Assembly: GCA_963817895.1 (NCBI GenBank)
Contig: CAWFQB010000001.1
Coordinates: 32,001-96,000, forward strand
Direction of reading: 5' to 3'
DNA: 64,000 bases
DNA from: an uncultured Chthonomonadaceae bacterium
GTDB taxonomy: Bacteria > Armatimonadota > Chthonomonadetes > Chthonomonadales > Chthonomonadaceae
A program made the translations under genes and the position numbers. Of the stretch, positions 1 to 64,000 are shown one piece after another. The notes beneath the pieces were generated by a model that was not told where the DNA came from, did not search any database, and saw only the letters and a list, made by a program, of their open reading frames with translations. The stretch's first letter is position 1; the number at the start of each line of letters is the position of its first letter.

Positions 1-42
1 TGAATACCAAAGAATTTCTGTTTAATCACTGAAAGGGTTCCC

Positions 43-1383
43 ATGAACAACAAAGAACTGCGTCAGTTTGGTTCGTATCTCGACAGCACCTGCGATGGCG
101 TGACGCGCCGGGACATGCTCAAAATCGGCGCGGTGGGCTTCCTGGGCCTCACCCTGCCGGAGTTCCTCGCGCTCAAGGCCGATGCCGCTGAAGCCGCGCC
201 CAAAGCGGCGGGGGGCAAGCAGGCCAAAGAGGTGTCGGTCATTATGCTGTGGATGGGCGGCGGCCCGAGCCACATTGACACGTTCGACCCCAAGCCCAAA
301 GCCGATGTGAAAATCAAAGGCCCGTTTGAAGCGGTGGAAACCAACGTGTCGGGCGTCTTCATCGGAGAGCATTTGCCCCGACTGGCGCGGCAGATGGACA
401 AAATGGCGATTTTGCGCAGCGTGTCGCACGGCGACGGGGCGCATGAGCGGGCGGAACACTATATGCAGACGGGCTATTTGCCCCTGCCCACGCTGGAATA
501 TCCCTCCTATGGAAGCGTGATTTCGCGCGAAAAAGGTATTCAGAACAACCTTCCCGCGTATGTCGGGCTGCTTGGCGGCGCGAACGGACAGGGCGCGGGC
601 TTCCTGGGCGGCTCCTATAATGCGTTTTACGCGGGCAACCCCGGCGATCCGAATTACCAGGTGGGCGACATTCAACTGCCAGCGGGCGTTTCGGTGGCGC
701 GGTTGGATCGTCGTCGTCGTCTGCTCGGAGCGATTGATACCCTGAAGAATTCCAAAAGCGACGCGGTCAAGAGCATGGACACATTTACGGATCGCGCGTA
801 TGGCATGGTCACGAGCAAGGCCGCGCACGAGGCGTTTGAATTGAGCAAGGAAGACGCGAAACTGCGCGACGAGTACGGGCGCAACGGCTTCGGGCAATCG
901 TGCCTGCTGGCGCGGCGGCTGGTGGAATCGGGCGTCCGCTTCGTGAATGTCACGCTGGGCGGATGGGACATGCACACGAACGTATTCCCCGCGCTGCAAA
1001 ACGGGATGCTGCCCTCGCTGGATCAGGGTTTTGCGACCCTGCTACGCGACCTGCACGACCGGGGTATGCTGGACACCACGCTTGTCGTATGGATGGGCGA
1101 GTTCGGGCGGACGCCGGAACTGAACATGAATCAGGGCCGCGACCACTGGCCGAACGCGATGTCGGTAGTCATGGCGGGTGGCGGCGTCAAGGGCGGGCAG
1201 GTTGTCGGCAGCACGGACGAGCGCGGCACGGGACCGGCCTCGCGCCTCATTCACGTCGAGGACATTGCCGCCAGCCTGTACCATTCCGTCGGACTGGACC
1301 CCAACAAGGAATACGTCACCCCGACGGGACGCCCCATCAAACTCGCCAACGACGGCAGCGTGATCCGCGAACTCTTCGGCTAA
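43..1383 (+). CDS. DUF1501 domain-containing protein (Tat-type signal)
   Basis: TRRDMLKIG twin-Arg leader; GGPSHIDTFDPKP, GWDMH and GEFGRTP...GRDHW motifs. Confidence 0.9.
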   Translation: MNNKELRQFGSYLDSTCDGVTRRDMLKIGAVGFLGLTLPEFLALKADAAEAAPKAAGGKQAKEVSVIMLWMGGGPSHIDTFDPKPKADVKIKGPFEAVETNVSGVFIGEHLPRLARQMDKMAILRSVSHGDGAHERAEHYMQTGYLPLPTLEYPSYGSVISREKGIQNNLPAYVGLLGGANGQGAGFLGGSYNAFYAGNPGDPNYQVGDIQLPAGVSVARLDRRRRLLGAIDTLKNSKSDAVKSMDTFTDRAYGMVTSKAAHEAFELSKEDAKLRDEYGRNGFGQSCLLARRLVESGVRFVNVTLGGWDMHTNVFPALQNGMLPSLDQGFATLLRDLHDRGMLDTTLVVWMGEFGRTPELNMNQGRDHWPNAMSVVMAGGGVKGGQVVGSTDERGTGPASRLIHVEDIAASLYHSVGLDPNKEYVTPTGRPIKLANDGSVIRELFG

Positions 1384-1413
1384 ACTCGTTACCTCTATCC
1401 TGTAAAGTAAAAA

Positions 1414-1448
1414 CAGCAAGCCTCCCGCGCTACGTGGGAGGCTTGCTG
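1414..1448. terminator. Bidirectional hairpin terminator between convergent genes
   Basis: CAGCAAGCCTCCC / GGGAGGCTTGCTG 13-bp stem. Confidence 0.75.
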
Positions 1449-1474
1449 AACTTTCGGTTCAACTTTTCAAAAGA

Positions 1475-1816
1475 TTAGATTTTACCTGTGGCGCGATAGC
1501 CGACTCGAAGCATATAGAGCATAGCATCAGGACGGCGCGAGAGTATCTGGTTGTAGGCTTGCTGTGAGGTATCGCCTATAGCCTGTTCACCTGTTTCCAC
1601 GTCAATAGACAGGAACTTGCCATAATGATTGGCTTCCGCTTCAGTTCGCAATGGGGCATACAACGCTTCGCCACGCTGTCCGATTTCTTCAGGAGAAATA
1701 CGCGGCGGAACGTAATCCGCTGATGGCAGGTTTGATAACCCCGCTTTAGCCGGTTTGGGAATATTGAAGGTTTGGTTCGCGTACTGCTCAGTAGAAGAGA
1801 TAATTGTGTCTGCCAT
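1475..1816 (-). CDS. Small conserved hypothetical protein
   Basis: GEALY...GKFLSIDVETGE...LRVGY pattern; paralog at 59003-59269. Confidence 0.7.
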   Translation of the reverse strand: MADTIISSTEQYANQTFNIPKPAKAGLSNLPSADYVPPRISPEEIGQRGEALYAPLRTEAEANHYGKFLSIDVETGEQAIGDTSQQAYNQILSRRPDAMLYMLRVGYRATGKI

Positions 1817-1887
1817 ATTCTACAGCCCTGCATAGAAAGTATAAATCATAATAACCCTATGGTCAAGCGGCGGAAAGAGAAACGAAG

Positions 1888-3153
1888 TTGCTGAGTGTAG
1901 AACAGGCATTGGCGCAGATTTTGGAAGCGGTTCCTGTGCTGAATGTGGAAGCCGTGCCGCTGCTGGACAGTCTGGGCCGGACATTGGCGGAGGATGTTTT
2001 TGCGGATATTGCGCAGCCGCCGTTTGACAATTCCGCTGTGGATGGGTACGCGGTTCGCAGCGAGGATGTGGAAACCGCCGGAGTAGAAAGCCCGGTCGTG
2101 CTGACGTGTATCGCGGACATTCCCGCGGGCGCGTGGCCGAAAATCGTTGTGGAACCGGGGCAGTGCGCGCGAATTATGACGGGCGCTCCCCTGCCGCTCG
2201 GAGCCGACAGCGTGATCATGGTGGAAGATACGGCAAGGGCTGTGGGAGGTGAGGGCGAGCATATTGCCATGCGTTCCTCATTGCAGGCGGGTGAGCATGT
2301 ACGGTATGCGGGCGAGGATGTAAAAACCGGCGAACGGGTACTGGCAGGGGGAACATCTATTCATGCGGCGCAGATTGGACTGCTGGCGGCAATGGGGAAG
2401 CGGCAGGTTCCAACCGTTCGCCTGCCCCGTGTTGCCGTGATTTCTACCGGGGATGAGGTTGTGGAACTGGCGGAAGGCATGATTCCCGAACCCGGCAAAA
2501 TTCGCAACAGCAACAGCTACGCGCTGGCCGCGCTGGTGCGCGAAAGCGGGGCGGAACTCCATTCCCGACTGCACATACCGGACGATCTGGAGGCTACGCT
2601 TGCCGCGCTGCGACAATGCGCGAAATGGGAGGAAAACGAAGCAGGCGAAAACGCGCATGGGGGCGCGGATGTGATTGTTACCGCCGGTGGGGTTTCGGTT
2701 GGTGACCGGGATTTTGTCAAGCCCGCGCTGGAAACGTTGGGAACGCTCGACCTGTGGCGGGTGGCGATGAAACCGGGCAAGCCGCTTGCCTTCGGGCGCA
2801 TCGGACGAACGCTGTTTTTTGGACTGCCCGGCAACCCGGTGTCGGCGCAGGTGACGTTTGAGCTGTTCGTCCGGCCCTGCCTGCTTAAAATGGCCGGACG
2901 CCCCAACGCGGAGTGGCAGCGTCCGCAGGTCGAGGCGGAACTGACCGAAGCGATTACGCACACGCCCGGAAGACGGGAGTACCTGCGCGGTCATACCTTC
3001 TGGCAAAACGGGCGCTTTGTGGCGCAGCCACTTGGTGGGCAGAGTTCGGCCAATCTGCAATCTCTATCCCGCGCCAATTCGCTGCTGATTGTGCCGGAGC
3101 AGGCAACGGAGATGCGCGCCGGGCAGCAAATTTCCGTCCTGCTGCTGAGTTGA
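1888..3153 (+). CDS. moeA: Molybdopterin molybdotransferase (gephyrin-like)
   Basis: PPFDNSAVDGYA, IMTGAPLP, STGDE, GGVSVG, MKPGKP and GLPGNPVS motifs. Confidence 0.95.
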   Translation: MLSVEQALAQILEAVPVLNVEAVPLLDSLGRTLAEDVFADIAQPPFDNSAVDGYAVRSEDVETAGVESPVVLTCIADIPAGAWPKIVVEPGQCARIMTGAPLPLGADSVIMVEDTARAVGGEGEHIAMRSSLQAGEHVRYAGEDVKTGERVLAGGTSIHAAQIGLLAAMGKRQVPTVRLPRVAVISTGDEVVELAEGMIPEPGKIRNSNSYALAALVRESGAELHSRLHIPDDLEATLAALRQCAKWEENEAGENAHGGADVIVTAGGVSVGDRDFVKPALETLGTLDLWRVAMKPGKPLAFGRIGRTLFFGLPGNPVSAQVTFELFVRPCLLKMAGRPNAEWQRPQVEAELTEAITHTPGRREYLRGHTFWQNGRFVAQPLGGQSSANLQSLSRANSLLIVPEQATEMRAGQQISVLLLS

Positions 3154-3330
3154 GTTCCAAAATGACAACAGCCCCGGCACATCGCGTCGTTGCGAAGGCG
3201 GAGGCTGAATGGCTGATGCGCGGAGTTGGTTTTGAAGCCATATCCAACGACAGCAGAGCTATTAAATTAGGGCAATCCGAAAAGCGTCGCGGCTGGCTGC
3301 GGCTGTTTCTGTAGACAAAGCACAGAAATG

Positions 3331-3546
3331 TTACGCCTGCAGCGCATGTTGGCGCGTCATTTGCGCCCAGGTATAATTGATACGCATGTAGCAGGCAACG
3401 CGCCCGTCCAGGCTGCCGGGAAGAATGTCTTCCGACTCCAGGCAAATTTCACGAACGCTGCCAATCTGACGATACACGCCGGGCAGCACCTTTTCCCCGG
3501 CAAGATACACCTCTTCCGCATTTTCATCTACAGTTTGATACAACAT
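3331..3546 (-). CDS. Small hypothetical protein (71 aa)
   Basis: ORF with upstream purine-rich SD-like tract and protein-like composition; no family recognised. Confidence 0.55.
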   Translation of the reverse strand: MLYQTVDENAEEVYLAGEKVLPGVYRQIGSVREICLESEDILPGSLDGRVACYMRINYTWAQMTRQHALQA

Positions 3547-3798
3547 CTCTTCTTCTCCTCATGCGAATCAGGCGCTCAATTCGCTCTTCTTCCAACGTCG
3601 CGCCTGTAAAGATTACTACGCTGCTATTATAGCTCGTGTGGCAACATCATGTCAATAATGCGACAGAATATTTTTATAGCGAACTGTCGCAAATAACGCT
3701 GTAGTTCCCATGCGAAGCGCAAAATATGTCGAAAGTAATACGCGCATGAGCCAGTACTATTATCAGTAAAATGGCGGGAAATCTTCAGGCTGAAGTTT

Positions 3799-6468
3799 TC
3801 AACGCGATAATTCGATCCACAGCGTGGGAGGGGAGCCGATTTGGAGGCGGGTTTGCGCGTCGGAAATGGCGAGAGGGAGGAGTTGCAGGCGCTTGCCGTG
3901 TTCGTCAAGAGCATAGGCTTTCCAGCCGGAACCCGCGTTCAGGGAAAAGACGCCCTGAACCGGCTCCACGCGAATGGGCGACCTGCCCGGATGGGTCACG
4001 CTGGTACGGCCCGAATTCATAATCATGCCCGTGTTTTCCGCGCGGGCGGCTGCCGTCAGCAGCAGATGCCGCGAGTCGGCAATCGGCTGTCCGTCCAGGC
4101 TGGAAAGCAGAAGGGAGGAAAATTCGGTTGTGGGCGCAAAGGTGACGGGGCCAAGTATGACCGTCTGCCCGCCCGTGAAGCCGACAAGCGCGACGGAGCG
4201 GGGCGTATTTACCGTCAAAACGCCGTTCTGCGCGTCCCACTGCGACTGTTCGGTTTTCCATACGGCGGAAAGGGGAGGAAACGGAAGCGCAGAGGCAGGC
4301 TGCGAACGGGCCGCGCCCATTCGGGTTTGCAGCCGATGCGTGAACGCGGCATCCAGAGAAAAGCCGTCGTTGAGGGTTCGCCCCGCGAACAGATCGGGGT
4401 CGCTTGCGCTTGCGGTGAGAACATCGGGCAGGGGCGTAATGTCGCGGCGATAAAACATCAGAGCGCAGGCGGGCCACTGGCTGAATACGTGCGGTTTGTT
4501 GCCCAGGTCGAACTCGTTGTCAATTGTATCCGCCCAATCCGCGCCCGTAAAATCGAACCAGATCATCACGTCCCAATCCTGCTGACACGCGGCCAGAGTA
4601 CCGATCATCGGACCTTCCGCGATGTGGTCGTTGGGCCAGCAGAAGCACCATTCCGTGACCACAAATGGCTTGCCCGCAACCCGCGTTTGTGACAGAAGCG
4701 GCACAAGTCCGTTGTCAAGGGGATTGGTGAGCATGGGCGTGTTGTCAAATTTCTGGAAATAGCCGAAACCGCCTTCGGGATGGTCCCAGTAAAAGTGGCG
4801 GTCTATATAATCAGTGCGGGCATCGGCGCGAAGAGCGACGCCCAGATCTTCCCAGTGGTTGCTGCCGGTCGTGGCGCAGCGGACGCCAATTTTGCGCAGG
4901 TACGCTCGCATTTCGTCATAATAACCACATTCCAGAACGTACAGGGCGTGTTTGGTCGGGGCGTCGAACGGCTCGCGTTTGGGGTCGGCGCGAGGGTCTA
5001 TGTGGCGGCACAAGGCTTGCAGGTCACGCATATACGCGGGCGGAACGCGATAATACCAGTCCTCATACAGCAGCGAATCCTCGTTAATGACCTCCATCAG
5101 CGCGAGCGCGGGATCGTCCAGCCAGCGCGAGTGGGCATAGGGGTTGACATGCGTGAGCAGTTGCCGGATGTACTTTTTATGCAGCAGTTTGATGCGCGGG
5201 TCGAAGTGCGCGACGATTTTCAGCCCGTCCTCGATTGCCATGCCATCCCGTACCCGGTCGCCCGCTTTGAAATGCCGGTTCGTCAGCAAATCCAGATACA
5301 CGTAAATGCCCCTTTTGCGCAGTTGCGCGACGAAGTAATCCAGTTTATCCAGACTGCGCGTATCCAACTGCTGCGTATCGTGACGGCGCGGATTGAACAC
5401 GTTGGGATCGCTCCAGGGCGCGTCAATGTGGTGCAGGCGAACGATATTGACGCCATTCCGCGCCAGCCGGGCGGCAATGCGGGGCGCGTCCGCATGAGAG
5501 GGAAAGCAGGCGTCCGCCATCATGTCCACGCCCCAGAACCGCGCCCGCGCGCCATCCGCAAAAATCAGGTGTCCATCCGCCCCTGTCCGCGTAAACCCGT
5601 GCCTGCCCGCCGGCGCATCCAATAAGAAAGAAACATCTGTTGCAGGAGAGGAATAGACAGGATTAACAGGATTTTCAGGATTAACAGGATTATTTCGAGT
5701 GAGCGCAGGCAGGCTTTCAATCTTCTGTCTCCTGTCTCCTGTCTTCTCTTCTCCTTTTCTCCTCTTCTCCTTTTCTCCTTTTCTTCCCTCGCTTCCCCAC
5801 TGATACCACCCCCGGGTGTCCGTTCGCGAGTCGGGCGGCGTGTGGTAGGTTTGGTCACCCCGCGTCACCTGCAAATGCGCGTTGGCGAACCAGGCGGTTC
5901 CCTGACAGCCGTTCAAGCCGAGCGTGATCTGGATGCGGCGCGTGTTGGGCGGAACCGGAAACGCACGTTCATAGTTTCGCCAATCCCGCGTACCTGTCCA
6001 CGTTCCGAGATCAACGGACTCGTTCAGCAGGCTGCCATGCGCGTCGAAAAAGTACAGCGCGGCGCGACAGGCGTTTTCCGGCCCCCGCCCGCCCCGAACA
6101 CTCTTCCATGCGGCCTCGATTCCGAACCTAATTTGCTGTATCCGCCTGCCGTCCAAAGGTAAATATTGCGACGCGAACGCATCCTGCGGAAAGGCGAGAA
6201 ACGTTTGCAGGCAATGGGGATGCCGCGCATCCACGCGCCGATGAGAAATGCCCTCGTGCGCCCCCCATTCGGCGGGAGCGGCTTGAAACAATTTCTTGAA
6301 GTCGCCATTCAGGATCAGATTGGGGGCAGAAGTATCAGAAGTGGAAGTGGTCTTCACGGTTTGAGGGAAGCCAAAAGCAAAGCAGAGAAACAGCAGAAGA
6401 TTGAAAATGGGCATAAGGCATTGTGCAGCGTATTCCACGCTCCTCCGCCAATCATAATACCCGAACAC
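3799..6468 (-). CDS. Secreted glycoside hydrolase (GH-A clan, GH5/GH42-like) with N-terminal CBM-like domain
   Basis: NLILNGDF CBM-like start; GVNIVRLHH, EVINEDS (acid/base) and FVVTEW (nucleophile); true start probably ~6412 (MPIFNLLL signal peptide). Confidence 0.75.
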   Translation of the reverse strand: MFGYYDWRRSVEYAAQCLMPIFNLLLFLCFAFGFPQTVKTTSTSDTSAPNLILNGDFKKLFQAAPAEWGAHEGISHRRVDARHPHCLQTFLAFPQDAFASQYLPLDGRRIQQIRFGIEAAWKSVRGGRGPENACRAALYFFDAHGSLLNESVDLGTWTGTRDWRNYERAFPVPPNTRRIQITLGLNGCQGTAWFANAHLQVTRGDQTYHTPPDSRTDTRGWYQWGSEGRKGEKEKRRKGEEKTGDRRQKIESLPALTRNNPVNPENPVNPVYSSPATDVSFLLDAPAGRHGFTRTGADGHLIFADGARARFWGVDMMADACFPSHADAPRIAARLARNGVNIVRLHHIDAPWSDPNVFNPRRHDTQQLDTRSLDKLDYFVAQLRKRGIYVYLDLLTNRHFKAGDRVRDGMAIEDGLKIVAHFDPRIKLLHKKYIRQLLTHVNPYAHSRWLDDPALALMEVINEDSLLYEDWYYRVPPAYMRDLQALCRHIDPRADPKREPFDAPTKHALYVLECGYYDEMRAYLRKIGVRCATTGSNHWEDLGVALRADARTDYIDRHFYWDHPEGGFGYFQKFDNTPMLTNPLDNGLVPLLSQTRVAGKPFVVTEWCFCWPNDHIAEGPMIGTLAACQQDWDVMIWFDFTGADWADTIDNEFDLGNKPHVFSQWPACALMFYRRDITPLPDVLTASASDPDLFAGRTLNDGFSLDAAFTHRLQTRMGAARSQPASALPFPPLSAVWKTEQSQWDAQNGVLTVNTPRSVALVGFTGGQTVILGPVTFAPTTEFSSLLLSSLDGQPIADSRHLLLTAAARAENTGMIMNSGRTSVTHPGRSPIRVEPVQGVFSLNAGSGWKAYALDEHGKRLQLLPLAISDAQTRLQIGSPPTLWIELSR
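5656..5790. repeat. 9-mer array (GACAGGATT/AACAGGATT x4) plus 7/8-mer arrays, in frame in the GH gene
   Basis: Encodes GEKEKRRKGEEKTGDRRQK...NPVNPENPVNPV; the 36-mer is identical to 11821-11856. Confidence 0.85.
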
Positions 6469-6481
6469 CTTAATTAGAAAA

Positions 6482-6548
6482 GCCCCTCTCCCAAGCTTTT
6501 TGGGAGAGGAGTGTCCTTCCCTGCGGGTGGACGCCCGGGGTGAGGGCC
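6482..6548. repeat. REP-like palindrome (CCTCTCCCAA..TTGGGAGAGG..GGGGTGAGGG type)
   Basis: Hairpin plus GGGGTGAGGGC tail; related copy at 9676-9722 in the opposite orientation. Confidence 0.65.
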
Positions 6549-6554
6549 TGAATC

Positions 6555-6589
6555 AAAAAACTCCTCCCTGCGTTTCCGCAGGGAGGAGT
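6555..6589 (-). terminator. Rho-independent terminator of the PEP-CTERM gene
   Basis: ACTCCTCCCTGCG / CGCAGGGAGGAGT stem followed by a T run on the minus strand. Confidence 0.85.
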
Positions 6590-6663
6590 GATTATTTTGC
6601 TTCCGTTGTCCGTTTGTCGTTGTCTTCTAAATTGAAGAGAGTAACAACAGGAACGTAGGATAC

Positions 6664-7359
6664 CTACTTGATGGCGCGGCGGCGGCGCAGCACGAACGCG
6701 CTGCCGCTGACGCCCATGCCGACAAGCATGGCAACCGCGCCGGGTTCCGGCGTATTGGTCGTCTGACCCTGTGCGCCCGAAATGTGGATGGTGAAGCCAC
6801 CCGCGGGGGTGTCGCCGGGGTTGCTTATGCCAGCGAATTTGGCCGATTGCTGATGAATGCTCTGGTCGTTGTCATTGATGGTGGTAAAACCCGAAGTGGT
6901 CAGAGTCAGGTTGTTCAAACCGACCGTGGTATTGACCGTCTGCGGCAGTTGCCCCGAGTTGATGCCGATAAAGGTGTTGTTGACCTGCGTGCCATTGACC
7001 GTCGTCTGCACCTCACCCATGATTGTATAAACACTCTGCGTTCCGGCGAAGACGCCCAACGGGAGTACGGTCAGGGTCGTAGTAAAGAACTGGTCAATGA
7101 TCACGTTGGGAGCGTTGGGATTCGCCGTGGCAACTATAGCCCCGATTGTGACGTCCGTGCCGGGGAAAATTGCGTTGTCATTGGTACCCACCTCCGGACC
7201 AACTGTCAACTGAACCGGGCCCGCGTTAAAAACGTTGGTGCCGGTGCTATTGAAGACGGTAGATGACGTATAGTTGAAAAGCACCTGCGCGTGGCTCATG
7301 CCGCCAATGCTCATCAGGCCCGCCGCGACTGCGGGAAGAAACAAATTACGTACTTTCAT
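6664..7359 (-). CDS. PEP-CTERM sorting domain-containing protein
   Basis: Signal peptide; C-terminal TPEPG + hydrophobic helix + RRRR. Confidence 0.92.
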   Translation of the reverse strand: MKVRNLFLPAVAAGLMSIGGMSHAQVLFNYTSSTVFNSTGTNVFNAGPVQLTVGPEVGTNDNAIFPGTDVTIGAIVATANPNAPNVIIDQFFTTTLTVLPLGVFAGTQSVYTIMGEVQTTVNGTQVNNTFIGINSGQLPQTVNTTVGLNNLTLTTSGFTTINDNDQSIHQQSAKFAGISNPGDTPAGGFTIHISGAQGQTTNTPEPGAVAMLVGMGVSGSAFVLRRRRAIK

Positions 7360-7765
7360 TCAAAAATCCTTTCGTCTCATGTCCAAAACTGCGAGTTACG
7401 CCCCGACTTCGAGAGCGGGCGCAATGCGGGAAATTACTGCTTGTAAACGGATTGCGCGCGATAGGGCTTTTCAAAGCCCGTGTGCCGACGAAGCGGCTAT
7501 GCGCAATCATCAATAATCCCTGTCGCTAATGCGGCGTGTCATCTACGGACAGGAAAATTGCAGCCCCCTTTTAACGTTGTCAGGTTCGTCAAATTGACGT
7601 TACAGACAACGATCAAAGAAACGGCAGCCGGGAAATAGAGGGCCGGTTTGTGACGCGCGAAACAATTTACTTGTTCCTTGACATCGCCTGCCTGCTCCAT
7701 TTACTACGAGAAAACACCTCAGTCGCGCAAACAGCCGGAATCTGAAACGCGCTTATTTAGTATAT

Positions 7766-7782
7766 TGCAAGATTCATGCCAA
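7766..7782 (-). promoter_or_regulatory. Sigma-54 (-24/-12) promoter
   Basis: Minus strand reads TTGGCATGAATCTTGCA, i.e. GG-N10-GC, near the consensus TGGCACGNNNNTTGCW; faces the PEP-CTERM gene. Confidence 0.7.
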
Positions 7783-8137
7783 ACTGCGATTTTTCGGGGA
7801 AAATAAGTCGAAAGTTCAACTTTTTTTGCGAAAGCGCTTCCAGCGGGAACATTGCTCTACTTTAACCCCGTAAACAGCAATCTGCTTGCCTTTTCAGTAT
7901 ACCCGCGATGCATATACCCCGCAACCGTATTATTAACAATATTATGAAAACCCGGTACTTTTATTTGTTGCAAAGGAATTTTTATGCGCAAAACCATTTT
8001 TTATTCCACGCCGAGCAGGAAGGATTATACCACAAAGCGCGAGTTAAACAGATCGGGCGGGAACTGTGTCGCCTGCTTCCTCGTGTCCCTGTTAGCGCTG
8101 CTTGTGGGGATGTTATTGAGGAGAGCAGGAGAAAACA

Positions 8138-8911
8138 ATGTTGTCCTCGTTGAGGAACAGGTTACTGGCGCTGGATACCCCGCCGCGCATAGACGCGGAC
8201 GAACTGATTGACGATGAGACGCAGCCATACGCGGATTTTCGGGCCAGCATGTCCGACGTGCGCCGCGCCAACCGGTATCTGGGCGGCACGGTCGTTGTGG
8301 CGCGACAGGCGCATATTTGGCTGGAGCGGGAACGGCAAACAACCGCAACTCGCATAGAACCTTTGCGCTTTCTGGATGTGGCGACCGGTTCGGGCGACAT
8401 TCCCCACGCGCTGACCGATATGGCCCGTCGCCTCGATGTGCCTGTTCAAATTGTCGCGCTGGATTACAGCCCGCCCATTTTGCGCTACGCCCGCGAACAG
8501 GTCGGTCATCTGGAACCGATTCGCCTGATACGCGGCGATGCGTTTCATCTGCCCTTTGCCGACGGCAGTTTCGATTACGCGCTGTGTTCCCTCGCCTTTC
8601 ACCACTGGGGACTGGAGCGCAGCGTGGACGCCCTGCGTGAAATGGAGCGCGTGTCCCGGCGCGGCTGGCTGGTCAACGACCTGCGCCGCGCCTGGTCTGC
8701 CTGGCATCTGATTCGTCTCGTCACGATGTTCGCGGGTGTGAACCGACTGACGCGCCACGACGCCCCGGCCTCCGTTCTGCGCGCCTATTCCCTCGCCGAA
8801 TACGAAGCCATGCCCCGCGCCCTGGGCCTGACGGTCGGGCGGGAGGCGCAATTAAAGCGCAGCCAGTTTTATCGCGTGGCGTTGGTGAGGGAGAAGATAG
8901 TGAATGGGTAG
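8138..8911 (+). CDS. SAM-dependent methyltransferase (type III PKS-associated subfamily)
   Basis: ELID...NRYLGG, LDVATGSGDIP, SLAFHH, NDLRR and TRHDAPASVLRAYS motifs. Confidence 0.85.
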   Translation: MLSSLRNRLLALDTPPRIDADELIDDETQPYADFRASMSDVRRANRYLGGTVVVARQAHIWLERERQTTATRIEPLRFLDVATGSGDIPHALTDMARRLDVPVQIVALDYSPPILRYAREQVGHLEPIRLIRGDAFHLPFADGSFDYALCSLAFHHWGLERSVDALREMERVSRRGWLVNDLRRAWSAWHLIRLVTMFAGVNRLTRHDAPASVLRAYSLAEYEAMPRALGLTVGREAQLKRSQFYRVALVREKIVNG

Positions 8912-9028
8912 ATAGGTAGATGAGTAGATGGTAGAACGGCGCGGCTTTCTTATGAACAATCAAAAATCGAAAATCGAAAATCGGCAATCCACGCCGGATT
9001 CATCATTCATCCTTCATCCTTCATCCTT
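8907..9028 (+). repeat. Three adjacent short tandem arrays (GTAGAT-type, AAAATCG, TTCATCC)
   Basis: Directly visible; they cover the gene junction and the 5' end of the next ORF (NQKSKIENRQS...SSFILHPSS). Confidence 0.8.
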
Positions 9029-10319
9029 TGACGTTATCATCGTAGGCGGTGGACCGGCGGGCGCAACGCTGGCGGCTTTGCTGGCGGGGGAAGGGTGGAG
9101 CGTCGCGCTGCTGGATCGGGCGCAATTTCCGCGCGACAAAGCGTGTGGCGAGTTCCTCACGCCGCAGGCCGCCCGTCTTCTCAAACAGCCTGGCGTGTGG
9201 CAAACATTGCGGGCGCAGGGCTTGCGGGACGTAAGCGCGACGGTTCTGGTTGCGCCGGATGGCCGGCAGGTGGAACACGCGCCCCTGACCGGCGAACCCG
9301 CCGGCTACGCGCTTCGCCGAACCGTTTTGGATGTCGCCCTGCTGCAACACGCCCGCGAAAAGGGCGCGTTTGTGGAGGAGGGTTTTGGGGTCCGCGAATT
9401 GTGCCGCAACGAGGACGGGCGCGTAATCGGCGTGGCGGGCAGGGATAAAACAGGCGAAATCCGAACGCTACACGCCCGCCTGATTGTTGGCGCGGACGGC
9501 ACGCACTCGCTTGTGGCCCGCCAACTGAATCTGGTAAAACCCATCCCGCGCTTGCAGCGCATCGCCCTTGTCGCGCACTGGCAGGGCGATATTGGCGGAC
9601 GGCGCGATACTATTGAAATGCGGACGCATGGCCCGCTCGTTTGTGGGTTGGGATTTCCCGGCGAGGAGCAGAGTAGCCCTCAACCCCCGGCCCCTTCTCC
9701 CAAAAAGGCCTGGGAGAAGGGGAGTCGATCTATTTCGTACTCTCAGGTGAACACCGTATGCGCCAACACTACTTTTGTGGTTCCCAACGACTATGCCCCG
9801 CAAATCGCCGGACGCGCCGAAGAGTGGATAGAGCAGACGCTGACAACCTGTTTCCCCGATCTTGCCGAGCGTCTTTCTCCTGCTGCGGGTACGCTCAAAG
9901 TCCGCGCTGTCGGCTGTTTCGGGCATCGCTCCCATTCTCCGATTGCCGACGGCGCGTTGCTGGTGGGGGACGCGGCCACGTTTATAGACCCGTTTACAGG
10001 CGAAGGCGTGTACTTTTGCCTGCGCGGAGCGCAGCTTGCGGCAGAAACGATACACAGCGCGTTACAAAAGAACGACACGTCCCGGCGCGGCCTGCGAAAC
10101 TATGCCCAACTGCGGCAGGAACTGGCCCGCCGTTACCTGCTCATTGATCTGGTGCAAACCGTTGTGCGAACGCCCGCGCTGTTCAATCCCCTCGCGAAGA
10201 GGCTGGAACGCTTTCCGGGCGCGGCGGAGCGCCTGCTGCAAATCCTCGGCGACACCCGCCCGCCGGAACACGTCCTGCACCCCATGCTGCTGTGGCGGCT
10301 CTTCGCCCCCTGCTTTTGA
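8928..10319 (+). CDS. FAD-dependent oxidoreductase (geranylgeranyl reductase / aromatic monooxygenase family)
   Basis: GGGPAG, FPRDKACGE, GADG and LVGDAATFIDPFTGEG motifs. Confidence 0.88.
   Translation: MVERRGFLMNNQKSKIENRQSTPDSSFILHPSSFDVIIVGGGPAGATLAALLAGEGWSVALLDRAQFPRDKACGEFLTPQAARLLKQPGVWQTLRAQGLRDVSATVLVAPDGRQVEHAPLTGEPAGYALRRTVLDVALLQHAREKGAFVEEGFGVRELCRNEDGRVIGVAGRDKTGEIRTLHARLIVGADGTHSLVARQLNLVKPIPRLQRIALVAHWQGDIGGRRDTIEMRTHGPLVCGLGFPGEEQSSPQPPAPSPKKAWEKGSRSISYSQVNTVCANTTFVVPNDYAPQIAGRAEEWIEQTLTTCFPDLAERLSPAAGTLKVRAVGCFGHRSHSPIADGALLVGDAATFIDPFTGEGVYFCLRGAQLAAETIHSALQKNDTSRRGLRNYAQLRQELARRYLLIDLVQTVVRTPALFNPLAKRLERFPGAAERLLQILGDTRPPEHVLHPMLLWRLFAPCF
9676..9722 (+). repeat. REP-like palindrome inserted in frame in the oxidoreductase
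   Basis: CCCTCAACCCCC..CCCCTTCTCCCA-N8-TGGGAGAAGGGG, encoding SPQPPAPSPKKAWEKG. Confidence 0.7.
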
Positions 10320-10349
10320 GGGTAAACTACCGAAAAACGAGGAGGAATT

Positions 10350-10537
10350 TAGACAGGATTAACAGGATTATCAGGATGAACAGGATTTTTAACGGACAGG
10401 GAAGTTAAACATTGATTCCTGTGGTTTATGAGAATTTGCGACTTAAATCACATGCCCATTCCCTCAATCCTGCCGCAAACCGTCTTGTCTGTCCATGAAA
10501 ATCCTGTTAATCCTGATAATCCTGTTAATCCTGTCTA
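10350..10537. mobile_element. Empty MITE-like element bounded by inverted 9-mer arrays
   Basis: 38-bp inverted repeat with 1 mismatch (TAGACAGGATTAACAGGATTATCAGGAT(G/T)AACAGGATT); no gene inside. Confidence 0.65.
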
Positions 10538-10552
10538 TTTCTGGAGATTCAA

Positions 10553-11821
10553 ATGGTTCAGCGGAAGGTTGTGGTGGTTGGGGCGGGTTTGTCGGGGCTG
10601 TGCTGCGCGCGGACGATACAGCGGGCGGGGCATGTCGCGCATGTCTATGAGGCGAATGACGGCGTGGGCGGGCGAGTGCGGACGGATATGGTGGACGGCT
10701 TTTTGCTGGACAGGGGCTTTCAGGTGCTGTTTACCGCGTACCCGGCTATCCTGCAAGAGATGGACATGGATGCGCTGGACATTCGCGCGTTTCAGCCGGG
10801 CGCAATCGTTTGTCGGGACAGTGAGCGGCAAATCATCGCTGACCCTTTGCGCGCCCCGTCAAAAATCATTCCCACCGCGCTTGCCAACCTGTTTTCGTTC
10901 GGGGATAAATTGCTCGTCGCCAAACTGGCGCTGCTGCTGAAAAGCATGACGGTTCAGCAGATTTTCGCCCTGCCGGATCAGACGATGGGCGCGTATCTGA
11001 GCGATTTCGGCTTCTCCGCAGAGTTCATTGACCGTTTTATCCGTCCGTTTTACGCGGGCATTTTTCTGGATAAGAGTCTGGAAACCAGTTCGCGGATGTT
11101 CGCGTTCGTGTTTAAGATGCTGGCGGAGGGGCAGACGGCGGTTCCGGCAAAGGGAATGGGCGCGCTGGCGCAGCAGTTTGCCGATACGATGACTCCCGGC
11201 AGTATCCATCTTAATAGCCCGGTACGCGAGTTGGCGCATAAGAATGGGCGCGTGGCGGGCGTGGCATTGGAGGGTGGCGAGATTGTAGAAGCGGATACGG
11301 TTGTTCTGGCAACGGAGTTCGACAGGGCGGCGCAACTGGCGGGACTGCATCTGCCCGCAGAGTGGCGCGTGTCCAACACGCTTGCGTTCGCCCTGCCCGA
11401 ACCCCTGTACCGCGAAAAGCTGCTTTCGCTCTTTGTATCGCCCGAAGGACTCGTCAACAACGCGCAAATGATGAGCAATGCCGCGCCCTCGTATGCCCCG
11501 GAGGAACAGCATCTGCTCACGGCAACCGTGTTGGGCGATGTTCCTCTTTCTGACGCGGAACTGGCCGCAGTTGCCAAAGCCGAAATCGCCGCGCAGTTCC
11601 CCGCCGCGCAGCCGGAGTCGTGGCGCTTGCTGCGCATTGACCGGGTACGCTGGGCGCAATTCGCGCAGCCGGTGGGCATCTGGGGCAAACTGCCCGACGC
11701 CCGCACTCCCCTCCCCGGCCTGATCCTGGCAGGCGAAATCACCGTGCAAAGTTCGCTGCACGGCGCGCTCGTATCCGGCCAACGCGCCGCCGGCCTGGCC
11801 CTGAGTATAAAAAGAAATTAG
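10553..11821 (+). CDS. FAD-dependent oxidoreductase (amine oxidase / phytoene desaturase-like)
   Basis: GAGLSGL, GGRVRTD, DRGFQV and C-terminal GALVSG motifs. Confidence 0.88.
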   Translation: MVQRKVVVVGAGLSGLCCARTIQRAGHVAHVYEANDGVGGRVRTDMVDGFLLDRGFQVLFTAYPAILQEMDMDALDIRAFQPGAIVCRDSERQIIADPLRAPSKIIPTALANLFSFGDKLLVAKLALLLKSMTVQQIFALPDQTMGAYLSDFGFSAEFIDRFIRPFYAGIFLDKSLETSSRMFAFVFKMLAEGQTAVPAKGMGALAQQFADTMTPGSIHLNSPVRELAHKNGRVAGVALEGGEIVEADTVVLATEFDRAAQLAGLHLPAEWRVSNTLAFALPEPLYREKLLSLFVSPEGLVNNAQMMSNAAPSYAPEEQHLLTATVLGDVPLSDAELAAVAKAEIAAQFPAAQPESWRLLRIDRVRWAQFAQPVGIWGKLPDARTPLPGLILAGEITVQSSLHGALVSGQRAAGLALSIKRN

Positions 11822-12329
11822 ACAGGATTAACAGGATTTTCAGGATTAACAGGATTTTTCCAACGACGCAATCAATAATAGCCAATCCTGGCAAGTTTTC
11901 ACAGGAGGAAGCTCATGAATGATGACGAGATCAGGCAGGCGATTATTGGGCTGGCGTTTAAGGTACACAAGTATCCTGGCGCAGGGTTCGTCGAGAAAGT
12001 TTATGAGAACGCGCTGAAGTTGGAATTGGAACGGGCAGAGTTTATTGTGAAACAGCAAGTTCCCATTGATGTGCTGTACGATAGTGTTGTAATAGGAGAG
12101 TTCTTCGCAGACCTGATTGTTCAAAATAAGGTCATCGTGGAACTCAAAGCCGTACAGTCGCTGCTGCCGGAGCATGAAGTACAACTGGTAAACTACCTGA
12201 CGGCCACCGGCATTGAAAGCGGCCTCCTCCTCAACTTTGGCAAAAGCGTACAAATGAAGCGCAAATTCCGCGAGTACAGGAAACTGGAAAAATAATCCTG
12301 TTAATCCTGAAAATCCTGTTAATCCTGTC
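11821..12329. mobile_element. GxxExxY cassette flanked by a perfect 36-bp inverted tandem-array repeat
   Basis: 11821-11856 is the exact reverse complement of 12294-12329. Confidence 0.7.
11915..12295 (+). CDS. GxxExxY protein (PD-(D/E)XK-like nuclease fold)
   Basis: GAGFVEKVYENAL, ADLIV..VIVELKA, QLVNYL..GLLLNFG; SD AGGAGG. Confidence 0.95.
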   Translation: MNDDEIRQAIIGLAFKVHKYPGAGFVEKVYENALKLELERAEFIVKQQVPIDVLYDSVVIGEFFADLIVQNKVIVELKAVQSLLPEHEVQLVNYLTATGIESGLLLNFGKSVQMKRKFREYRKLEK

Positions 12330-12332
12330 CAA

Positions 12333-13127
12333 ATGTCCTTTTCTTTCCTTCATCAAAATCCTGTCAATCTTGTCCAACATGCGGACGCGCTTGAGTGGCG
12401 CAGTCGGCTGACCGTTGCGCATGGCGTCGGCTGGCTGGCGGATAACGAATATTACGCGGCGATGCAGGCGGCCGTACACCAATTATTCGAGGCGCAGGCG
12501 TTTCCCGTCGCTTATACGGAAGCCGATTTGTGGTACGAGCGGGATTGGCTCGGCAAGCCGTTCGTGACCTGGCGCGGAATTGTGCAGTCGTGGGCGGAAG
12601 CGCGCGGGTTGGAAGCGAAGCATCTGCATGTTTCCAATACGCACGACGGCGGGGCGCATATCGTGGTTGCCGCGTACCATCCTGAATTAGTGGGTATCGG
12701 CATAGACGCGGTATATCTGCCCCGGCTGATGCAATCGGGGAAAGATGACGTTTATCTGCGCCGTTTCGCCGCCCGGTTCATGTCCGAACGGGAGCGGATG
12801 CTATTTAAGCAGGCGAACGCGAACGACAATCTGGCAGCCTTGCGATTGCGTACCGCCGCGCACTTCTCTTTAATGGAAGCAGGATCGAAGGCGTTGGGAA
12901 CCGGCCTGAAAATCGGCGGCGGCATGGGGCGCGAAACCTCCCTGCCCAAACAAAGCATCGGCGTTCAGCGACTGGAACCCGGTTTGGAACTCGATGCGGA
13001 AATGCTTTTTGAGGGTGACGCGCTGAAGCGTCTGGATGAATTAGGCGCAGTCCGCTCGGAAGCCTATTGGAGCGCGGACAAGGAGTTCTTAATCAGTGTC
13101 GTGTTGTTATGGCGTAGGGTACAATAA
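12333..13127 (+). CDS. 4'-phosphopantetheinyl transferase-like protein (tandem AcpS-like halves)
   Basis: GKP..HVSNTHD, then VGIGID, RF..ER and EAGSKALGTG. Confidence 0.7.
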   Translation: MSFSFLHQNPVNLVQHADALEWRSRLTVAHGVGWLADNEYYAAMQAAVHQLFEAQAFPVAYTEADLWYERDWLGKPFVTWRGIVQSWAEARGLEAKHLHVSNTHDGGAHIVVAAYHPELVGIGIDAVYLPRLMQSGKDDVYLRRFAARFMSERERMLFKQANANDNLAALRLRTAAHFSLMEAGSKALGTGLKIGGGMGRETSLPKQSIGVQRLEPGLELDAEMLFEGDALKRLDELGAVRSEAYWSADKEFLISVVLLWRRVQ

Positions 13128-13131
13128 CCGT

Positions 13132-13962
13132 ATGGAGCAAGAAGTTACCGATACGTCAAATATGCCTGCTCGTCCGCGTCGCGCAAAACGCGGTCGCGCG
13201 CTGCTTATCCTGTCCCTGTTTCTGCTGATCGTTGTCAGCATTACATGGGCTATCGGCGGGTTGGGCGGGAATGTGCGAACCGTCACCCCGGGGCGGGTAT
13301 ACCGCAGCGCGCAGATTACCGGGGGTGGTATCGGCGCGATGACGGCCTGCTGGACGGGCAACGGTCTGGAACAGGTTATCAAAGCGGACGGCATCAAGAC
13401 CGTTATCAACCTGCGCGGTGGCAACGCGAAGAACGCCTGGTATCAGCAAGAGCGGGAGATTTGCGCTCGAAACGGCGTGGATCACATAGACATCGGCATG
13501 AGCGCGATTCACGCCCCCCACCCCACACAACTCAACCGCCTGCTCAACGCTTTCGATAACGCCCGCTATCCCGTTTTGTACCACTGTCAGGGCGGCTCGG
13601 ACCGTTCGGGATTAGCGGGTACGATTTATCTCAACGTGTATCAGAACGTTCCGCTCGACGAAGCGGAACGGCAGCAGCTAACTCTGCGCTACGCGCATTT
13701 CAAGTTCACGCGCACACGGGCGATGGACGATTTTTTTGATCGGTATCGGCAGACGGGGCAGGGCATGTCGCTGCGCGATTGGATACAGAAGGTGTATCCG
13801 TCGCTGTTCGCGAAGTTGCCTGCCAACGAAATCTCCGGGCCACCAACGCCCGAAGAACTGCTTACCGATCCGCACCCACTCACTTCTGCTTCACATTCCA
13901 GATCGTCTTTACAAACTGTGCCGGGAGAGGGCGCGGCCCGCAAAGCGATCAACGGAGGCTGA
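13132..13962 (+). CDS. Membrane-anchored protein-tyrosine/dual-specificity phosphatase-like protein
   Basis: YRSAQ, IKTVINLRG and HCQGGSDRSG (CX5R) motifs; N-terminal TM segment. Confidence 0.85.
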   Translation: MEQEVTDTSNMPARPRRAKRGRALLILSLFLLIVVSITWAIGGLGGNVRTVTPGRVYRSAQITGGGIGAMTACWTGNGLEQVIKADGIKTVINLRGGNAKNAWYQQEREICARNGVDHIDIGMSAIHAPHPTQLNRLLNAFDNARYPVLYHCQGGSDRSGLAGTIYLNVYQNVPLDEAERQQLTLRYAHFKFTRTRAMDDFFDRYRQTGQGMSLRDWIQKVYPSLFAKLPANEISGPPTPEELLTDPHPLTSASHSRSSLQTVPGEGAARKAINGG

Positions 13963-13965
13963 CCT

Positions 13966-16638
13966 ATGCGTTCGCGTCAACGTTTACACCGGGCAAATTC
14001 TTCTCGCGCCCTGCTGCTTTCCCTCTCCACCCTGACCGGAATTGCTCTGATTGCGGGCGGAAAAGCCGCGTGGAGCCATAAGCAGGATTCCAGCGTTCTT
14101 CCCGACCCGCTTCCTACAGGCAAGCGCATCGCGCCGCAGGGAAAGCAAACCGAGGTCGGCAGTTTCCCCGTCAACATGGCGCTCAGTCCCGACGGCAAGT
14201 TTATCGCCGTCACCAACACAGGGTTCCGGCAGTTCCTCAGTATTCTCAGCGCGGACGACGGGCATCTCGTCTCCCAAATGCCCTTCAACCCCGCCGCCAA
14301 CAACAACGCGGATAAGACTTCGCTGTACTACGGCCTTTCGTTTCAGTCCCAAATGGCGGATGGCTACCGGCTGTTTGTGTCGCGTGGCCCGGAAGATCGT
14401 ATCAGCGGCATTTACATCACCCCGGAGGGTAAGTTCGGCGGCGTGGTGGACACGCTGGAAAATCCCTCCACGATTCCCGCTGCCGCCAAAGCCGCGCATC
14501 CGAACTTTGTGGCGGGCGTCGCGAGTGGAACCGACAGGCTGTACGCCGCCAACAACGAAAGCAGCGAGTATACCGACTTTAAGGGTTCCATCAGCGTTTT
14601 TGAAAACGGCGCGCAGGTTCCCGCAAAACTTGTAGCGCATATACCCACGCCCGGTTTCCCGCTTGCCGTTGTCGCCGTCACCAAAGGGCCGGACGCGGAC
14701 AAAAAAGTGTATGTATCGAGCGAGCAGGATGGGTGCGTGGCGGTTCTGGACGTGGCTGACCCGGCAAACGGCAAAGATGTAAAAGATATCAAGACGGGCG
14801 ACCATCCCACCGGGCTATTGCTGAATAAAGATCAAACTCGTTTGTTTGTCGCCAATTCGAGCAGCGATACCGTGAGCCTGATAGACACGAGCAAAGACGC
14901 CGTGATACAAACGTGGGATGTGCGCGGGCCATCGAAACTTCCGGGCGCGACGCCCCTCGGAATGGCTCTCAGCCCGGACGAGTCGCGCCTGTACGTCACC
15001 CTTGCCGACCAGAACGCGCTGGCCGTGATTGACCTGAAAAGGGACAGCGATCCAACCGCGAGCGGCAGGTTTCGTCCGACAGGCATCATTCCCACCGGCT
15101 GGTATCCCACGTCCGTTGTGGTCAGTGGGGACGGCAAACGCATTTTTGTTGCCAACGCCAAAGGCGCGCGAACCCGCACTCCCAATGGCGGCGCGGAACG
15201 CCCGACGGAAGAATCAAGATACATCGAAAACATCATTGAAGGCACGGTTTCGATGATACCAACGCCCTCGGATGCGGAACTGAAACCCCTGACGCAGATC
15301 GCCACCCGTCTCAATCTGGCCCCCGCAAACCAAAAACTGCCCGCAACCGGTATCAAGCACGTCATTTACATCATCAAGGAGAACCGCACCTACGATGAAA
15401 TCCTGGGCGACATGCCGCAGGGGAACGGCGACAAATCCCTGACCCTGTTCGGGCGCGACGTGACGCCCAACCAACACGCCCTTGCTGAACGCTTCGCCCT
15501 GCTCGACAACTTCTACTGCTCGGCGGAAGTATCTGCCGATGGCTGGAACTGGACCATTTCCGGCATGAGCAGCGAGTACAACGCGCGCAACGTGCCTTTC
15601 AACTACAGCGGACGCGGGCGCGATTACGACTTTGAGGGACAGATCAACGGCACTCCCGTAGACCTGCTGAACAAGCCGGACGTGAACCGCGCTCCGGGCG
15701 GCTATATTTGGGACGCCGTTGCCAAAAAAGGCTTATCGTTCCGCAACTACGGCTTTTATGTGGCCTTTGCCGACGCCAAAACCCTGAAGGGCGACCTGAT
15801 TACCAGAGACAACACGCCCGTCAAGAAAGCGCTTGTCGGACACACGGACACGGATTTTCGGCAGTTCGACATGGCGTATGCCGACAGCGACGCGCCCGCG
15901 TTTTACCACGCCGTTCCGCCCCGCCAGAAGGTCGCGTATGGAACCCATAATTCCCCGTCCCGCTATGCCGAATGGAAGCGCGAATTCGACGAGTACGTTC
16001 AAACGGACAGCCTGCCCCGCTTTTCGATGGTGCGCTTTCCCCGCGACCACACGAGCGGAACCCGCGCCGGTATCTCCTCGCCCCGCGCCATGATTGCCGA
16101 TAACGATTATGCGGTCGGGCAACTGGTGGAGGCCGTCAGCAAAAGCAAGTTCTGGAAGGAAACGGCGATTTTCGTTTTGGAAGACGACGCGCAGGCGGGC
16201 ATTGACCACGTAGACGCGCACCGCTCCATTGCGTTCGTGATTTCGCCGTATGTGCAAAAAAGCCTGGTGGATCACCACTTTTACAACTCGGACAGTACGC
16301 TGCACACGATGGAACAACTGCTCGGCCTGCCCCCGATGTGCCAGTACGACGCCATTGCGCCCGTGTTCGCCGCGTTCCAGTCAAAACCCGACAACGACGC
16401 GCCCTATACGGCCATTCTCCCCTCCCGCCAGATCATCGCGGAAACCAACGGACAGCAAGCCTACCATGCCAGGGAAAGCGCGAAACTCGACTTCGCCCAC
16501 GCTGACCGCATCCCCGACAACGTTCTGCGCGACCTGACATGGCACTCGGTCAAAGGCGCGAATACTCCAACTCCGCCCCTGCGCCACGCCCTGCCCACTT
16601 CCGCCCGAACAGCCGCGCGGCATGATGAGGATGATTAA
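13966..16638 (+). CDS. YncE-like beta-propeller / phosphoesterase (alkaline phosphatase superfamily) protein
   Basis: Signal peptide, YVTN-like propeller repeats, IIKENRTYD and EDDAQAGIDHVDAHR. Confidence 0.9.
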   Translation: MRSRQRLHRANSSRALLLSLSTLTGIALIAGGKAAWSHKQDSSVLPDPLPTGKRIAPQGKQTEVGSFPVNMALSPDGKFIAVTNTGFRQFLSILSADDGHLVSQMPFNPAANNNADKTSLYYGLSFQSQMADGYRLFVSRGPEDRISGIYITPEGKFGGVVDTLENPSTIPAAAKAAHPNFVAGVASGTDRLYAANNESSEYTDFKGSISVFENGAQVPAKLVAHIPTPGFPLAVVAVTKGPDADKKVYVSSEQDGCVAVLDVADPANGKDVKDIKTGDHPTGLLLNKDQTRLFVANSSSDTVSLIDTSKDAVIQTWDVRGPSKLPGATPLGMALSPDESRLYVTLADQNALAVIDLKRDSDPTASGRFRPTGIIPTGWYPTSVVVSGDGKRIFVANAKGARTRTPNGGAERPTEESRYIENIIEGTVSMIPTPSDAELKPLTQIATRLNLAPANQKLPATGIKHVIYIIKENRTYDEILGDMPQGNGDKSLTLFGRDVTPNQHALAERFALLDNFYCSAEVSADGWNWTISGMSSEYNARNVPFNYSGRGRDYDFEGQINGTPVDLLNKPDVNRAPGGYIWDAVAKKGLSFRNYGFYVAFADAKTLKGDLITRDNTPVKKALVGHTDTDFRQFDMAYADSDAPAFYHAVPPRQKVAYGTHNSPSRYAEWKREFDEYVQTDSLPRFSMVRFPRDHTSGTRAGISSPRAMIADNDYAVGQLVEAVSKSKFWKETAIFVLEDDAQAGIDHVDAHRSIAFVISPYVQKSLVDHHFYNSDSTLHTMEQLLGLPPMCQYDAIAPVFAAFQSKPDNDAPYTAILPSRQIIAETNGQQAYHARESAKLDFAHADRIPDNVLRDLTWHSVKGANTPTPPLRHALPTSARTAARHDEDD

Positions 16639-16887
16639 GCGCGAACGGCAGGCTGATAAGGACAGCCGAAATCAGGTTTGCAGCCATTGCCGAAAGCAGT
16701 ATGCTGGCAAAAAAGTATTTAATTCCGTGCGAATGGGGTAATCTGGAAGTGTGTTCTGTTCCAGATACTTCCAGATGCGCGGAATTTATTTCCAGCTAGT
16801 TCCAGTTAGAGGGGGCTGTATTGACAGCATTATTGCGTTGGAAGCTGCGCTTCGGCATGTACAAACCGAAACACCGCAGGAGACAGT

Positions 16888-17490
16888 ATGACCGAACCGA
16901 AAAAGGTTACGATAATGGTGTCTTCTACCGTATACGGGCAAAAGAGTCTGCTGGATCAGGTTTACGCGCTTTTGGCGAGTTATGGGGATGAGGTGTGGAT
17001 GTCGCACAAAGGCAGTCTGCCGGTTCATCCCAACAAGTCTAATTTTGAAAACTGTCTGGATGCTGTTGATAATTGTGACGTTTTCGTCGGCATCATTACC
17101 GGTAATTACGGCACGGGCGTTCTTCCGGGCGAACCCTCCATACTGCATCAGGAAGTAAGCCGCGCTATTTCGCGGGGCAAACTGCGGTGGTTTCTGGTTC
17201 ACCATGACGTGGTCATTGCGCGGATACTGCTGCGGCAATTTCGGTTTGATGCGCAGGGCAATCTGCTCCCGCTTGTTTTCAAAAGAACCAAGGTGCTTGA
17301 AGATATTCGTATCCTCGATATGTGCGACGAAATCATCGCTAATGCCATTCCGTTATCGCAGCGGGTAGGCAATTGGGCGCAGCCGTTTTACGACGAGCGT
17401 GAGGTGCTGACGTTTCTGGAAACGCAGTTTGCAGACCCACAACGCATACGCAGGATGCTGCCGCGCAAGTCGGGAAGGAGGCCATTGTGA
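16888..17490 (+). CDS. DUF4062 domain-containing protein
   Basis: IMVSSTVY, CLDAVDNCDVFVGIITGNYG and SILHQE motifs. Confidence 0.8.
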   Translation: MTEPKKVTIMVSSTVYGQKSLLDQVYALLASYGDEVWMSHKGSLPVHPNKSNFENCLDAVDNCDVFVGIITGNYGTGVLPGEPSILHQEVSRAISRGKLRWFLVHHDVVIARILLRQFRFDAQGNLLPLVFKRTKVLEDIRILDMCDEIIANAIPLSQRVGNWAQPFYDEREVLTFLETQFADPQRIRRMLPRKSGRRPL

Positions 17491-18883
17491 TAGGCTCACT
17501 TTTGCAGCCCTTGATTGAACAGGGAGAAAGCGCGCGCGCGGAATTCAAGCGCGAAATTGATAAGTTGGAAATGGTCGGGCAAACCGTCTGCGCGTTCCTC
17601 AATGCCGGGGGAGGTACGCTTGTGGCAGGCGTCACGGACAACGGCAGGATTGTCGGCATCGAAAATGCTCAGAAAATGGCCGTTCGTATCCGGCAGGACC
17701 TTGCTCAGTATCTCTCTCCACAGGCATCGTATTCAGTGGACGTGGAGGAGATTGACGGTAAACCCTGTTTGATTGTGGATGTACCCCCCGGTTCACAAAC
17801 CCCTTATGTGTATCGGGATAATATTTTGGCGCAAACGGCCTACAAAGCGTTCGCGCGACCGGCGCTGACATTTCCGGCCTGCTGCAGCGCCGGCGACTGG
17901 AACCGGTACGCTGGGAGCGCCTGCCTGCGCTCGGCGCCGATATTGAGGAGTTGGATCAGGAAGAGATTGCCCGTACCATCACGCTGGAACAGCAGAACGA
18001 TTGGCGCGCAGGCAGGCAGGTTGTTTCCGCTGATGACGCATTGCAACTGTTGAACCTGACGGAGCGGGGGATGCCGCTCAATAGCGCGATTGTTCTCTTT
18101 GCCCGACAGCCTGCGCGTCGCTATCCTCAAATTCGTGTGCGCGTCGCCCGCTTCGCATCTGAGAATCCCTCTGATATAGTAGACCACCGCGCGTTTGAGG
18201 GACATGCCTTTGCTCTGTTGGAGCAGGCGCTTACTTTTTTGAAAGCGCATTTGCCTGTCACTGCTACGTTGCCGGATGATGGCCTTGTCCGTTCGGATAG
18301 GTTGATGTATCCTCCCGGCGCGTTGCGTGAAGCGCTTGTCAACGCTTTGATGCACCGCGATTACGCGGCATTTGATGGCGGCGTTGCTATACGCATGTAC
18401 CCGGACAGAGTGGAGTTTTGGAATTCCGGCGCATTGCCGCAGGGAATGACTGTTGCAACGCTCCGACAGGGTTACGTGTCGCGCCCTCACAACCCGGACA
18501 TTGCGCATATATTCCTGCTGCGCGGCCTTGCGGAGCGTATGGGGATTGGGGCGCGGCGGATAGTCGCCGAGTGTTTGGAAGCGGGCTTGCCGGAGCCGAC
18601 ATGGGAAGAAAAGGGCGGCGGTATTCTGCTGACATTACGCCGAACGCCCGCCCTTAAATCTTCCAATCGCCACATTCCATTAAGCCGAAGGCAATCCGCG
18701 TTTCTTGAACAAATGCTCCCCGGCGAACACATCACAGCGCAGGAATACCACCGCCGGTTCGCATCCGATGTATCTGACCGGCAGGCGCGTACGGAACTAG
18801 GGCAACTTGTGGAAATGGGGTATATGCGACGCGAGGGCCGTGGGCCTGCGACTGCTTACGAGCGCACATCTCTGCCAAAGTGA
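17487..18883 (+). CDS. AlbA_2 (Schlafen-like) + HATPase_c_4 + wHTH protein, frameshift ~17825
   Basis: GES..EFK, AFLNAGGG.L..GV.D; ALREALVNALMHRDY, SRPHNPDIA, ERMGIG; C-terminal HTH. Confidence 0.85.
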
Positions 18884-19030
18884 ACGACTGGCGCTCAGAT
18901 TAAATTTTCAAATTATCGTGGGAATCGAGCAATATTGCATAAGTAATGTGGTATATAATTTGAACGGTAGTCTTCTGGATGCCTTTCTTGCTTTCTGCTT
19001 CCACCTGTTCTTAACAAGGGAGATTCATTC

Positions 19031-19732
19031 ATGCGTTCTAAAATCGCTGTTCATGCCCTTATACCTTTCTGCGCTCTTGCCATGATTTCGGTCAACGCGC
19101 GTACAGCCAGGTCACAGGTCACTTTTTATACCAGCCAAACAACTTTTAACGCCAGCGCCGGTTCCATCCGACTGATTGATTTTGAAGGGATCGTTTCGGA
19201 CACGCAATTCACGCCCCTCACGCCTAAAATGGTGATTGGCGGCGTAACTTTCAGAACCTCTGTCGGTATGGAAGGTGTTGCGGGAAAGGATTCCGCCGTT
19301 GCGGGCGCGCCGTACAACTCCGCGCTGCTGTTCTCCAACAATGCCGCGCCTATCACCGCCGACCTGTCCACTGCCGGATCGAACATCACCGCAGTCGGAG
19401 GGGAGTTCGGCAACGTTTTGGCGGATGCGCCGGGAACCTTGACTTTAAAGTTGGGTTCAGGAAATTCTCTGGTTGAAAACATCACGGCGTCGAGTTTGAG
19501 ACAGGGAAGTTCGCCGAACTTTTTTGGCTTCACCGTTGTCGGCGATACCATTAGTTCTGTGACTCTGGACACCAGCGCTTTTGGGGGCATTGATAATTTT
19601 GTATTCAGCCGCACCGCTTCCTCCGCTTCCTCCGCCGTTCCCGAACCCTCCATGCTCACCGTTTTCTTCGGCTCTGTCCTGACCGGAATTCTCTTTCTGC
19701 GAGGGCGCAAATTCGCCCGCAATGCCGCGTAA
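19031..19732 (+). CDS. PEP-CTERM sorting domain-containing protein
   Basis: Signal peptide; VPEPS + TM + RGRK. Confidence 0.9.
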   Translation: MRSKIAVHALIPFCALAMISVNARTARSQVTFYTSQTTFNASAGSIRLIDFEGIVSDTQFTPLTPKMVIGGVTFRTSVGMEGVAGKDSAVAGAPYNSALLFSNNAAPITADLSTAGSNITAVGGEFGNVLADAPGTLTLKLGSGNSLVENITASSLRQGSSPNFFGFTVVGDTISSVTLDTSAFGGIDNFVFSRTASSASSAVPEPSMLTVFFGSVLTGILFLRGRKFARNAA

Positions 19733-19764
19733 ACGACCCAAACCGTTTCCTTACTTATGGCGCG

Positions 19765-19801
19765 ACAACAGCCTTCTGTCACCATATCAGAAGGCTGTTG
19801 T
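19765..19801. terminator. Hairpin terminator between convergent genes
   Basis: ACAACAGCCTTCTG / CAGAAGGCTGTTGT stem. Confidence 0.75.
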
Positions 19802-19855
19802 TATGATTTCGCTCACGCTATGGCAGAAGGCATGAGTTTAGTAGATGGGAAAGTG

Positions 19856-20290
19856 TTACCTTGTACGCCGACGTTTGATAGCGAAGGCAAACGGCAAGAA
19901 GAGCAGGGTTGCGCCTGCCAGATTACAGGTGTAGGGCGTGGACGGCCATGAAGCGCCGGTGACATTCTGCGCAGGGTCGCTTGCCAGATACCGCACCTCA
20001 ATCTTATCGCCAATATGAAGGCCACCGCGCTCCTGCGCGCCTACCTCACTGTTCCCTGTGTAGCGTTTGCCGTTCACTTCAAAAGCGTACGTAATGTCCG
20101 CTTTGCTGCCCTCTTCACCTTGCAGTGACATCAGAGTCCCCTGTGTTTTCACGCCTGCATCCTGAATATGATGAAAAGCGTGAAGCTGACCCATGCCAAT
20201 GACAATCATAACAATACCGACCGCGCCCAAAAGCCAGCCGATAACAGGATAACGAGTCAGTAGAGTTGACAACAAAAATCGCATTGCCAT
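19856..20290 (-). CDS. DUF3592-like membrane protein
   Basis: TM - beta domain (TQG..Y.F..NG..Y; GDKIEVRY..DP) - TM layout. Confidence 0.75.
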   Translation of the reverse strand: MAMRFLLSTLLTRYPVIGWLLGAVGIVMIVIGMGQLHAFHHIQDAGVKTQGTLMSLQGEEGSKADITYAFEVNGKRYTGNSEVGAQERGGLHIGDKIEVRYLASDPAQNVTGASWPSTPYTCNLAGATLLFLPFAFAIKRRRTR

Positions 20291-20328
20291 TTGTCTTTCT
20301 GTGGAAAATAGCCCGAAGGCATGTTGGT

Positions 20329-22999
20329 TTAGTGGCGCAGGTTGGTGTCGAAGAGTTTGAGGATGCGCTTGTACTCATCGGCCCAACTGGACGGTTCCTC
20401 AAAGGCGTGACTCTCGACCGGATACGCGGCGAGTTCCCAATTTTCTTTATGTAGTTCGATCAGGCGTTGCTCCAGTCGGACGGAATCTTGAAAGTGAACG
20501 TTGTCGTCCACCATGCCGTGACAGATGAGCAACGCGCCCTTCAAACCTTCGGCGAAGAAAATAGGCGAGCTTTGCCGGTACGCGGCGGGATCGTTTTGCG
20601 GCTCGTTGAGGATGTTGGCCGTGTAGCCATGATTGTAGTGCGCCCAATCCGTGACGGGACGCAGGGCCGCGCCCGCCGCGAACACGTCCGGCTGCGTGAA
20701 CATCGCCATTAAGGTCAGGAATCCGCCGTAACTGCCGCCATATAGTCCGATGTGTTTGGCGTCCGCGCCATACGTGGAAATCAGCCACTTCGCGCCGTCT
20801 ACCTCGTCGTCTAAATCCCTGCCGCCCATGTGACGGTAAATCCCCGTGCGCCAATCGCGCCCGTAGCCCGCCGAACCCCGATAATCCGCGTCCAAAACCA
20901 GATACCCGCGCTCCATCAACAGGTGATGAAACATGTATTCGCGGTAGTAGTAACTCCACCATGAATGGGCGTTTTGCAGATAGCCCGCGCCGTGTACGAA
21001 CAGAACGGCAGGCCCGCCTTTCTTCCATTTCGCCGGTTTGTACAGGCGGGCGTAAACCGTCGCGCCGTCCCGCGCTTTATAAGTGACAATCGGCGGATTT
21101 ATCCATTGATACGACAGCCATTCCGCAGTGGGCGAATGTGTTACCTGAACCGCATCGGTTTCAGTGATTTCCGTGTTCGCTGCCGTTTGAGCCGTTGCAG
21201 GAATTTTGCGCGCGTTTTTCAATGCGGTTGAAAATGGAAGATGGGATTTCGTTACGGAGTTGGTGTCTGTGGTAGCGCCCGCGCCGGATGCGCCTGCCGT
21301 TGACCCACTGTTGGGTTTGTTGGGCAGGAGGAACAGTTCGGGGGGATGGTTGCCGGTCGAGCGTACAATGGCAAGCGTTTTGTCATCCGGGGAAATCTCC
21401 CAATCGTCCTCATCCGCCTGCGACAGGCGCGTGATGCGGGTTCGGGTTCCGCCCGTAAGGGGCATGGAATACAACGCGCGTTCGGTCGGCCCGCCCTCGC
21501 TCGACATGAAATAGAACTTCTGTTTGTCTTCCGACAGCCGAACCCGCAGCACTTCAAACGGCCCCCGCGTCAGTTGAACCGGGTTCGCCATCTTCAGTAG
21601 AAACCACGTACAGGTGCGCGAATCCGTCCCGTTCGGAAACAAAGTAGACGTGCCGATTGTCCGGCAGAAAGCCCATTGCCCCCGCCCCGAACCTGCCTAC
21701 CCACGCCTCATCATGGCTTTGCGCCAGAACGGTTGTCTTCCCTGTTGCCGGGTCTACCCGAAGCAGCCACGCATCCTTGTTGTCCATGGCCCGCGCCGTG
21801 ACAATCGCCCGCTTGCCGTCTTCCGACCACTGCAAGCCCTGCCAATTGACGCGCCGAACTCCGGGCTTGACGCCCACAGCCGTAATCGCGGGCGGCGTGA
21901 ACAGGACGGGTTTCGCGTCCCCCGTTGCCACATTCAGCACTGCCATGCGCGTCGTACCCTGAACGTCGCCCACCTTGCCCCGGCCTGCGCTCTCTTCCGT
22001 GTAGCCGCTTTCCGTCACGAAGCGGGGAATGATCGCGCTTTTCTCGCCGCTGTCGCCCTCGCGAATCATCAGGCTGACCCATTGGCCGTCCGGCGACAGG
22101 CGCAGACTGCCCGCGTTCTGCCCCGCGCCAAGCGTAAACGGCTTGCGCTTGCCCAAATCCTGCTGCTTGCGTTTGGCCTCCTGCTCGTCGCGCTGTTTGG
22201 CCTCTTCGCGCAGGGATTCAAAGAGTTCCGCTTCGGTTTTCTTCAGCGCGTCCTGACTGGTCAGCGCACTGTTCGCGCCTGCTGTTCCCGCTGTGCCGTT
22301 CCCACTCGTTGCCGCGCCCCCGGTTCCGTCTGTATTTGTCCGCGCGGCGTTTGTTCCCCGCCGTTTTGTCTTGTGGGTGGCGAGCCTTGCGTTCGGCGGC
22401 GACCGCCCGCCTGCGCGATGAAGGGCGTTTGTTCCCCCGCCGCGCCCCGGCGTATGTCGGTCAACTGCCGCAGTCCCCCGCCCGTCAGCGACATCTCGAA
22501 AAGGTTGTTCTGCCGCTCGAACACGATGCTGTTGCCGTCGGCTGTGAAACGTGGGCTGTTTTCCGCTTCCAGCGTGGCGGTCAGTTGCCGCCGCTGGTTC
22601 TGCGCGAAATCGAACAGGAAAATATCGCCATTTTCAGCAAATACGGCAGAGCGCTTGTCGGGCAGACACCTCCCCAAATGCGGGCGGCAGCAATTTCGCG
22701 TCTTCGTCGGTCAATCTGTGCAGGCCGCTGCCATCCGCGTTGACCACATAATGCGCGTATTCTTTGCGCCGCGCTTCCCCCGCCTGCTTCCACTCGAAAT
22801 ACACGCGCTTTGAATCCTGCGACCAGCGTACACTCGTCGGCGCATAGCCGATCAACTCCGGCCCGCGCATGATGTTATCTACCGTCAGCGCGAATGGATG
22901 AGGAGTCGTCTGCCCGTACAGCGCGACAGGGGACAGCGCAAGCAAAGCAAGACCGCACAGGGGCGAAAACGCGCGAATAGATTGTAAGGAAAACTTCAT
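20329..22999 (-). CDS. S9 family peptidase (DPP IV-like), about 3 frameshifts
   Basis: Signal peptide, propeller repeats, GGSYGG, HGMVDDNV and ESH; split across 4 ORFs. Confidence 0.9.
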
Positions 23000-23247
23000 A
23001 ATGGATGTTGAACTTTCTGCCTGCTGGAACAGCGTCTAAGTGTTGAAAGGCGTTTATGCGAACATTATGAACACGAATAAGCGTCATGTCAACAGGGCAG
23101 GAGTTGGCGCAGGGCCGCGTGAACCCTTTGCGCGGAATATGCAACAAAACAGGTAGGAAGAAGACGTAAAAGAGGAGCGGCGCAGAGGCCGCGCCGTCTT
23201 TTTACGAGCGAACGGCGAAAAACTCTGCTATAGGGACGGGCAGGGTG

Positions 23248-23276
23248 TTGACAGAACGCGGCAAAACGGATACAAT
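23248..23276 (+). promoter_or_regulatory. Sigma-70-type promoter upstream of pilM
   Basis: TTGACA-N17-TACAAT. Confidence 0.65.
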
Positions 23277-23501
23277 GCAGGGGTGTGTTTCCCAAAGCTC
23301 CACCATTTTGCGGGTATGCGCGTTTCTGACCTCCTGCGCGTTTGCGGCCCTGTATTCGCGGTTTTCCATTCCGGTGAAAACGCGATCTCGAAATTCCCGT
23401 TCTTTCTCTGCTTTATCACAGCTGAACCGCTTCGGCGCATCCGACATCGCGTTGATGTTGAATTTGCCGCGCGCGGCAGCCACAATCAAGGATAGCAAAT
23501 C

Positions 23502-25120
23502 ATGGCAGGCGGCTCCTATATTGGTCTGGACATCGGTTCCAATCTCATCAAGGTCGCTCAGGTGCGCAAGAGCGGCAAAGGTATCGAGGTGGTTTCCCTC
23601 GATGTCGCGCCCACGCCCCAGGAAGCCTTTGAAAACAGCGTCATTATTGATCCGCAAATGCTGGCGCAGGCCGTGAAAGCATTGCTGAAAAAGGCCGGCA
23701 TCGGCGGTGGCGAGGTTATCAGCAGCGTGTCGGGACAATCCGCCGTCGTCGTGCGCGTGATTGACGTGCCACAGATGAACGCGGCGGAACTGGCCGAAAC
23801 CATGAAGTGGGAAGTGGAACGGCAGGTTCCCTTCAATGCCAGTGAAGTGGTTATGGATTACCAGCCCATCCAGCGGCCCGAAGGCTACGCGGACGGGCAG
23901 AACATGGAAGTGTGCCTTGCCGTCGCGCAACAGGACATGATTGACCGCCATGTGGAGATGCTGTTCAAGGCCGGCCTGAAACCCAAAGCCATTGACGTGG
24001 AACCGCTGGCATGCGGGCCGCTGTATGCTGACGATCCCCGCTACCGCGCAGGCGCCGGGACATACGGTTGCCATTATCAATCTGGGCGCGAGCAATACGG
24101 ACGTTTCCATTTTTCGAGACAACCTTTTAGCCTTTCCGCGCACCCTGAGTCTGGCGGGCGACCACTTTACCCGCGCCATTGCCAACGAAATGCACGTAGA
24201 CCTCGCCACAGCGGAACAGATGAAGCGCGATGTGGGCGAAGTGATTATGGGACAGGCCCCGCCGCAAGACCCCTACGGCAACTTTGGCGGCGGCGATTTC
24301 GGCGGTGGACCCGGGTTCATGGACTTTGCCACCGATCCCGCCGTGCCTGCCGCGCCCCTGCCCGGTTGATCCCGCCGCGCCATTGTCATCTGGAACCGGC
24401 CCCACATCGTCCCCCTCCGGGCGGATGCCGTTCGACTTTTCCACGCCGGGGGAAGCGCCCCCGCCGCCTGCCGCCACGCCGTTCGATTTCAGCAGCGGCG
24501 AAACCGGGCAGCCCGAAATGTTGGGGGGCGGCATGGACCCGGTGCAGAACGCAGCCGAACCTACCGGGTTCTTTACGCCGCCTGCCCCGGATTTTGGGGG
24601 CGCAGCCGCGTATCCCGCGCCGGACGCCATGCCGTTCGCGGATGCCGATCTGCCGGTTGCCGCGCCTTCGGGCGATCCGAATCGCGAGGCCATGCGAATC
24701 AACGTGTTCAATTCCATCGCGCCCGTCCTTGCCGAACTGGTGCAGGAGATACGGCGCTCTATAGACTACTACCGTAACAAGACGGGGGACGCGCCCATTC
24801 ATGAACTGGTGCTGGTGGGCGGCTCGTCCAAACTGCGCAACCTCGCGCCGTTTCTGGAAGAGCAGCTTGGCATCCCGGCCCGCGTCGGCAATCCGCTGGC
24901 GTCCATGTCCGTCATCGCCAAAAATCAGTCGCCGGATTACTTGCAGGATATTGCCGTCCTGTTCCCGGTCAGCATCGGCTTGGGGGCGTACCCGCTAATC
25001 GCGCCGCCCGCCAACGCTATGAAAAAGGGCAAGCCCGGTAAAGCGCCGAAAGCGCCGAAAGCCGCCCAAAAAGGGCAAACAGGCCGCAGCCGCCGCCTGA
25101 ACAACGCGCATCCCGCGTGA
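23502..25120 (+). CDS. pilM: Type IV pilus assembly protein PilM (frameshifts ~24010 and ~24360)
   Basis: IGLDIGS, WEVERQVPF, IDVEPLA, INLGASNT, EIRRSIDYY, LVGGSSKL; Pro/Gly-rich insert. Confidence 0.9.
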
Positions 25121-25171
25121 CCGAAACAGTGTGCGAACCTTCGGCGCGCTTTTTGTCGGGGAGACATCAGA

Positions 25172-26096
25172 ATGTTACCCATTAACCTACTGCCTAACTA
25201 CATCCATGATCGTGGCAAAAAGCCTAAACTGATGGCGGTTTATGGCGGCGTTATCGCGGCGATCATCATCGGCGCGGTGGTTTACGCCAATGGCATCCAA
25301 AATGACGTGAATAAGTCCAAAGAGGAACTGGCAACGGCGCAAACAAAGCAGACCACGTACAACGCCAAAGTCAGCGAAATCAACAAGATCAAGGGCGACA
25401 TCGCCGAAATCGGAACCAAGCAGACGTTCATCGCAACCGCGCAGACCTACAATCAGTCCTGGCCGGACACCTATGAGCTGATGCGCGACCTGACCAGCAA
25501 GGATGTCCTGCTCAAAAGCATGGCAATCGCTACGGATCGCAAAACGGTGACGTTGGCGGCCTTTGCCGCCAACGAGATGATCATCGCCAAATGGTGGATA
25601 GACGCTGAAAAATCATAAAGAAATTTTTGATAACGTCACGATGCAGATTCCCACGCATCCCTATAATCCCGCTAGCGCTAACGGGCCAGGCGGCGCTCCG
25701 GGCGGTGGCCCCGGTTCGGGCGGTTTTCCCGGCTCTGGTGGGGTAGGTTCCTCCATGCCGCTGGGAATGAGCATCAGCGGCGGAGGCTTTTCAGGTTCCG
25801 GTGGCTTTCCCGGGTCGAGCGGCGGGGGTGGCGGCGCGGTCGAGGGCGTTGGCCCCACCGAAATCGAGGGCAAGTCCGGCGTCAATTTCAGCGTCCGCGC
25901 TATTCTGAAAACCATGCTTGCAGGGGGTGGGACAGCGCCCGTGTGGCCGAGCAGCGCTCCTCCGGCTCCAGCCGGGGGCGGTTTTGGCGGCGCGGGCGGC
26001 GGCGCGGTCAGCGGTGGGCCAAGTTCGAGTGGCGGACCGGGTTCAAGTGGTGGACCGGGTTCAAGTGGTGGACCGGGTTCAGGCGGGAGGGATTGA
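25172..26096 (+). CDS. pilN: PilN-like protein with Gly-rich tail (frameshift ~25600)
   Basis: INLLP motif + TM + coiled coil, directly after pilM. Confidence 0.75.
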
Positions 26097-26099
26097 TCC

Positions 26100-26927
26100 A
26101 TGTCTAAATTGACTATGCTTCACATCAATATCATTGGTTTCGTCGTGGCGGCCCTGCTTGCGGGTATCCTGTATGGAACCCTGATCAAGCCGAAAAAAGA
26201 GGATTTGGAAGCCACGCAGTTGCAGGTCAAATCCACGCAGGATACGGGCGGCACGGATGAGGCGATTGCCACGAAAGACAAGGAACTGAAAAAGACCAAG
26301 CAGGATGCGGTAGAAACCCGGGCCAAATGGTCGGTGAACGAGGTCAAGTATATGCCTCCGTTCCCCTATACCGATAAAACAAATGACCTTGATTTGTACT
26401 TTTTCCCGGCTGTCGGCAAAAGCGATAAAGGGCAGTTGTACGGCTTTCGGGATATTCCCACCGTGTGGGGCCAGTGGGTGACGGGCTGGTACGACGCGCA
26501 GAAAAATAGTGGCGTGTCGCGCCTTCCCGGCACAGAATTCCCGATCAAGGAATTCGCCGCCGATCCCAACCAGTTGACGGACAAACTCACCGGTCATCTC
26601 ACGTTCCCTGAAGAGAGCAAAACATGGCCGGTCAAACTGGAGTGCAAGACTTTCAATGACGCGCTGGCGCATCTGCGCCGCTTCAACGGCATGGAAAAAC
26701 ACGGGATGCCCGTCATCAACAATGTTGCCCTTTCGGGGCAAACTCCCAATTTGCAGCTTGCGTATGATCTTGCGCTGTATATCATTCCGCGCAGCAAGCC
26801 GCCGGTGAAAGAGCCGATGATTGACGCGGCGGGCGGGTCGGGCGCTGGTGGCGCACCTGCTGCTGCCCCTGCTTTCGGGGGCGGTGGCGGCGGCAAAAGA
26901 TTGCCGGGCGCTAACGGGATGAATTAG
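26100..26927 (+). CDS. PilO-like membrane-anchored protein
   Basis: N-terminal TM and coiled coil; position after pilN. Confidence 0.55.
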   Translation: MSKLTMLHINIIGFVVAALLAGILYGTLIKPKKEDLEATQLQVKSTQDTGGTDEAIATKDKELKKTKQDAVETRAKWSVNEVKYMPPFPYTDKTNDLDLYFFPAVGKSDKGQLYGFRDIPTVWGQWVTGWYDAQKNSGVSRLPGTEFPIKEFAADPNQLTDKLTGHLTFPEESKTWPVKLECKTFNDALAHLRRFNGMEKHGMPVINNVALSGQTPNLQLAYDLALYIIPRSKPPVKEPMIDAAGGSGAGGAPAAAPAFGGGGGGKRLPGANGMN

Positions 26928-27000
26928 AATGTCGTTTCAACGGTGTTCAGTGTCGAGTGGCGCGTGGAACGTTCGCGCAGAAGAGTAAAGGGTTTCTGAC

Positions 27001-28017
27001 ATGCTGAAAAACAGTCCGATTTTGTTGGCAGGGGGAGTTGTCGCCGCGCTGCTGTTGAGCGGCTGCCATAAAGACGATGCGGAAAGCGCCGACAGCGCGG
27101 CTCCGCCGCCGATGCCGGTTCGGCCCGCGAAGCCGAACGTGGGCGCCTCCGGTATGGGAGCCAAACCCGTCGCAGACACGCCGGGAGCGACCAAGGGCGC
27201 GCCGGCCACAGGCAAAGTCGGGGGCGGCAAAACCGATCCCTTTGCTCCCAAAGGCGGCGGCAAGGCCGGGGACAAAATGCAGGCCAACAGTAAATCCGGA
27301 ACGGGAGCCGGCAAAATGGTAGGCGCGAAGGGCGCCGGATTCGGAACGGGGGCAGCCCCCGTGGCGACTCCCGGAGCCAGCGGCGTGGCGGGCGCGCCGG
27401 CTGCTCCCGGAACTCCTGGCGCTCCCGCAACACCGGGCGCTCCCGGCGTGGCGGGAGCGCAGATTGCCGCCGTGCCAAAGCGGATGGATCATGACCCCTT
27501 CAAAATAACCTGGCGGGTAGTTCCGCCGCCCCCGTATGTATTTGGAAGCGTGCAACCCCTGCGGCTTGCCAGCGCGGAAGTGGAGATTCCACCCGTCGGC
27601 GAAGTGAATGTGCGGGAAGTGGCAACCAGGCGCGTGTCGGGCATTATGAGCGGCGATGGCGTGTTTGCTATTCTGGAGGGCGCGGATGGCGGCGACCCCG
27701 AAATCATCAAACCGGGCAGTATGACGCGAGACGGCTACCGCGTAGTTGCCATTACCAGCGATACCGTGAAACTACAGCGGAAAGACGGGAATGTAATCCG
27801 CACCCAGATTGTGCCGCTCACAGACGCCTCTTCCACACAACAGCAGTCCAATAGCGGACTGTTCGGCGGACGCGGCGGGGCGGGCGGTAGTGGCTTCCCC
27901 GGCAGCAATGGCGGCTTTCCCGGTTCCGGCGGTGGCGGCGCGCGCAGCGGCGGCCCGACCAGCAGTGGCCGGGGCGGCAAGCGTGGCGGCGGCTTCAACG
28001 GCGCCGGCGCAGATTAA
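27001..28017 (+). CDS. PilP-like lipoprotein
   Basis: Lipobox LLSGC, long disordered region, DPF motif, beta domain RVSGIM..AILE. Confidence 0.6.
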   Translation: MLKNSPILLAGGVVAALLLSGCHKDDAESADSAAPPPMPVRPAKPNVGASGMGAKPVADTPGATKGAPATGKVGGGKTDPFAPKGGGKAGDKMQANSKSGTGAGKMVGAKGAGFGTGAAPVATPGASGVAGAPAAPGTPGAPATPGAPGVAGAQIAAVPKRMDHDPFKITWRVVPPPPYVFGSVQPLRLASAEVEIPPVGEVNVREVATRRVSGIMSGDGVFAILEGADGGDPEIIKPGSMTRDGYRVVAITSDTVKLQRKDGNVIRTQIVPLTDASSTQQQSNSGLFGGRGGAGGSGFPGSNGGFPGSGGGGARSGGPTSSGRGGKRGGGFNGAGAD

Positions 28018-28122
28018 GGGTTTGTAAAAGTATCAATTCCCGCGTAGGGGCAATCCCCCGTGATTGCCCTTCGGGAATTTACGTGATTGCCCTTCTGGAA
28101 TTTGTATATTTACAGACCCTAA
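28015..28122. repeat. MITE-like element enclosing a GTAG-type REP
   Basis: Ends AGGGTTTGTAAA / TTTACAGACCCT; internal GTAG-GGGCAATC..GATTGCCC hairpin at 28044-28070 with a partial duplicate. Confidence 0.6.
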
Positions 28123-28360
28123 AGGCGTTTACGCGGGCAAAAAGGACCGAAGCAGGAACTTTTCAAGAAATTTTCTGAAATTGTCCTTTTTGGCGTTGAA
28201 GAAGCAGGAAATAGCAGGCGGTGTCTGGTATAATCAACCAACTATGTAACCATCCCGGACACGAGGACGTCTAAGGCGCAGCGCGTATTGAGGCGCGCCC
28301 GTACGCTTCGGCGCGGGAAGCGCTGATATCAGGACGCGCATCACCGAGGAGGAGAAACCA

Positions 28361-29140
28361 TTGAAAACACGTTATGGAATTTACGGTCTGGCAGGCGTGT
28401 CGCTGGCCGCGCTGGGATTTCTGGGCATGCCGTCTATAGCGCGCGCCCAGGACGCGCCGGGTACCGACCCGACCAGCGGCAGCGAAGCCTCCAAACAACC
28501 TATCAAACTGGACCTGGAGAACGCGGACCTGTATTCGGCCCTGAAACTGCTGTTCGCGCAGGTCAAGGCCAACTACATAATTGATCCGGGCCTGCGGCAG
28601 CTTTCGGTGTCGGTGCATCTTTCCAACATCCCGTTTAGCACCGCGCTGGGATTAATCCTGCGCAGCGTGAACTCGCCGGTTCCTCTCACCTACTCTGTAG
28701 GTGAAGGCGGCGTGTACTCCATTCTGGAAAAGAAGGCGCCCGTGGATGAGGGCGGCGTGGTGGATGCGCCGATTGCAGATCCGGCAAGCAGCCTGTTGAA
28801 GTTCCGCAAGTTTTTCGGCACCACCGGCGAACTGCACTATAACTCCTTCTACATTGCGCAGCTGCTTGGTGTTAAAAACATCGTCCGATCCATCATTCAG
28901 GAACAGCAGCAGGGTGGCGGCGGCGGCTTCGGCGGCGGTGGCATAGGCGGCGGTCAGGGCGGCTTCGGCGGCGGGAGCAGCTTTGGCGGCGGCGGGAGCA
29001 GCTTTGGCGGTGGTGGCAGTAGCTTTGGCGGTGGTGGCAGCAGCTTTGGCGGCGGCAGCAGCTTTGGCGGCGGTGGCGGCAGCTTTGGCGGCGGCGGCGG
29101 CAGCTTTGGCGGCGGCGGCGGTGGACGCGGCGGCTTCTGA
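28361..29140 (+). CDS. Secreted STN/secretin-N0-like domain protein with GGGGSSF repeat tail
   Basis: SD GAGGAG, signal peptide, LDLENADL..ALKLLF..NYIIDP..VSVHL..PF..AL pattern. Confidence 0.7.
   Translation: MKTRYGIYGLAGVSLAALGFLGMPSIARAQDAPGTDPTSGSEASKQPIKLDLENADLYSALKLLFAQVKANYIIDPGLRQLSVSVHLSNIPFSTALGLILRSVNSPVPLTYSVGEGGVYSILEKKAPVDEGGVVDAPIADPASSLLKFRKFFGTTGELHYNSFYIAQLLGVKNIVRSIIQEQQQGGGGGFGGGGIGGGQGGFGGGSSFGGGGSSFGGGGSSFGGGGSSFGGGSSFGGGGGSFGGGGGSFGGGGGGRGGF
28914..29137 (+). repeat. Coding tandem repeat (GGGGSSF)n
   Basis: Repeated AGCTTTGGCGGCGG units. Confidence 0.9.
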
Positions 29141-29637
29141 GCCGTTGGCAGTTGATAGTTCGTAGTTGATAGAGATACAGGAACTATGAATGGCTTCGTA
29201 TCCATTCTTCTGGCGTAAGCAGGGAAAGAGCTTTCGGCTCTTTCCCGATTACACGCCTTTCTGTTTGTGGACCTTTGTTGACCTTCCCGATTTCTGCTGT
29301 GGCGCGTGTGGCGCGCGCCTCCTCACGGTTCTTCCTCTTCTCCCTGCAACCCTGCTGTTACCGGGCGGAGGACAACCGGCCTGCTTTTAAGGTTCCCGCT
29401 TGCAATGCAATTCCGGTTGCGGCAAAATTAGGGGCATCGGCGCGATTCAAGCGAACGATATGCCATTTTGGGCGCGTCTCTGAATTATGCGCTTGTTCGC
29501 TACATCCTTCGTTATTACTCACGAACGCCCCGAAGCACTGTTCAGACGACAGGTAGCCGAAGCACAGATTCCAAAGAACTATCCATGCAACAAGAAGCGC
29601 TCCCCGCCTAATCGGGAGAGCGTCAAGGGAGACTGGT

Positions 29638-31484
29638 ATGAGCTTGCAACGTTCCGGGGGGCGCAAGCGCCGCCTGGCGACAACCGCTGTGGCAGGCGCG
29701 TCGCTGTTAATGGTCACGGGCCTGACTGCGCGCGCGCAGCAGGGCGCTTTGCCCGCAGAGGACTCCGGCGCGCAGGAAGCGCAGCTGAAGAATGTAGACC
29801 TGGTGGATACTCGCCTCTGCCTCGGCTTTGCGCCTGGTGGCGCAGCAAACTCACGTCGAGTACGTGTTGCTGCCGGGCAACTATCGCCGCATACAGGTTT
29901 CCATTTCGCGCAAACCCGTATCCGAAGCGTTGAAAATCATCGCGCAGTCGGCAGGCGCGGAACTCTGGCAGGATGCCGGCGTGTTCTTCATCGGCCCGGT
30001 TGGCAGCGCGCCGCATCCGGCCGCGCCCCCGGTTCTTGCCGCCACGCAGGACATACAGGCTCCACCCTCACAGCGCGTCCTCAAGTATGAGAAGTTCTTC
30101 CTCAAATACACGCCGCCCAAGCGTATGCTGCGCATGCTGGGACTGGCCGGCCTCGGACCTGAATGATCCCGATGAGCAATTCGAGATCGCCAACAACCGC
30201 CAGTTTATTGAAGGCATGTATCCGCGCCCCTATTTCAGCGGAAACGGCAGCGGCGGCGGCCTCACCGTGCTGCCGTATGGCGCAGGTCCGGTAAGCGCGC
30301 CCCTTCCCAATGCCGGTCCGCAGGTCGGTCCAGGCGCGCCCAATCGCGCGGCGGAGATTCCGCACCAGCCGGTGCAGCCCAACAGTGTCGGCGCTCCCGC
30401 CGCTCCTTCCGTGGACAACGGCGCGAACGGCGACCAGAGCGCGCGCCGCGATACCCGGAACTTCAGCGAATTCGGCAGAGGACAGGGCGCAGCCGGCGGT
30501 CTTCAGCCACCCGGTGGCGCAGGCCAGAACGGCGCGCCCGCAGGTCAGGGCGCGGCGCAGGGGTTTCTTCAGGGTATCTCTGCACAGGACATTTTTGCTC
30601 TGGACGCGGACAACTCCCTCGTTTTGCGCTACGACGATCCGATCCAGATTCAGAACTTGCAGCAGGTGCTTCAAGTGCTGGATGTGAAGCCGCGCCAGAT
30701 TCAGATCAAAGCGGAATTCGTCACGGTCACGCAGAACGATGTCAATTCCTTCGGCCTGAACTTCAACTTTACCAAAGTGAACCTGCTGGCGGGCGCGAAC
30801 ATCGGCTACCAGACGGCCAATACCGCCTTTCTCCAGTACGCGACGGGAAACCTGCAAACGCAGCTCAGTTTCATTATCACGCAGGGACGCGGTAAGGTGG
30901 TTGCATCGCCTCTCGCGACGACGCTTGAACGGCGTGGCTGCGAACTTCACGAGTACACAGCTAATCCCGGTTATTACCTCGAGCGCTATGCTGACGAACA
31001 ACGGCCAAAGCGCCGTTACGACAACTATCACCCCGGTTCCCGTCTCAGTGCAGTTGAACGTAATTCCGCGCATCAATGGAGACGACTCCATCACTCTGAC
31101 CGGCCTGGTCATTTTCAGCGACGTCACCGGAACGATCACCAACCCGTCCGGTGGTTCGATCCCGATTACTATTACGCAGCCAGTAACGATCACGCGCATC
31201 GTTCGCAACGGCGACTCGATGGTTATCGCCGGCCTGACCCGCAAGCGCGACAACGTTTCCACCAACAAGGTTCCCCTCCTGGGCGACCTGCCCCTGATCG
31301 GAACGCTGTTCCGCTCCCGCAACGTCACCACAGACGACTCGGAACTGGTTGTCTTCATCACGCCCACCATCATCCCAGAGCGTCCGAGCGGCGGCCCCTC
31401 CGGTTCGGGCGTCGGCAGCGGCCTGAACGCTCCCGGCGCGTGGCGGCGGTGGCGGCGGCCTGCCGACAGTGGGCGGCGCGTTGA
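29638..31484 (+). CDS. pilQ: Secretin (PilQ/GspD family), several frameshifts
   Basis: LDVKPRQIQIKAEFV, V.PRINGD, KVPLLGDLPLIGTLFRS and ELVVFITPTII motifs. Confidence 0.85.
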
Positions 31485-31490
31485 TGCCGT

Positions 31491-31713
31491 AAGGGTTAGG
31501 GTTTCAGGGTTTTAAGGTTCTATGGTTTCAGGGTGTCAGGCTGTTTGATGATGTGATGAAGCCATAAATCTTTGCAACCGCGCTCAACAGCCGCAGGAGG
31601 GAAATCCTTCTGCGGCTGTTGCTGTTCAATCGGTCAAGTGTTCAGGTATCATATTTATCTGTAACACCCAAAACCATAAAAACCTAAAACCTTAGAACCC
31701 TAACAACCTGAAA
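31491..31713. repeat. Inverted degenerate arrays (AGGGTTT.. / ..AAACCCT) around a terminator
   Basis: Left 31491-31541, right 31663-31713. Confidence 0.6.
31585..31621 (+). terminator. Hairpin terminator after the secretin gene
   Basis: CAACAGCCGCAG..CTGCGGCTGTTG stem. Confidence 0.7.
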
Positions 31714-31723
31714 GGATAATTCT

Positions 31724-32909
31724 TTGTTCCGCTTTTTAACGGCCGGGGAGTCGCACGGGCCGGCGCTGTCGGCGATTATTGAGGGACTGCCCGCAAATTT
31801 GCCTTTGGACTTTGACGAGATCAACCGGCATCTCAAACGGCGGCAGGGCGGCTACGGGCGCGGAGCGCGGCAGCAGATCGAAACCGATACGGTTGAGATC
31901 ACGTCGGGCGTCCGGTTTGGGCGAACGATGGGCGGGCCGATTACGCTGAACGTGCGTAATCGCGACCACGAGCAGAACTGGCAGGATCGCATGTCGGTCA
32001 AGCCGGTTGACAATCCCACCCCGCCCATAACGCAGCCCCGCCCCGGACACGCCGATTTTGCCGGGATGCTGAAATACCATTACGACGATTTGCGTCCGAT
32101 TCTGGAGCGTTCCAGCGCGCGCAATACCGTTGCGCTTGTCGCCGTGGGAGCCATTTGCCGCCAACTTCTCGCGCATATACACATCGAAATCGTCAGCCAT
32201 GTCACGGTGATCGGCGGCGTTCACGCGCATTTTGACCCCGGCGCGTCTTACCATAACATTGCCGCCCGCGCTGAAACGTCACCCGTTCGCTGCGGCGATC
32301 CCGGATGCGGAAGCGCGGATGATCGCGGCCATTGATACGTGTATGCAGGAGGGGACGCGGGACACGCTTGGCGGCGTCTTTGAAGTTGTGGCGATGGGCT
32401 GTCTGCCGGGATTGGGCAGTTTCGTGCATTGGGATCGCAAGCTGGACGCGCGGATCGCCTGCGCCATGATGAGCATACAGGCGATGAAGGGCGTGGAAAT
32501 CGGCATGGGTTTTGGGGTCGGGGAAATCCCCGGTTCGCAAATCCATGATCCGATTTATTACGATGAGGCGCAGGGTTTTACGCGGGGAACCAACAGCGCG
32601 GGCGGTATCGAGGGCGGCATGACGAACGGTGAGCCGGTTGTGGTTCGCGTCGCCATGAAGCCGCTTTCCACGCTGCCCACGCCCCTCGCTTCCGTAGACA
32701 TGAAAACGCGGGAGGCCGTGAAAGCGCATTTCGAGCGTTCCGATGTGTGCGCCGTACCCGCAGCGGCCACGATTGGCGAAGCGATGATGGCAATCGTGCT
32801 GACGGAAGCCGCGCTGGAAAAATTCGGCGGCGACAGCCTGGAAGAGTGGACCCGCAACGTTCGCGCCTATCGCGCCGATATTGAGGAACGAGGGTTTCGC
32901 AAAGGATGA
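31724..32909 (+). CDS. aroC: Chorismate synthase (frameshift ~32300)
   Basis: TAGESHG, RPGHAD, ERSSAR, GGIEGGMTNG and ERSDV motifs. Confidence 0.95.
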
Positions 32910-32993
32910 AGGATGAAGGATGAAGGAGATACGAGATACGAGATACGAGATACGAGAAGAGGATTTAGCCTTCATCCTTCATCCTTCATCCTT
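32902..32993. repeat. Perfect 25-bp inverted (GGATGAA)3 array enclosing (GATACGA)4
   Basis: 32902-32926 is the reverse complement of 32969-32993. Confidence 0.85.
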
Positions 32994-33515
32994 AAACCTT
33001 GTCCTCACCGGCTTCATGGGTACGGGCAAATCCACGTTGGGCAAATTGTGCGCGGCGCAATTGGGGTTTACATTTTGTGACAGCGATCAGGTGATTGAGG
33101 CGCAGGCGGGCTGCCCGGTTGCGGAACTGTTTCGGAGCGCAGGGTGAGGCGCGGTTTCGGGAATGGGAGCGAGAGGTTATCAGCGATCTGGCCGCAACGC
33201 CCCATCTGGTGATTGCGACGGGCGGCGGCGCAGTTCTGGACGCGATGAATGTCCAGACATTTGCGCGCAACGGGGCTGGTGGTGCTGCTGACCGCGTCGC
33301 CGGATGTGATTTTGCGGCGTGTGGGCGGGCGGCGTTCGCGTCCCCTGCTGGCAAACGCGCCCGATCCCCGCGCCCGCATTGTGGAGATGTTGGCGCAGCG
33401 GATAGCCGCGTATCGGCAGGCCGCGCATTGTCAGGTGGAAACTGGAACCCGCCCCGCCGCGCGAAATCGCCGAACACATCGTGATGCTGTACGAACTGGC
33501 AAAACAGTAGGATGA
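32920..33515 (+). CDS. aroK: Shikimate kinase (frameshifted)
   Basis: LTGFMGTGKST, GEARFR..E, ATGGG and RPLL motifs. Confidence 0.9.
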
Positions 33516-33541
33516 TTGCAGTAGGATGATTGGAGCAGTGT

Positions 33542-34636
33542 ATGGCGCAGGTTATTCCGGTTCCGTTGGGGGATCGGAGTTATAATATTCATATCGAGGC
33601 GGGGATGATTGCGGGTGGGCAAGCCGGAAATCTGCTGGCGGAGATTTTGCCCGGTCGGCGCGCGTGTCTGGTGACGCATCCCAAACTGGAAGCGCGATAC
33701 GCCGCGCCGATTGCGCAGGGCTTGGAAGCGCGGGGGATTGGAAGCGCGATTGTCACCGTTCCTCCCGGCGAACGCGGTAAAAATCTGGCGACCGTCGCGC
33801 GTTTGTACCGCGCGTTCGCTCAATCAAAACTGGATCGCAAAAGCGTGGTTGTGGCGGTGGGCGGGGGGGTATTGGGCGATATGGCCGGTTTCGCCGCCGC
33901 CTCCTATTTGCGCGGTATCGGCTTTGCGCAGGTTCCCACAACCCTGCTGGCGCAGGTGGATGCGAGCGTGGGCGGCAAAACCGGCGTGGATTTGCCCGAA
34001 GGCAAAAATCTGGTGGGCGCGTTCCATCAGCCGCTGGCCGTGCTGATTGACCCGGATACCCTGCTGACCCTGCCCCGTCGCGAACTGCGGGCCGGTTTGG
34101 CCGAGGTAATCAAGTATGGTATAATTTACGATGAGAGGTTTTTCCATCGTATTGGCGCGGATGTAAAACTGCTGTTGAGCGGGGATGCGGTTGCGCTTTC
34201 TCATGCCATTGCGCGTTCGTGCGAGATCAAGGCGGAAGTGGTTGCGCAGGACGAGACGGAGCAGGGATTGCGCGCCATTCTCAACTTCGGGCATACGGTT
34301 GGACATGCGCTGGAAGCCGTCACCCATTATCGGCGCTACAAACATGGCGAGGCGGTTGCTATCGGCATGGTATCCGCGTGTCTTGTGGGCGAGGAACTGA
34401 ACCTGACGCCGCCCGAAGTGACGCGCCAATTGGAAGCCGCGCTCAAGGCTGCCGGACTGCCGACAGCGTTTCCCGCTGATGTGGACGCGGACGCGATTCT
34501 GGAAGCGGCGCAACGCGACAAGAAAACGCTGGACGGCAAATTGCGCTTTGTGCTGGCGACGCAATTGGGAACCGTGCAGGTGGTAAACGACGTACCTGCA
34601 AATGCGATACGCGCCGCGCTTGCCCGACAGTCTTAG
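33542..34636 (+). CDS. aroB: 3-dehydroquinate synthase
   Basis: GGGVLGD, PTTLLAQVDASVGGKTG, LNFGHTVGHALE and HGEAV motifs. Confidence 0.97.
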   Translation: MAQVIPVPLGDRSYNIHIEAGMIAGGQAGNLLAEILPGRRACLVTHPKLEARYAAPIAQGLEARGIGSAIVTVPPGERGKNLATVARLYRAFAQSKLDRKSVVVAVGGGVLGDMAGFAAASYLRGIGFAQVPTTLLAQVDASVGGKTGVDLPEGKNLVGAFHQPLAVLIDPDTLLTLPRRELRAGLAEVIKYGIIYDERFFHRIGADVKLLLSGDAVALSHAIARSCEIKAEVVAQDETEQGLRAILNFGHTVGHALEAVTHYRRYKHGEAVAIGMVSACLVGEELNLTPPEVTRQLEAALKAAGLPTAFPADVDADAILEAAQRDKKTLDGKLRFVLATQLGTVQVVNDVPANAIRAALARQS

Positions 34637-34637
34637 A

Positions 34638-34672
34638 TCGGTATTCAGGTGTTCGGTGTTCAGGTGTTCGGG
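34638..34672 (+). repeat. Solo (GGTGTTC)n array
   Basis: Same unit as 57430-57460. Confidence 0.75.
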
Positions 34673-34747
34673 CATTTCAAACACGGAAGGTTTTACCATA
34701 ATCAGTTTAACGCCTGAATTTGCCGCGAAGAGGACGCGCCCGATGTT

Positions 34748-35029
34748 TTGCCTGCGCCCGTCAATACGCTGCTGGCAACGCTGTGGGTAGCATTGTTCGG
34801 CGGGCGCTGGCTGCTTGTGCCGATGCTGCAAATGGTGGGGCTGCTGTCACCCGATCAGACTGCCGATTGGGATGAGGGCATTTTAGCCAAACTGTATCTG
34901 ATTTTACTGTCTATCACCTGTGTTGTGTTGGCCTTACGCGCTGTTCGGCGTTGCAAAGTGGCAACGCTGCGCCTGCGCCGAAGAGAGACGAAACAACGTG
35001 ATCAATCAACTCGTGAGTCAGCGCTATGA
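34748..35029 (+). CDS. Small membrane protein (2 TM), ends uncertain
   Basis: Two hydrophobic segments; overlaps the kinase start. Confidence 0.45.
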   Translation: MPAPVNTLLATLWVALFGGRWLLVPMLQMVGLLSPDQTADWDEGILAKLYLILLSITCVVLALRAVRRCKVATLRLRRRETKQRDQSTRESAL

Positions 35030-37007
35030 AGTGCTGGAAAAAATCGGCGAAGGGCCGCTGTTCACCGTGTACAAAGCGCGGGACAAGCATCAGAATCGCG
35101 TGGTGGCCCTGAAAGCCGTTGCGGGCGCGTTTGTTCGGGACAGCGCGCTTGCTGGAGGGCTTGCAGCGCGGCTTGAGGCCAGCGCCAACCTGAACCAGCC
35201 GAACATCACGCAATTTTACGAGTGGGGGCAGGAGAACGACGCGGCTTATGCGGCTGTCGAGTTTGTGCGCGGCATCAATCTGCGCGAACGCATCCGCCGC
35301 ATCGCGCCGTTCACGCTTTCCGTTGCCGTAGATGTGGGCGTCGCCATCAGCGAGGCGCTGCAATACGCGCACAGTCAGGGACAAACGCACGGCGACCTGC
35401 GCCCGCATAACATGATTGTCACCCCGGAGGGAGCCGTCAAGGTTACGGACTTCGGCGTGATGGCTGGCGTGGCGCAATCTCCCCGCGCTCAGGCCGATGT
35501 GCTGGCGCGTTCCGCGCCCTATCGCGCCCCGGAACTCACGCCTTCGCAGGCGGGCAGCGTGGCGGGCGACATTTACGCGCTCGGCGCGATTTTCTATGAG
35601 ATGCTGACCGGCGCGACCTTGTACGCGGGCGATTCGCTGGACGCCATTGCTGACCAACACGCCTATTCTCCCATTCCCCTGCCCCGCGTTATCAATCCCG
35701 GCGTTCCCCGCTCTGTGGAGGGCATCATTGTCAAGTGCCTGCAAAAGCGCCCCGAAGCTCGCTACCGCACCGCGAACGAAGTTCTCAGCGATCTGAAATC
35801 CGTCCACGACGCGCTGCGCTTCGGCAAGCCCCTGTCGTGGTCTCCGGTAGACGCGGACAAACTCGCCAATGACGTGCCGGTACGGAGGGGACAGGAGGAA
35901 GAAGGGAAAAGGGAAAAGGGAAAAGGGAAAAGCGCAGGGGAGCAATTAATTGCGCCCTCCTCCAATACGCCCGGTGAGCAACCCTCAACCCGCCCATTCT
36001 CCCCAACGGGAAGGACACAACTCTCAACCAATACAGCCTATGCCTTCCAACAACCGTTTGCGCCGGGATGATGAGCGCGTTTCCGTCGTGCTGAAAATCG
36101 CTATCGGCATGGTCACGGGCGTTATCATCGCCTGTCTGATCGCCATTGCCGGCATTTATGCCGAGAAGTGGATTGAGCCGGAACCCGTTATTGTGCCGAA
36201 AATGGTCGGCAAGGCCGTTGATGAGGTTCGGGCGTTCGCGCAGCAGAAGAAACTGCATTTGATTGAACACGCCGGTCTACACTTCGCAGCCGCGCGGAAT
36301 TGTCTTTAAAACGGATGAGGTCTTGGGGCAGAAACTGAAGCAGGGACAGGACTTCAACATCTGGTACAGCAAGGGGCTGACGTATGTGCCGGTTCCCAAC
36401 GTGGTCGGCCTGCCCCGCGACGAAGCGGAACAGAAGATTAAGGATGCGGGGCTGACGGTCGGCAAGGTGACGCCGGAATACAGCGACAAAGTTGCCGTCA
36501 ACAGCATCATTTCCCAAAACGTTTCTTACAAGAAAACCATTCTGCACGATATGCCTATCGGCCTGGTCGTCAGCGATGGCCCGAAACCCGATTACGGCAC
36601 GGACCCCAACCCGGACAGCGGCAATGCGAATCCGCCCCCGCAGCCGGAAGGCGTTCCCACCAACGGCAACGAAAATACCGACTCGACCGCAACGCCCTAT
36701 CAGGAGCCGCACGCCGAACCCGGTGGACGATCCGGGCAACAGCGAGTCGCACGAGTTCAAGCGCAAAATACAGGTGCAAAAAGATGGCTTGGGCAAGCGC
36801 AAGGTAAAAGTAGAATTCGTAGACGCGAACGGCCTGAGCGTAACGCCGGTCACGGATGCAGTGTACGGCGAGGATGACAGCATTCACCTGAACTTCACGT
36901 ATTTCGGCAAGAAAATCACCCTGCGCGTGTACTACAACGATCAATTGAGCTTTACGCAAAACTTTCAATCCCGCTACGGAGAAGGACGGCATGAGGTAGG
37001 TTGCTAA
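34998..37007 (+). CDS. PknB/Stk1-like Ser/Thr kinase with TM and PASTA domains (frameshifted)
   Basis: VALK, HGDLRPHN, DFG, APE, DIYALG; TM; VPKMVG and VPNVVG PASTA starts. Confidence 0.88.
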
Positions 37008-37075
37008 GTTGTTAGGTTGTTAGGTTGTTAGGTATGAGTCTTGTTCTCATATCTTGTATCTTGTATCTCGTATCT
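36997..37075 (+). repeat. (TAGGTTGT)n and (TCTTGTA)n arrays between the kinase and rpe
   Basis: Directly visible tandem units. Confidence 0.75.
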
Positions 37076-37083
37076 GGAACAAC

Positions 37084-37760
37084 ATGAGCCACGCAAACAG
37101 CATTGTAATCGCGCCGTCTATTTTGTCGGCGGACTTTGGGAATCTGGCGCAGGCGGCGCGGGATGTGGAAGCGGCGGGAGCCGAGTATCTGCACATTGAC
37201 GTGATGGACGGCATGTTCGTGCCAAACATCACGATTGGCGTTCCCGTCGTCAAAGGATTGCGCCCCGCGTCGCAGGCGTTTTTCGACGCGCATCTGATGA
37301 TCGTACAGCCGGAGCGGTACGTGGAAGCGTTCGCGCAGGCGGGCGCGAACGGCATCACGGTTCATGCGGAAGCCTGTACGCACTTGCAGCGGACGCTGGC
37401 GCTGATACGAGACGCGGGCGCGAAAGCGGGCGTCGCCCTGAACCCCGCCACGCCGCCCGACGTACTGGAATATGTCTTGGATGATCTGGATTTGATTCTG
37501 GTAATGACGGTCAATCCCGGCTTTGGCGGCCAGAAGTTTCTGCCCTGCCATGCTGCCCAAAATACAGCGCGTGAAGGAGATGATTGCCCGCGCTGTCCCA
37601 TCCCATTCATCTGGAAGTGGATGGCGGCATTACGCCCCAAACCGCGCCGCTCGTTGTAGGGGCGGGCGCAACCGCGCTGGTTGCAGGCACGGCCATTTAC
37701 GGACACGCGGGCGGACTGGAACCGGCGATACGGGAGTTGCGGACAGCGGCAGGAGGGTAA
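37084..37760 (+). CDS. rpe: Ribulose-phosphate 3-epimerase (frameshifts near the 3' end)
   Basis: APSILSADF, HIDVMDG.FVPN and MTVNPGFGGQ motifs. Confidence 0.95.
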
Positions 37761-37764
37761 CAGA

Positions 37765-38265
37765 ATGAATGATACGCCTACAGTATATCAATCGCTGATT
37801 TCAGCCAAATCGCGGCGGCTGCGCGCGTATCGCTTCTGTTTTGCTGGCAATGGTTCTTGCCATGACGCTGTATGGCTACTATCAGCCTGATGCCCTCGCT
37901 GCGAGTTGCCGCCGCCCGCATGGAGCAGGACAATAAGCGTCCGGCGACAACCGCTTCCAGCACCACAAATCACGCCACTGCCCGCGCAGGATACGGTAGC
38001 GCGAATGTCGCAGCGAGAACGGGACGCGCAGGCCGCCAAACTGGTCTTCGCGTATGCCTACTGGGGCGTGTGCCTGTCCCTGCTCGTTGCCCTGATGCTG
38101 GTCGCGTGGCTGGACTTCCGCGAAGTGGGCCGCAGTTTCGATCAACAGCAGGCGGCCATCTTCGCCGGCTTCGCTGAAAAACGAAACCACGCCAAACCGA
38201 TTAAACCACGGGGAACACGGGGTGAGGAGAGGGGAACAACAATACAGTGGTGGCAGGAAACATAG
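37765..38265 (+). CDS. Hypothetical membrane protein (frameshifted)
   Basis: SD GGAGG; TM segments ending in AWLDFRE. Confidence 0.5.
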
Positions 38266-38321
38266 ATGTGTTTTCTACTTTGGTTCGTATTCTCCGTGTC
38301 CCCCGTGTTCCCCGTGGTTTA
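38202..38321. mobile_element. Empty element with inverted 9-mer array ends (AACCACGGGGAACACGGGG)
   Basis: Perfect 21-bp inverted repeat; same family as 47825-48017. Confidence 0.6.
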
Positions 38322-38350
38322 TATCTCCTCGGTAGCAGGTGGGTGAAGTG

Positions 38351-39507
38351 GTGAATGAGGATGCGCGTTGGATGCGCCGCGCGCTGAAGTTGGCGCAGAA
38401 TAGTTTTGCCACGCCGAACCCGATGGTGGGCTGTGTGCTGGTACGCGATGGCGTGATTGTCGGGGAAGGCTGGACGCAGCCGGTTGGGCAGGCCCATGCG
38501 GAAGCGATGGCGTTGCGCGACGCAGGGGAACATGCGAAGGGCGCGACCGCGTATGTAACGCTGGAGCCGTGCTGCCACTGGGGGCGAACGCCGCCGTGCA
38601 GCGACGCGCTGATTGCGGCGGGCGTGGCGCACGTGGTGGCGGCAACAGTGGACAGCAACCCGCAGCGTGGGCGGGCAGGGGATTGCGCAATTGCAGGGCG
38701 GCAGGCATAGAGGTGACGGTCGGGCGTTTTGGAACAGGAGGCGCGGGCGTTCAACGAGGCGTTCTTCCATTTTCAGGCAACCCAAACGCCGTTTGTCACG
38801 CTGAAAACCGCCATGACGCTGGACGGCAAAATCGCCACGCGCACCGGACAGTTCACAATGGATTACGGGCGCAATTGCCAGGCAGTATGTGCATAAACTG
38901 CGCGCGCAGGCGGGCGCGGTTATGGTGGGCATTGGAACGCTGCTTGGCCGATGACGCGCAATTAACGGCGCGTTTGCCCAATGTGGCACTTCCGCGCCAG
39001 CCCGATGCGTATTATCGTGGACAGCCGGTTACGGACGCCGCCGGATTGCCGCGCGGTTCGCGCCATTCAGCCGCGATACAAGCGCGATGGAGCAAAATGA
39101 ATGCGGCAGCGAATGTTCCCGCGCCCCTGCTGATTGCCACAACGGAGCAGGCGGACAGCGAACGCGCAGAGATTTTGCGGCAGGCGGGCGCGGAAGTGGT
39201 TCGGTTGCCTGCAGCGGAAAGTGGGCGCGTGGATTTGACGGCCCTGATGAAGGTTCTGGCGTCCCGGCAAATCAGCAGCGTTCTGGTCGAGGGCGGCGGC
39301 GAACTGAACGCGGCGTTGCTTGCGGATGGTCTGGCGCATAAGATGCTGTGCTTTGTGGCTCCGAAACTGATCGGCGGGCGCGACGCTCCGACACCGATTG
39401 AGGGCGCGGGCATTGCGCAAATGTCGGACGCCATTTTGCTGGACAAATTGACGGTGCGGCGGTTCGGCGCGGATATTGCCTTGGAAGGACGCATACAGTC
39501 GCCGTAA
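38351..39507 (+). CDS. ribD: Riboflavin biosynthesis deaminase/reductase (frameshifted)
   Basis: PNPMVG, HAE, TLEPCCHWGRTPPC and VLVEGGG motifs. Confidence 0.93.
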
Positions 39508-39514
39508 AAGAATT

Positions 39515-39545
39515 AGCCGCGAATGAACGCGAATAAACGCGAATC
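39515..39545 (+). repeat. Solo 9-mer array (CGCGAATGAA/CGCGAATAAA)
   Basis: Same family at 62983-63014. Confidence 0.7.
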
Positions 39546-39589
39546 AGCGTCGTTTATCCTTGACACCTAGAGTGTGATAGAGAACGCTT

Positions 39590-40219
39590 ATGTTTACAGG
39601 ATTGGTTGAAGAAACAGGAACGGTTGTTGCGATTGAACTGGCGGAACGCTCGGCGCGGCTGACCGTGCAGGCTCCGCTCACGCATCAGGACGCGCATTTG
39701 GGCGACAGCATCGCCGTCAATGGCTGCTGCCTGACCGTTGTGGCGCAGCAGGACGACCGGCTGACGTTCGACGCCGTGCCGGAAACGCTCGACCGCACAA
39801 ATTTAGGCGCGCTTAATGTCCGGTTCGCGGGTGTAATCTTGAGCGGCCGCTTGCTGTTGGGGCGCGATTGGGCGGGCATTTTGTGCAGGGGCATATAGAC
39901 GGCGTGGGCATTGTGCGCGCGCTGACGCCCGAAGAAAACGCGGTTGTCATGGAAATCGAAATGCCTGCTGCGCCTGCGCCGCTACTTTGTGGAAAAAGGT
40001 TCCGTGACCGTAGATGGCGTCAGCCTGACGGTTGCCGAAGTGCGACCGGAAACCTTTACCGTCTGGACAATTCCCCACACTCGCGAAATCACCACGCTGG
40101 GCGAGCGCAAGCCGGGAGATCGCGTGAACCTGGAATGTGATTTGCTCGGCAAGTATATGGAGCGTTTGCTGTCGGAACGCCTGGAAGCTGTGTCTTCTAC
40201 GTTAAAATTTTGCTCATGA
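39590..40219 (+). CDS. ribE: Riboflavin synthase alpha chain (frameshifted)
   Basis: MFTGLVEE, SIAVNGCCLTV, GGHFVQGHID and VNLECD motifs. Confidence 0.95.
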
Positions 40220-40330
40220 CGAAACCAAAACGAATTTCTCACTCTGTTACGCGAAGGTTTCCGCGCGGCCGCCCCCGTGCTGTTTCGTGTTTCCCCATAC
40301 TTCCCGTCTCGACTGCGCCGCCGTTCTCGC

Positions 40331-41627
40331 ATGAGGTACGGCGTGACGTCGCGTCGCCTTGCCTGCCTGCCGCCTTGCGCTTGCGGGCAGCCTTATCGTC
40401 GACCGCGCTGCGCCGGGCGTGCGGGCGCAATCCGCGCCCCATCGACAGGCAGGGAAAACGGCGCAAAATCCCTGCCGATGCAGGCTGCGCCTGTCGCCTG
40501 CGCCAGACAATCGGTCCGGCTTCCAGACTGCCGCTGCCGATTGTGCGCGTGACGCTTTCCCGGCCCGTTTACGACATTGCCATTGATCCCAAAACCGGCG
40601 CTCCGCAGATGCCGCGCGATGTGACCGCCATTGCGCAAATCGCTGAACTGGCCTGCCGACACGCCCCTGCCCAATCCTTTACCTGGCATGTCGCGCTGGA
40701 CTGGGATTATAAGCCGTTTCCCACGCATCACGACATCAGCAAAGCCACTTTCGTTCATGCCAGCCCCTTTACGGTTGACTTCGGCAAGCAGATACGCGGC
40801 GGCAAACTGACCGTAACGGCGAAAGCCACGGTAAACGGGCGCGAAATCAGCGGGCAGGCAACGGCCATTGTGCGGGGCGTAAACCCCTCGCAGTACGGCC
40901 ATTTTGAAGGCGTTTCCGCGTACCCGCTTCGGCCTGATCGCGTCCAAAGTGGCGATGGCGGAAAGCAGTATGTGCCAGTTTACCCCCCCTGGCAAAAACG
41001 ATCCGGGCGGCATGCCCAACATGTCGCGCACCAACGATCTGGGCATCATGCAGCTTAACGCGCCCACAGGAAGCGTCACCAGCGCGGATCAAATCTGGGA
41101 CTGGCGCGAAAATGTGCGGCGGGGCATGGACGAACTGACGGGCAAGCAGCGGACGGCGCTGCAAGCGTCGCGTAACGCGCTCGAATCCGACCGACTGCCC
41201 GATCAAACCGCCATTTCCCTGAGCCTGCTGAACTTTTGTCGCGGGTTCATGGGGCTTGCGCCCGCGAAACTGCCCCCTCCCGCGCCGCTCTCCCCGCTTC
41301 CCGGCACGGGGGTTCTGCCCGACGACCCGGATGTGGACCATCTGAAGTCTGAGCCAGTTGGAGCGCGAGGCTATCCGCCGCTACAATGGCGGGCGGGAAT
41401 ACATGTTCGCGTTTCTTCCCGGCGCGGTTTTGCCGGAAATCAGTTGGGCCGGCTGGCAGGTAGACCCCACGCGGGGCGGCATCAGTTCCCGTTCGGGCGA
41501 TCTGGATTACGTCCGGCACGTCCTGCGCGCCCACAGCGGCCTGACCCTGCCCCCGCCGCCCAAACCGCAAACCAAACACGACGGCAAACACTCTTCACAT
41601 CATAAATCGCGCCGTCGGCATAAGTAA
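40331..41627 (+). CDS. Secreted protein with lytic transglycosylase/lysozyme-like domain (frameshifted)
   Basis: AMAESS, GIMQL, W..N...G and AIRRYNGG resemble SLT motifs I-III. Confidence 0.55.
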
Positions 41628-41710
41628 CGATATAGCGGCCAAGTGTTCAAAACGCTTGCTGTGAAACAGGGTTCCGGGAATCTTCAATCCCCGGCGGACT
41701 TCACATAGCC

Positions 41711-42652
41711 ATGTCCAACCAACCACCAACCACCAACCACCAACCACCAATCCTATCCCTACTGGAAACCGAACTGCGCAACCCGCGCACGACGGAACTG
41801 GACACGCTGCCGACGGTCTGCGCTTGTGGAAACGCTTACATGCGGAAAACTATGCGGTTGCGGATGCGGTTGCCGTTGCGCTTCCGATTGTGGCGCAGGT
41901 GGTGGACATTCTGGCCGAGCGTTTGGGGAGTGGCGGACGGTTGTTTTATGTGGGCGCGGGCACGAGCGGGCGATTGGGCGTACTGGATGCCAGCGAATGT
42001 CCGCCCACCTTTGGCGTTTCTCGCGAACTGGTGCAGGGGATTATCGCGGGCGGCGAAACCGCGCTGACAACTTCGATTGAGGGCGCGGAAGACAGTCCCG
42101 ACGTGGGCGCGGCAGACTTGCGGGCGCGCAATATTACGGCAAACGATGTGGTCGTGGGCATTGCCGCCAGTGGCCGGACGCCCTATGTCATTGGCGCATT
42201 GGACGCGGCGCGGCAAATCGGAGCCGCTGCGGTTGCGGTTGTAAACGTTTCGCAGGCGCAAATGCGGCGAACATGCCGACCTGACTATCGCGGCCGTCAC
42301 CGGCCCGGAAGCCCTGACGGGTTCCACGCGCCTGAAAGCGGGCACGGCGCAAAAAATGGTTCTCAATCTGCTGACAACGGCGGCGATGGTGCGGCTGGGC
42401 AAAGTGTACGGCAATCTTATGGTGGACGTGCGGGCGACCAACGTAAAGCTGCGGGATCGCGCCATTCGCATTGTGCAGGCCGCCACCACTGCCGACTACA
42501 ATCAGGCGCAAGCCGCTTTGAACGCCTGCGACTGGCATTGCAAAACCGCCATCGTGATGCTGGAATGTGATCTCAGCGCGTCCGAAGCCACACAGCGCTT
42601 ACAGGAAGCGAACGGTTGGGTACGCGCCGCGCTTGAAGCATGCGACAGATAG
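41711..42652 (+). CDS. murQ: N-acetylmuramic acid 6-phosphate etherase (frameshifted)
   Basis: [37 protein letters not shown] and GNLMVDV; N-terminus carries a (CAACCAC)n array. Confidence 0.95.
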
Positions 42653-42847
42653 AAAGAGAAAAGTGTAAGCGAATTGTGTCAACACTGCTACTACAATCGT
42701 TCTGTGCCGGACAATGCTGCTACCCCGTAATACTGACAGATTTGGACTGTACAGCGAAAACAACCCGTAAGAATTGCTTCCTGTGTGGAATAAGGTTATT
42801 GTGAGACGTTCGCTAAGGAAAAAGGTTGGATACAGGGAGGTTACAGA

Positions 42848-42928
42848 ATGTTGCTGTCGGTTGTGATGGTGATGATGGCGCTGATGTGTATGTTCAGCGC
42901 GCTTAAAATGGTAACGGAGAGTTTCTAA
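42848..42928 (+). CDS. Putative 26-aa hydrophobic small protein
   Basis: AGGGAGG SD 7 nt before ATG; MLLSVVMVMMALMCMFSALKMVTESF. Confidence 0.45.
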   Translation: MLLSVVMVMMALMCMFSALKMVTESF

Positions 42929-43056
42929 CAGGTCAGCGTAGAGGACAATATCAGATAGCGCGGGAATTCCCGCCATTAACAGGGGCGTTTAAGTACGAGC
43001 CAATGGCTCATTGACATAATTCAGAGGTAACTTAATACAGGTAATTTAATACAGAA

Positions 43057-43098
43057 AACAACGCCGTCAATCTCAATATAGAGACTGGCGGCGTTGTT
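43057..43098. terminator. Hairpin terminator
   Basis: AACAACGCCG..CGGCGTTGTT stem; further hairpins at 43117-43162 and 43168-43189. Confidence 0.6.
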
Positions 43099-43187
43099 CT
43101 ATTAACGGCGTATTAGAAGTTCATGTTGGCGTAGCAAGCGACGCCCCTACCAACATGAACTTGCGCAAGTTCACAAACACTTGTGAA

Positions 43188-44726
43188 CTACTGCTGCTGC
43201 GCCTGTAGGAAACTGGCCCAGTTGGGAGCCACTTTGGCGATGCCCAGGTTGTTCCATTGCGGGTCGAAGCCGGTCGTGTCATCCACGCTGCTCGGCGTTT
43301 GCGGCCCGGGCAGGAAGATGCTCAGGCCACTGGCTTGCGCCTCCTGGCCGTTAGGATCGTGGGCCGACATCAGAATCGCGCCGTTGCTTCCAAGCAGGCT
43401 CGTTTCCACATTGGCCGCCGATTGCGCCAGGTCAGTTGGCACACTGCCGGAAGTTCGAATCAGGTCGGCGAAGTGGTACAGGTCTTTGAACTCCGCGAAG
43501 TCAAAATACTGCGCCGACTGCCGCGCCGTTCGGATCAGGTTGGCCTGCGATGAGGTATAGGTGCGCAGACTGCCGCCGAAACTGTTCAGTGCGCTGGCAA
43601 CCGCATCCATTTTGGAAAGGTCGGTCATGGCCTGCGTGATGTTGGTTTCGTTCGGGATACAGGGCAATGGTGTCGCTGATCAGGTTGGAGCCACAATCGC
43701 CGGGTGACGCGGGCGTGGTCTGCAAGAAGCCCAGCCAGGCGTCATACGGATAGCCGGTTCCGGGCGGGCTTTCTTCCGAAGCCACCAGAATACGGGCGGA
43801 GTTGCGAACATCGTAAGCCAGTTCCGTCGTGCCTTGCAGGGAACAGTCAATGATCAGCGCGTCAATTTTCTGCGCCGCGTTTGCCAGTCCGAGCGGCAAT
43901 TCCTGCGTGGCGATCTGGCTGCCGGTCTGCACGTCCTGCGATAGTCCGCGCGTCAGTTTCTTCGCATCTGGCCGTCGTTGGCGTTCCCCGTTTCAGTTTG
44001 CCGGATTTTGCCGCGCGGTTGTTGACGTTCAATGCGCCGGAACCGTGATCCCATACCACAACCGCCAGATGGTCGGCGGGATAGTTTGAGGAACCCCACT
44101 GCACGAAATCCGCCAGGGTGCGGTAACTGCCCATGTCCGCCGTCTTGCTGCCGTTGTCGTTGATCGTATCGGTGGGCGGGTCGGCCAGACGGTCGCCGTC
44201 CAGAACCGTTGTATCGCCTACAATATTCGCATTGCTGTCAATGCCGGCGGGCGCAATGCGGTTCAAATCGGATTGACTATGCTTGCTGAGTTTGATAGCG
44301 GCGCGTGCCAACAAAGGACGGGGTTGTGTCAATGGCGACGGAGGGGAAGAAGCTGGATTGCCGGGTCTGCTTCCACTGCACCACGATGTTGAGGTCGGCA
44401 TTGGAGCCGACGGAGGCCATCTGCGCGATGTTAATCAGGCTGAATGGCTGAAGGTTGCTGGCCGCGTTCATATAAACCAGAACCGTCCAGCGCGCCCGCC
44501 CGTTCTGATGCGCGTTCTGCTGAAACACGGGCCGCGATGAGTTGTTGCTGTTGACAAACGGCGATGTGCCAGGTGTGGTGAACGTGCCGGTAACAGGCGT
44601 TGGATTGGGCCGGCATTGGGATTGGAAGGAACTGCCTCCGCCCCCGCAGCCCGCAACCAGCGCGCCGAAAAGTCCCGACAGACCGGCGGCAAGCGCGAGC
44701 CGACGGGTAAAACGTGACAAAGACAT
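43188..44726 (-). CDS. Clostripain-like (C11) peptidase lipoprotein (frameshifted)
   Basis: Lipobox [36 protein letters not shown] and GLSIF. Confidence 0.85.
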
Positions 44727-45224
44727 GCGTATCAAACTCCCTTCGCGAGAAAAACGTTCACGGCTTCAAAGTAATCGATGAAAGCCGCGCAAGCGACGGG
44801 CTCGTTTTCGGGCGCTGAAAACAAGCCCGCCAGATCGGAAATTGCGCATCGAAGCAAACAATTTGAAAGCGAACACAGTTGGCGGAAAAATAATTGGCGG
44901 TTCCTGCTGTTAGGGACGCGCGGCAAGCGCAAAAGGTGAACATAAGAATTGCCGACGCCTGTCTGTTTATACGGCAAAAACAACGCGCTGTACGGCAGGT
45001 CAGGCTGAAATTGCCGTATTTCATGCCCAAATGAACAGGCATCCGGCAAACAATCGCGCAAAATGGGAGGAAAGCGACAGGCGGCTTATCACGGTTACAG
45101 GGGGTATGATATAATACCCTATAGACAGCGTTTTGTCGCGTCAGTTTTGTTCTTCGTTCGCTGTTTCGATGCTTAACTGAAACAGGCGGCGTAATCTGCA
45201 AGGCCAGGTAAAGGAGGGGCGCGT

Positions 45225-47047
45225 ATGGACTTCCGGGATAACAGGCGAGCTGACCAACATTCTGACCGCGCACTCCCGCTCCCTTTTCTGCGGCAGATGT
45301 ACATGCAGTCCCTGTTCATTCGGCAGACATTGCCCGGACAACTCCTCTTGAGGCCGCGCTTTCCGCCGCAACAACGCTTCTCGCCCTCGCCTGCCTGCTG
45401 TATGACCTGCATCGGAATACGCCTATCCCGCGCCGATTTTCTCCTGTTGCTGATTTTCATTCCCCTGCTGTTGGCGGCCCGTTACGCCCCGCTTTCCGCC
45501 AACCCGCGAACATTCGCTGACATTTGTGGCTCCCCTGGTATTCGGCCTGACGCTCTGGTTTGGTCCGCTCCTCGCCGGATTAAGCGCGTTTGCGGCCTGT
45601 TGGATTTACGCCCGGTTTGGAGCGCCTGCGGGCGTTTCGCGGCATCGGGCGCGCGCGTATACGCGCTGGCAGGGAGCGCAGTTCGCGCTTGGGGCGTATG
45701 CCGTCCGCGGCATTATGCCTCCTGCTCGCGCCGCCTTTTGCGGACGTGGCGGCAATGCGCTTCCCGCGCTGGAGCGGCTTTCGCAGGCCGCCTGCGGCGC
45801 AATCGTCTTTTGCGCTTGCGCTGGCGCTGTGCTATTGCCTGGTATACTTCACCGCGCTGAGGCAGGAGGAGAATACGCCGACGGCCGCGCGCATCTGGCG
45901 CGTCTGGTGGCCGTGATAACGCTTGGCCTGCTGCCGTTGTTCTGCTGGCTCCATTGGGCGCGGTTTACGGGGCGGGAATCGGCCTGCCGCTGCTGCTGTT
46001 TTTGCTGTTGTCGCGCGCGCGTGGCGCGGCAGCAGGAGGAGATGCACAGCCTGCGCAAACAACTGCGCGCGTCCGAAGCGATGGGGCGCGCCAGTATCCA
46101 CGACCCGGATGTGGCGGACGGCTCTGTTTTGCTGCAGCGGTTTCTGGCGCTGGCGCAGGAACTGGTTCCCGCCGACCGATCCCTGGTATGGATACTGAAT
46201 CAGAAATCCGGGGAACTGACACCCGAAATTGCCCTGCCGAACAAGGGGCCGTTTGCGCGGCGAACGGCCCTGTTCGGAGAGGGAATCATCGGCCATGCCG
46301 CCGCCCGCATGTCGCCGCGCCTGATTGAGGACGCAGGCGAAAGACCCCCACCGCCTGCCCGCGAGAACGTGTCCGGCGCGTGGCTGCTGTACCCGATTGT
46401 GGTGCATGAGCAGTTACTGGGCGTGGCGCAGTGGACGCGCCCGCTCAGCCGCGCCTTTCACGAGCGAAGATATTGCCCGTCTGGATTCGCTGGTTCCGCA
46501 GGCCGCGATTGCGCTGGAAAACGTGTACATCCGGGCGCAAATGCACGACCTGGCGGCAACGGACGGCCTGACCCGACTGTGGAACCATGCAGCGGATGTA
46601 CGATCTGTTGCGCGAGGAGATTCGGCGCGCGACCCGCTACAAGCGCGCCCTGTCCGTGCTGATGATGGACGTGGACAGTTTCAAAACGTTTAATGACAAC
46701 TACGGGCATCCGCAGGGCGACCAGTTGCTCAAGACCGTTGCGGGTATTTTGCAGGCCGAGCGTGCGTAATGTAGATCATGTGGGGCGATATGGCGGCGAG
46801 GAGTTTATGATTATTTTGCCGGAAACGTTCAAAGACGACGCCTGCCACCTGGCCGAGCGTATCCGCGCCGCAAGTGGAGGAACATGCCTGGGTGCTGATT
46901 GACGAGCGCCCCATCCGCCGCACCGTCAGCATCGGCGTGGCCGCGTACCCCGAAGACGCCCTCAATGCCAATGAACTGGTGCAGCGCGCCGACGAAGCGA
47001 TGTACCGGGCCAAGCGCGCCGGTAAAAACCGCGTCCTGTGGGCGTAA
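45225..47047 (+). CDS. Membrane sensor GAF + GGDEF diguanylate cyclase (heavily frameshifted)
   Basis: TDGLT, DVDSFKTFNDNYGH..GD, RYGGEEF and AD.AMY.AK..GKNR motifs. Confidence 0.85.
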
Positions 47048-47073
47048 AGTTAGGATTGGTAAAGGAACGAATT

Positions 47074-47913
47074 ATGGCGTATGAGGGGATTGGCAGTGTT
47101 GCCGGAATGGCAAACGGATGCCGAAATTGACGGCACGCAGGCGGGCGCAGAGGAGCGGGGCGGCAAAGCGGCGCATTGTGGTATCCGTTTCGCGGCATAC
47201 GCGGGGCTTTGTGGAACGGGCGCGGGAACTGCTGGAAGCGGACGGGCTATGAAGTCACTCTGCTGGATATTGCCGATACGGATGCCGAGCGGGTGCGAGA
47301 AACCATTGACATCGCTTCCGTTGCGGGCGTGCTGGATGTGACGCTGACCGGGTTGGCGAATGAACTCATCGGACGCGCGCCGACGTTGGGTCTGATGCTG
47401 CTGGATCTGGCGGGGCAGGCGGGCGTACCGCTTGTGCTGGCTCCGGGCGGGCTGGACATGCTGACGTTCCCGTCCCGCGAAGCGGTTCCGCCGCAATGGG
47501 GCAGGCGCAAGTTCGTGGACGTGGCCCCCGACCATATCGTGATGCGGACGGACACGAGCGACAACGCGCGCCTGGGCCGCTTGCTGGCCGAAAAAGTCAA
47601 TCAGGCGACGGGGCCGGTAGCGGTGGCGCTTGCCCCTGCGCGGCCTGTCCGATCTGGGCGCGCCCGGCGAGCCGTTTTCCTCCGCCGACATCACGATGGC
47701 CCTGTTCGGCAACCTGACCACGCACCTGCGCCGCGACATCCGCCTGGTAGACAGCAACGTCGCCATCAACGACCCCGGCTTCGCCCAACTATGCGTGGAA
47801 GTCCTGCAAGCGCTAATCAGGAAATTAACCACGGAGAACACGGAGGACATGGGGAGGAGAGGGAAGAGGGATTACCGCAGATGAAACGGATGAAACAGGT
47901 ACAAACGGATTAA
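47074..47913 (+). CDS. Tm-1-like ATP-binding domain protein (UPF0261), frameshifted
   Basis: VLDVTLT.LANEL, PGGLDM, MRT, PLRGLS and INDPGFA motifs. Confidence 0.7.
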
Positions 47914-48017
47914 CTCAAAATGACCGTTTCATCTGTATTGTTCCACATTATTTGTTTTATTGTCGTGAACTTTTCCTCTTCTCTCCTCTCCGTGTCCTCC
48001 GTGTTCTCCGTGGTTAA
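47825..48017. mobile_element. Empty element with ~40-bp inverted 9-mer array ends (TTAACCACGGAGAACACGGAGGACA)
   Basis: Near-perfect inverted repeat with a nested (A)CGGATGAAA-type array. Confidence 0.65.
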
Positions 48018-48025
48018 ATCGTCTT

Positions 48026-48913
48026 TTACCAGTTCAGCGTAGGCGGGAAGAACTCGGCGATGAGGTCTTCGTAGTAGGGGCGGAGTTGCGCCACATTGGG
48101 CGGCTGATGGCTTTTGGAGTACAGGTCGTAGGGATTGAAGGCGCGTACCCAGGCGAACAATTCGCGGTCATGGTCGTTCATCAGATGTTGGTACGCGCCT
48201 TCCGTATGCGCCGGGTAGAACGAGTGGTAGCGGATCATGGCAAGGCCGGATTCGGGCAGGTACTCTTTGACGACGTTGTACAGATACTCGTCATGTCCCC
48301 ATGAAAGGTGTACGTTGTCCAGTCCGCAGCCCGGTTCATAAATGCCGTTTTCGGTCTGATACTCGGCAATCTGCATATCGGGATTATCGCGGAAGAATTC
48401 GGGGTACACGATTTTATCGGAGTACCTGCAGCCGACGGGGAAGGTATCGCCCACAACCGCCCATTGCGGCTCGTCCCACAGGCACAGAATTTTGCCCAGG
48501 TCGTGGATCAGGCCGGTCAGGATAAACCAGCGCGGGTGTCCATCGGCGCGAATGTCTTCCGCCGTTTGCAGCAGGTGCTGAATTTGAGAGAGGTCGGTAT
48601 CCGGGTCGCTGTCATCAACAAGCGTGTTCAGATACTCCATCGCTTCCCAAATCCCCATTTTGCGCTGCGCGAGGGGCAGGTACTGCCGTTTCTTTGCCAG
48701 CACAAAATCAAGCGTCTGGTAGCGATGGTTCAGGCGATAAAATTCCCGCACGGACGAACGCGCTTCCGCCTCATAGTTGCGAAACTCTTCCTGCGCTTTA
48801 TCCGCATCCGTGAAAGCGTTGGAAGCATAGCGTTCCCGGCGGGCTTCATCCAATTCGTCCATATCCGTCAAAGGCGCGGCGTTGTCAGGTACGGCAATAG
48901 CGGTTTGATTCAT
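48026..48913 (-). CDS. myo-Inositol oxygenase
   Basis: [41 protein letters not shown] and IRYHSFY; start at MNQTA. Confidence 0.93.
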
Positions 48914-48959
48914 GGCTGTCCTGATTCCTTCAAATGGGAGGTTCTGCAAAAGGGGTACT

Positions 48960-49449
48960 GCTATCTGTCCACGACATAGCGTTTGTAGTGCTATTCCGGC
49001 TCTGAACAGCGTCAGCAGGGTGAGAAGGCACAACATTCCCGCCATCAGCAATTCTACAAAACGCGCATTGGGCATCTGCGGGGTGAGACGGGACAGACCG
49101 CCGCCTAAGAGAAATAGCGCGGACGCCGAAAAACTACGAGCGCGGCAATGACATGACCGCTTAACACAACAATCCACAAGATCTTTCACATCGTTCTCCC
49201 TGACGGCCGCCCTCCACAGCATCCTAACAAATCCGCGCTTTGCCTGCCGAATCGTCAAAAGGTCCCGGCCATCCGCCGTTCCGCATATCGTCTATGTCGC
49301 GCTTGCTCTTTTTCCATCTTTCGTAACTGTTGATCCATCCGTGCATTGATCTGGCGACAGCGTTCGTCAGCCTCAGCTTGAAGGCATTTTATATTTTCGC
49401 CTGCTCTTCCTCTGTGAGTATTTCGCGTTTGCGTCGCCGGAAGAACATA
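48960..49449 (-). CDS. Hypothetical membrane protein, frameshifted, boundaries uncertain
   Basis: SD AAGGAG + MFFRRRKRE start; coiled-coil and TM pieces in different frames. Confidence 0.3.
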
Positions 49450-49483
49450 GTTGTCTCCTTGTACTTTCTTTATTCGAGTTTTA

Positions 49484-49936
49484 TTAAAGTGTGGGACTTT
49501 CGTTTGGGTCAATTACCAAAGCAGCGACATCAGGGAATATAGCGCGAAAATGCTTTGCATTCAGGGTAATGAGATGGTCTACGCTTGCGAGCAATGCAGC
49601 CTTCGCAATCAAAGCGTCATAAGTTTGTCCGCCGCCGATGTGATGCGCGGCAAGCTGCTCCAACACTGTCGGGTAATCAGCGGCAGATAAGGCAACTACT
49701 TCGACATGAGGCAAAACCTCTGTTTGCAATACTTTCCAAGCTGTTGCAGGAGAGATGGGAGGCTTTACAGGCATACGAGTCAGCACGGCATAAACTTCAG
49801 CGACGGTATGGGCAGCAATGTAACCAGTGACTTCTTTGCGTTGAACACGCTGTAACCAGGCAACAGCAAGAGCATGGGCGACGTGGCTTTGAACGAGAGC
49901 CGCCACTAAAATGGATGTGTCAAGCAGCACCTTCAT
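49484..49936 (-). CDS. vapC: PIN domain (VapC-like) toxin
   Basis: LLDTSILVA, AEVYAVLT, YDALI and TLNAKHF motifs. Confidence 0.9.
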   Translation of the reverse strand: MKVLLDTSILVAALVQSHVAHALAVAWLQRVQRKEVTGYIAAHTVAEVYAVLTRMPVKPPISPATAWKVLQTEVLPHVEVVALSAADYPTVLEQLAAHHIGGGQTYDALIAKAALLASVDHLITLNAKHFRAIFPDVAALVIDPNESPTL

Positions 49937-50208
49937 GGTTGGTTGACGCCTTCAAAGAAACCGGCGATACGCGCTTCACGTTCGTTGTCATAATTTTTCT
50001 CATGTCCCCGCTTCTGCCTGGATAATACATATCGTTTTCAAGTACCAACGGCGCATTTCTCGCGTTACGCGCAAACGCACTTCGTTTTGGTCGTATCCAC
50101 AATCAACGTTGTTCTCGCGTTGATCTGCATGTTGTCGGCGTATAAGTTGCTTGGCAACGCAATACGTCCTTTCTTCGTGACTACAGGTCCGCGAATAGAC
50201 ATCGTCAT
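49933..50208 (-). pseudogene. AbrB/MazE-type antitoxin, frameshifted (degraded or mis-sequenced)
   Basis: VTKKGRIALP N-terminus; EREARI C-terminus; ATGA overlap with vapC. Confidence 0.6.
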
Positions 50209-50300
50209 CAATTCATCAACGGCTCCGCATGAATTGCGCCGGGAGTCATCCTGTATTGATTTAGTTTACTAGTTGTTTAACAGCCTCGTCAAGAGGCAAG

Positions 50301-51148
50301 TTATCTATTGGAAGATTGGGCGGGGCGGAGGGTGAGGGCGGACACTTCGGGCGGGCAGAGGAAGCGCAAATGCCGGGTGGAGCAGACGCCGCGCGAAACA
50401 TACACGCGGCAGCCTTTGCCCTGACATAATCCCGCCCGAAACTTCTTGCCGTAGCGACTGGTAATCCAGGGCGCGGGCAGGCCGGGAAAGTGTGCCTGCC
50501 CGCCGTGCGTGTGTCCCGACAGCATCAGGTCAATGTGTAAGAGCGGGATCAATGCGCTCGGCAAAATCCGGGTTGTGCGAAACCAGCAGGCGGGGAATAT
50601 CAGCGGGAACTCGCGTCAAAGGCTTTTTCCGGGCGCACTTCGCCGCGCCATAAATCGCCCACGCCGCCGATAGCGATTTGTTGCCCGTTTCGTTCAATGA
50701 GAAAACTCGTATTTTCAATCAGGCGCAGGGGCGTGTGTTCGGCAAATTCGCGGCACAATTCTTCGGCAGGGTAATAGTGGTCATGGTTGCCCCGGACGCC
50801 GACAATCCCATCCCGCGCCCGCGCGTCGTCGAACAGTCCGGCAAGGGACGGCACAATGGCGGGCTGTTCTCTGGTCTTGTCGCAAATATCGCCCGCAAGC
50901 ACAATCAAGTCGGGATCGAACGTGTTTGCGAGATGAACGGCGCGGCGTATCGCGTTCGCGTCCGTCCAGCGGGGATAGTGGAAGTCGGAAAGAACGGCAA
51001 TGCGGTAGCCGTCGAACGCGGGCGGCAGGCGCAAAATCGGAATGTCCCGCCGTTCCAGCACAAGGCGGTTCGGCTCGATAAACCGCGCGTCCACCGCGCA
51101 GGCCACGCCCAATCCCGCAATCCCCGCCACAACATAGGGTACAATCAA
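50301..51148 (-). CDS. Metallophosphoesterase (YkuE-like), frameshifted
   Basis: SDFH, GD, GNHD, SHNPD and SGHTHGGQ motifs. Confidence 0.9.
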
Positions 51149-51165
51149 AGGAAAATCCTTTAAGG

Positions 51166-51250
51166 AGGTTGTTAGGTTGTTAGTTGTTAGGTTGTTAGGA
51201 ACGCGCTTTCCTCACACCTGATTACCTGACAACTAACAACTAACAACCTA
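51166..51250. repeat. Inverted (AGGTTGTT)/(AACAACT) arrays between divergent genes
   Basis: Directly visible; same family as 60161-60283. Confidence 0.75.
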
Positions 51251-51255
51251 ATTCC

Positions 51256-52164
51256 ATGACCTGGATCATTCTCGGAACCGTCGCAACCATTATTTCTACT
51301 ATTGCCTACATCATCACCGCGCTTTATATTCGGGCGGAGTTGAAGGGGCTGGAAAAAGACCGTTATCTGACGGTTACGAATCAGCTCTTCACAACGTGGC
51401 AGAGTACGGAATTTATGCAGGCGCAATTGTGGCTGCTGCATAAATTACAGGAGAGCGATTGGGACGCTTTTGTTGCCGCGCACCGCGCCGACATGGGCGA
51501 ACTGGCGTTTCACCGTGTCGGCTCTTTTTATGACCGGGTGGGTACGCTGATTAAAATGGATCTGGTGAACGAGCAGGAGATTCTCGCCACGATGGGCGGG
51601 TACGCGATTGCCGTATGGCAGAAGATCGGGCCGCTTGTGCAGGAAGCGCGGCAGATTGAGAACTCCGTGCTGTTCCAGAACTACGAGGCGATGCTGCCCG
51701 CCTGTCACGAGTGTTACGTTCCCGCGCTGAAAATTAGTTCCGGGGGCAGTATGGGCCGGAGTATGCCGGTCAACATGTTCATGGAGAAAACGCCGGTTCG
51801 CATCAGCCTGTCGGAACTGCGGCGCAAACAGGAACGCGGGGAACCGCTGACACTGCTGGACGTTCGGCAGGCAAAACAGCAGGTCACGCCCGAAAACCGG
51901 ATACTGCCCAACGCCATTCTCATTCCCCCGGACGAGATCGAAACGCGCTACGGAGAATTGCCCCGCGACAAAGAGGTCGTCGTGTATTGCGCTTGATCGG
52001 ACGAGGCTACGAGCGCCCGTGTGGCGCTCTTCTTACAATCCAACGGCTATACCGCCCGCGCCCTGACCGGCGGCTACGACGCCTGGAAAAACGCGGGGCT
52101 GCCGCTTGTCTCGTTTCCCGCTGCGCAACCGGCTGCGCCGTTGCAGATCACGCCGCGCCTGTAA
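51256..52164 (+). CDS. Membrane-anchored DUF4760-like / rhodanese fusion, putative selenoprotein (UGA 51994-51996)
   Basis: The rhodanese domain continues in frame across TGA: VVYCA-U-SDEATSARVA..ALTGGYDAWKNAGLP. Confidence 0.85.
51997..52032 (+). promoter_or_regulatory. Bacterial SECIS-like stem-loop
   Basis: GAGCGCC-CGTGT-GGCGCTC starting 14 nt after the UGA, with G in the loop. Confidence 0.7.
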
Positions 52165-52184
52165 GCGCGGGGTAAACTACCGAC

Positions 52185-52946
52185 TTACTCTTTTGCGCCC
52201 GCCGCGCGCAGCAGCGGAATACACTCGGCGACATTCCTCATGTGCTGCCATTGCAGGGCATAATGCAGTGGCGATAAAGTGTCCATGCGCAAGTTGGGAT
52301 CGGCATGGCGCGAAAGCAGCAGCCGTACAATTTCCGCATGTCCACGCTGCACAGATTTAAATAACGGAGTCTGGCCGCCTTTATCCCGCGCGTTCACATC
52401 AGCCCCCTTATCCAGAAGCATTTGTACCATTGCCTCACTGCCAAACGCGGCGGCAAGCATCAAGGGCGTTTCCATGCTCCTGAGGCGTCGCGCATTCACG
52501 TTGGCGTGATGAGCAAGTACAAGCCTGAGCGCTTCCACAGAAGAAGGGTCGCTCTCCTCTCCCATCACGACCCCAAAAAGGATGGTATCCCCCTGTGGTC
52601 CTGTAGCGTTCACGTCTGCGCCGTGTTCCAGAAGCGCCTTTAAAATCGTGATATTGGGAGGGCTGAACGTGACATTAAGCGAAGTATAACGGGTGTACGC
52701 TCCGGGCATCAGTGCCAGATCAAGAGCGGAGTAGGAAGCGAGATAAGAGGGTTGTCGGCGCAGTTGCGCGAGGAGCGTTTGCCAGGGTGAACCAGGGGTA
52801 AGAGTATCATCGACATAAAGGCGCCCATCCGGGTCCGCGCTCTGATCCAGAAGTTGAAGCGCCAGCGGCGTGTCGTTATCATCTATGGCATACAATAGCG
52901 CATCCGTTGTCTGATGCCGACGTTGCGCATGGTAAACCATCCCCAC
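52185..52946 (-). CDS. Ankyrin repeat protein (N-terminus probably extends to ~53010)
   Basis: GADVNA, TPLMLAA, TPLF and SPLHYA repeats. Confidence 0.9.
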   Translation of the reverse strand: MGMVYHAQRRHQTTDALLYAIDDNDTPLALQLLDQSADPDGRLYVDDTLTPGSPWQTLLAQLRRQPSYLASYSALDLALMPGAYTRYTSLNVTFSPPNITILKALLEHGADVNATGPQGDTILFGVVMGEESDPSSVEALRLVLAHHANVNARRLRSMETPLMLAAAFGSEAMVQMLLDKGADVNARDKGGQTPLFKSVQRGHAEIVRLLLSRHADPNLRMDTLSPLHYALQWQHMRNVAECIPLLRAAGAKE

Positions 52947-53015
52947 TATCCCGCCTCCAAGAAGAACACTCAGCAGGAGGAATCTGAAAGAGACGAGAAG
53001 TTGATTTCAAGGCGT

Positions 53016-53510
53016 TCACCATCCCCAGGTTCCCGGCTCACCTTTGAACGGGCCAACAATATCGCTTGTAATCCAGCCGCCGTAGAAATCGCCCGCCTGT
53101 GCCGTAACAGTTTCGCCGTCTACAAGGCAGGCGTCCATTTTGCTCGGATAAAAGGCGATGTAGTTTTTGATACCGGCAAATTCGGGAGTGGGGTCGGCAT
53201 AAAACCAGCCGGCGTTTTCCATCCGTTTGCCGCCGACTGCGAGAGTTGCGTATCCGGCGCGGCCCTTGAACTCGCAAAAACTGGAATGGGGCGCAGAAAT
53301 TATGACTTCATCGCGAATGTCTTCACGCGGAATGTAGTATACAGGCGGGTGACTGGTTTCCAGAACGCGCTTCGCCCGTCGCGTGTCGGCAATGGTGACG
53401 CCGTTGAACACCACCTGAATATGCTTGCCGCTGTCTTCCAGTTTCGGCGGGCGCGGATAATTCCAGACGGATTCCTGTCCCGGCCCCGGCACAATGCGCC
53501 CCTTCTGCAT
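53016..53510 (-). CDS. DUF427 domain-containing protein
   Basis: ESVWNYPRPP, LETSHPPVYY, CEFKG and FYGGWIT motifs. Confidence 0.92.
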   Translation of the reverse strand: MQKGRIVPGPGQESVWNYPRPPKLEDSGKHIQVVFNGVTIADTRRAKRVLETSHPPVYYIPREDIRDEVIISAPHSSFCEFKGRAGYATLAVGGKRMENAGWFYADPTPEFAGIKNYIAFYPSKMDACLVDGETVTAQAGDFYGGWITSDIVGPFKGEPGTWGW

Positions 53511-53581
53511 ACAACCCTCCGCAAACCGCGTACAGTCAGTAAACCGCGAAATACGCCAAACAAACGAAAAAAGAACAAAAC

Positions 53582-53645
53582 AAGATGAAGAATGGAAGAT
53601 GAAGAGTGAACCACGCTCTGTTTTCATCCTTCATCCTTCATCCTT
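53582..53645. repeat. Degenerate inverted (GATGAAG)/(TTCATCC) arrays
   Basis: Directly visible between the DUF427 and FKBP genes. Confidence 0.6.
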
Positions 53646-53647
53646 TG

Positions 53648-53983
53648 CTACTTCACATCCAGCAGTTCCACTTCAAACACCAGCGTCGCGTTCGGGGGAA
53701 TCGCGCCGCCCGCGCCGCGCGAACCGTAGCCGAGTTCGGAGGGAATAGTCAGTTTGCGGATGCCGCCGACCTGCATGGTCGCCACGCCCTCATCCCAGCC
53801 CTTGATGACCCGGCCCATGCCGAGCGGAAACGAGAACGGTTCGCCCCGGTCCCGTGAACTGTCGAACTTGGTTCCATTGGTCAGTGTGCCGATATAGTGA
53901 ACGACGGCGGTTTGCCCCTTTTGCGGCGTTGCGCCTGTCCCCTCTTTGATCTCTTCGTATTCCAGCCCCGATGCCGTTTTCAT
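53648..53983 (-). CDS. FKBP-type peptidyl-prolyl isomerase
   Basis: [17 protein letters not shown] and [14 protein letters not shown] motifs. Confidence 0.96.
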
Positions 53984-54065
53984 GACAATATTCCTTTCGC
54001 TTGTATGCAGCGGTTTGATGTACGAAATTCTTACGAGCGCAGGCAAAGAATGGTTGCTGAATGTC

Positions 54066-54989
54066 CTACTTCACCCAGGCGTTCCAGAGCAGTTGAAATG
54101 TCAGCACGAAGCCTAATCCAATCACGACGCGCCGGACGTTCTTCTGCCCAATGCGCCGCGCGATTCCCGCGCCCGCGTAGCCCCCGAAAATCGCGCCGCC
54201 TGCCATGAGTCCGGCTGTCGGATAGTCCACAAGATGCTTGAACACGAAAATAAGCGCGGCGATGCCGTTGATAAACAGCGTGAAGATGTTTTTCACGCCG
54301 TTCATCTGGTGAATGTTGGTAAAGCCGAGGAAGCCAAGCGCGGCCAGTGTCAAAATGCCGATTCCCGCGCCGAAGTAACCGCCGTAGATGGCAATGACAA
54401 AGGCAAGCAGGCCGATAGGCAGAGTTAATTTGCGGAACAGAGTGTTTGGCGCGGATGTGGTCGAAGCGGGAGTGGGCGTACTCGCTTCGGTTGGCGTGTT
54501 TGTGGAGGTGGAAGCGGTCAGGGGCGGCGAAGCGGCCTGCGCGGTTGTATCATTGGCTTCCGCGCTGTTTGTCGCTTGTGCCGCGTCCTGTGTGGCCTGC
54601 GCGAGTCGGGCGCGTTGTCGCCGCGAAAGTGGTTCCTGCGCCATAAACAGGGACGTGGCCGCAAGCACCAGAAACGGCACGAGTTTGTCAAACGTTTTGC
54701 TCGGCGTGACAAGCAGCAGAAATGCGCCGATTACCCCGCCAAGCAGTCCTAAAATCGTCAGGGGCAGAATGGCGTCGCGGGTCTGCCCAATCTCTTTGCG
54801 GTAGCCCCACAGACTGCTGAGTTGCCCCGGCCACAGCGCGACCGTGCTGGTGGCGTTGGCGATGATGGCGGGATGGCCCGTCGCGAGCAGGGCGGGAAAT
54901 GTCAGCAGCGTTCCGCCGCCCGCTACGGAGTTGACGGCCCCCGCCGTCATGGAAGCCAGAAACAGTATCAGGGAGTGTTGCCAGTTCAT
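54066..54989 (-). CDS. TauE/SafE (TSUP) family transporter
   Basis: [10 protein letters not shown] and [10 protein letters not shown] motifs; multiple TM segments. Confidence 0.92.
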
Positions 54990-55310
54990 AACGGGATTTT
55001 CGGCAACGCGCCGTCAATATCCTGCCCGAATGTTGTTGTAGATAAACAGTCTGCCGGACGGACGCCAGAAACTGCGCATGTAATCCATTGGCGCCGACAC
55101 GCCCCGTTTTCTCGCCTGCTTGTCGGCTGCCATTGCGCAATCCGTGCCGACTCGTGCTATAATGACGTGTACACAATCTTTATACCTGGTGAACACGGAC
55201 AGGAAAGGCGCAAGAAACGCTCTGCCTGCGCCGTCTTTTGCAGTGTCAGAAACGTATTAACCACGTATCTGCGCGACTCGGAAATAATCAAACTCGAGAG
55301 GATAGTATAG

Positions 55311-56321
55311 ATGGCCGATATTACCATGGAACGACCTGCGGAGGATGACCTCCAGCGCGATGAGTTGGTTGAGTCTTACCGCCTGATGCTTCTCATACGC
55401 CGCCTGGAAGAGTCCGTTTACCGCAAATTCCATGAAGCGAAAATCGGCGGCTATCTGCACCGCTACGATGGCATGGAAGCCCTCGTCGTCGGCGTTATCC
55501 CCCAATTGCAACTGCCCGGCGATTACGTGCTCTGCACCTACCGCGACCACGCCCACGCCCTCGCCTGCGGCACGTCCGCCCGGGCGGTCATGGCCGAACT
55601 GATGGGACGCGCGACCGGCTGCGCGATCGGCAAGGGCGGCTCCATGCACCTGACCGATCCCGAACGAGGCTTTCTGGGCGGCGACGGCATCGTGGGCGGC
55701 CCGGTTCCCGTTTCGCTCGGCGTCGGCTTTGCCCTGAAATACCGCAATACCAAAAACATCTGCGTGTGCTACTTCGGCGACGGCGCGATGAACCAGGGCG
55801 GCGTTCACGAATCGCTCAACATGGTCGGCTTGTACAAACTGCCCGTTCTCTACATTCTGGAAAACAACCAGTACGCGATGGGCACCTCCGTCGAGCGCTC
55901 CACCGGCCAGCCCGATTTTGTGCTGAAAGCCAAAGCGCACGGCATTGCCGGCGAACAAGTGGACGGCATGGACGTTCTTACCGTGCGCGACGCGGCCAAA
56001 CGCGCCCTCGAGCGCATCCGCGAAACGGGCGAGGCCTATTTCCTGGAAATGGACTGCGAGCGCTTTGTCGGACACGGCATCGGCGACGACAACACCAAAG
56101 GCTGGCAGACCTACCGCACCCAGGAGGAGATCGCGCGGCATCAAGGAACTGGACCCGCTCCGGAGACTGCAAGACATGCTCCTCGAAGACGGCTACCTGA
56201 CCCAACAAGACGTGGACAAGTACGAGCAGGAAGTTCACGAAGTGTCGAGGACGCCGTCGCCTTCGCCGAATCCAGCCCCGAACCGCCGCTCGACAGTTTG
56301 TATGAGAATGTATTTTCGTAG
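55311..56321 (+). CDS. pdhA: Pyruvate dehydrogenase E1 alpha (compensating frameshifts near the 3' end)
   Basis: YRDH, GKGGSMH and GDGA..NN TPP-binding motif. Confidence 0.93.
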   Translation: MADITMERPAEDDLQRDELVESYRLMLLIRRLEESVYRKFHEAKIGGYLHRYDGMEALVVGVIPQLQLPGDYVLCTYRDHAHALACGTSARAVMAELMGRATGCAIGKGGSMHLTDPERGFLGGDGIVGGPVPVSLGVGFALKYRNTKNICVCYFGDGAMNQGGVHESLNMVGLYKLPVLYILENNQYAMGTSVERSTGQPDFVLKAKAHGIAGEQVDGMDVLTVRDAAKRALERIRETGEAYFLEMDCERFVGHGIGDDNTKGWQTYRTQEEIARHQGTGPAPETARHAPRRRLPDPTRRGQVRAGSSRSVEDAVAFAESSPEPPLDSLYENVFS

Positions 56322-56432
56322 GTAGATAAGTAGATGGGTAGATAAGTAGGATCATCCTATTACACATCTAATCCGCAATAATGAGGAAGGCTTTCATCTC
56401 GCCTACCTGTCTACTTATCTACTTATCTACCT
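56319..56432. repeat. Inverted (GTAGATAA)n arrays between pdhA and pdhB
   Basis: AGGTAGATAAGTAGAT.. / ..ATCTACTTATCTACCT. Confidence 0.8.
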
Positions 56433-56445
56433 TCTGGAGACTTGA

Positions 56446-57424
56446 ATGTCTGAAATGCGTTATCAGGAGGCGCTTCGACTCGCGATGACCGAGGAGATGG
56501 AGCGCGATGAAGATGTGTTTATTTGTGGGGAAGAGGTCGGGCAGTATCAGGGTACGTACCGCGTGACCGAGGGGATGCTGCAAAAATTCGGGCCGAAGCG
56601 CGTGGTGGATACGCCCATCAGCGAGATCGGCATTGCCGGCCTGGCAACGGGCGCGGCGATGGTCGGGATGCGCCCGGTCGCCGAGTTCATGACGTGGTCG
56701 TTCGCCCTGGAAGCGATGGATCAGCTGGTCAACCACGCCGCCAAAATCACGTACATGTCGGGCGGGCGCATCCAATGCCCCGTCGTGTTTCGCGGCCCGG
56801 CGGGCGTCGGCACGCAGTTGTCCGCGCAGCACTCGCAGAGCCTGGAATCGTGGTACGCGCACACGCCCGGCTTCAAAGTGGTGATGCCCGCCACGCCGGA
56901 AGACGCCAAGGGACTGCTGAAAACCGCCATCCGCGACAACAACCCGATCATCTTCATGGAACACGCGGGACTGTACGGCTTGAAGGGCGAAGTGCCGGAA
57001 GACCCGGAATTTCTGGTTCCGTTCGGCCAGGCCGCTGTGCGGCGCGAAGGCAAGGACATTTCGCTTGTCTCCTATTCGCGCGGCGTCCATCTGTGCCTGA
57101 AAGCGGCGGAAGCGCTGGCGAAAGACAAGATTGACTGCGAAGTGATTGACCTGCGCACCCTCGTTCCGCTCGATATGGATACGGTTGTCACATCCGTTCG
57201 CAAAACCCACCACGCGGTAGTGGCGCAGGAAGAGTGGAAAAACGTCGGCTTCATGGCGGAACTCGCGGCGCGCATCTACGAGCAGGCGTTCGACGAACTG
57301 GACGCGCCCGGTCGAGCGCGTAGGCGGCGCGGACGTGCCCATGCCCTACGCCAAAAACCTGGAACGCGCCGCCATCCCCACCTCCGACGACGTCGTCGCC
57401 GCCGTCAAACGCGCATTGGCATAA
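56446..57424 (+). CDS. pdhB: Pyruvate dehydrogenase E1 beta (frameshift ~57310)
   Basis: DTPISE, AQHSQ and IDLRTL.PLD; alternative frame ends PMPYA.NLE..TAA. Confidence 0.93.
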
Positions 57425-57429
57425 GGAGG

Positions 57430-57542
57430 GTGTTCGGTGTTCGGTGCTCGGTATTCGGTGAAATTGTATCTTCTACCTCATTATTGCAGGTATGGTGAAT
57501 ACAGGGATTTACCGAACACCGAACACCTGAACACCGAATACC
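57430..57542. repeat. Inverted (GGTGTTC)/(GAACACC) arrays between pdhB and pdhC
   Basis: Directly visible. Confidence 0.8.
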
Positions 57543-57558
57543 CACAGAGGTACTCTGC

Positions 57559-58901
57559 ATGGCTGAAATTACGATGCCCAAAATGGGCGATGGAATGGAA
57601 GAAGGCACGATCAACAGTTGGCTGAAAAAGGAGGGCGATCAGGTCAAGGCGGGGGACGCCATTGCCGAAGTCGAAACCGACAAAGCCAACGTGGAGATCG
57701 CCGCTTATGAGACGGGTATGCTGTCCAAAATCATCGTGCAGGTCGGGCAGACGGTTCCCGTCGGCGCGGTAATCGCCGTTATCGGCAGCGCGACGGCGGC
57801 AAGCCAGACGCCCGCGAAAGCCAACGGCGGCAAGCCTGAACCGTCGGTCACTCCTGCTGGCGCCAACAAAGGCGGGGTGAAGAGGGCAGCAATACGCCCC
57901 TGATTCCTACCGGCAACGGCTCCGGCAGTAATGGGCATGGACAGCCTTTACGCCACGCTGACAGCCTCGCCCACCACCGAGCGCGTGAAAGCCTCCCCGC
58001 TGGTTCGCGCAATGGCGAAAGAGATGGGCCTGGAACTGGCGGCGATTTCCGGCACCGGGCCGGGCGGGCGCATCGTGCAGCGCGACGTAATGGCGTACCT
58101 GGAAACCCGCGACGAGCAGACTCTGCTGCGTCCTGCTGCCGCTCCGCCAACGCGCAAGTGGGAACCGCGTCCGTTGCGCCGGTTGCTTCCGCTACCTCAG
58201 ATGCGGACACCACGCAGGAGATCGCCACGTCCAACATGCGCAAGGCGATTGCCAAGCGCACCGTGCAAAGCAAGCAGAACACGCCCCATTTCTACGTCAC
58301 GATGCTGATCGAGATGGATCGCGCGCTGGCCCTGCTCAAAGAACTGAATGCGGACGCGGCGAAGGACGAAAAGTCACGGTCAACGACATCATCGTGAAAG
58401 CCTGCGCCCGCTCGCTCGCCAAAGTGCCGGAAGTGAACGCGACATGGACGCCGGAAAACACCATTCGCCGCTACGCGGAAGCGCATATCGGCATGGCGGT
58501 CGGCATCGACGACGGCCTGATTATCCCGGTCGTGCGCGACTGCCACAAGAAAACCCTGCGCCAAATCTCCGTCGAAGCCAAGCAGTTGATTACCAAAGCC
58601 CGGAACAATCAACTGAAGCCGGAAGAGTATCAGGGCGGCACGTTCAGCGTGTCCAATCTGGGCATGATGGGCGTGGACGAGTTCATCGCCATCATCAACC
58701 CGCCGGAAGCGGCGATTCTCGCCATCGGCGGCATTGCCCGCGAACCCGTTGTGGTCGGCGATGCGCGACGAAATCGTGATTCGCTCCCGCATGAAAGTGA
58801 CGATCAGCGCCGATCACCGCCTGCTCGACGGCGTAGTAGCCGCCCGCTTCCTGCAGGAAGTGAAAAAAGCGCTCGAAGCGCCCTTCTCGCTCCTTTCCTA
58901 A
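57559..58901 (+). CDS. pdhC: Dihydrolipoamide acetyltransferase E2 (frameshifted)
   Basis: Lipoyl ETDKA, ASPL..GTGPGGRI, SNLGM and DHRLLDG motifs. Confidence 0.93.
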
Positions 58902-58926
58902 AATCTGTAACGTTTGTGTTTGCGCG

Positions 58927-58960
58927 AACGCCCGTTCTGATTCATCACAACGGGCGTTTT
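58927..58960 (+). terminator. Terminator after pdhC
   Basis: AACGCCCGTT..AACGGGCGTTTT. Confidence 0.7.
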
Positions 58961-59002
58961 ACCTTTTCTCTTAAGAAGCGCCTATTCTGAGCAGGTAACA
59001 CG

Positions 59003-59276
59003 ATGCCACATTCACATTTCAGCAGTGAAGACATAGGCCGTCTTGGTAAAGAACTTTACGAACAACGCATCCGCGCGTAAGTAGAGACAGAGGAAAATAT
59101 CGGCAAATTGCTCTCCGTTGACATCGAAACAGGTGACTATGAAATTGGCGATGACCGTAGTTTAGACGCGCCTCGCCGCCTGCATCAGAAGCATCCCGGC
59201 GCGGCTGTCTATACCCTGCGCATTGGTTACAATGCGTTTACGCCTTTGGCGGAAACTTGGAACGTATAGTCCCATG
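59003..59276 (+). pseudogene. Paralog of 1475-1816 with an in-frame TAA (59078) and a probable 3' frameshift
   Basis: MPHSHFSSEDIGRLGKELYEQRIRA*VETEENIGKLLSVDIETGDYEI..LRIGY. Confidence 0.7.
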
Positions 59277-59278
59277 AG

Positions 59279-59313
59279 AACGTCCGGCCTGAATGTTCAG
59301 GCCGGACGTTTTT
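59279..59313. terminator. Hairpin terminator between convergent genes
   Basis: AACGTCCGGCCTGAA / TTCAGGCCGGACGTT followed by a T run. Confidence 0.8.
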
Positions 59314-59324
59314 GCATTTGCATC

Positions 59325-60146
59325 TTATACGGGCGCGGAGGTTTCGTCCTTCTCTTCCACTGCCCATGCGCCGTGTTCGTCTTCGGGCGCTTCGCCGGGA
59401 AAGGTGGTTTCCCACGGTTTGCGGGGCGGGCGCGGGTGACGCGGCTTGCCCCTGCGCGGCGGGCGAACAATGACTATGGGCGGAGTTCCGCGATAATGGC
59501 TGCGCTTGCGCTCGTTTTCCTCTTCCAGCAGCGTGTCTGACAGAGCCTTGCCCACCGCGTAGGCAACCGGGTCGCTTGCCATAATTTGTACGATGCGGTG
59601 TTCTCGTTCCATGCGCTCTGTCGCGCTCAATACCGCATCCAGCGCTCTGCCGTTGTGCAGCAGCGAGATCAGAATGGCAAGTTCCGGGGCTACGCTCTCA
59701 TCGCCCGCAACCGCCGCTCGAATTTGTTTGTGCAGTTTTTCCACATACGCGGGTTCCAGCACGGGATAGGTTGTCCAGCGTACCACCCACAGGGCGCGGT
59801 GGTCGCTTGCCGTCAGAATACCGCGCTCGGTCAGCCGTTCCCCTAAAATCCGCACCGGTTCCGATTGACTGGTATACAGGTGGCGTATCCACCAGGCCAG
59901 GGGTTTGGAACGCGCTGTGAGTCCGAAGCGGACAAAAACATCGTCTATGGCGCGGTCACCAAGCGGCTGCGTTTGCCGCACCTTGACGCGGTTGAGTTCC
60001 ACTTCCAGCCGTTTTTGGCGCAGCAGTTCGGCCAATGCCGCGCCACTGAGCATGTCGCGGAAGTTGCGCGTGTGCAGTTCGCCCGTGCGCGGCTGAACGC
60101 AGAGCAGCAATAGTTGTTCTTGCAGCGTCAATTTGATTTCCGGCAT
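59325..60146 (-). CDS. GPP34 (GOLPH3/Vps74-like) family protein
   Basis: LTL.E.LLLL, GA.LAEL and L.ERGIL..YP motifs; SD GGAGG. Confidence 0.8.
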   Translation of the reverse strand: MPEIKLTLQEQLLLLCVQPRTGELHTRNFRDMLSGAALAELLRQKRLEVELNRVKVRQTQPLGDRAIDDVFVRFGLTARSKPLAWWIRHLYTSQSEPVRILGERLTERGILTASDHRALWVVRWTTYPVLEPAYVEKLHKQIRAAVAGDESVAPELAILISLLHNGRALDAVLSATERMEREHRIVQIMASDPVAYAVGKALSDTLLEEENERKRSHYRGTPPIVIVRPPRRGKPRHPRPPRKPWETTFPGEAPEDEHGAWAVEEKDETSAPV

Positions 60147-60160
60147 AGCAACCTCCAAAA

Positions 60161-60283
60161 TAGGTTGTTAGTTGTTAGGTTGTTAGGTTATAGAGTTCTC
60201 AGGAAAGACCACCATCTTCCCACATTGAAGGCGAAACGAACTCACTTGAACCTGACAACCTAACAACTAACAACCTACAACCT
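60161..60283. repeat. Inverted (TAGGTTGT)/(ACAACCTA) arrays
   Basis: Directly visible; the right arm overlaps the stop of the 60275-61384 gene. Confidence 0.8.
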
Positions 60284-61384
60284 CGTTGTTCTTGACAGCC
60301 AGCGCGTTTCGCCGCGCATCCGGGCCGTCAGCCAATTCTGATCCGCGCCAAAACCGGTCAAGAGCGCGGCTCCCAATCCGCCAAGGGCAAGGGCGAATTC
60401 CAGCAGCAGGCCGACAATACCCAATCCCTGATTGATTCGGCCCAATCCCGCATTTATCAGGAAGAACGCGCCCAATCCCATTGCGATTTGTATCCACATT
60501 CCGATACCGCCCGCCCGTCCGAAACGACGCGCCACGCGCTGCCCGATGTAGCGCATCCCGCAAATCCAGCCGAACGCCAGCGCGCCCAAGCACAATCCCG
60601 CGAACCCCGCCGCGAACGGCAGCCAGATGAAATGGAACGGCGACCGCATTAAGCCGGAACTGAACCACAGGCCAACCAGCATCGCGCCCGAACCTAACAC
60701 GCCGACCACAAGGCAGCGTCCGGGTTCCTGCGTCAAACTTTCGCCGGTTCGCTCTGTGGCGCGCGGCGCGACAATCAACGCCAACACACCCGCCAGGCCG
60801 CCAAGCAGCATCAGCGCGAACTGCCCACCCGCCCAATCGTCTTTGGGTTTGTCGCGCCGGACTGTTGATGTTGAAGGAGAAGATGTCTGCGCTTTTGGCT
60901 GTGTTGCCTGTGGCGCAACGGGTATGCGGGCAGATGTTTCCGTGTCCAGATCGTAAATCAAGTCTACGCTCTGTTGCGTATAGCGAACCTGCCCATGCGT
61001 TTCATCTATAATGTCGCCACCAACAGCTGTTAAAGCGTTACCGACGCTTGCTCCGGGTTTGATGATGACATGGCAGTTGATAGCGAGAACGTCATCGGTT
61101 ACATGACCAGCCAGAATCAACGTTTTTTCGCGCGCCACCAGAAAAGGCAGCGTCTGGTCAGCGGCCAGTTCATACGGCGGCAGCCAGCCTTTTTCGTGAC
61201 GCGCGGCAGGATCAATCGGCAAGGGACGCAACGCCTGTTCCGACGTATTCGGATTCGGATGCCACGCCTGCTCTACGGGGGGAGGCGCAGACGGCCTGTT
61301 GTCAGGCTGCTGCGCGCCTGCCGGGTAGAGGGTGGCAGCCAAAAGAGAGACCAGCGCCATCAAAGCCGTAATCAGTCGGTGCAT
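60275..61384 (-). CDS. Membrane protein with a short beta-helix (bactofilin-like) region, anti-sigma operon associated
   Basis: Signal peptide, GHV..DV..VGN..AVGGDI segment, C-terminal multi-TM region. Confidence 0.65.
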   Translation of the reverse strand: MHRLITALMALVSLLAATLYPAGAQQPDNRPSAPPPVEQAWHPNPNTSEQALRPLPIDPAARHEKGWLPPYELAADQTLPFLVAREKTLILAGHVTDDVLAINCHVIIKPGASVGNALTAVGGDIIDETHGQVRYTQQSVDLIYDLDTETSARIPVAPQATQPKAQTSSPSTSTVRRDKPKDDWAGGQFALMLLGGLAGVLALIVAPRATERTGESLTQEPGRCLVVGVLGSGAMLVGLWFSSGLMRSPFHFIWLPFAAGFAGLCLGALAFGWICGMRYIGQRVARRFGRAGGIGMWIQIAMGLGAFFLINAGLGRINQGLGIVGLLLEFALALGGLGAALLTGFGADQNWLTARMRGETRWLSRTTRL

Positions 61385-61411
61385 CCGTAATCTTTCCTTT
61401 GCAAACGTATA

Positions 61412-62284
61412 TTATAATCGCATTTGTACGCTGCGACGACGGTTGTTGAGATACATATACGCGACGGCGCATACCGCAACGTCCATCCCCAGTCCAACCG
61501 CTGCCATCGTACCCATCGCGTGATAGGTATGACTGAGCATCGCGTTTGCCTGCGCCAGCGCGGAGAAAATAAGGCCGAATATCCAGGTGACAACGGGAAC
61601 GCTGCGCAATACGTCTGCCGTCTGTCCGAGCCATGCGCTGACGATATTCACGTTCGCGCCCATCGCGCCCAGCATTTGCCGTCCCCATGCGGTGGACAGG
61701 CAATAGGCAAGCAGACCGGACATCAGGCTTCCCGCTGTTACGCGCTGCATCAGTTGGGAGCGGGTCTGCGTCTGCTGCGTTTGCGTGGTGGACAGGGTTT
61801 CCCGCGTATGAAGCGCCAGCGTCTTTTGTTCAATGGTTTGCTCGGCGGCCACTTTCACGCGAATGGACGCGACGGCCTGCGTATGCGCGGCTGTTTTGCC
61901 AGGCGTCTGCGGCGACACAACATTTTGGGCAAAGGGCGCGTTCTGCTGCTCGATGCGCTGCATCACCAGCCCGGAGAAATCGCGCGGCAGAGCGACGGGC
62001 GGCAGGTTTTCCACGAGGGCGACGACGTTTTGCATCTCCTCCCATTCCTGCGCGCAGTGGCGGCAGAGGGCCAGATGCCCATGTATGCCTGCGGCCTGTT
62101 CGGGGCGGACGCTGCCGTCATTATCCAGCAGATAGGAGAGTTGTTCGCAAACCCAGGCGCACAAAGCGTCCTGAGACACATTCTGTTGTTGTGGCTGCTG
62201 AACAGTCTGCGGCGGATTTACCGGCTGTAGATACTTTTTCCAGTTCTGCTGTTCCGGCTCGTTATGTTCAAATTTATTTTCCAT
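61412..62284 (-). CDS. Zinc-binding anti-sigma factor (zf-HC2) with TM segments
   Basis: C..L..LD..HLALCRHC (HxxxCxxC); overlaps the sigma gene end. Confidence 0.85.
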   Translation of the reverse strand: MENKFEHNEPEQQNWKKYLQPVNPPQTVQQPQQQNVSQDALCAWVCEQLSYLLDNDGSVRPEQAAGIHGHLALCRHCAQEWEEMQNVVALVENLPPVALPRDFSGLVMQRIEQQNAPFAQNVVSPQTPGKTAAHTQAVASIRVKVAAEQTIEQKTLALHTRETLSTTQTQQTQTRSQLMQRVTAGSLMSGLLAYCLSTAWGRQMLGAMGANVNIVSAWLGQTADVLRSVPVVTWIFGLIFSALAQANAMLSHTYHAMGTMAAVGLGMDVAVCAVAYMYLNNRRRSVQMRL

Positions 62285-62898
62285 CTGGTTCCACTTCCAA
62301 TACGGGGCGCAGGCGCTCACGGAGCATTTCTCTGGCCCGAAATAGATGTGTTTTCACCGTGCCTGTCGGCATGTCTAAGGCGCCGGCAATCTCATCTACG
62401 CTCATATCCTGCAAATGGCGCATGGTCACGACGATACGGTAGCGTTCCGGCAGGTTTTTGATGGCGCGCTGCACCACCTCCTGCACGCTGCCGCGCATAG
62501 CCGCCTCTTCCGGCCCGCAGGCGCGGGCAGTCGGCGGCGGGTTCGCGGCCTTCGGCCAGTTCCACGTCGAGAGAAAGCGCGCCTTTCGCTTTACGCGAGC
62601 GCAAATGGTCAATGCAAAGGTTGGAGGCGATCTTGTACAGCCAGGTCAAAAAACTGGCGTCCTGACGGAACGTGCCTAACGCGTTGTAGGCGCGTATAAA
62701 TGTCTCCTGCACCAGATCGCCGGCGTCTTCCGCGTTTCCCAACATGCGGTACGCCAGGTTGTAGACCTGTCGCTGATAGCGCTGCACGAGACTGTTATAT
62801 GCCTGAGTGTTCCCGCATAGCGTCAGCTTTACGAGTTCGGCATCGGTTTGTTCCACCAGCGTGATCGTCCTCGTTTCCCCCTTTACGAGCGCTTTCAT
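62274..62898 (-). CDS. ECF sigma-70 factor (SigW/SigE-like), frameshift ~62520
   Basis: DAGDLVQETF, FLTWLYKIASN and EIA..L..GTVKTHLFRAR motifs. Confidence 0.92.
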
Positions 62899-63128
62899 GC
62901 CGACTACGAGCAAAGGAGAGGAAGGGTTTCGTAAAATTTCTTGTTTGTTGTCCACGGAACGCGCCTTTTTCATGCAAACAGTTTAGCCGCGAATACACGC
63001 GAATGAACGCAAATGAGAACGGAGAATGGATGGCTTTGCTGTTTCCGCGCTTACGGGGGAACAGGACGTGCGAATGCAGGACGCGCTACCACAAGTTTAC
63101 ATACGCGCTTATAATTTTCTTTCGGCGC

Positions 63129-63164
63129 AAAAAACCCTGCGCTGTTTTAGAAACAGCGCAGGGT
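63129..63164 (-). terminator. Terminator of the fasciclin gene
   Basis: ACCCTGCGCTGTTT / AAACAGCGCAGGGT followed by a T run on the minus strand. Confidence 0.8.
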
Positions 63165-63181
63165 CTTCACAACATCAGCAG

Positions 63182-63295
63182 GCTTTAGAGCCTCTCCCAG
63201 TAGGCCGGGAACAAAGAACGTACCCGTCTGAGTGGCCTACGGCCAAGCGTCCTTCGGACGCAAATGCAATCGCCTATTGGGAGAGGCTCTAAAGC
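63182..63295. mobile_element. MITE-like element with 24-bp terminal inverted repeats
   Basis: GCTTTAGAGCCTCTCCCA(G/A)TAGGC, 23/24 match; internal tetraloop hairpins. Confidence 0.65.
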
Positions 63296-63300
63296 AAAGA

Positions 63301-63829
63301 CTACATTTTGCTTTTGCTCATCTTGCCGGATGTGGGCGGCATAATCACGGCGTTGATGACGTGGATCACGCCGTTGTCGGCGGCGATGTCGGCTTTGATC
63401 ACTTTGGCCTGATTGACCATCACGGCGTCTTTGGTGTGCGTGACTTTGATTTGCGGGCCGGCGAGGGATGCCACTTCGCTCGGGCGTTTTCATCTTCAGC
63501 ACATCGGCGGCCATCACTTTGCCCTTGACCACATGGTACTTGAGCAGGTCGGCCAGTTTGTCCTTGTTTTCGGGCTTGGCGAGAAAGTCCATCGTCTTTT
63601 TGGGAACCTTCTTGAACGCTTCGTCGGTGGGCGCGAACACGGTGAGTTCGTCGGTGCCGGTCAGGGCGTCGGTCAGTCCGGCGGCTTTGACCAGACTGAG
63701 CAGGGTCTTGAAATTCCCGGCTTTGGTGGCGACTTCGGCGATGTTGTCGGCCTGCGCGCGCAGCCCGGTCACGAACGTCAGGGACAGCAGCAATGCCGGT
63801 AAAACAGTGGCTTTAGAAAACATTTTCAC
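63301..63829 (-). CDS. Fasciclin (FAS1) domain protein (frameshift ~63485)
   Basis: TVFAPTDEAF, LLKYHVV and NGVIHVINAVI motifs. Confidence 0.92.
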
Positions 63830-64000
63830 GAGAACAACTCCTTGAACAGAGAACGAGTGCAGAGTGACATCAAGAACAACACATATCGGAAAATCCCCGA
63901 TAATATATCATTAATGACTGATGTACGCCCCGCGAACGAACAAACGTTCCCGCACAGAAGCCGCATGGTCAAATACCGCCATTTTCACCTTAAAATGTTA

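Follow-up and report, generated by a model that had tools for sequence, protein, structure and literature searches.

Selenoproteins of the rhodanese fold with a C-x-U active-site loop are catalogued as 'form 3' and described by the NCBIfam model NF041203 (rhodanese_LYCAU; Table 1 of PMC13188914; PMC9312934). A UxU variant of a rhodanese-related family has also been reported (PMC1976440). The active-site loops of sulfurtransferase and phosphatase-type rhodaneses follow the patterns Cx4R/T or Cx5R (PMC10135228). Table 1 of PMC13188914 also holds the peroxiredoxin-like (Prx-like) thiol:disulfide oxidoreductase selenoproteins of family PF00578, with a UxxC motif. Fusions of DedA with rhodanese are mentioned in PMC10127716, and a full-text search for DUF4760 found a mention in work on Serratia genomic islands.

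The gene described here lies in a window of 64,000 nucleotides, the whole stretch of DNA that was analysed. The frame starting at ATG 51256 (+ strand) runs for 246 codons, ends in ...KEVVVYCA and meets TGA 51994-51996; 55 further in-frame codons (SDEATSARVALFL...TGGYDAWKNAGLP...) then lead to TAA 52162-52164. With the UGA read as selenocysteine (Sec), the coding sequence (51256..52164, +) gives a product of 302 residues with Sec247. It is the sole DUF4760 match in the source genome. The Pfam Rhodanese match spans the UGA, in agreement with the first-pass annotation, which had the open reading frame halting mid-rhodanese and the frame resuming for 55 codons. As is characteristic of a selenoprotein gene, the in-frame UGA is located within a conserved domain and is followed by conserved coding sequence. 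In the C245-A-U247 motif (51988..51996, +), the Cys occupies the canonical rhodanese catalytic position and the TGA at 51994-51996 is the Sec codon.

The protein shares the fold and the C-x-U loop (VYCAU) of NF041203, which is its best NCBIfam match (E 2.7e-20, residues 175-284). The score of 72.3 bits lies below the cut-off of 115, and the Cys ortholog P0004 scores 75.3 bits. Beyond the 126 positions of that model the Sec-rhodanese protein has 174 extra residues, which hold the membrane anchor, DUF4760 and the CxxC motif. No NCBIfam model cut-off (June 2026) was reached by this protein or by its Prx-like sister. The score against DUF4760 (PF15956) is above cut-off, and an N-terminal hydrophobic helix followed by a helical domain is common to both. 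Distant DUF4760 members are mostly single-domain proteins of 160-200 residues without CxxC, whereas proteins of the present subfamily also carry PxCxxCYVP and a redox domain. The known fusions of rhodanese with membrane domains are precedents, but they have other partner domains. Compared with the UxxC selenoproteins of PF00578, the sister fusion (P0132 family, L076) has an AhpC/TSA domain with CxxC or UxxC and adds the transmembrane (TM)-DUF4760-CxxC module; the window protein has rhodanese instead. TsoB is set apart by its motif, UxxxxU, and the score against its model is 14 bits (cut-off 805). GlpE, PspE, TSTD1 and the Cdc25-type rhodanese phosphatases/arsenate reductases have the same fold and the same first-loop Cys position, and the loop here exceeds that of the aligned sulfurtransferases by two residues. 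The TM-DUF4760-CxxC front half is not in the 2026 catalogue of 119 selenoprotein families, and the term DUF4760 has no occurrence in the main text of PMC13188914. The available part of the deep-Sep text (PMC12013277) mentions neither rhodanese nor DUF4 terms. A literature search of main texts, with supplements and Haft and Tolstoy 2025 outside its scope, gave no title or abstract start on this fusion. The architecture and the swappable-head module appear to be undescribed, the type of the Sec-bearing domain being known.

The N-terminal hydrophobic helix (about residues 2-25; 51259..51330, +) is predicted from Kyte-Doolittle hydropathy and the structural model to be a single membrane anchor. 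The 19-residue hydropathy peak is 2.08 at residue 4, and the best later window reaches 1.03. In the family (121 rows) the mean number of K/R rises from 0 in residues 1-4 to 3.9 in residues 25-39; because these basic residues come after the helix, the positive-inside rule would place the C-terminal part in the cytoplasm. The AlphaFold2 model (pLDDT 88, pTM 0.68) has a helix at residues 2-48 and a helical domain up to about residue 153, followed by a linker and the rhodanese domain. The DUF4760 domain (PF15956; residues 43-146; 51382..51693, +) scores 35.3 bits in Pfam (cut-off 25), so that a helical domain called DUF4760-like in the first-pass annotation can now be placed by profile scan. It is all-helical (pLDDT 90-98) and very highly conserved, with invariant columns; in the family alignment it is more conserved than the rhodanese and has invariant His, Glu, Arg, Trp and Tyr. 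At its end, C150-H-E-C153 (51703..51714, +) forms a CxxC within PxCxxCYVP, identified by its conservation in homologs: C150 is found in 120/120 and C153 in 119/120 of those listed out of 280 matches, and the motif in none of a selected set of 26 distant DUF4760 proteins. Residues 154-175 (51715..51780, +) form a flexible linker (pLDDT under 50), the length of which varies among homologs. Folded alone from a single sequence without an alignment, the N-terminal domain gave a pLDDT of 45.6. When the full-length structure was searched, rhodanese filled the match lists; the sole helical match (Z 9.0) is below the level that the tool treats as meaningful for helical bundles. A profile search of solved structures with the N-terminal domain gave no match under E 0.3. 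The complex prediction for contact between the two domains scored 0.03, which is evidence neither for nor against contact.

The rhodanese-fold domain (residues 185-280; 51808..52095, +; Pfam 48.6 bits, cut-off 22.2) is of the C-x-U type ('form 3', NF041203-like). Foldseek and VIA agree on the fold, with Z 16.6 to 3gk5. In the structural alignment, made with a Cys ortholog, C245 falls at the position of the catalytic Cys in solved rhodaneses; a two-residue insertion relative to 3tp9 and 5ve3 comes next. The active loop, C-A-U-S-D-E-A-T-S, has acidic residues; the positions +5 and +6 from C245 are E250 and A251. The loop has neither the Cx4R/T pattern of classical sulfurtransferases nor the Cx5R pattern of Cdc25-type phosphatases and arsenate reductases. 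The arrangement of TM helix, DUF4760, CHEC motif and C-x-U rhodanese, already proposed from the window by itself, is real and conserved across phyla. We considered whether the fusion could be a frameshift artefact of an error-prone assembly; the single-frame fusion in many independent genomes excludes this. The module also occurs in short, headless forms (P0138, P0144, P0136), and some short forms resemble frameshifts.

The homolog search matched 280 proteins, 120 of which were listed and scored. Among these 120, 104 end at C-x, exactly at the UGA site, 14 have C-x-C, one has C-D-W and one is frameshifted; databases routinely cut this selenoprotein at the UGA. A GTDB scan located 28 loci in Armatimonadota, Planctomycetota, Actinomycetota, Eisenbacteria and Binatota, the nearest being labelled Chthonomonadaceae. 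At the Sec site, the window and 27 orthologous GTDB loci have TGA (21), TGC (4), TGT (2) or TGG (1); the 28th locus, L076, is outside this count and has a different C-terminal domain. The alternation of TGA and Cys that a Sec codon should show in homologs is therefore present (6/28 codons; C-x-C in 14/120 listed proteins). TGA stands at the same codon in 20 further GTDB loci, which represent several phyla, and in 25 of 80 metagenome loci, and a conserved stretch of 38-60 open codons follows in each. Full-length orthologs are patchy, occurring in 8 of the 61 related genomes searched. Of the 28 genomes with a locus, 27 have selA and 26 a SelB wing, with at least one of the two in every genome and selA in all six Cys-form genomes; the background for selA is 47 of 61 relatives. 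In the L070 / P0050 gene the UGA is replaced by UGG (C-D-W), the second Cys of the CxxC is Ser and the SECIS stem is still 6/7 paired; judged from these features it looks like a recent loss of redox sites, with the joint loss of Sec and C153 counting as a single event. L063 is titled 'uncultured archaeon'; the gene groups with a Fimbriimonadaceae sequence, the genome has matches to bacterial-type selA and to the SelB wing, and the entry is possibly mislabelled.

The bacterial SECIS model allows a loop of 3-9 nt with G in the first two loop positions and then G/U, a stem of 4-16 bp, a spacing of 16-37 nt and a minimum free energy of no more than -7.5 (PMC13188914). The hairpin at 52011..52029 (+) has the stem GAGCGCC (52011-52017) / GGCGCTC (52023-52029), 7 bp, with the 5-nt loop CGTGT (CGUGU in the RNA). 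It starts 14 nt after the UGA, its loop is 21 nt past the UGA, its energy is -12.1 kcal/mol, and it agrees with every constraint of the model; the perfect 7-bp stem reported by the first-pass annotation is thus present as described. Against shuffled sequences the energy is no better than chance (z -0.11, -0.95 and +0.02), 22% of 500 synonymous recodings fold equally well, and a loosely similar hairpin follows 754 of the 48,186 TGAs in open frames of the source genome, the loose scan for SECIS plus motif being unspecific. As the hairpin is unremarkable on its own, the support for a SECIS is comparative. The stem keeps 5-7 of its 7 pairs in the 21 TGA genes, 2-4 in the six Cys genes and 6 in the TGG gene. 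Synonymous positions within the element are frozen (Ala GCC 17/17, Val GTG 17/17, Ala GCG 18/18), and Ala and Gly positions near it use four codons. Three stem pairs change on both sides (7 cells) in a compensatory manner. The covariation score was reached by 0/500 shuffles and the number of double-sided pairs by 7/500, with lower values for slid controls; these counts overstate independence because the sequences are related.

The source genome (G000; 7.48 Mb, 81% complete) contains selA, a tRNA-Sec above the Rfam cut-off and a selD that has its own in-frame TGA. It also contains selB, wing domain included, although the assembled gene carries frameshifts; selA, selB, selC and selD were thus all located. 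Two genomes of the same genus have open frames of 641 codons around the SelB wing domain, and an assembly error is thus the likely cause of the break in selB (G000:C14:204962-206852). Several housekeeping genes within the window are also frameshifted; those at 41824-42652 and 55311-58990 we take, from their sequences, to be murQ-like and pyruvate-dehydrogenase-like, and together with selB they indicate an indel-prone assembly. No match to selenouridine synthase exceeded the cut-off in the 81%-complete genome. Of 46 candidates, 9 passed a strict scan, which demanded coding-like sequence on both sides of the TGA together with a consensus SECIS. The five ranked highest are an ORF that is presumably ClpB-like, selD, the Sec-rhodanese gene and two ResA/TlpA-like UxxC proteins. 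The TGA in the ClpB-like ORF (G000:C3:742917, +) is probably a sequencing error. The ResA/TlpA-like genes (G000:C3:2465, -, L157; G000:C6:13945, -, L158) have SECIS-like hairpins. The scan was not exhaustive, having missed the one in-frame TGA of a molybdopterin oxidoreductase match at G000:C4:511435-512865 (+), possibly a Sec formate dehydrogenase. Taken together, comparative genomics indicates that TGA 51994 almost certainly encodes selenocysteine; the 302-residue selenoprotein postulated from the window is supported by the sel machinery, by the Cys and TGA homologs and by a SECIS that is conserved together with the TGA.

The same TM-DUF4760-CxxC module was found fused to an AhpC/TSA peroxiredoxin-like domain (P0132). 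A search with this sister module matched 214 proteins, of which 120 were listed and scored. In these 120, the module CxxC is present in all, and by the pattern used the CxxC of the Prx-like domain is intact in 108; four end at the Prx-like motif and eight are other or cut. L076 (titled Binataceae, of Binatota), L144 and L146 have TGA at the Prx-like motif, which then reads UxxC, and a long open frame follows. This UxxC form of TM-DUF4760-CxxC-AhpC/TSA (L076:4056-5354, +; L144; L146; also P0133, P0317, P0338 and P0346), most relatives of which have Cys, is a second uncatalogued selenoprotein architecture. A script count of the 80 metagenome loci gave 25 Sec-rhodanese, 36 Cys-Prx-like (2 cut) and 2 Sec-Prx-like loci, with 8 that run past the contig end and 9 outside these classes; among the last, one Cys-rhodanese and one Cys-Prx-like locus were recognised by eye. 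A module tree was built from 61 rows, namely the window, the 28 GTDB loci and a hand-picked set of 32 out of the 80 metagenome loci, with near-copies and most cut loci omitted. On it, all Prx-like fusions group in a single clade (100/99) that lies among the Sec-rhodanese fusions. The Cys-rhodanese label changes five times on the tree, and at least three of these changes are forced by well-supported branches. The root is a midpoint root, and the order of events is therefore suggested rather than established. On this tree it is suggested that the rhodanese head was replaced in the sister clade by a Prx-like CxxC/UxxC head on the same platform. The presence of one module on either a rhodanese or a Prx-like domain points to interchangeable redox heads. 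The C-x-U rhodanese is itself mobile: among the matches that stop at C-x are short forms and a fusion to VTT/DedA. The DedA/VTT-like membrane proteins P0207, P0184, P0194 and P0214 end at the rhodanese C-x (VTT match: P0207) and are possibly further Sec fusions.

The gene at 54066-54989 (-) is TauE by Pfam, as the first-pass annotation had it; the conserved link that such a neighbour would imply does not hold, since TauE is near the Sec-rhodanese gene in only 2 of 29 loci, both from a single genus and on the opposite strand, and a functional link to TauE was ruled out. In the 29 loci no neighbour is common to the phyla, and neither sel genes nor sulfur genes are conserved next to it. Within clades, a luciferase-like monooxygenase (13/81 loci) and an adenosine-specific kinase (9/81) recur; an operon conserved across phyla was ruled out, these clade-restricted neighbours looking like lineage synteny. 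Gene context therefore points to no substrate or partner that the phyla would share. Just upstream of the start codon (window 51166-51250) lies a long imperfect palindrome of GTTGTTAG-type units (z -7.7). The source genome holds 133 copies of its first 16-mer, as in a REP-like dispersed repeat; at this position L050, a locus from the same genus, carries another simple repeat.

We tentatively propose that TM-DUF4760-CxxC is a membrane-tethered redox platform with interchangeable Sec/Cys heads, either C-x-U rhodanese or UxxC/CxxC Prx-like. In Armatimonadota, Planctomycetota, Binatota and other lineages it would define two selenoprotein architectures not yet catalogued, and its C-x-U rhodaneses would be selenenylsulfide oxidoreductases, not sulfurtransferases. 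SelB-tRNA(Sec), guided by the hairpin 14 nt downstream, would read UGA 247 as Sec and yield the 302-residue protein; on the sequence evidence this step is close to certain. The single N-terminal helix would anchor the protein in the membrane and leave the remainder in the cytoplasm, a topology we infer to be highly probable. The protein would then act as a membrane-tethered thiol/selenol oxidoreductase. C245-x-U247 would attack an oxidised S or O species (persulfide/polysulfide, disulfide or peroxide) to form a selenenylsulfide, and the tethered head would exchange with C150xxC153, a putative recycling or output site located where the DUF4760 bundle ends. We put the turnover at C-x-U with relay to the CxxC at slightly less than an even chance; the chain as a whole, limited by this last step, comes near to an even chance at best. 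The relay is supported because the module CxxC is kept in both fusion types and is absent from the distant DUF4760 proteins, and because the sole gene with UGA changed to UGG (P0050/L070) has also lost C153. A strict relay is opposed by L081, L083 and P0135, which lack C153 and retain the Sec rhodanese; C153 loss in at least three Sec-rhodanese genes implies that the full CxxC is not always needed.

The alternatives differ in which part of this chain they replace. A true stop or a sequencing error at the UGA, leaving a truncated protein of 246 residues or a Cys protein, is very improbable. The assembly is error-prone (the pyruvate-dehydrogenase-like, murQ-like and selB frameshifts and the in-frame TGA of the ClpB-like ORF) and the hairpin alone is not significant; however, the same codon is TGA in 20 other GTDB loci and 25/80 metagenome loci with an open frame after each, a stop here would cut the rhodanese fold inside its active loop, and the SECIS decays in the Cys forms. 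If the UGA is recoded, the protein might instead be a membrane-bound S/Se carrier, possibly in selenium trafficking, in which C245 accepts a persulfide or perselenide, release is accelerated by Sec247 and the N-terminal domain serves only as an anchor or as a docking site for a partner. We consider this unlikely. The rhodanese fold and the canonical position of its Cys would suit such a role, all 28 module-bearing genomes have selA or a SelB wing (including selA in all six Cys-form genomes), and it is not yet settled which system donates selenium to SelD in vivo, according to PMC13188914. Yet selA is widespread in the lineage anyway (47/61), the loop is without Cx4R/T, conserved sel or sulfur neighbours were not found (TauE, near in 2/29 loci, included), and a Prx-like domain replaces the rhodanese in the sister clade. 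The swap to a Prx-like domain and the non-canonical loop favour thiol-redox chemistry over classical sulfur transfer, so that of the 'Se/S-transfer or redox' role first suggested for the protein the redox half gains and classical sulfur transfer loses ground.

Quite unlikely, in our estimate, is a redox or metal sensor. In such a sensor the CxxC would hold a metal or a regulatory disulfide, and an activity of the DUF4760 bundle (such as oligomerisation, ligand binding or a membrane effector role) would be switched by the Sec or Prx-like head. The stronger conservation of DUF4760 relative to the rhodanese suggests an activity of its own, the short forms P0138, P0144 and P0136 dispense with a head, and there is a weak match to the phage family phrog_2284 (E 0.047; 1.5e-09 for a distant DUF4760 protein). 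Against this, the module has only two Cys for the putative metal site, and some short forms look like frameshifts. PADLOC gave no match for the three subfamily proteins tested, and an anti-phage role was set aside. The swap of redox heads gives a first functional handle on DUF4760, an almost unstudied domain. Two selenoprotein architectures, this one and the Sec-peroxiredoxin-like form, are new relative to the 2026 catalogue, which lists neither. Nature supplies variants with Sec, Cys or Trp at the site, and on the tree Sec and Cys have replaced one another at least three separate times; these variants form a test set for the role of the 'form 3' C-x-U loop and for Sec retention.

Two further observations concern tRNA genes of the source genome. 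Seventeen are arranged in an array on one strand at G000:C4:223181-230044, and ARAGORN called a tRNA with a CUA anticodon at G000:C11:90528-90599.
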